Shown piece by piece: positions 1-64,000 of a stretch of 64,000 bases of DNA (position 1 is the stretch's first letter; each line of letters starts with the position of its first letter). The notes under the pieces are model-generated. The model saw only the letters and a program-made list of their open reading frames with translations. It ran no database searches and had not been told where the DNA came from. A program made the translations under genes and the position numbers. Location of the stretch: the NCBI GenBank assembly GCA_977016875.1, contig CDRNST010000382.1, positions 1,736,001 to 1,800,000 on the forward strand, read 5' to 3'. This DNA is from Pavona decussata (lineage: Eukaryota).

Positions 1-27724: not shown

Positions 27725-28040
27725 ACCACTGTTGTAACAATCACGAAGGTTCTGTCTCGATAAACATTACCACCGAACATGTTTCTCCACTTCTCATTCT
27801 GTAAGAAGGACTCCGGACTTCCGAATACAAAGAAATTGTTCTCATTGACGTCTTCACTGCTCAAAGTGGCTGCTGAAACGCCACGATTTCGCAGTTCTCG
27901 AATATGAGAGTCCACCAGAGACTTCAGAGGATACACAACCAAAATTATGGCATGGTGAGGGTATGAATAGCCTGACAGGCACAGGCATTTGCAGACATCA
28001 GGGAGCAACTGAAATATATTTGACTTTCCACGTCCTCAAC
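27725..28040 (-). pseudogene. RecQ-like SF2 helicase fragment (motifs I, Ia, Ib)
   Basis: GRGKSNIFQLLP (Walker A), VVYPLKSLVDSHIREL (Ia), FVFGSPESF; truncated before DExH. Confidence 0.65.
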
Positions 28041-28621
28041 TTGTTGTGTCCATTTCTCTTAATTGGAAATTATTTGCATGTCTGCGGTGACTGCCAGACA
28101 TCATTTTCAAAACACTCCATATCCAGCATTCCAATATATATCCTAGTTTAGACCACATTGTCTTTGTTTATGGACCCGTCATTGTTCAGAGGGTGGAGAA
28201 GGGTGATCTAAACGGGGCCAATAATTGATTTTTAACAGCTTGGGACGACTTTACTACAAGTAGTTTCACAAACAGTGGATATTTGTATTGATTGTAGTTT
28301 ACATACTTTTTGACTCTTTAAATTTGATTAAAATTCATCACCGGAAACCATTTCTAAACAAGAAGCTGTTTCCAGCTTTTACTCGGGCCATGTTTGACTG
28401 TGTGGTGCAATCTCACCAAATAGATAGCCTGCGAGCAAGCTCTCTTCGTGGTGGGTCCTCTTTCCCCGTCCTGCCTCACACGCCCTAGAGAGCTTGCTCG
28501 ATTCCTGAGTGTATATGTCTATATTTATTGATTTTATCGAATTAAGATAATGGAGCATCTTATTTAAAACAATCATAATGCAATATCAAAATAATATGCC
28601 ATCCATAGTATTTTCTATAAA

Positions 28622-28903
28622 GGGCGACTAACACGGTACGACTTTGTCGCATGCGACAAGCTTACGACAGGCCTACGACACGAATTGTTTCGTGTAAATC
28701 AAACATACAACTCGCTTTCGACTGAAGTGTACGTCAGGAAATGTCGTAGGATTTTAAAACATGTTTTATCCTACGGCAATCGTAAATATAGGCAATGTTG
28801 AATGACGAGAGTTCTGTGCGATTTTTTGCATGTCGCGAGAAGCGCGCGCTCTAGAAATCGCAGGCGACAGTCGTAAGCAAAAGTTGTACTGTCTAAATTG
28901 GCC
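28622..28903. mobile_element. Harbinger-like MITE (degenerate)
   Basis: Imperfect terminal inverted match GGCGACTAACACGGTACGACTTT vs reverse complement of AAAGTTGTACTGTCTAAATTGGCC; internal CGACA/TGTCG repeats. Confidence 0.55.
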
Positions 28904-29209
28904 ACAATTTTGTCGGGGTTAGTAATACGTGGATAGTGTCAACTTTTTATGAGTGTTCTGAACTGTTCTGATGTACTTTGTTTTTATACAAGTTCATTAA
29001 ATTGGCCATAGGGGAAATTCACAGCAATTCTCTGGCATTAAAATAGCGCTTGATCGCGCAGTTGAATTGTCATTAGAGGGAGCAATTTTAACCCTAGGGC
29101 GCTTCCCTTGAAGTTATTTTTGATTGTTTTTTTTTTTTTTTAACATGTTCATGCAAGTTATTATAATTTAATATTTGCACTTTGTTACTTTTTTTTTTTT
29201 ATTAAAAGA

Positions 29210-32151
29210 ATGGACAAGGTCGCAGCAGAAGTTTGTCCTACCAATTTACCTGTGGCCGGCGACGTAGGCGACAGCGCTTTAGCTCAGGTTGAAGATCAAC
29301 CTTCGAACACACGAAAGCGGAACCCTAATAAATGTTCAAAATGCGGGAAAAGTGTGTTAAACCTCAGTAGACACCAGAAAGACGTCCATGGCATGAAGAA
29401 ACTTAGCCTGAAACTCCATGATTACTTTACGGGTGAGAAAAAGAACCCAAGGGGATGGTGAAGTTCTGTCCGCTATCTCCATGCAAAGGGAACAGAACAC
29501 CGATATTTCAGCTACACAAGCATTTGCAAACGTCGATACATGGTCTTGAGCCTAATACACCGAGCTATATAAGAGCCTTGGATAAAGCACAGAGAGTGTC
29601 CCTAAAACATTTAGAGTCGTACAAGAATCAAAAGGAAAGAATGAAGAGAGCCAAAGATGAAGAAGAAGTAAGCGAGAAGAAAGCAGCAGTGACGGGGAAA
29701 GGCAAGGAGTTGAAGAGAATAGCGAATTACAAGAAGAAAGTCATGGGGAGAGAAAAGTAAGCAAGGCTAAAATGGATCTGGAGAGTGACCAAGAATACGA
29801 TGAGCTCACTAGAAAAGTATGGGAAGAAACACAAAGATCACGAGGTATTGTGATCCCAAGGGAGCAAACAAGCGATAGTGACGAAGAGGAGCAAGGCGAA
29901 TTCGAAGGTGAAGGTTCACAGTCCGGGGAGCTCTTTAAAGGAACTCTTACGGCTACAACAGAAGATGAAGCTATCATCCTATCATCAGAAAGTGACCAAA
30001 ATTCTGGAACGGATGGGTCGAGCGACTCATACACATCGCAAGATTCTACTCTTTCCCAAGAACAACATGATCTGTTGGTTGAGGTGGTTGAGGTTATAAG
30101 CAGAGAGCAATGTGACTCTGGCTCATTGTTAGACGTTGAATCTGAGCTACCTTGGAAGGAGACAATCCAGAAGTTCATCTTTAGGCAGGAACGTCAAGGT
30201 TACCGTTTCAAGACTGAAGAAGAGTCACTAGATGATTTCAGACAAAACCTTCAGAAAGAAGAGAGAGATGACGAACTGTTCGAAGGCATTTTCATGGATG
30301 ACAAAAGCAATGACGATGATGCTTTAGATGAGGATTGGGAGCCAAGCAATAATGAACCTGACATCCAAGAGGTTGACGAACATCGACAGGGAGAAATTGG
30401 TGATGCCACCGATACTTTATTTGCTGAATTCTACGAGTACTTAGTCGATGTGGATGGAGGTTACCGCAGTGCAAAGGTAGCACAGCAGTACAAGTCTCAA
30501 GTACAAAGTGTCATTCGTACATGTAAGATGAAACTGACAGAAAGGGAAACTGAAAAACATGAACACCAAGGGCTTCCTTCCTTTCATTTGCTGCTAATTC
30601 CAGGGATGAGTGGAGTGAAATTTCTGAGGTCCTGGCTTTCTTATGCAGTCGAGAAATACCAACCTGGAACTGTGTGGTCGTATCTAATGAGCGTGCGCCT
30701 TTTCTACAAGTTTTCTCGCCCAAGAGGAAAAGAACATACAAAACGTTACACAGGACTTGCTTAATACACGTCGCGATCTCATGAGCTCCTGGTCTTCTGC
30801 GCAAAAGAAGAAGGTATTAAGAAGGAAACTGGAGAAGTACGACGAGGATTACAGAAAACTCCTCACAAGCGAAAACCTCCATCAAGTGTACCACGGAAAT
30901 CAGCACGTTAATGCCGTCAAGCAACTGGCAGCAACTTCAGATGAAACAAAGCGTGGCTATGTGACTGACAAGACCCTCGACGAAACATCTCATTGGGAAG
31001 TTCGGGACTGGCTCATGACTCGCCTCCTAATAGATAACAGTGGCAGAAGTGGCGTTGCAGCGAACATGACGACAAGTGAGTTCAGGGACGCAGTTTTCTA
31101 CCCCGGAACAGACAATGATCCAGCAAGGTACAGAGTACATGTCAAAGATCACAAGACTGCTGGATCATATGGTGCAGCCGTTGTCTGGATTTATGACAAC
31201 TTCTATCTCCTTATAGACATGTATCTAAGAACAGTTAGGAGCCAGTTCGTCTCAGGAGATTCGAAAGTAGAGCAGGTATTTGTCTCCAGCAATGGCCTTG
31301 CACTAACTTCATCCCAGGTTTCATATTCTGTATTTAGAACTTTTCAAAGGGAAGGCATTGACGTTAAATGAAGGATCTGCGCTACCACAATCAGAAAGTC
31401 TCTCGCCACGGGGATGCATGCACACATGCCCGATCAGAAGGATAATTTAGCCGCACTTGCTCAGCATAAGCCACAGACGCAGGCTAAATACTATCGCGTC
31501 CATGACAAAGTCAGCGAGACGAACTTAGGACGTCGAGCAGTGAAGAACCTTGTCTCTCTAAAGACAGTTGAAGTCCCTCTGCCAGAGAAGGACCAAGTGA
31601 CCACACCAGCTCCATGGGATGTTGAAGAAACTGATGATTTGAAGATGTTCAGCAATGAATTAGAAACAGGGGCCATCGAGGAGGAAAACATCCATAAAAA
31701 GCTGACGGGAACAAGCTTCGTCACCAATCATTCCATAAAGGCAGTTGTTCTAAAGCTTCGCTGTATGAGGGAGGAATTCGCACACACACTTGAACCTCCC
31801 AGTGAACAACTTACAAACACGGAAAAGGTGATGAAGTTCCTTGACGGATGCCAAACATTCGCGCCATCAACATCAAAAGCCCTTTCCGTTTCAAGCGAAT
31901 CTTCCCGCTTTTGGAGGAAGTTTATGGACGAGCAAACCTGTTATCTCCTCAAATTAACAGAAGACCTAGTGGCCAATAACACTGCTAAGAAAGAAACCGT
32001 TTGGCAGAGGGTGATCAATCATCCAAGAGCAATGGAGCTTGGCCTTATTTCCGGCAAAGAAGACGACGAAGAAATCCAGAAAGCCAAACAACGTCTAACT
32101 GACAAGGTGAGGCAGGGGGCAAAAAAGAAGAAATGGAGTCAGAAAAAGTAA
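29210..32151 (+). pseudogene. Large tyrosine-recombinase gene copy 1 (2x C2H2 ZnF, acidic linker, YR domain, Myb-like C-terminus), Crypton-like
   Basis: CSKC..LSRHQKDVH and CPLSPC..LHKHLQTSIH fingers; YR motifs IDNSGRSGVAANMT, VKDHKT, VFVSSNG, CATTIRKS, LAALAQHKPQTQAKYY. About three frameshifts plus a TGA at 31369. Confidence 0.8.
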
Positions 32152-32775
32152 CTCTATGTGCATACGAAATGGAAATTTTCATTTTTGCTTTGAAGGCTTT
32201 AATACCGCTTACGTTTCATTTTTACGTCGAGTGCAAGTCTCAAAAACTTTGCTCAAGTGGCAACATGAATATTATAGATAATGGCTGGATAATATGTCAA
32301 ATATCTCAGCCGTGGTGTGGATAACACGCTACTTTATTGCTGTTTAGAAATACAACTGTTCATTCAGTCGATGAGCAATCCATTTTATGTGCCTTACATG
32401 CAAAGCAAAGATAGTGCATTAACAGGTCATACTCGAAAAACGCATATGAAATGAAAAGTTATTCCTGTTTTGAAGGCCTTTAAAGCCCTTACGTTTAATT
32501 TTAGCATTATATGCTTTTCTCAAAAACAAGTCCAAAGTAAAAGTTAAGGCCCAGAAACACTGTGCAACATTGCCCGCAATGTGTCCAGCCCTGATATTGT
32601 CGTGTGTCCTATTGTGCGCAATGTTACAGGAGGAGAAGCTCCTAAGCTTGTTAGATGTTTGCAAGTCTGCGAGGGAATTAAATTTAAGAACTTAAAACTA
32701 TATGTCTTATGTATACTATATAATAGTGAATATATTTTCTGACACATGAACAAACAGTGATAATTTTGAAAGAAG

Positions 32776-33040
32776 TGTCGGAAATTGATTCCATGCAATA
32801 AAAGGCTTTCAGAATCGGTCGTACTTAATTACCTACTTGTCAAACTAAATCACTTGATAAGATCAAAGAATGAAATAATTAAATATGTTAAGTGAAGATT
32901 AGGTTTCTCTATGGACTGGAGAGAGTGAACGCATTGAAAACATTGAACATTGTGACCAGGGACCAGGGACTTGAAATAAAACGTCTTCTATACTGAGAAT
33001 TGTCGTGGATTTCTGAGGCCACGCGGAGGCGTTCGCGACA
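32776..33040 (+). repeat. 5' LTR (265 bp, TG..CA)
   Basis: Direct repeat of 38468-38731. Confidence 0.95.
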
Positions 33041-33128
33041 AATTGGCACCTCCGACGGGACACACGCAACACTGGGACGAGAACAGAAATAATTCTACTG
33101 CAGTAATTTCGAAACTGTGACGGCAAAC

Positions 33129-36100
33129 ATGGAAGAGGTCGAGGGAGCATTGGAGACGAAGCTTACACAATTGAAGTTTTCAAGGGAACGAACAGAGAAA
33201 ATCATCCAAAGCGGGAAATGGGACAGAGTAGAGAGACATCAAAATGCGTTAAAGGAATTGGCAGGCGAAGCCGATCAGTTGAAAAGAAAACTAGAAGAGA
33301 TGAAGATCGCTGCAAAAGAAAATGTGGACCATGTAAAGAAATGGAGCGACGAAATTGAAACCAGGATCGATGAGGCAGAAGAAGATGTTACGCGTCTAGG
33401 AGAATGGGCTGAAACAATGAAGAAAGAAGAGAGTCAGAAGCTCCGAGACGAAGAGCTAAAGTACGAACAGAAGCTTTTCGAAACACGCCTACAATTTCAA
33501 AGCGAGTTAAAAGAGGCCGGCAAGTTGCAACAAGCGCAAGGGAGTGGTTCAGGGAGTGGTACTGGTGATGTTGTGGCTGGGTTGCAAGCGAAGTTACCAA
33601 AATTAGTTATCACTAAATTCAACGGCACTTTCCAAGATTGGTCACGATTCTGGGGACAATTCTGTGAGGCAATCGATAAATCGAGTATCGCTGGTGTAAC
33701 CAAGTTTTCGTATTTGAGAGAGCTGTTGGCTCCGAAAGTTAGAGCGTCCATTGAAGCCCTTCCATTTACACCTGAAGGATATCTTCGCGCCCTAAGCATC
33801 TTAAAAGATAAGTATGGCAAGGAATCAGAAATCGTGAAAGCATACAATAAGGAAATTGTAGAGCTGCCAGTCATTTCTGGAGTGAATGTCAAAAAGATCC
33901 ACGAATTCTACGAGCGCTTGACATATTGTGTGCAATCTTTGGAAACAATGGGCAAACTAGACAAGGTCAACGGAAATGTATCGATGACACTGGATAAATT
34001 ACCGGGAATTAGAGGCGATATCGTACGCACGGATGACTCCTGGGAAAGTTGGGATTTTGTGAAGCTGTGCGAAGCCTTGAAACTGTGGACAAGACGCAAC
34101 CCAATCGAGTTTACTAACGCGGCCGAGAGAGCAGATCCGTTCCCTCATCGACAGGAGAGATCTGACAAGCTCTTCAACGTCAGACATCAAGAGCCGAAAC
34201 CACGTGCATGTGTTTATTGTGATAACACATCGCATTTTTCCTGGGAGTGCCCAAAGATAACAACGTTCGCTGAAAGGAAGCGATTTTTGGCTCAACATCG
34301 CCTTTGTTTTAATTGTGCACGCATCGGTCATCCAGCCTCCAGATGCGAAAGCAAAGCTTCATGTCAGCGATGTGGTCGTCGACATCATACCTCTGTTTGT
34401 GACCGTGAACGTGACGAATCGGGGCCACGACAAGAAGTCGTATTGACTACCTCAGAGAAAGGAGGTGGCATTTTCCCTGTTGTGAATGTGGAGGTCAATG
34501 GTATTGAGTGTCGTGCGTTGATTGACACCGGAGCGGGAAGTTCTTACGCTTCTGCGAAATTAATTGAACTTCTCAAGATAAACCCCGTTGATGTGAAAGT
34601 TAAACAAGTAGACATGCTAATGGGAACATCATTAGCCCGCCTTGAAACCTATCAATCCTGTGTTGAATCAGTTTGTGGAAACTTCAAAATGGATGTGAAG
34701 TTAATTAAAGTGAACAAAGGAGAACTGTTGACATTAGACAACCCTAACTATGACGCTGTGATTGCTAAGCACCCACACTTAAAGGGAGTGAGAATGCGTG
34801 ACCGTGACACCAAACCACAACTTCCAGTACACATAGTACTTGGGGCCGGGGAATACGCAAGAATCAAGACAGAAAATCGACCGCACATCGGGAAAGACGG
34901 TGAGCCAATTGCTGAGCTTACCAAACTTGGTTGGTTTGTTATGTCTCCTGGACAGGAGTTCGACCAAAATGCGATGATGCTAACTCAAACTAGCAAGCTG
35001 GAGTATGAAGAACTGTGCAGACTCGATGTGTTAGGGCTGGCTGACACCTTTCTCAATGACCAGCAAGCTGTGTACGGTGAATTCAAGGAGCAATTAGTCA
35101 GGACCGAGGAGGGCTGGTACGAGACCGGACTGCCCTGGAAGGGAAACCACCCACCTCTACCTTCAAATGAAGGGGGGAGCCTGCAGCGGCTACGCAACTT
35201 AACACGTAAGTTGCAGCATACCGGGAAAACTGAAGAATACGAAAGCATCATTGTAGAACAAAGGGAGCAGGGCGTGGTCGAGGTTGCAGATAAGCCAGCT
35301 GAAGGGATCGAATTCTACATACCCCACAAGCCAGTGGTGAGAGAGGATGCTGAATCTTCCAAAACGCGCATTGTCTATGATGCATCAGCACGGGAACCCC
35401 CATCAGCCCCATCCTTGAATGAGTGTCTCAACCCTGGCCCTCCGCTGCAGAACAAGCTTTGGGATGTGCTCGTTCGTCAGCGGTCTTACCCAGTTGCAGT
35501 GACAGGCGACTTGAAGAAAGCATTTCTGCAAGTGCGCATCAAAGCATCAGACAGGGATGCACTTAGATTTCACTGGAGGAAAGATGAACACTCTAAGCTT
35601 GAAACACTGAGATTCACAAGAGCGTTGTTCGGGCTGACGTCTTCGCCCTTCCTGCTTGGGGGAGTTATAGAGTGTCATCTAGAGACATGGGAAACGAGAG
35701 CGCCAGAGGCGGTGACGGGGCTGCAAAAGAACTTGTACGTGGATGACTTGCTGTCGGGAGGAGTGACTGTGGGGGAAGCGCAGTACCGCAAGGAGCATGC
35801 CATCGAAATATTCGAGGACGCAAGTTTTACTTTACACAAGTGGCATTCTAACGTCCCGATGCTGGAGGGAGGTATCGAAAGCAAAGATAGTGATTTGTCT
35901 TTTGCCAAACATCAACTTCAACACCCAGAAGAAGCTAGGGCCATCCTACTAGGACTAGGATGGGACAAAGACAAGGATGAGTTGAGCGTCAAATTTCCCC
36001 CTGAACAAGTCCAACCGACCAAGAGAGGGATACTAAGCAAGGTTGCCAAGGTGTATGACCCCCTGGGACTGGTCTCACCTGTGACCCTTGAAGGAAAAAT

Positions 36101-38331
36101 GATCTTCAGAGATGTGTGTGATGCAACTAAAGCATGGGACGTGAAACTCGAAGAACCATTACTACAGAGATGGAAGAAATGGGAGCACTCTCTGCCTCTA
36201 GAGCAGTTGTTGCTAAGGGCAATCACCAGCTACCAAGAACCCTTGCAAGATGTCGAACTACATAGCTTCGGTGACGGCAGCAAACAAGGAGTGGGAGCCG
36301 CAGTGTACGCAGTTGTGCGACAACAGTCGGGAACAACACAACGCCTGCTAGCCGCTAAAGCACGTCTAGCAAAAGAAGGACTATCCATACCCCGTATTGA
36401 GCTGATTGGGGGCCACATGGCGGCTAACTTAGTCACAAACGTGAAGAATGCTTTGGAGGGTCTACCAATTTCGAACGTGTATGGCTGGCTTGACAGTACT
36501 GTGACCCTTCACTGGATACGAGGAGGGGGAGAATATAAGCAGTTTGTTGCCAACCGCGTGAACAAAATTAACCAGCACCCCGAAATCCAGTGGAGGCATG
36601 TGTCAACGAGGGAAAATCCAGCTGACCTGGCAAGTAGAGGAGGGGAAACGACTGAACTGTGGTGGAGTGGACCGAAGTGGCTGGCTAATCGAGAGCACTG
36701 GCCACCTAACCCTGTGACTTCAGCTTCGCCAGCGACAGAGGTTGAAGCTAAAACTATCCGAGAAGTGCTTACAGTGACGCAGACGAAGGCTGCCAGTGAT
36801 GGATTGGACGAATTGCTAGACAAGCACGATCTCAGACGCGCTTTGAGGGTTGTTGCATGGGTCACAAGATTCATAACCAACTGCAAGACACCCAAGAGAC
36901 TAACAGGGCCATTAACGACTGCTGAAATAGATAGTGTAAAGTGGGGTTGGATCAGACGAGCGCAACAACAAGATATGACGATGCCAAATTATCCGCAGAT
37001 CCAGAGCAGCTTAAATCTGCAGCTGAGTAAGGACGGACTTCTGGAATGCCGTGGACGTATCCAGGGAAAATACCCGATCTATCTTCCAGAAGACGCAATA
37101 TTTACAAAGAAGCTGGTGAGACGAGTGCATTGTGAGACTCTGCACGGGGGAGTAGGGCTGACAATGGCGGCAGTCAGGGAAAACTACTGGGTTCTGAGGC
37201 TGAGGAGACTCGTGAAGAAAGTGACGAAGGAATGCTGGGGGTGTAAGAGGTTCCAGGCGACAGCAGTTGCGACGCCCCCACCAGGTCTTCTGCCAACCAA
37301 CAGAACAGAAGGGACTACGGCATTCGAGGTCGTCGGCGTGGACTTTGCTGGCCCAATACGCTACCGAAAGGGAAGCAACCGAGAAGGGAAGGCTTACATC
37401 GCACTGTTTGCCTGTAGCTTGACGCGGGGAGTACATCTTGAGCTGTTACCGAGTCTAGAAACAGAGAAGTTCCTTCTGTGCCTGAAGCGTTTCATTGCAA
37501 GGCGTGGTCGACCAAAGACGCTGTACTCTGACAACGGGGGAACGTTTGTGAAAGCTGCTAAGTGGCTTAAGACAGTTCGACGAGACGAGAAAGTACAGGG
37601 CTATCTCGAGCAGCAAGAGATCCAATGGCAATTGAATCTGTCCCGGGCACCGTGGTGGGGAGGACAATTCGAGCGTCTTATCGGCGTTGTGAAACGGGCC
37701 TTCTACAAGACTATTGGAGCGGCTACCTTGACCTGGGATGAGCTTAGTGAAATCATGCTCGACGTGGAAATACAAATCAACCGCCGTCCGCTGAGCTACG
37801 TCAAATATGACGTCCAGTTGCCCACCCTAACCCCATCGACGTTCCTGTTTCAGCGGTCAAGTCTGTTGCCAGAACAGGTGCCTTGGAGGGAGGAAGACGT
37901 AAACTTAAGAAGGCGTGGCAAAGTATCTCAAATCGTGCAAGGAACAACTCTGGCGCCGCTGGACAAGGGAATACCTGACTACACTTCATGAGAGGCATAA
38001 CTTGAACCACAAGCGCAGGAACTTCCAAGTCAAGGTGGGAGATGTTGTGATCATCAGATCAGAAGAGAAGAATCGGAACAGATGGCCGATTGCTGTTGTA
38101 AGGCAACTCTATCCTGGTCGTGACGGGATAGTACGGGCGGTACAAGTTGACACAGGGAAGGGACAACTGGAGAGGCCAGTCCAACACCTCTATCCCACGG
38201 AGCTTAATTGTGACAGACCCCGCCCTCCAGTGTTGAACCCAGAAGCAAACGTTTTCCGCCCTCGCCGTGAAGCGGCAGCCGTTGCTGCAGAGAACATTAG
38301 AGCTATTGCTCTACAGGAACTAAACACTTAG
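33129..38331 (+). CDS. BEL/Pao Gag-Pol polyprotein; open 33129-37991, with one +1 frameshift near 37917 separating the C-terminal tail (37915-38331)
   Basis: KLPKLVITKFNG gag; three Cys/His knuckles (CVYC, CFNC, CQRC); ALIDTGAGSSY protease; YVDD RT; LSIPRIEL RNase H; VDFAGP/SDNG/FERL integrase; LWRRWTREYL..RPVQHLYP tail. Confidence 0.93.
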
Positions 38332-38467
38332 ATCTTTCGTTTAAGAGACAAGGACATTCCGTGACCATAATATATTCAGTTGAATTTCGTTAAAGTTTTT
38401 TATTTAGTGGACAATCAGTGATTTCCTCTAAAGCATATACCTCAACAGGAGCTATATGGGGGGAGAG

Positions 38468-38731
38468 TGTCGGAAATCGATTCCATCAATAAAAGGCTTT
38501 CAGAATCGGTCGTACTTAATTACCTACTTGTCAAACTAAATCACTTGATAAGATCAAAGAATGAAATAATTAAATATGTTAAGTGAAGATTAGGTTTCTC
38601 TATGGACTGGAGAGAGTGAACGCATTGAAAACATTGAACATTGTGACCAGGGACCAGGGACTTGAAATAAAACGTCTTCTTTACTGAGAATTGTCGTGGA
38701 TTTCTGAGGCCACGCGGAGGCGTTCGCGACT
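38468..38731 (+). repeat. 3' LTR
   Basis: Direct repeat of 32776-33040; the terminal CA is altered to CT. Confidence 0.95.
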
Positions 38732-41700
38732 GAAGTAATTTTTGTTTGGTGGTTGAGCTTCATTTTAAGTTCAAGGGAATATAATGTCGGGTTAATGCGT
38801 GAACGAAAATTAGTATTCAAGTTTTAACAGGACCAATGTTTGGCATCAGCAGTCTTTAGCGCCCTGTACTTAGGTTCTTGGAGCAAGGCTACTTGCACAT
38901 AACATTATTATGTGGAAAGAGCAATTTTCTACACTTAATGTAAAAACACTCAACAGTCAAAAAAAGAAGATAGCCACAATGTTAAAGTCACGCCGTTGGC
39001 AAAAAATTATCATAATGTTTTAATTAAGTACCATAATGTCTTTAATTTTCGCACGGGTTTTAACTTAGTTACTCTAGCGCACATTCAAATTACATACCTC
39101 TGCAGGAAGGAATCTAAAATGACCCATTGTAATGTCCGTTTTATTACTTTATTTCGAAGCTTAAAGCTTCACTATTGGAGCTTGAGACTTTTCAGTTTTC
39201 TTAGCTTTTTACCCGAGCCATGTAGCATCGAACTTTATTAGGTGTTTGAATAAATTTACACGTACATTTTCTTGGCGCAGCAGGTAGCAATGGTAATCTA
39301 GGCAGGCCAGGAAAAGAAATCAGAAAAAAGAAATAATGACTTAAACGAAAAGTTCAGCGATCAATATTGAACAATTAATGCGATCTCTAGAATCTACAAA
39401 ATTTGAAGGCATTAAGGTACTTCATGGAATAACTTTAAAATAATATCCTTTACCTTTAAAAATGACCATGTATGTGAAAATTAGGGAAAATTAAGTGTTG
39501 GCCCTTCATTTGCTAGTGCTTAAAAGGTTAAAAATGTTAGTTTGGCCCTCACTTTGTCTTTGTCGTCGGATAGCACATAGCCACAATATAATCAACAGTT
39601 GAAAAGAAATGTTCTTAATATGTTGATCGAATTTAGCTTTAACTTGTGAAAGGGCGGAAAAGTTGAAACAATGTTACTTGTTCTGAATTCAGTTCATGTT
39701 TAAAAAAAGTCAGAGGAAACGGTCATTTAAAGTCCTGATGAATGCCATGTATGATTAGAGATTCTAAATAAAGTTTGTATTTTCGTTCAGTTATTTTCAT
39801 TATTAATGACATTGATCCATTAATACCTCTTTTATATAAATCACGATATGGAAGATCGAAGATGAACATTTCAAAAGAGGTTTACTGCCACTTGCGGTTG
39901 ACTTAGTTTTACTTCTCTTTAGTCAATTGAATGTAGAGCAATGAACATGAAGCTGCTTGATCCAAGTTCACGTTATCTCTATGAAAGAAAGAAAAATCAT
40001 GAATACGTGTATTCGTAGTTCCTCCTTCCTACGCGATGTAACACCGTCAACTTGGATCAAGCAGCGGAAAACTAATTCTACCCATAATACCTTTCAGCAT
40101 TATCGCGTACACTTTTGTATAGGACAACCTTTCTCAACACAACTACATTCACGTGTACTACCCTATGTTAGTAATAATGATGACGTTTTTTTTTTTGGGG
40201 GGGGGATCCACAGACTATCCGCACTCTGCAAAATTGTTGAGGAATTTTAACAGAAGGAAACACGAGAAAATTCACTTCGTCAGTTAGAAATATCGTAAAA
40301 CCTTTTTATTTGAACGCCCGCAAATTACTCAGCTATTGTCGTAAGCGCGCGTACGGTTATAGAACTATAGGGGGTGACCTGAAAAAAAAAATATTTGCCC
40401 CACGAACACTAAGTGCTCATCAAGAAAGCTTATGCTGCTTTAAATCAATTGTTAAAAATGATCGGACATAAAGCAAAAAGAAAGAACGAACGATTGAACA
40501 GATAAAGATAATTCAACCCTAATTCTAAAGGCAGTACTGGAAATTCTGTTGAGAAACCAATCAAAAAGGTGGGTGGTACAGAAAATAATATTTTTTAGCT
40601 CCTATACTATTACCAGCCTCACAGAAAACACAAGCGAGGAAAAGACAGTAGTTACTTTCAAAGCGATCATGATTTAAAGTTCTAAAATTAAGTCAAGTGA
40701 GTAAGCATGATCAACGCGAAACAATCCCCGATCCTCTAATTGGTTCGTTTTGAGCATGCGCATCTAAGTTGTCCTGGACTCTCTTCTCTCGCCCCGTTTT
40801 AACAACTATATACATGTATTAAGGAAGGAAAGGAACTGTTCAGGGACTGAACTAGACGCTACTTGATCACAATCGTTTTAGGGCATTTGGTACAGGGTAA
40901 GACATTTGGCAAGACATTAAGTCCTGATGTGGACCTGCACTATCTAAAATGATTGATTAATAGACACCTAAATATTAAATGATAATGGACAAATAGATAA
41001 TGATAGCTAAAAAATAGATAAATACTCAAAAGTTAACATTCAAGATATTAAAAATATTAAAATTATTTAAATCTACAGATTTGTTGGAAATGCTTCAGGA
41101 AGCTTTAGCAAAACTAATAAATTTTAGAATACTCCTATTTTCCTTAAGTTTTCTCTTGAAGGAAGTAAGGTTTAAACAGTTCCTGATGTAATCAGGAAGG
41201 AGGTTCCAGGATAATGCAGCTCTACGTTAGCGGAAGTCCGGTCACTGTGCTTCACTTGGTTTTACCTCTCTTTGGTCAATTGAACATAAAGCAATAGATA
41301 TGAAGGTGTAAAGAACTGCTTAGCAATTGCTCGGAAATGCATTATTTCTTTTGTTTGGCCTGTTGGCTAATGAATTTTCAAAATGTTCCAGTGCAAGTTC
41401 TGCGATTGGTCCAGGTAGGTATTTGCTACTATACGACCTCTTTCCTGGAAATACAAGAGTCCAGAATGTGCAGAAAGATCCCAAAAATGGTTGAAAGTTT
41501 TCTTAGATTACGAGGCAATGCATCTTCAAAGAGCATTCCGCTAAATTAAAATAGAAAGGATTTATTCCAAAAAAAACCGTTTAAAACGCATTAAAACAGG
41601 AAAAAAAAACAATTTGCATTTGACAAGGATGCTCAACTCGGAATGGGGAGAATTACCCTTCTCAGATCCTCCTGTGAGACTTCTTGTCAGCTCATCACAT

Positions 41701-41737
41701 TTAAAATAAAAGATGATATTTCTTCACGAAAAACACA

Positions 41738-42160
41738 CGTGGGTATTTGCTACAAAAATGCATATTTGCTACGAAATGACATTTTTCTAAAATTCGTTGA
41801 TTCGTTAAATTCGTTTATATGAAATAAATTTCAGCTTAACAAGGTTGAGGCAATTCCTGCCACAAAGCGCAAAATCTTCTCTGAAGAAAAGATGCAGTAA
41901 AAGATCAAAAAATGGTTTTTACGGGGCAGAAAAGTTTTTCCTACCCTCGAAAAAATCTGGGACGTTCAGGTCGAGTTTACTTTATACAAAAGAACAGGAT
42001 ATTATCCAAAAAATTTACTTGTCAAAGAACCAAAAATATTTCAGATTGCCGAGGGGTTTGTAGGCAATTGTCCTGATCTAAATGACCTTCGGATTCTGCT
42101 TCAATCAAGATTTTATTTGTAATTTTTGGTTCGTGTACCTAAGAGTCGGTATTTGCTACG
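41738..42160 (+). repeat. Dispersed repeat copy A (TATTTGCTAC-motif family)
   Basis: Collinear conserved blocks shared with 51905-52305: GTGGGTATTTGCTAC, CAAAGCGCAA, AGGTCGAGTTTACTT, AAAAATATTTCAG, TAAATGACCTT, CGTGTACCT..GTATTTGCTACGT. Confidence 0.75.
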
Positions 42161-42343
42161 TTGTTGGGCTATAAGAGGTGACATTGATGTCACAATCATG
42201 GTCTGCATTACATTTTTATAAATGTCGTAAAATGTAAATCGTTATCGAAAGGAATATAACGATGAAATGTTTTTTCAACGCTTGTAACATAATTAAAAAC
42301 GTAGAGAGCAAACAAGTAGCAGATACTGACTCGTAGCTCTAAA

Positions 42344-42349
42344 GAGAGA

Positions 42350-42381
<32 letters not shown>
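42344..42381. repeat. (GA)n microsatellite
   Basis: Directly visible GA run with one GT interruption. Confidence 0.95.
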
Positions 42382-42382
<1 letters not shown>

Positions 42383-44065
42383 TTAGATTGCTCTGCGTAC
42401 TTGCTACTATAAGTGCGTATTTGCTACCGTAGCAAATACTCACACTGCATATTTGCTACCACAAATGCGTATTTGCTACCACGAATGCGTATTTGCTACA
42501 GTAGCAGATAGTCGTACCACAAATGCGTATATGTTTCTATTTCCAAATCTTTATATTAATAATTGTAAGCCTTTTACCTGTTGCCTATTCATTTAAGGCT
42601 CCACGTTTCACTTCGTGTGAAGTGCATTGAGTCCTATCGTGATGTACTTGTGTTTTGTATATCAATAATAAAAGTATAGATACATTTTAACAGAAACCCT
42701 GTCTCTTTTTATTTGAATGTATGCACTAAGAAACTACTTTACACTACTTTATCTGGGAGACGCGTACGCCTAAAGCCCAATGTATCGTGTTATGAGATGT
42801 CACGAGATTGCGCTACGTGTCGTTATGTGAGCCACGTAAGCCGGAAAGACGCACGTGAATCCTTCTGCACGCTGCTTAAAGAGGTTTGTAGTATCTTTTA
42901 TCTTCTATAGTACTTTAATGTGTCTTAATTAACCTACTGCCGCATTGTCTCTGGAGGTTTGCTTTATATATTTTATGTTTGTGATCTGTCATGATCAGAT
43001 GTTTGGATGACAAATTTTACTTTAAAACTTCAACTTTTAGCTACTAAAGACTTGGGACGAATCTCTTGCATTCTGCGATGATATAATCAGTTATTTCTTC
43101 TTGTATTGGCACTATTAGGTGCTTACAGTTCGTAAATATGTTACGTTTAATTGAAAGGTAGTATTGCCATCACAAAGAAAATGTTGAATTTAAAATACAC
43201 GCAGTAGCCCGTTTGTACATATGCGTAATTCTAATAACGGACGTAATCATAGATTTTGCTGTCGCTAGACATTTCTTTACAATATTTAGATCAATTCAGT
43301 TTTAAAATAACCGTTTCTTGATCTCTGCCGTCATTTAGGCCACTATAAAAAGGCAGCGAAAATTTCATGAAATTACGCATTCTTCCACAAACCGGAAAGC
43401 ATGGCCCCAGCAGTCACGCGTGACTAATTATAATGTAACTAGATAGATAAATAGCGCAAATACTAAATAGCACACCTCCTCTTTAAATAGTATAGTTTTC
43501 AAACAGAAATAATTTTTTCAACAATAAGAACTAGGTAATAGCGCTAAGATTTAGAGAAATATTACTTTTCCCATAGATATTTATAATTTGTATAGACAAA
43601 CAAAAAAAATTTATTAAAAGGAGCCACAAAGCGAAACAAAAGACTTGTTCAACTCTTCAACGTACCGCAAGTCGGGAACAGTTGATAACTACAACTTGTG
43701 TTTGTTAGCTCCAAGACGTATTGTTAATAGCCTGTCATTTAACGTTTCTCTTTTTACCATATTTTTCCATTATAGTATGAATGAAATGGACAACGCAGGA
43801 TTTACTTCTTCCCCCGCCGATAATGGCGCGTCAACGTCCACCAATGTAAATCACTCTACGAGGTAAGAGTTTACTTGCATTGCCTTCAGGCCATGTTCAA
43901 GTAGAGGCCGCCTAGTTATCGTGTGATAAGCTTCCTTGATACAGGGAAATTCCAGTAAGGCCTGAGATGTATATGGTGGATTGCCAATGACGGGCGTTGC
44001 ACCAAGATGGCTATAAGTATCTCGTATCGAAAAAGCCCGAGCGGAACAAAGAAAAGAATTGAGTT

Positions 44066-44567
44066 GGTACCTGTTTATATGGTCTCGGGTACCCGAGACA
44101 ACCCTTCCCCCGAGTGACCCTAGGCAAGGTAATTTTTTAGTACAATCTGTGAAAGATTCTACCAACCGTTTATATGATCTGACGCGGGGCGAGACAGGTA
44201 GGGCAGGCAGGTAGGGTAACCCTGGCAAGAGGTACAACTTTTTCTCACACTTTGACACTTAGGCTCGCCTACCCGGAACAATCCACGGCGTGTCGAGAGT
44301 CACGTATTTTCGAAGTTTCAGCTTTTAAAGCACAAATTTACGTTACAAAAGTAGAATGAGCTCAACAAAGCCCACACTAATCGAATGAAAGAAACTCAAA
44401 CGAAGAATGATATCTAGAAATTTGAATACTGAAATGCTTTATGAATAATTAAGTAGTGTTAATTTTAACCCGACTAGGAGGGACAACTTTTTCTCATATA
44501 AACGCTCGATAAAGTTGTCTCGGTAAGGAGGGTTGTCTCAGGTACCCGAGACCATATAAAAATGGCC
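44066..44567. mobile_element. MITE with ~45-bp TIRs
   Basis: TTTATATGGTCTCGGGTACCCGAGACAACCCT (44074) is the near-perfect reverse complement of AGGGTTGTCTCAGGTACCCGAGACCATATAAA (to 44560). Confidence 0.85.
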
Positions 44568-45391
44568 TTATCCTAGCTCCCATGCTGTTCTAACTGATGC
44601 GTAAACCTACTATAAATGTGGTCCATGGTATATGAAATACCTATAACCAATCAAAATTCTGGAATAGCACTGTTGACTACTTTTTAATAGCGTGAAATAA
44701 CGTGAGTGGCCTTTTTTTCAGAATACACAGAGGGGAGAGTGTACACAAAAAATTTCTCTCACAAGTAAAACACTTGATGTATACCACGCAAGGTTTTAAT
44801 TTCAATTTTAATTTCAAAAATTCGCATTAATTTTGTGAAAGAAAAAAAAACATTACTGTACATGGAACTGAATTTTAATAAACTTCGCGTAAATTTTGTT
44901 AAAATGCTTCGTTATATTCCTATGGCAAGGTAACTGATTTGTTACATGTTCAATCATATGACTAGATAACACTAATAAAACTTTTTGAATTAAGGTATAG
45001 CTATAAATGTGTCACCACAACGAGCCAGTTTTAGTGAGGGACTTTTATAAGTCCGAATAAGCTGTACACTTCCTTCAAACTTAATCATTAATGGCAACTC
45101 CACTACGTTTTTGCCTTTTCTTTGAAAACTTGAAAGTAAACATTTTAGAATTGTGTCTAGCAAATGATTATTTACTCTTCTGTCATTATCACGTATATTG
45201 TTACGCCTCGCGCGCCTTGACTATCACCATGTCTTTAACATCGCAAATTATTCTCATTACATGACCCTTTAAAAGAACGTCTCTCACTTCACGAAGAGAC
45301 ACGGACGAACAACAACAACAACAAAAAAATGTTCCACAATACATATATATTTTTAGTTTGTTAACGTTTTAATGTTTTATTTTCGAGCTGC

Positions 45392-48285
45392 ATGCGCTTC
45401 GTGCTCGTTTTTAACACTTTTCTTTTACCCTCATTTTTTCCAATAATTATTAATAGTGTCAATGAAAAGGACCGCAAAGAAGTTCCTTCGACCTCTGCAG
45501 ATAATGGTATTTCACCATCCTCCAATGCCAAGCGCCCCGCGAGGATCTCCAGGATTTGTAAAAAGTGCAAGCGAAGTGTAAAAAATCTTAGTCGCCATCA
45601 GAAAGAAGTGCATGGCATGACAAAAATGCGTCGTAAGCTTGATGGTTATTTCACTGGGGAGAAAAAGGCACCCAATCGGCGAGTAAAATTCTGCCCCCTC
45701 TCACCATGCAAGATGTCCAAGACGCCAATTTTCCAGCTTGATAAACATCTTCAAAGTGGAATTCACAATCTGAAACCAAAGTCCTCAGCATATGTCAAGG
45801 CATTAGCGCAAGCCCCACGAGCGTCACTCTCAAAGGTGAATTCGTACTTGAAAAGGCAAAGAAAACAAAGAGCGCGGACGAATGAACAGGCCACATCAGG
45901 TAAGAAAAACTTTAAAGGAAACCTTAACGAGGAGTATGATGCATGCGATGAAGCTGGCAATTCTAACGAACAAAATATGAAATGCGACCCAGAAGACAAC
46001 GACATGTACAGCGACCAAGATTATGAAGAATTAGGAAGAAGGGCACAGGGCAAAATAAGAAGTAGAGAAGAGAAAACTCGAGAAAAGAAACGTAGTAAAG
46101 AAGACAGTGACGAAGAGTATGACAGGCTTGCACACAAGGCGTGGAAAAAGAATGAAGTTGAAAAAACAAGAGCTAGAGCCAAGAAACAAAATGCAAGAAC
46201 CAGTGACAGTACCAGTGATGACCTTGTCGACAGTGACAAAGAATACAGGAAGCTAGTGACCAAAGGTTTGAATGCAGAATGCAAAGGAGACATAATGGAG
46301 AGCAACCACAAGGAAAGTTTCGATAATGATACAGAGGACAAGTGGGAAGAAGAGATTTACAGCGAAGAAGAGAATGCAAATACTCGTAACAAGAACGAAG
46401 ATTTTGAATGTGTTGAGATCTCTGACAGTGAGGAGAGTCGAAAATTAGATCCTGATTACCTCTGTAGCAAAGAGTCGGATCCAGATACCTCGACACAATC
46501 AATCACATCAATCTCTTCCTCCTCTCTCTCTCAAGAATGCGAGGGACTATTGACTGAGCTAATTGAGGTAATTGGCGAGGACAAAATCAATGAAGGATCA
46601 TTCCTTGATAATGACGAAGAGTGGCGCGAAACGGTAAAATAGTTTAAAAGTAGAAGAATAGCTCAAGGCCATACCTTCGAGAGTCAGCTCGAGTCTGCTG
46701 AGGAACTGGCGCGAGTCAACGAAGATAGCATGTATGAGGCATTTCATGAAGCACTTGATGGAGATGAGAGCGATAACGACGAAGCATTGGACACAAACTG
46801 GGTCCCAAGCGACTGTGAAATCAGTGAAAACAATAACATCAAGACCAAAGGCCAACCTGGAGGCGTTGACCTAAGCACGGGAACACTGCTGAAAGAGTTC
46901 TATGAATGGTTGACGGACGTAGACGGAGGATATCGAAGCGAAAAAATGGCGCAGCAGTACAAATCTCAGGTTTTAAGCGTCATAAAGAGGCTTCAGATGA
47001 ATGAAACGGAAGTCAGACACGACAATCCAAAACCACCCGAGTACCTGCTCTTGCTTCCTGGAAAAGAAGGAGTAACTCTGTTGAAGCAATGGTTGTCATA
47101 TGCTGTTTCCAAGTACCAACCTGGAACTGTGCGCTCATATCTTATGAGTTTGCGTTTATTTTATAAATTTCTGACGCAAGAACGCAAACCCAACATGTCT
47201 GAAGTAAGCGTTGACATGTTAAACGCCCGCCGGGATCTGATGTCTTCCTGGTCATCGGCCCAAAAGAAGAAAGTTCTGAGAAGAAAGCTTCAGAAGCACG
47301 AGGAAGATTTTAAGAAACTGATCACCAGTGAAAATCTCTACCAAATCTGCCATGGTGATCAGCGAATAAATGCAGTAAAACAGCTTAGCAATTCGTCAAA
47401 GGAAACCAGTCAGGGGGCCGAGGTTCAAAGGATAATCAGCGACAAAACTCACTGCGAAGTAAGGGATTGGTTGATGACTCATCTCGTCATCGACAATAGT
47501 GGAAGAAGTGGGGTCATTGCAAACATGACCGTAGCTGAATTCAAGGACGCCGTTTATCACTCGGGTACAGACGAAGACCAGGCTCGTTACAGAATTCTTG
47601 TTAGTAACCACAAAACAGCTGAACAGTATGGTTCTGCGGTTATCTGGGTATATGACGATTTGTACAAAATGATGGACATGTACCTAAGAACTGTACGAAG
47701 CCAGTTCACGGCAGCTACCCCACAGGTTGAACAACTATTCGTTTCAAGCAACGGGATGCCCCTAACATCTTCGCAGGTATCAACGTCGGTATGGCGAACT
47801 TTCCAGAGAGAGGGGATTGTGACAGAGGGAAGAATATCTGCCACAATTATACGGAAGTCTCTTGCTACTGGTATGCATGTCCACATGCCAGATGAAAAGG
47901 ATCATCTTGCTGCCCTAGCCCAGCATAAGACCCTGACACAAGCCAGGTATTATCGTGTCCACGATAAGCTTGTCGAAACTGACCTTGGCCGAAGGGCAGT
48001 GAGCAAACTTGTTGCCCTCAAATCAAGCAACGTTCATCAGCCACAGAATGATCCCAAGGAGACTAAAGCAGTCCCAAAGCCTGGAAGAGGGAGGAAACGG
48101 AACATCTGAAGGAGCTATTTAAACAAGACCTCGAGACAGGCGCTATCGAGGAGGCCAACGTGAAGGAAAAACTAACAACAACAACGCTTCTGGAGGAACG
48201 CCCCTTGAAGGCTGTGGTCTTAAAGCTCTGGAGACTAAGAGAAGAACACATGAAAGGTTGCGAGCCCCCATCTGACATAGACCCT
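45392..48285 (+). pseudogene. Large tyrosine-recombinase gene copy 2, same architecture as copy 1, 3'-truncated
   Basis: ORFs 45392-46642 and 46730-48109 are in the same frame, separated by one TAG. Motifs CKKC..LSRHQKEVH, IDNSGRSGVIANMT, VSNHKT, ISATIIRKS, LAALAQHKTLTQARYY. Frameshift at ~48075; homology to copy 1 ends after EPPSD (~48280). Confidence 0.82.
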
Positions 48286-48559
48286 GACAGCGACAGCAAT
48301 AAATGCTTTTCGATAGCTACCTGACAGCGTCGTTCAGTGATTGCGCAACAGATCGTCTATATGATTAAGGATCACTGAAGTGCACCTTAAAGCCGATTAC
48401 AACAAAATTAACTAACGAGTGTAACTTTTACACTATCGTTAGGCTGGAATAGCCTCTTCTTTTGTTATGACGTTTTTAATAAACGCGAGCATTATTCTGG
48501 ACACAATTTATAATCACTTCGAAAAAGCAAAACTTAACTTCTAGTACGTGTAGTTAACC

Positions 48560-49090
48560 TGTAGTACAGGTTAGTTTTTACATCATCAATTAACATTTTT
48601 ATTAAACAAATTCTTACTGTCAGGCCTTTGTGTCATTTTCAAGGTTTATGTTAAAAAAATCGTTAACCATAGTTAGCTTTTAGTTCATTATGTACTAAAA
48701 ATTTACTTTTAGTATATAGTTAATGTTTAATACGCTTTGTAGATCATTAAACATTTTGATTATATACCTTCTTTATGCCTGACCTTGGTGTCCTTTTCAA
48801 AGATTGTTAAAAAAAATAGTTAATCATAGTTAACTTTTAGTACTTTTTGTACCCAAAATTTACTTATAGTATGTAGTTGATGTTTAGTGCGTTTTTACAT
48901 CATTGAACATTGGGATTATACAAATTCCGGCTGTCTCTGGCCTTGGTGTTCTTTTCGAGGCTCATGTTAGAAAAAGGTTGTTGTTGACCATAGTTAACTT
49001 TAAATACGTTTTAATTTAAGAGTTAACCTTAAGTGCTTAGTTCAAGTGTAGTACGTTTTGTACATCGTTGAACTTTTTGATTATACATAT
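48560..49090. repeat. Degenerate ~158-bp tandem repeat (3+ copies; a further partial copy at ~49360-49475)
   Basis: G(G/A)CCTT(T/G)GTGT recurs at 48623, 48781 and 48939; CATAGTTA(A/G)CTTT and CAT(C)ATT(A/G)AAC blocks recur at a similar period. Confidence 0.8.
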
Positions 49091-51249
49091 ATAATATTTT
49101 CCTATGAAATTTTGATTGTCCAGTCTTGTAAACTGTTTTTGCGACCAGTCCTTACGACAAAATAAAGGTAAACTGATCATTAACCAAAGCAGTCGGTCAC
49201 TGCGACTAGTTCGTTCGTTTAAACACTACATGGGACTTATCTCTGTTGTAGGTCATTAGCTTGACCGTCCCTACGTGTTTTCCGAATTGTGTGTTAAAAA
49301 AGTTGTAGCTAGGCATGGCTTCCTTTTTGTACTCTTTTTTAATCTGAGGTCAGCCTTAAGGACATAGTCAACCATTAATACGTTTTTGAACAGCTATCAC
49401 ACATTTTTATTGTACCCTTCCTGACCGCCTGGCCGTGGGGTCCTTTTTGAAGCTTACGTTATAAAATTATTAACGAATAAAAAACGTTTTACTTGGATAA
49501 TTCTTTATTTCATGATGTTTTACTTCTATCTTGCATCTGCCTGATAGAAGACGTTATGAGCTAGTTTCGAATTACGCTTCACTGATCCTAAACAAAAGAT
49601 CCAAGTCGAGGTTCAGGGGAATTATTTGAATTTTCTTTTTTTTTTTTCCCTCAACCTCGACTTCGCCCCTTTGTTCGGGATCAGTAGAGAGTATTTACAA
49701 GGTAGCCTATTTATCATTATCATTACCCTCTCCTTATTCGCACTGGAACGATTTCTCTGTCTGAGAAGACAGGACTCTACCAGTTACATCAAACATACCA
49801 CTTCCTACTTTATTGTTTTCGGGTATCTATCCATCCATTCACTTTGTGATATACTGATTTAGCGAAAACAGATCGCATTTAAGTATGTACTAAATAGTTA
49901 CAAACGTTTAATTTAATTGGCAGAATTGAAAAATTAAAAAATATCTGGACATTTGATCATTTCTCTATTAACTGGAGCCGTTATCGGGAAAGGAAACTAT
50001 GGTTCTCTACGCGTCCCTTGGACATCAATCATCTCCCCATTTCTGGTATTGCTGATGCTATTGGTAACTGGCATGCTGTAATTCGTGCGTCGCTCTAGGA
50101 GATATTGTCAAATGATATTTAAAGAAAAAATGTTGGTATGTTGGCCTTTGTTGGTGTATTGATCTCTCAACTTACTTTGCAAACTTCCTCCAGGTGAAAT
50201 TTCATAACAATGAATCAGACGAATGTTTTTACACTGAATGATGTACTTTTCTATACTTTTTCTGTCCTTTTCTTCTAAGTGGGTCAAATATTAAGTGCTG
50301 GCCTGAACGCAACTGACAAATTCGATATAATATATAAGTAAAATTAGTAAGTACAAACTAGAACTATACTGAAGTGAATATATGAAATTCGTATGTTTGT
50401 ACTGCGGAGTACACTTACTTCAAATCTCGTTCAAGCCTGAATTATTTTCAGGCAAAATTATCATGTTGCTAATGAGAAGGAATGAGGAAAGGAGGCAGTC
50501 TCTCCTCAAGCAATCGAGCAAGAACCTTACACAGTGTGTCAAACTGGGGGTGAATATGGCATCGCCGCTTAAGCGACGAACGAAAGCAAATCGTTTTGAA
50601 AAAGCACCTCGAAACAAGCTAGTGTCAGTAGTGGTCTTGATCGGCGACGTGTAAACAAAAGGCGTAACGTCATCGAAAGAGCTCTATGCGGTTGCAAAAT
50701 TTATGAACCCTGTCTGTATAAACGCTGCATGAGGTATGCTTTCTCTACCTTAGCCACTTCCGTGTGGTTCAATAGCTTTGTCACCTTTTCATTCACTGGG
50801 TGGTTAAGAGGGACTCCTTTGTATTCTGACCAGTAATATTAAGTTTGTATGATCTCTTACTCAGGGGGTAGATCATGTGATTTATAAGTTCAGTTACAAG
50901 ACACACGGATATTTAAGAATTTAAAAGCATAAAACCACTAAAGAGCATTAAAGCTCATTAAAGGGCATTACTCATCAAAACATCTAAGCTAAAAAAGTAA
51001 CAAAAGACGAAGGAAGACTCAATGAAACAACGCAAGCCTTAAACTTATCTAACAAAAGAGGAAGACTAAAGATTTAACATGAGACTAAAAATAACTATGA
51101 AAGGAAAATGTTTTATTTTTTCTTCGTTTAGGGCGTGTTACTTGTCCGCTCTCTTGTCTAGGACCCCTTTGGATATCACCCTCGCTGCTGAATGGGCCAT
51201 CCTGGCAAAATAAAGATTACCTTACCATTTCTCTTATCTATTCTCTTAA

Positions 51250-51853
51250 GATGATGTCACACGGGACAATTTTTAACGACAATTTTTAGCGGCGATTTTA
51301 AATCCATGTTTCACAAGACAACTTTTAACGCAACATTGTTGCGACAACAGTATGTTACACGGGACGATTTTTAAGGCAACATTGCGCACGCGATCAATAA
51401 CAACGTCAGTATTTCCGCAGAAACTACATTTGAAATACTTTCACTGAATGTTGCTTTATCTTCTCCAATTCTCATGACCTCTCTCAGCTTACATGCCCTC
51501 AGACTTTTTCACACTCCTACTAGCTCGTCTAATGTGAAGTTGAATTCAAAGTGCTCCTTCGGTCTTTTAAAGCGGTTTCTTTTTATTCTTTCGCTGCTTT
51601 CTTCGGCAATTTTAGGGACACGTCCCACAAAATTAGTCTCACCTTGTAGAAAGCGATGAGTTTACACCTATCGTTGTTATCAAGATGTACTTCTGGTATA
51701 AATGTCTCGACCGGAGCGGCCTCACTGTCAACAATCTCCGCCATTTTGTTTATTGACATGAAAAAAGAAAAAATGCTGACGTTGACTGATCACGCGTTGT
51801 GCATTCTGGTACGATGTTGCGTTAAAAGTCGATGGCGAGGGTGTTACATCATC
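51250..51853. mobile_element. Non-autonomous Harbinger derivative retaining a MADF-like gene stub on the minus strand
   Basis: Terminal GATGATGTCACAC vs reverse complement GATGATGTAACAC; TAA on the left flank; minus-strand translation ..CKLIAFYKVRLILWD.. Confidence 0.6.
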
Positions 51854-51904
51854 AATGCATCGCATTTTCTAAAGAAAAATCAACTTTGTCACCAAAAACT
51901 GAAA

Positions 51905-52305
51905 GTGGGTATTTGCTACTAAATGCATATTTGCTACGAAATACATTTTTCTAAATAAATCGTAAAAAGTGCTAAATTGAATTATTCGAAAATGGAAGCA
52001 GTTCTTCTTTCAAAGCGCAAGCCATATGTGGAAAAATTATTTTGTTATAAAGAAAAGAAGGATATTTATGAGGAAAAAAGATTCCAGTACCTTCAAAAAA
52101 ATCTTCAACTTTAAGGTCGAGTTTACTTCATAGCCTCAGACAGGATTTGGTTCAAAAATTGACGTGGGAAAGAACAAAAAATATTTCAGCTCGACGGGGG
52201 CTTTGGTGGAAAATATCTTTTCGTAAATGACCTTTAGAATAATCAAAAATATAAAATTTCTAATTATTTTAGGGTCCGTGTACCTATGACTGAGTATTTG
52301 CTACG
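51905..52305 (+). repeat. Dispersed repeat copy B (TATTTGCTAC-motif family)
   Basis: Collinear blocks shared with 41738-42160. Confidence 0.75.
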
Positions 52306-52423
52306 TCTGTCTGATGAAATTCCCGATATTTTCTTCACAATGCTCGTAATTCTCTTCATTGTAATGTGGCCACGAAAAAGAATGTTTAAATGAGAAGGTC
52401 TATATCCCAGAAACATATCTTAA

Positions 52424-52901
52424 CCCTTTAGCCCCCAAGAGTGCCAATTGGCACATAATTCCATAACTCTTTCAATATTTGACAGATTTCTATGAATTTT
52501 TGACACAGAGATGATCTTGTGAAGATCTACTCATTAAAAGGATAAAATCTTAACCCCCTCCCATATGTGATATGTTGACCACCCCCATAACTTTTCAACT
52601 TTTTTCCCCTAGAAGTTGTGGGTCTTAATATATCTCTCACATTAATGAACGTGTTGAGAACTGCAAAATGAGCTATAGTTTAGAGGTATACCTAATATAC
52701 ACAAGGATTGGGACGTTTTTGAACTTTAAAATTTTTACGTTTTAAGGCCATTTATCTCAAAGCCATAACTTTTCTCATTCATAATTATATCAGTTATAAA
52801 CTACATTCATGAGTAGCTTTAAAATGGTATATCATACATGCATATTGAGTCTGTAGTCTTGGATCCGCAGAAAATGTCGTTTTGCCTTGGGGGTTAAAGG
52901 G
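52424..52901. mobile_element. piggyBac-type MITE (478 bp)
   Basis: TTAA TSD at 52420-23 and 52902-05; 16-bp TIR CCCTTTAGCCCCCAAG / CCCTTTAACCCCCAAG. Confidence 0.9.
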
Positions 52902-54902
52902 TTAAGAGGGAATGTCTACTAACACCGAGCGAGGGGTGGCACATGATAAAAAGTGAAAGTCCGTCACAAATTGACTAAGGATACCCTATGGTAGTTCTAG
53001 TAATGTGATGGTTTTGATTTCTCGGAATTCTTTTTTTAACCCAGAAAAATTGAATAAAATCTGTTCGGGCCCATTAGTGTCTATAAAAGCACCCAAAGTA
53101 GACGTGTCCCATACCTTCTCTCAACTTCGCTCTGTTTAATTCGCATCGATAAAAAACTCATTTTAAGCTTGGAAATGTGCAGTTGAAGTGTTTACGAATC
53201 GTTTGAGGCCAATAATAGATCTCTGCTTTAGTTTTGAGGGTCATGGGGAAGGTACCGAAAGTTACTAAAATTGGCTCAGTCGAAATTCTCAATTTGGCGC
53301 ACTTTTTCAGGAGAGAGTTTCCCTATCCGGTAAAACACCAAATCACTTGAAATTTAGAATTCTTGATTGACGAAATGCCGTTCTAAAACCAGGTTTAAAA
53401 ATCAGTTTCGGGCTTTCTATCAGTGCTGAGAACTAACGCTCTCAAAATCCCGATAATTGCAACATTATCTGTCAAGAACTGTAAGCGATACACATGTTGT
53501 TTCTGTCAAAATCAACTAAGACTTTTGTATTTTTTTTTGTTGTTTCCCTCAATATTACGATGAACCAAACAACAGAAAGCTCATATTTAGCTCACCTTGA
53601 ATAAGATGTCATCTAAGTATCAGTTTCTTGGCTTAGTGTACCACACAAAGCCATCATAGCTCGAAGGGTTGATAATTGATCTCCTTCAGTGACCAATGAC
53701 TTCTGCTATCGCATTCACGTCACTTGGCAAATGCCAATTGAAGGGGCAAAATCCTTTCACGGTGACAAAACCCTGTCGGCTCATAGAAAATATTAACAGA
53801 AATATCTAATTTTAAAGTTCTCCACAGTCATCTCAGAAACTGCCGGACTTTATAATCTTCCGTCTTCGACTGTTTTTGACTGTACTTGTTTCGGTCACGC
53901 AACGGCTTCCTTCGGAGTGATTGGTTTTTCTTACATATGGCCAAAAACGAAAAAAAAAATTCCAAACATCAGGGCGCCTGAAACTAGTTCCTTTAAAGTT
54001 ATTTGAACATGCAAACGTGACTGTTCACGCATTAACGCGGCTTTTGAATTTCTCCGTGAACACTGAGTGATCGATTCAGGTTGTTTATTTCACGACGGTC
54101 ATGGCGTGTGCGTGAATGGTTTATTCAGCAAAGATAATTACTTGAATGATGTTTTAACGAGAGGAAATTGAACAGATACCGGTAGAAGGTGATATAAGAA
54201 AATTTTGAATTAACGAGAACTTTTTCAGTTTCTCAACCAGAATGACGTTCGTTCTTTTCGCATTTGTCGGTTTGCCAACATAAATAGCAGCTATAAACAA
54301 GATAAAAGATATACAGACAGATAAAGAGTTCCGTTAACAGTACCTGATAAAGGGTTGGGTGCATCAATTCTTCGTTAACAAGATCTTTAAAAAAGTTCAG
54401 TTTTCTGTTTAATTGTTAATTTTCTCTGATCTGTAGCACTTGTTTTTTTAAATGTGTTTATTTTAGTTACAATGATCTGTTGTGTTCTTATAAACACCGC
54501 CGTTGTTCTGATTGAAACAATTACCAAATATACAAAATTTCTATATTATAAAACACTTGTAGTTTTTTGTATTTACGCCGTGTTTAAAGAATTTTCTGAT
54601 GATTGCAATCATTCTAACGGCCATTTCGGTCGTGGGTCCGTGCACGTTTCGGCCATTCAATATTTTTGGTTTACTTTTCCTAGATAAAGAACAGAAAACA
54701 GTAAAATCGATACCTTATTTTTTTTTCTTTTCTTAGGTATCTCAAACGATCAAACTGTTTTGGCTTGCAACATATCCTTCTCTACATTTTCATAATTTTG
54801 CACTGTAAACAACTGTTTGAGTTCATGGAAAACGCCCAAATGTCCTAAATTTACTAGAAAATCAAAAGACAATTTCTCCTTTGGCAAATGCAGGAGTCAT
54901 TA

Positions 54903-55395
54903 AACGAAAAACGAAAAAACGGAAGTCAACTTCCGTTTTTCCTTTTGTCTTTTTTATGTAAACAAAAAACGAAAAACGAAAAACGGAAGTCAACTTCCGT
55001 TTTTCGTTTTATGTGTAAACGAAAACGAAAAACGAAAAAACGGAAGTCAGCTTCCGTTTTTCCTTTTGTCGTTTTGTCGTTTTATGTGTAAACGAAAAAC
55101 GAAAAAACGGAAGTCAGCTTCCGTTTTTCCTTTTGTCGTTTTGTATGTAAACGAAAACGAAAAACGAAAAAACGGAAGTCAGTTTCCGTTTTTGCTTTTG
55201 TTGTTTTGTGTGTAAACGAAAATGAAAAACGAAAAACGGAAGTCAGCTTCCGTTTTTCCTTTTGTTGTTTTGTGTGTAAACGAAAACGAAAATCGAAAAA
55301 CGGAAGTCAACTTTCGTTTTTCCTTTTGTCGTTTTATATGTAAGAGGGAATGAAAAAAAAAATCGAAAAACATGCGTTAACTTCCGTTTTTCTTT
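54903..55395 (+). repeat. Left-arm array: ~8 units (~60-65 bp) each with palindrome AAAAACGGAAG-TCA(A/G)-CTTCCGTTTTT
   Basis: Directly visible; mirrored on the right arm. Confidence 0.92.
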
Positions 55396-55574
55396 TACCT
55401 AAAAACTAGATCTTTTTTGTTTATCGTTTTTTTGTTTTCGTTTAAAATGCATGCGGGGTGAGGGCAGGGAGAGGCGGTTAGGTGAGGGGGGTGGGGTGAT
55501 ATATAGCTACTAAGAACGCGGACGACTTGGGGCGATTTGAGTGTGGTGCACCAAAGGAGTCTGGCTCTAATCCA

Positions 55575-55627
55575 GGATTGGCCAATGTAGTACTTTGATT
55601 GGCATTTTGGTTGTGTAAAAATTGGCT
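55575..55627 (+). promoter_or_regulatory. Candidate promoter of the RING gene: clustered CCAAT/ATTGG boxes
   Basis: GGATTGGCCAATG, TGATTGGC and AATTGGC lie 35-90 bp upstream of ATG 55662. Confidence 0.4.
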
Positions 55628-55661
55628 CAAGCCCGCTAAACTGCATCTTGTTTCATGCATC

Positions 55662-58600
55662 ATGGACGGGTTCAACGTGTACAGGACATACATTCTTTGG
55701 CGCGGTCAGCAAAGAGTACACTTCACAGAAGATGACATAACAGCTGATAGAATATCGGCAGTTTTTAGAGTGAGTAGTGTATTTTTGAGTTACCTTCATT
55801 GTCAAATCATCTCCTTGAATGTTGCTGGCTTACGTTGGAAGTGACATTAACCTTACGTACGCTTGTGCTGTTTAATACTTGGGAATTGCGATTCTATTTA
55901 AAAACCGAAAGGGGTTTTCCTCGGTCATAAAGGATTTGGTTACAAAATTCTGTAACATTCAAGACCCATTTGAAGTGGTAACTGCAAACAAATTGAGGAT
56001 TTTACGAAACGCGTTCCTAAAAATACCGCTTAAGCTGAGATAATTTTTAACACAGTTTACGTTTTATCAAGCTATTAATTGGTGATCTGTTTTCGCAATG
56101 TTTGTAATTCCATATTACAAGCGCATTACAAGAATAAAGACATTGAAAATATGTTCGAATTTCGTAAGATACTCTTGGCGGGAAAATGTTCAGTGTTGTT
56201 GCCTAGCACGTGACCATCCTGTTCTCTGATTTTCTTTTTCCGTAAGATCTCAGAATTCCACGGTTGTGACTTTTGTCAAAAATTTCACGTTTTATCAAGA
56301 ATTATGTATTTAGATTTATTAGTAGATTTCCGCCGATATTATTCAGATGTAATCATTTAGGAGTGAGGAAGGAAGCCATGCAGAAGTAAATTTTGAATTG
56401 CATAGATTTCCCACGCGGCAAAGCCTTATTTGTGGTTGCCTAGCACGTGACCATCCTATTCCCTGATTTTCCTTCTCTGTAAAATCTCAGAATTCTACGG
56501 TAAAACATTTGCCAAAAATTTCACGTTTTATCAAGTATCAAGTATTTAGATTTATCAATGGCTTCCGTCGATGTTATTCAGATGTAATCAGTAAGGAGTA
56601 AGAAAGGAAGGAAGCAGTTCACGAGTAAATTTTGTATTGCAACTATTCCCACGCGGTAAAGCCTTATTTGTGGTTGCATCATTGGAACTTTTAGATTTGC
56701 TATCGTTTCGGCGTATAATCTTGTAAATTACAGCGGTTACCAATAACACGCGACCTATCGCCTTCAAAAGACTCCGATAAAGTTGCGTTTTGGTGGACGT
56801 CAATAAAAGAAAAGCCCTTGAAATTAATATGAATTCTGAGAACATTTCAAGGCAACAGAACGAAGAAGTTGACAGTTTTATCCGCTGACGGATGGTAAAC
56901 TTTATGAAAGCTGATTTCTAAGACAGGCTATCTCAAAAATGCGCATTGTTTAGACGAAGCCGTATTTTTTTCATGAAAGATTTAAAATCACCACACCTGA
57001 CAATTAAATCGGCGATCATGCAAGTGAGCAAAGTATCCGCGTGCAGTGAAAATCGAAATTTTTAAAACCTTTTATTTGCGCTTGATCTGGATGGAGAATC
57101 AATTCAAATAAAGTTTACCTTCTCTTAGCGAGGTAAAATTCTTAGTTTCTTGCAGGATTACCTTGGAATCTTGTCAGAATTCAAAATAATTTAAACGGCT
57201 TTTCTTTGATTGACGTCTACCAAAACGCAACTTTATCCGACTTAATGAATGCCGTAGGTCACGTGTTATTGGTAACCGCTGTAATTGTTATTGTCCCTGA
57301 AAAGTCCTCTGTAAAGGAAATTCATTAAAGTTTGTATTGTATTGTTGCCTAGCGCGTCCCTATTTTTCTGCCCGACACTTGATCCCGAAATATTATTATA
57401 TTCTTGGATATTCAATAGGTCCGTCTACTATTTGCCATAGAAATTAAAATACTTGAGCGTCCACAAATAATGGTTTTCCTTAAGTTTTAGAAAATGCACT
57501 CGTTAGATTTTTTCCATTTTTTGTATCCAAAAAAACTAACAAAAAAATGACATAGTGACGCTGCTTTCATGTAATTTTAACAGAGAGATCCCCTGTAAAT
57601 GTTGGTTTTGCACTTTCATGTTTTTTGAAGATACCCTCTGTTAGATTTTGGGTTTTTTTTTGTAGGCGAGTTACGCTTTAAGAGAACTGTTGTTTGTAAA
57701 ATTTCACGAAATTCTAACGAGCGGTTCCTTAGAAAACAGTTAATTTTCATTAAAACGACCAGTCACAATTTTTTGGTCAAATGCGCATGCGTAGCTTTTA
57801 ATTCGGTGTTCTCAGCAAAGATGAAAAGCGTGTAAAAAGGCTTAGCTCTTCGTGAACTCACTTTCTTTGTTCGGTGATAAATGAAGAAGGATTCACAAAC
57901 GCGAAACTAAGTTATTTTAAGAGCAAAACTCACCTTTGTGATCCATTTGGTATAAAATCGAGGGATCGATAGTATTTGCTTACCACAACCCTAGCGCGCG
58001 CTTAATAGCATCACTAACAGAATCTGTAAAGCGCACGCAAACTGTGTTCGGCCACCTTAAATGCTCCGTATATTTACACGTTTTTTCAATTTTGTTAATT
58101 CTTAGCTAGTTTTTATTGTTCTTATTTGTTTATTTGTTTGTTTGTCACTTTTTCAAAATTTTCTATTATATCATGTACCATTTTCAGTTGGGAATTATTG
58201 ATGGTTGGCGATAAAACCAGGAACACGGAAAATTGCGGAGCAACATCAAAGAGCATGAAATAGAATGAAATCAATTGATGAAAAATATAGAATATATCTA
58301 TGAAAACTGAGTATAAGACAAACTAAATGATAAAAAATATAACATCGGCTCTACTAGAATGAAAGAAAAATCTTTGTGTAAAAAAGGTTTTGTTCTGGAG
58401 GACATCCGGCCACAATTGTGCAAAGGCTCAACTTTTCCCGCCAATTTGGTCACATGCCTTGCCGACTGTCTTGTTTTTCTTCTCCGCAAGGATAGGAGCA
58501 GTCATATTAATCCCTTTACTAACACTTTTTTAATTGCACACCTGCACACCTAATATTGATATATGTTTGCAGCCGATAGCTACACATATACACGGCTGTA

Positions 58601-60037
58601 GTTTTTTGTGAGTCTATAGGCCGTTCTCAATACATGTCAAATTGCGTATGTTTCCAGGTTGAGCGAAGTAGCCTTTACCTCCAGGAGGACTTCAACAGGG
58701 TTGCCCGGTTCCCGAACTCTTCCGGCAGTTTTGACACAACAGTGTGGCTCGACAGAACCTCTTTAGAAGTTATGGGGACTGAGATAGGTGCCAACAATCC
58801 ACTGAACGTTCAAATGCCATCACCTCAAGAATTTGGTATTATGAGCATGCCTGGTACCAGCACTTCTAGTACCAACGTCACACCCGCTTCCCGTAATCAT
58901 CTATCGACTCCTAATGCGTTTTCTCTTCAGAAGCCCAAAGCACCTGGGGAGCTTCGGAGAAAAGTTTTCTATGCTGAGTTTGACGCGGACAGTTCGAACC
59001 CCGTTCCGACGGGCACAGCATATTTAAAACTTAAACCCGAACAGTGCAAAGTGACAGAGGTTGCCCAGTTGTGTAAAGAGTACCTGAATATGGAAGATGA
59101 TTTGGTTATCATAGATACAAATGGATTTGAGATCCTCGACAACCCAAGTACTCGAGGTAAGAACCAAACAGTTTTACCCCTAAAAAAACATTTCGCTTAC
59201 GTTTTCATATGTAGTTGAATTGCACGGAAAATTCTCTAGGGCTATTTAAAGAATAACACAAATTCGTCTTCCTAATATTGAGTATTGTTCACCATTAATT
59301 TAATTCTGCTTGATTTTAATTGCTCACACTACGTTATAGACATCATTTGTGGGTAAGCCACTCTCTAAAATCTAACCGGAAGGACTGACTCCTGATAGCT
59401 GCCCTGCTGAACTCAGTTAAAGTGCTAGCCATCATTGGTCATGGTTTGAAGTTTTTTTTTTTTCCAAACTAACGTGTTGCTGGGAGCAAATAAATGAAAC
59501 AGTTTCGTAAACAAGCTTCAACCACGCACTTTTTAAAAGTTTTAATTGATTATTTTGTTGCATTTCGTTAAACTAGGGCCTGAATTCTGGGGGAAGGGCT
59601 CTATGAAAGTTTACGCCGTTAAAGAGGTGGAGTACGAGCGAATAAAAATAAAGAAGGCAAAGACAGCGAACAGGTTGGCTAAAAGCAAACGGGGTTACTC
59701 TTCATCAATCGCCGAATATACCAACAACAACTTGATTCTTGACAAACTGGACGAAATTGAGGGTTCTATAGAGCGAAACGCCAAGTGCTGCAAAAGATTG
59801 CACGATTTGGACAGAGCACTAGTTGCAGCATTTAAATGCACCATTTGCCTCAACACTACGCCTGCCCAGAGAATTGAGTATGCGGGTTGCTGTGACCGTC
59901 TCGTTGCGTGTGTAGACTGTGCGGATGAATGGTACAGGAACACCGCATCGTGCCCACATTGCAGGGATGAGGATGGCCGTAATAAGAGGAGACGGGCCCG
60001 TGGCTTCAAAAGTGTTGTTGAACTAATCGAAAATTAA
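55662..60037 (+). CDS. RING-finger putative E3 ubiquitin ligase, 355 aa; exons 55662-55769, 58658-59156, 59577-60037
   Basis: All introns are GT-AG and phase-compatible (phases 0 and 1), with no stops. Coiled-coil followed by CTIC-x11-CC-x5-CVDC-x10-CPHC (RING-like). Confidence 0.82.
56196..56680 (+). repeat. ~240-bp tandem duplication in RING-gene intron 1
   Basis: TTGCCTAGCACGTGACCATCCT..ATCTCAGAATTC..AAAAATTTCACGTTTTATCAAG..ATTCAGATGTAATCA occurs twice (~56199 and ~56436). Confidence 0.85.
56731..57281. mobile_element. Tc1/mariner-type MITE (551 bp) nested in the RING-gene intron
   Basis: ~75-bp imperfect TIRs starting CAGCGGTTACCAATAACACG; TA at 56729-30 and 57282-83. Confidence 0.87.
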
Positions 60038-60142
60038 GTTTATGTTGTTTTCCTTGTAAAAAAAATTGCTGTAGGTTCTTGACTTACTCGTTGACGACCA
60101 GTTTGTCCTTATTTTTTGTTCCCGTTGAAATTGAACTTGAAA

Positions 60143-60430
60143 AGTCCAGTTCCGAATTCACCAAGACCGCTGGAAAAAAAGAGAAAAGACGCATTTATTC
60201 AGGATTAGCCTCAATATGAAGTAAAATATTAACAAGTGTTAGCAGGAAAGTGCTAAATCTGTGGGAAGATGAACTTTTCACAACTCTGTGTATTGATTTA
60301 TTTTAGGATTCAGCACTTTATTTCCTTCTAACATTTGTGAATATTTTGCTTCAGATTGAGGCTAACCCGGTATAAATGCGTCGTCCTTTGTCTTTTCATC
60401 CAGTGGTCTTGGTGAATTCGAAACTGGACT
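60143..60430. repeat. Fold-back (hairpin) element with ~115-bp arms between the convergent 3' ends
   Basis: AGTCCAGTT.CGAATTCACCAAGACC.CTGGA..GACGCATTTAT..TTAGCCTCAAT.TGAAG.AAAATATT is mirrored in 60305-60430. Confidence 0.85.
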
Positions 60431-60883
60431 ATTATTCAGAGGTTTTTCTTCTGAGTTAAAGCAACAGTGTAAAGTTTTCGTTGCAATTTAGTGCCAGTTG
60501 TTCCATTTTATTTCCTTTAGGATTTAACTTGATTCATATTTACAACAATGAATCAAATGGATGTTATTTAACAGAACAACAATAGAGAGAACAACGCAAA
60601 AAAACCTATCGGAAACATGCAAAAAATTCCTCTATTTGTAAAATTACCAATCACTTCATTACTCGTATAGTAATGTAAAAGTGCGTTCCTGTTATTTCAA
60701 TAAAAAAAATTTGCTGAATATGACTTTAACGTGTCATAAAGCAGTTTTGACATAAATCACACAATACTCCTCTACCAACAGTATGGGTCATGTGATGGTA
60801 CGAGAAACTTATCACCAACTAAGACCAGAAAGTGCGAATAATTTGTTTGATTGCCACATTTCTAAGCACGAAAACAATAAAAA

Positions 60884-62511
60884 TTATTGGCTAGAAAGGT
60901 ATCTTGTTAGCCGAATATAATATAAAATGGCATTTCTAAATAACGCATGGTTGTCATTTGCAATTGCTTGAAATATGGTGTCAATGCGGGGAAACTGCCT
61001 TCTGAATTCTCTTTCCCTGGCATCCTTTTTCGCCGGCTGCTGCCTCAGAGTATCAATTCCAAACTTCTGTTCTGTAGTCAAAGTCCCATTGTACATCTGC
61101 ACAGCTGCTTGAGGTGCGGGTACAATACTTGCGTCGATATTAACAGCCCTATTGTTAGTGCATCTTCTTTCCAGTGGAACACCTTTCCCCGTATAACAAA
61201 GAACGTTTTAGTCAGAGGGAGCGCAGAATTATGTTTGCATATTCACTGTGACAAATTTCAATAAATCTGGCGATATTTTTTCATCACCACAGAAGCACGC
61301 TGTTTACTTATAAAATGATATAGTTTATCTTCTTCAAGCTACCTGGGATAGGATGTGAATTCCACGAACTGACGGCATATTGAAGCCCAACTTCTACAAC
61401 CTGTCTTGTGACCCATGAGACGCAGTATTTGGTCACCTCATCTTCCATGTCAATAGTGCCCTCATTTTCCATCTGGACAAGAGCGCGCTTTATGGGGAAG
61501 TTAGTCCTGCTGTTCACTTCTACCCAGAGTCGTTCCACGGCATGATTCTATGCAAATTGAAATAAAGGAAAATACGTCTGTCTTGTGTCAAACAGAGAAA
61601 ATGGATAATTCCTTCACAACCCTGGGTCTCAACCGGCATAATCATGGTACGGCGGGGGTTTGCTTTCTTCAGTTAACATTCCGCATAGTTAGTAATCGTT
61701 TGTATAAATTATAAGATAGCCAATAAAGCGGTTATTCCAGCTACGTGTTGTACCTTTGTAGCAGCCGGATATACGGCAGCTGGAAAGAGGCGTCATTGCC
61801 AAGATTTATTCAGTTCTACGACTACTTTCTCCAGATGAACGCAATTACCTGCCTTGACTGTGTCTGTAGGTAGGGCTGCCTTGAACAGTTGTGACGTCTA
61901 TTTTTCAAAACATCTTGAATAAACAACACCAGCAAGAATTCCTTCCCATGATCAACTCTTATCTGATCCCACATGCCATAACGAAGAACAGTTTTTCTAG
62001 AAGAAGATACAAGGTGTTTTATCATAATATAAGCTACGAGTTCACCTTTTGCTTGATTTTGTTATTTTAAAGCTATAAACATGAGAGAAATGTTACTTCA
62101 GTTTAAATTAATTTAAGATAGGAAAAAGCTCACCTGAAAACTTCCTCGTAGATAACAATGTTGTTTTTCAGGGCCATTACCGACGTAGCAGTGATAAACG
62201 AACTATTACCATCAACAGCAATAACTTCTGTCACACCATAGCGAATCAGTTTCTCGTTTTGGTCAAAATGAAGTTTATGGCCAAAGTATTCGGCATAATA
62301 AGGTATTGGATTCAAATGACGGTTAGTTGAAGTTTGCCGTTCTTGATGGTACTGTGGATTGACACGTTTAAGTGCTTGTCCAACTCTGTTTACTCCTATT
62401 TTCAGGCCTCTTGAATGCCTGATGTGCCCCGTCATCATTTTTCTTCCATAAGAAGGTCCAACCTAACATAGAGGTAGAAAGTAGAGACCCCATAAAACGA
62501 CGCCTGATTGC

Positions 62512-62564
<53 letters not shown>

Positions 62565-63181
62565 ATAGTAGTAGTAGTAGTGTACCAGAACCATTTCCAG
62601 TAGCAGTAGAAGTGGCAGTATTATGTTCATGCGAAACTTAAAGAAGCCATTGCCCACTTTCGACATTTCGTGAATTTGATTAGCTCTTATTCTAAATACG
62701 TCCGAAATGAAGTTGCCTGAACCTAATTTATCATCGTTTTCTCCATACACAGTGTCTTTTACCACTGATGCATTTTACTACAGATCAAAATGGCTGCAAA
62801 TTCGCATGAAAGAGCCAATACTCTTTGAAAAGATTAACAAGTTTTTCCTAACATGGAAAGAAAACTGAACCGATTATTCTCCACTGTTGAATTCACTACG
62901 GGAAATGGGTTAGAACGAAATTTAGGGAAAATTGAAATAAGCTTACTAACCTCAGCAACCGCCGACAAGACTACCGCGTCCAAATCTTCTCTCGATAAGT
63001 TACGATTACGAGAATGAATATTATTTCTCGCACAAAATCTTCGAACCGTTCTTTCAGACAACCCTACAACTTCTGGATAAACTTGCTTTAAAATTATACT
63101 TATTTCATTGTGGGTTTTCTTTTCGACTTCCACCAGTTGTCTTACATACTCAACTGCATTCATGCTTTCTAACGCGGCCAT
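60884..63181 (-). CDS. IS3/retroviral integrase-core-like DDE transposase (IS3EU-like); exons 63181-62951, 62462-62134, 61996-61849, 61547-61343, ~61188-60884
   Basis: HTH-like SERTVRRFC, GPSYGRKMMTG, FGHKLHFDQNEKL..VIAVDGNS, QIRVDHGKEF, NHAVERLWVEVN, WNSHPIPG. All exon phases match and there are no stops, but the last acceptor reads ACGG rather than ACAG. Confidence 0.85.
62513..62581. repeat. (TAG)n / (CTA)n microsatellite in transposase intron 1
   Basis: About 22 trinucleotide units, directly visible. Confidence 0.95.
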
Positions 63182-63464
63182 CTTGATTCAAAAGACCTGC
63201 CAATTTACTGTACATACTCGGAGTTTGGAACTGCTGACCAAACAGACCTCGAAGCAGCCAGGACACTGGCTAGTCTTGAGTCTAAGCACCCCCTCCCCCA
63301 ACTCCTTAGTACCCCCCCTTCTTTCTTCCCTCTTTCCCTGTCCCCATATTCGTTAATGTCTGTTAACGCCTTAGCACCCCCCAACTCCTTAGTACCCCCT
63401 TCCTGTTTCCCTCTTTCCTTGTCCCCATACTCATTGATGTCTTGTTTCTTTTCGTCAACAACAA

Positions 63465-63945
63465 AAAAGGAAAAACGGAAGTTAATGTGCGTTTTTCGTT
63501 TTTCACTCCCTCTTACATATAAAACGACAAAAGGAAAAACGGAAGTTGACTTCCTTTTTTTCGTTTTCGTTTACATACAAAACGAAAAAAGGAAAAACGG
63601 AAGTTGACTTCCGTTTTTCGATTTTCGTTTTCGTTAACACACAAAACGACAAAAGGAAAAAAGGAAGTTGACTTCCGTTTTTTCGTTTTTCGCTTTTTGT
63701 TTACATAAAAACGACAAAAGGAAAAACAGAAGTTGACTTCCGTTTTTCGATTTCGTTTACATACAAAACGACAAAAGGAAAAACGGAAGCTGACTTCCGT
63801 TTTTTCGTTTTTCATTTTCGTTTACACATAAAACGACAAAACGAAAAATGGAAGTTGACTTCCGTTTTTTGTTTTTCGTTTTTTGTTTACATAAAAAAGA
63901 CAAATGGAAAAACGGAAGTTGACTTCCGTTATTTCGTTTTTCGTT
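63465..63945 (-). repeat. Right-arm palindrome array (~8 units), inverted copy of the left array
   Basis: AAAAACGGAAG-TTGA-CTTCCGTTTTT units, followed by a unique segment that is the reverse complement of 54848-54902. Confidence 0.92.
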
Positions 63946-64000
63946 TAATGACTCCTTCATTTGCCAAAGGAGAAATTGTCTTTTGATTTTCTAGTAAATT

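What the first reader, a model, noticed from the sequence alone, without database searches (positions are those of the whole stretch)
53936..64000. Large palindrome-armed transposon pairing an IS3-like DDE transposase with an intact RING E3-ligase gene
Seen: long inverted arms enclose exactly two convergent multi-exon genes, each starting just inside one arm. One is an integrase-core transposase with a D..D..E triad (HFDQNEKL / RVDHGKEF / AVERLW). The other is an uninterrupted 355-aa protein ending in coiled-coil + RING. Known: IS3EU is a thinly described eukaryotic superfamily with two ORFs, TAY termini and 6-bp TSDs. Inference: this is an IS3EU-like family whose dedicated partner is a ubiquitin ligase, possibly degrading a host silencing factor or tuning transposase levels. 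This is the best candidate for an uncharacterised system in the window.
Basis: partly seen in the sequence, partly recalled or inferred. Interest (0 to 1): 0.85.

Follow-up and report, generated by a model that had tools for sequence, protein, structure and literature searches.

The report
Two-gene transposon carrying a RING-finger gene
This is a 9.6-kb cut-and-paste DNA transposon in a coral genome that carries an integrase-type transposase gene and a second, conserved and expressed gene for a ubiquitin-like plus RING-finger protein; the same gene pair sits inside related transposons of fishes and a mussel, so it looks like a transposon lineage that brings its own probable ubiquitin ligase.

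Summary
The element spans window 54635 to 64213, so it ends 213 bp past the window, not starting at 53936. Its inverted arms are about 760 bp (91.5% alike). Termini read GGTCCGTG..CACGGACC, with 6-bp target duplications: 5 of 6 letters match here, and three relatives have perfect ones.

It holds exactly two convergent genes, both found as spliced RNA contigs:
- a 5-exon, 405-aa DDE transposase (Pfam rva_4, IS3EU-like core motifs);
- a 3-exon, 355-aa protein with a small N-terminal module, a ubiquitin-like beta-grasp domain, a basic patch, a coiled coil and an all-cysteine RING.

The pair recurs in six loci of this genome, in other coral assemblies, in three teleost fishes and in a mussel. Gene orientation varies, but the 8-bp termini are the same in the coral, goby and sardine copies where ends could be read. 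Both genes are under purifying selection (dN/dS 0.14 and 0.18). More distant rva_4 lineages lack the partner.

So this is a distinct two-gene clade of the IS3EU/GingerRoot kind, although the TA..TA termini that define IS3EU are not met. Ligase activity and its target remain inferred. The window copy has a mutated splice acceptor in the transposase gene. The scan's first stage noted a similar element elsewhere in this genome (s1-501710).

The parts
54629..54634 (.). Left flanking hexamer GTCGTG, the candidate 6-bp target-site duplication. Its right-hand partner GTCCTG lies at 64214-64219, outside the window.
   Evidence: 5 of 6 letters match. Relatives have perfect 6-bp duplications: TACCAC, GAATTG, CTCTAG.
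54635..55396 (+). Left terminal inverted arm. It begins GGTCCGTGCACG.
   Evidence: 772-nt alignment, 91.5% identity to the right arm; termini.
54901..55396 (.). Subterminal array in the left arm: about 7 copies of a 64-bp unit, each centred on the palindrome ACGGAAGT(CA/TG)ACTTCCGT. Proposed transposase-binding sites (inferred).
   Evidence: All 20 CGGAAGT motifs of the element lie in the two arms.
55662..55769 (+). RING-partner gene, coding exon 0 (36 aa, ATG at 55662, GT donor at 55770).
   Evidence: sequence; the peptide matches the N-termini of annotated fish homologues and is found upstream of exon 1 in seven related loci. Not covered by the RNA laid.
58658..59156 (+). RING-partner gene, exon 1: the rest of the N-terminal module, an S/T/P-rich linker, and most of the ubiquitin-like beta-grasp domain.
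   Evidence: RNA contig, GT..AG intron 59157-59576; conservation; model, VIA Z 5.3 for residues 94-166.
59577..60037 (+). RING-partner gene, exon 2: last beta-grasp strand, basic patch, coiled coil, all-Cys RING, and the stop codon at 60035-60037. The transcript continues to at least 60162.
   Evidence: zf-RING_2 E 2.3e-5, below the Pfam cut-off; eight invariant Cys.
60741..61188 (-). Transposase gene exon 5 (coding part 60884-61188) plus 3' UTR. In this copy the preceding intron ends GG, not AG.
61343..61547 (-). Transposase exon 4, with catalytic E241 (AVERLW).
   Evidence: (rva_4 E 1.6e-6).
61849..61996 (-). Transposase exon 3, with catalytic D202 (RVDHGKEF).
62134..62462 (-). Transposase exon 2, with catalytic D144 (HFDQNEKL).
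62951..63197 (-). Transposase exon 1 (ATG at 63181), the helix-turn-helix-like N-terminal domain.
   Evidence: HTH_17 at E 0.065, which is weak. Clr5-type HTH in the sardine homologue, E 0.0018.
63465..64000 (-). Right terminal inverted arm with the same 64-bp palindrome array. It continues to 64213 beyond the window and ends CGTGCACGGACC.

Best explanation
Shown: this is a copy of an autonomous-type, two-gene cut-and-paste DNA transposon of the IS3EU/GingerRoot kind.

Inferred mechanism of movement:
- An HTH + DDE (RNase-H/integrase fold) transposase binds the long inverted arms, probably at the subfamily-specific subterminal palindromes.
- It cuts at the conserved GGTCCGTG..CACGGACC ends and integrates with a 6-bp staggered cut.

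Shown for the second gene: it is an integral, selected part of the element.

The second gene's product is a nuclear protein (inferred from a conserved basic patch). It has a small N-terminal module, a ubiquitin-like beta-grasp domain, a coiled coil and an all-cysteine RING. The RING keeps the usual E2-contact positions: I/V after the first Cys, W after the sixth, and a basic residue after the last.

I read it as an E3 ubiquitin (or ubiquitin-like) ligase that the element needs in order to propagate (inferred). Possible targets, with my odds:
- about 35%: a host factor that silences or restricts the element;
- about 30%: turnover or removal of the transposase-DNA complex;
- about 25%: a non-catalytic scaffolding or targeting role.

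This particular copy may be crippled, because the acceptor of transposase intron 4 reads GG instead of AG.
For: Transposon status:
- Arms and termini are defined.
- Independent insertions carry 6-bp duplications at unrelated sites, in coral (TACCAC; GAATTG), sardine (CTCTAG) and goby (5 of 6). All have GGTCCGTG termini.

Transposase family:
- Exons hit Pfam rva_4. The intronless sardine homologue scores 1.5e-13.
- Homologues are 'integrase core domain' proteins of fish, mussels, sea anemone, sponge and Acropora.
- The core motifs line up with IS3EU-1_DR in the supplement of PMC10045372.

Expression:
- Spliced RNA contigs cover both genes.

Partner is integral to the element:
- It is present with the transposase in C382, C250, C8, C114, C96 and C76 of this genome.
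- It is also present in other coral assemblies L042 and L048, in minnow, goby and sardine and in mussel.
- Between subfamilies only the exons stay alike at DNA level.
- dN/dS is 0.14 over 352 codons for the partner and 0.18 for the transposase.
- Identity rankings of the two genes agree among the coral copies.

Domains:
- The beta-grasp fold gives VIA Z 5.3 (coral exon 1) and up to 8.4 (goby protein). All 50 top rows are UBL/RA/PB1/FERM-F1 domains.
- Eight Cys are invariant, and the I/V, W and R/K positions are conserved.
- The nearest solved sequences are Mdm2, ZNRF3 and Arkadia RINGs.
Against: - No enzymatic evidence. The RING scores below Pfam's cut-off (25 vs 27.3 bits). It also has an unusual invariant CC pair where C-x-H normally stands.
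- The solved-structure sequence matches are weak (E 0.05-0.7).
- No support for binding between partner and transposase. The test gave no verdict, so it counts neither way.
- The termini are not the TA..TA reported for all complete IS3EU families (PMC10045372).
- The window copy has a GG acceptor in transposase intron 4, arms only 91.5% alike and an imperfect duplication, so it may be inactive.
- The RNA contigs differ from the window by about 1% and by a 12-nt in-frame insertion. They may therefore come from another allele or copy.
- The exon 0 junction is not backed by RNA. One contig carries an unexplained 68-nt 5' extension that is absent from the assembly.
Confidence: 0.6

Rival explanations
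1. The partner is not a ligase. It would be a structural accessory factor, like the Myb-like second protein of PIF/Harbinger elements. In this reading the RING and the beta-grasp/PB1-like domain only mediate oligomerisation, nuclear import or tethering of the transposase to the subterminal palindromes or to chromatin.
For: The RING is atypical (CC pair, below the Pfam cut-off). Beta-grasp matches include the oligomerising PB1 and DCX domains as well as ubiquitin. A coiled coil is predicted. Many two-gene DNA transposons use a non-catalytic second protein (own knowledge).
Against: The positions that contact E2 enzymes in active RINGs, and the basic residue after the last Cys, are conserved from coral to fish (their meaning is from own knowledge). 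No DNA-binding domain was detected in the partner.
Confidence: 0.25
2. The RING gene is a captured host gene carried as a passenger, as in Pack-MULE or Helitron cargo, with no role for the element.
For: DNA transposons often capture host fragments. GingerRoot elements are reported to carry gene fragments (PMC6839031). Fungal IS3EU families acquired TET/JBP genes by transfer between transposons (PMC12730594).
Against: The whole three-exon gene is kept intact inside the arms across coral subfamilies, three fish orders and a mussel. dN/dS is 0.14. The gene's identity ranking matches that of the transposase. In 1.84 billion cluster representatives the N-terminal region has only 62 relatives, and none of the loci inspected was a stand-alone host gene.
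Confidence: 0.07
3. This is not a mobile element at all, but a host gene pair framed by a local inverted duplication.
For: In this genome the window's own subfamily has a single full-length copy.
Against: Copies lie at unrelated loci, with identical 8-bp termini and 6-bp direct duplications, in several genomes. The C250-type has three copies 95-98% alike. Deletion derivatives keep the arms (L006).
Confidence: 0.01

Closest known systems
[quoted passage not shown] 2019, PMC6839031; Kojima and Bao 2023, PMC10045372)
   Same: - Integrase-type DDE transposase without an HHCC zinc finger, with an HTH-like N-terminus.
- Core motifs align with IS3EU-1_DR.
- 6-bp target duplications and terminal inverted repeats.
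- Occurs in fish, corals and molluscs.
   Different: - Termini are GGTCCGTG..CACGGACC, not TA..TA (or TAYGG..CCRTA in fungi).
- Arms are 0.46-1.1 kb, against 30-150 bp.
- The transposase matches Pfam rva_4 only weakly, while more than 150 other loci of the same genome match it strongly.
- It has a constant UBL-RING partner gene, which no paper I could search mentions. Repbase entries themselves could not be read.
Fungal IS3EU families with accessory genes (alpha-kinase, TET/JBP dioxygenase; PMC12730594)
   Same: Same superfamily. A second gene lies in opposite orientation to the transposase inside the inverted repeats. It is proposed to help the element escape host silencing.
   Different: The accessory genes are a kinase and a dioxygenase acting on DNA methylation, not a RING/UBL protein. 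The hosts are fungi.
RAG1 / ProtoRAG (Transib-derived) recombinase
   Same: A DDE transposase associated with a RING E3 ligase activity. ProtoRAG also has two convergent genes between inverted repeats (own knowledge; PMC1131882 and PMC4411706 for the transposon origin).
   Different: In RAG1 the RING is fused to the transposase. The transposase fold family (Transib) and the 5-bp duplication differ. There is no sequence relationship to the proteins here.
Two-gene DNA transposons with a required non-catalytic partner (PIF/Harbinger Myb-like protein; MuDR mudrA/mudrB; CACTA TnpA/TnpD). Own knowledge.
   Same: A transposase plus a second element-encoded protein, often convergent or divergent inside the inverted repeats.
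   Different: Those partners are DNA-binding or of unknown fold. None is a RING/UBL protein.
Transposon- or virus-encoded ubiquitin-system enzymes (OTU and ULP1 proteases in Ginger1, Helentron, MULE and CACTA elements; herpesvirus ICP0 RING ligase). Own knowledge.
   Same: A mobile element brings its own enzyme of the ubiquitin or SUMO system. ICP0 is a RING ligase that destroys host silencing factors.
   Different: The transposon examples are proteases, not ligases. ICP0 is viral and unrelated in sequence. No target is known here.

Membership tests
IS3EU/GingerRoot superfamily | DDE transposase of the integrase/IS3 type with the superfamily's core motifs | tested here: met
   Exons hit Pfam PF24764 rva_4 (exon 4 at 1.6e-6). 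The intronless sardine homologue scores 1.5e-13. D144, D202 and E241 sit in motifs that align with IS3EU-1_DR: H-x-D..KL..YG, DG-x-S, NN, IR-x-DHG-x-E and N/Q-x-x-ER-x-W.
IS3EU/GingerRoot superfamily | 6-bp target-site duplication | tested here: met
   TACCAC (C250 copy), GAATTG (L048) and CTCTAG (sardine). The window copy shows GTCGTG/GTCCTG and the goby GTATTG/GTATCG, each 5 of 6.
IS3EU/GingerRoot superfamily | TA..TA (TAY) termini, stated to hold for all complete IS3EU families (PMC10045372) | tested here: not met
   The termini are GGTCCGTG..CACGGACC in coral, goby and sardine copies.
IS3EU/GingerRoot superfamily | Transposase falls inside the IS3EU/GingerRoot clade in a phylogeny with Ginger1/2, IS481EU, IS3 and integrases | not tested
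   Repbase and GingerRoot protein sets were available only as text in a paper supplement, not as files, so no tree was built.
RING-type E3 ubiquitin ligases | Eight zinc ligands with cross-brace spacing | tested here: inconclusive
   Eight Cys are invariant from coral to fish, spaced C-x2-C-x11-13-CC-x5-C-x2-C-x10-C-x2-C. However, a CC pair replaces C-x-H. Pfam zf-RING_2 scores 25 bits against a cut-off of 27.3. PDB RING matches have E 0.05-0.7. The RING was poorly modelled.
RING-type E3 ubiquitin ligases | E2-dependent ubiquitin transfer | not testable with these tools
   Only conservation of the usual E2-contact positions (I/V, W, basic residue after Cys8) can be shown.
Ubiquitin-like (beta-grasp) domains | Beta-grasp fold: a mixed sheet wrapped around one helix | tested here: met
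   In the coral exon-1 model, residues 94-166 have pLDDT about 90 and VIA Z 5.3 at rmsd 2.2-2.9 A over 57-63 residues. In the goby full-length model, residues 114-207 reach Z 8.4, with ubiquitin itself at Z 7.3-7.5. All 50 top rows are beta-grasp domains. Foldseek alone found nothing at E<=0.001.
Ginger2/TDD and Polinton (other integrase-type elements with 6-bp duplications) | TG..CA or AG..TC termini; H2C2 zinc finger or a DNA polymerase gene | tested here: not met
   The termini are GG..CC. There is no further conserved ORF inside the element, and neither HHCC nor polymerase hits appeared.

The most novel reading that the evidence does not exclude
This would be a transposon lineage found in cnidarians, molluscs and teleosts, either ancient or horizontally spread. 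It would depend on its own RING E3 ligase, which marks a host silencing or restriction factor for destruction. That would make it a transposon counterpart of herpesvirus ICP0, and the first stand-alone E3 ligase known to be an obligate DNA-transposon gene.
Probability: 0.2. Interest if true: 0.85.

Novelty: new variant of a known kind. Interest (0 to 1): 0.62.

Why it matters
IS3EU/GingerRoot elements are among the least studied eukaryotic DNA transposons. Recent papers say their structure and function are largely unexplored (PMC11934779).

This report defines a clade by four features:
- conserved 8-bp termini;
- 6-bp target duplications;
- kilobase-scale arms;
- a constant second gene for a ubiquitin-like + RING protein that is expressed and under purifying selection from corals to fishes.

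If the partner is an active ligase, it links transposition directly to the host ubiquitin system. It also gives a concrete handle, in the form of substrate identification, on how a DNA transposon copes with host silencing or clears its own transposase.

Young copies exist, for example the goby element with 99% identical 916-bp arms. That makes a transposition assay with and without the partner feasible.

In public databases all these proteins are labelled 'uncharacterized', so the result also corrects annotation: they are transposon genes, not host genes.

Tried and rejected
- **Fetching all paralogues.** The C8, C114, C96 and C76 copies were therefore studied only from ~3-kb loci.
- **Foldseek (PDB)** with the coral exon-1 model gave nothing at E<=0.001. 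The fold came from VIA-align instead.
- **Complex prediction** of the sardine transposase with its partner gave 'no answer' (score 0.00). It counts neither for nor against binding.
- **Rfam** gave only sub-threshold miRNA-hairpin hits on the palindromic arm repeats and on the 60206-60366 hairpin. I read these as palindromes, not RNA genes.
- **Pfam** on partner exon 1 and on the full-length fish partners found no domain apart from weak RING hits.
- **Goby terminus.** I first took an internal GGTCCG in goby locus L046 for the terminus and found no duplication. A second goby copy, L052, showed the true ends further out.
- **Correlation of pairwise identities.** Across all seven loci the correlation between the two genes' pairwise identities is weak (Spearman 0.47), because the distant RING matches are only 5-50 residues long. 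I use only the rank order among coral copies.
- **Unexplained 5' extension.** The 30-nt end of the extension on one RNA contig was sought in the window and in the whole assembly and was not found.
- **Literature.** Searches for IS3EU or GingerRoot together with RING or ubiquitin, and for transposon-encoded E3 ligases, found nothing relevant.
- **Joined gene models.** The spliced models were never sent to a search or fold tool. Searches were done exon by exon by reference, or with intact homologues (sardine intronless transposase, annotated fish partners). Joining was done only inside scripts, to check frames, lengths and residue positions.
Full report
**What is there**

The window is G000:C382:1736001-1800000 of a 602-Mb assembly. 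The genome is most likely a stony coral. Coral-labelled metatranscriptomes share its repeats, and the transposase has Acropora and sea-anemone relatives.

The inverted repeats seen inside the window are cut by the window end. After fetching the next 6 kb of the contig, the two arms align over 772 nt at 91.5% identity. They span 54635-55396 and 63465-64213. The element is therefore 9,579 bp, not 53936-64000.

It begins GGTCCGTGCACG and ends CGTGCACGGACC. The flanking hexamers are GTCGTG and GTCCTG, matching at 5 of 6 letters. The inner two thirds of each arm are about seven copies of a 64-bp unit centred on a palindrome with the core ACGGAAGT..ACTTCCGT. All 20 CGGAAGT motifs of the element lie in the arms.

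**Gene models**

Contigs from two runs of the same organism span the introns. The run type is only guessed to be RNA, but spliced contigs are only expected from RNA.

One 1383-nt contig joins 63197-62951, 62462-62134, 61996-61849, 61547-61343 and 61188-60741 on the minus strand. Introns 1-3 are GT..AG. The spliced frame from the ATG at 63181 is open for 405 aa. The D, D and E of the quoted motifs fall at 144, 202 and 241, with spacings of 57 and 38.

In the window copy intron 4 ends GG, where two related coral copies have AG. The contig differs from the window at about 1% of positions. It probably comes from another allele or copy, and this copy's transposase gene may be splice-defective. A cryptic in-frame AG lies 6 nt downstream.

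A 1099-nt contig joins 58656-59156 to 59577-60162 (GT..AG). It carries an in-frame 12-nt insertion relative to the window.

The first coding exon of this gene is 55662-55769. The evidence is threefold:
- the annotated fish homologues start with the same peptide;
- the exon ends at a GT;
- it is found upstream of exon 1 in seven related loci.

The exon 0 junction itself was not covered by the RNA laid. One contig instead carries 68 foreign letters before 58656 that are absent from the whole assembly. This is unexplained.

The joined proteins were used only inside scripts for frame, length and position checks.

A six-frame comparison with four relatives shows no further conserved coding segment. 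There are exactly two genes, convergent, each starting about 270 bp inside an arm.

**It is a transposon**

Other copies lie at unrelated sites with the same ends and 6-bp direct duplications:

| Copy | Size | Arms | Flanking duplication |
|---|---|---|---|
| C250:623708-633478 (this genome) | 9,771 bp | 463-467 bp, 94% | TACCAC, perfect |
| L048 (another coral assembly) | 10,051 bp | not measured | GAATTG, perfect |
| Sardine (Sardina pilchardus) | 11.1 kb | more than 1 kb | CTCTAG, perfect |
| Goby (Knipowitschia caucasica) | 6.5 kb | 916 bp, 99% | GTATTG/GTATCG, 5 of 6 |

All of these copies start GGTCCGTG and end CACGGACC.

The C250, C8 and C114 copies are 95-98% identical over introns too. 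Deletion derivatives exist: a C104 fragment, and C201, which keeps the arms and RING exon 2 but has no transposase.

**The transposase**

Its exons hit Pfam PF24764 (rva_4, integrase core) weakly, with exon 4 at 1.6e-6. The intronless sardine homologue scores 1.5e-13 and also has an HTH (Clr5) N-terminus.

Its relatives are 'integrase core domain' or 'uncharacterized' proteins of many fishes, Mytilus, Exaiptasia, Acropora, Clytia, Amphimedon and others. This is the taxon range reported for GingerRoot (PMC6839031).

The core of Repbase IS3EU-1_DR, printed in the supplement of PMC10045372, aligns motif by motif with the exons here. That paper shows IS3EU and GingerRoot to be one lineage with 6-bp duplications and TA..TA termini. 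Fungal IS3EU end TAYGG..CCRTA.

So the catalytic core and the duplication length fit, but the termini do not, and the arms are much longer than reported.

The genome holds at least 151 strong rva_4 matches, many as intronless 470-520-aa frames. The window's element is a divergent branch of that superfamily.

**The partner**

Exon 1 has no Pfam family. A profile of it finds only 62 cluster representatives among 1.84 billion. The annotated full-length ones are fish proteins of 340-359 aa labelled 'uncharacterized'.

Structure predictions give a confident beta-grasp domain:
- residues 94-166 of the coral exon 1: pLDDT about 90, VIA Z 5.3;
- residues 114-207 of the goby protein: Z up to 8.4, with ubiquitin at Z 7.3-7.5 and rmsd about 2.5 A.

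All 50 top rows are UBL, RA, PB1 or FERM-F1 domains. Foldseek alone gave nothing significant.

The rest of the protein is laid out as follows:
- upstream of the beta-grasp lies a small, confidently modelled N-terminal module of unknown fold and a disordered S/T/P-rich linker;
- downstream come a conserved basic patch, a long helix (coiled coil) and the RING.

Eight cysteines are invariant from coral to fish, spaced C-x2-C-x11-13-CC-x5-C-x2-C-x10-C-x2-C. Also conserved are an I/V after the first Cys, a W after the sixth and a basic residue after the last. By my own knowledge these are the positions active RINGs use for E2 binding and activation.

Against that, the RING is below Pfam's cut-off (25 vs 27.3 bits), its PDB matches (Mdm2, ZNRF3, Arkadia) are weak, and the CC pair in place of C-x-H is unusual. 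'E3 ligase' is therefore an inference.

**The pair belongs together**

In this genome the partner's N-terminal region occurs at 12 places. Six of them lie next to the closest transposase relatives:
- C382, C250, C8, C114 and C96, convergent;
- C76, divergent.

The rest are degraded or isolated fragments.

Outside this genome, the two genes lie together in the following loci:

| Locus | Organism | Arrangement |
|---|---|---|
| L042, L048 | coral assemblies | all exons present, convergent |
| L043 | coral assembly | transposase decayed |
| L047 | fathead minnow | convergent |
| L046, L052 | goby | divergent |
| L049 | sardine | divergent, intronless transposase |
| L053 | Mytilus edulis | convergent |

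A pike transposase of a more distant lineage (44% identity to the sardine one) has no partner within 10 kb.

Between coral subfamilies only the exons of both genes remain alignable at DNA level.

Between the window and L048:
- the partner has dN/dS 0.14 over 352 codons;
- the transposase has dN/dS 0.18 over 294 codons; exon 2 was left out because L048 has a frameshift there.

The partner diverges about 2-3 times faster in protein sequence: 84, 63 and 41% identity where the transposase keeps 93, 87 and 81%. The ranking is the same for both genes.

This rules out a passenger gene or a host gene pair. No stand-alone syntenic host orthologue was seen, and every full-length copy of the clade has the partner, but more distant transposase lineages lack it.

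**Mechanism**

Shown:
- a two-gene transposon clade;
- expression and splicing of both genes;
- selection on both genes.

Inferred:
- the HTH domain binds the subfamily-specific subterminal repeats. CGGAAGT palindromes are present in the window/L048 type and absent from the C250 type, and the N-terminal exon is the least conserved of the transposase exons in the L042 and L048 comparisons;
- the DDE core cuts at the conserved 8-bp ends and integrates with a 6-bp stagger;
- the partner acts in the nucleus as a RING ligase for the benefit of the element.

Its target is open. I rate a host silencing or restriction factor slightly ahead of transposase/transpososome turnover, because the partner evolves faster than the transposase. 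A non-catalytic scaffold role is the third option. The one complex prediction (sardine pair) gave no verdict.

**Comparison and novelty**

The closest known kind is IS3EU/GingerRoot, though membership fails on the terminal dinucleotide. Fungal IS3EU carry other accessory genes in opposite orientation: an alpha-kinase and TET/JBP.

RAG1 couples a DDE transposase with a RING, but in one polypeptide and in another superfamily. Transposon-borne OTU and ULP1 proteases, and the viral ICP0 ligase, are functional analogies (own knowledge).

No searchable paper links IS3EU/GingerRoot with a RING or ubiquitin gene. Repbase records could not be read, so a prior curator's note cannot be excluded.

I rate this a new variant of a known kind, of moderate to high interest.

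Earlier notes of this scan:
- the predicted 1.5-kb arms and CTTACA duplication (s1-501827) are contradicted;
- the 26-bp palindrome arrays (s1-501828) are confirmed;
- a similar element was noted on another piece of this genome (s1-501710). This fits the paralogues found here, but I did not check which one it is.

Noticed in passing
window 57890-58062: A ~172-bp interspersed repeat sits in the first intron of the RING gene. The first look found 913 candidates genome-wide, and the scored ones are 95-98% identical. It has very high depth in coral metatranscriptome contigs. It looks like a young SINE- or MITE-like family.
   Followed up: partly
window 60173-60397: A hairpin (77-nt arms, 81% complementary) lies between the 3' ends of the two convergent genes. 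It is covered at high depth in the coral RNA contigs. It is probably a small nested repeat, though it could also act as a two-way terminator. The RNA contigs together cover 60133-61048 apart from short gaps, so the two transcripts may overlap.
   Followed up: no
window 61189-61190 (minus strand): The acceptor of transposase intron 4 reads GG in this copy but AG in the related coral copies L048 and L042. A cryptic in-frame AG lies 6 nt downstream.
   Followed up: yes
window 58656 (RNA contig of run X1): One contig carries 68 letters before 58656 that occur nowhere in the assembly, even allowing 2 mismatches. In the gene's frame they contain a stop codon. Possible explanations are a trans-spliced leader, an individual-specific exon, or a chimeric contig.
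   Followed up: partly
window 62513-62581: An (AGT)23 microsatellite lies in transposase intron 1. It creates the spurious poly-Y ORF in the ORF list.
   Followed up: no
L039 2387-2849 (G000:C250:622886-623348): A second terminus of the C250-type element points the other way, 359 bp from the full copy. Two elements or fragments therefore lie end to end.
   Followed up: partly
L006 (G000:C201:25028-28221): An internally deleted derivative of the window's subfamily. It keeps arm sequence and the RING exon 2 region (86-89% identity) but lacks the transposase.
   Followed up: partly
L050 5942-6487 (G000:C436:6849441-6849986): A divergent 181-aa relative of the partner's N-terminal region lies between ~370-bp inverted repeats. 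No RING exon or transposase was detected nearby. It sits next to retrotransposon reverse-transcriptase fragments.
   Followed up: partly
G000 genome-wide: There are at least 151 strong matches to Pfam rva_4, many as intact intronless frames of 470-520 aa in near-identical copies. Other IS3EU-like lineages therefore seem abundant and recently active in this coral.
   Followed up: no
L047 3303-8303 (Pimephales promelas): A ~5-kb palindromic tandem array (96-97% self-complementary) lies upstream of the minnow partner gene. It may be the expanded arm of that element.
   Followed up: no
protein P0187: A relative of the partner's N-terminal region is filed in NCBI as a hypothetical protein of a Gammaproteobacteria MAG, on a 5-kb contig. 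This is probably animal DNA binned into a bacterial genome.
   Followed up: no
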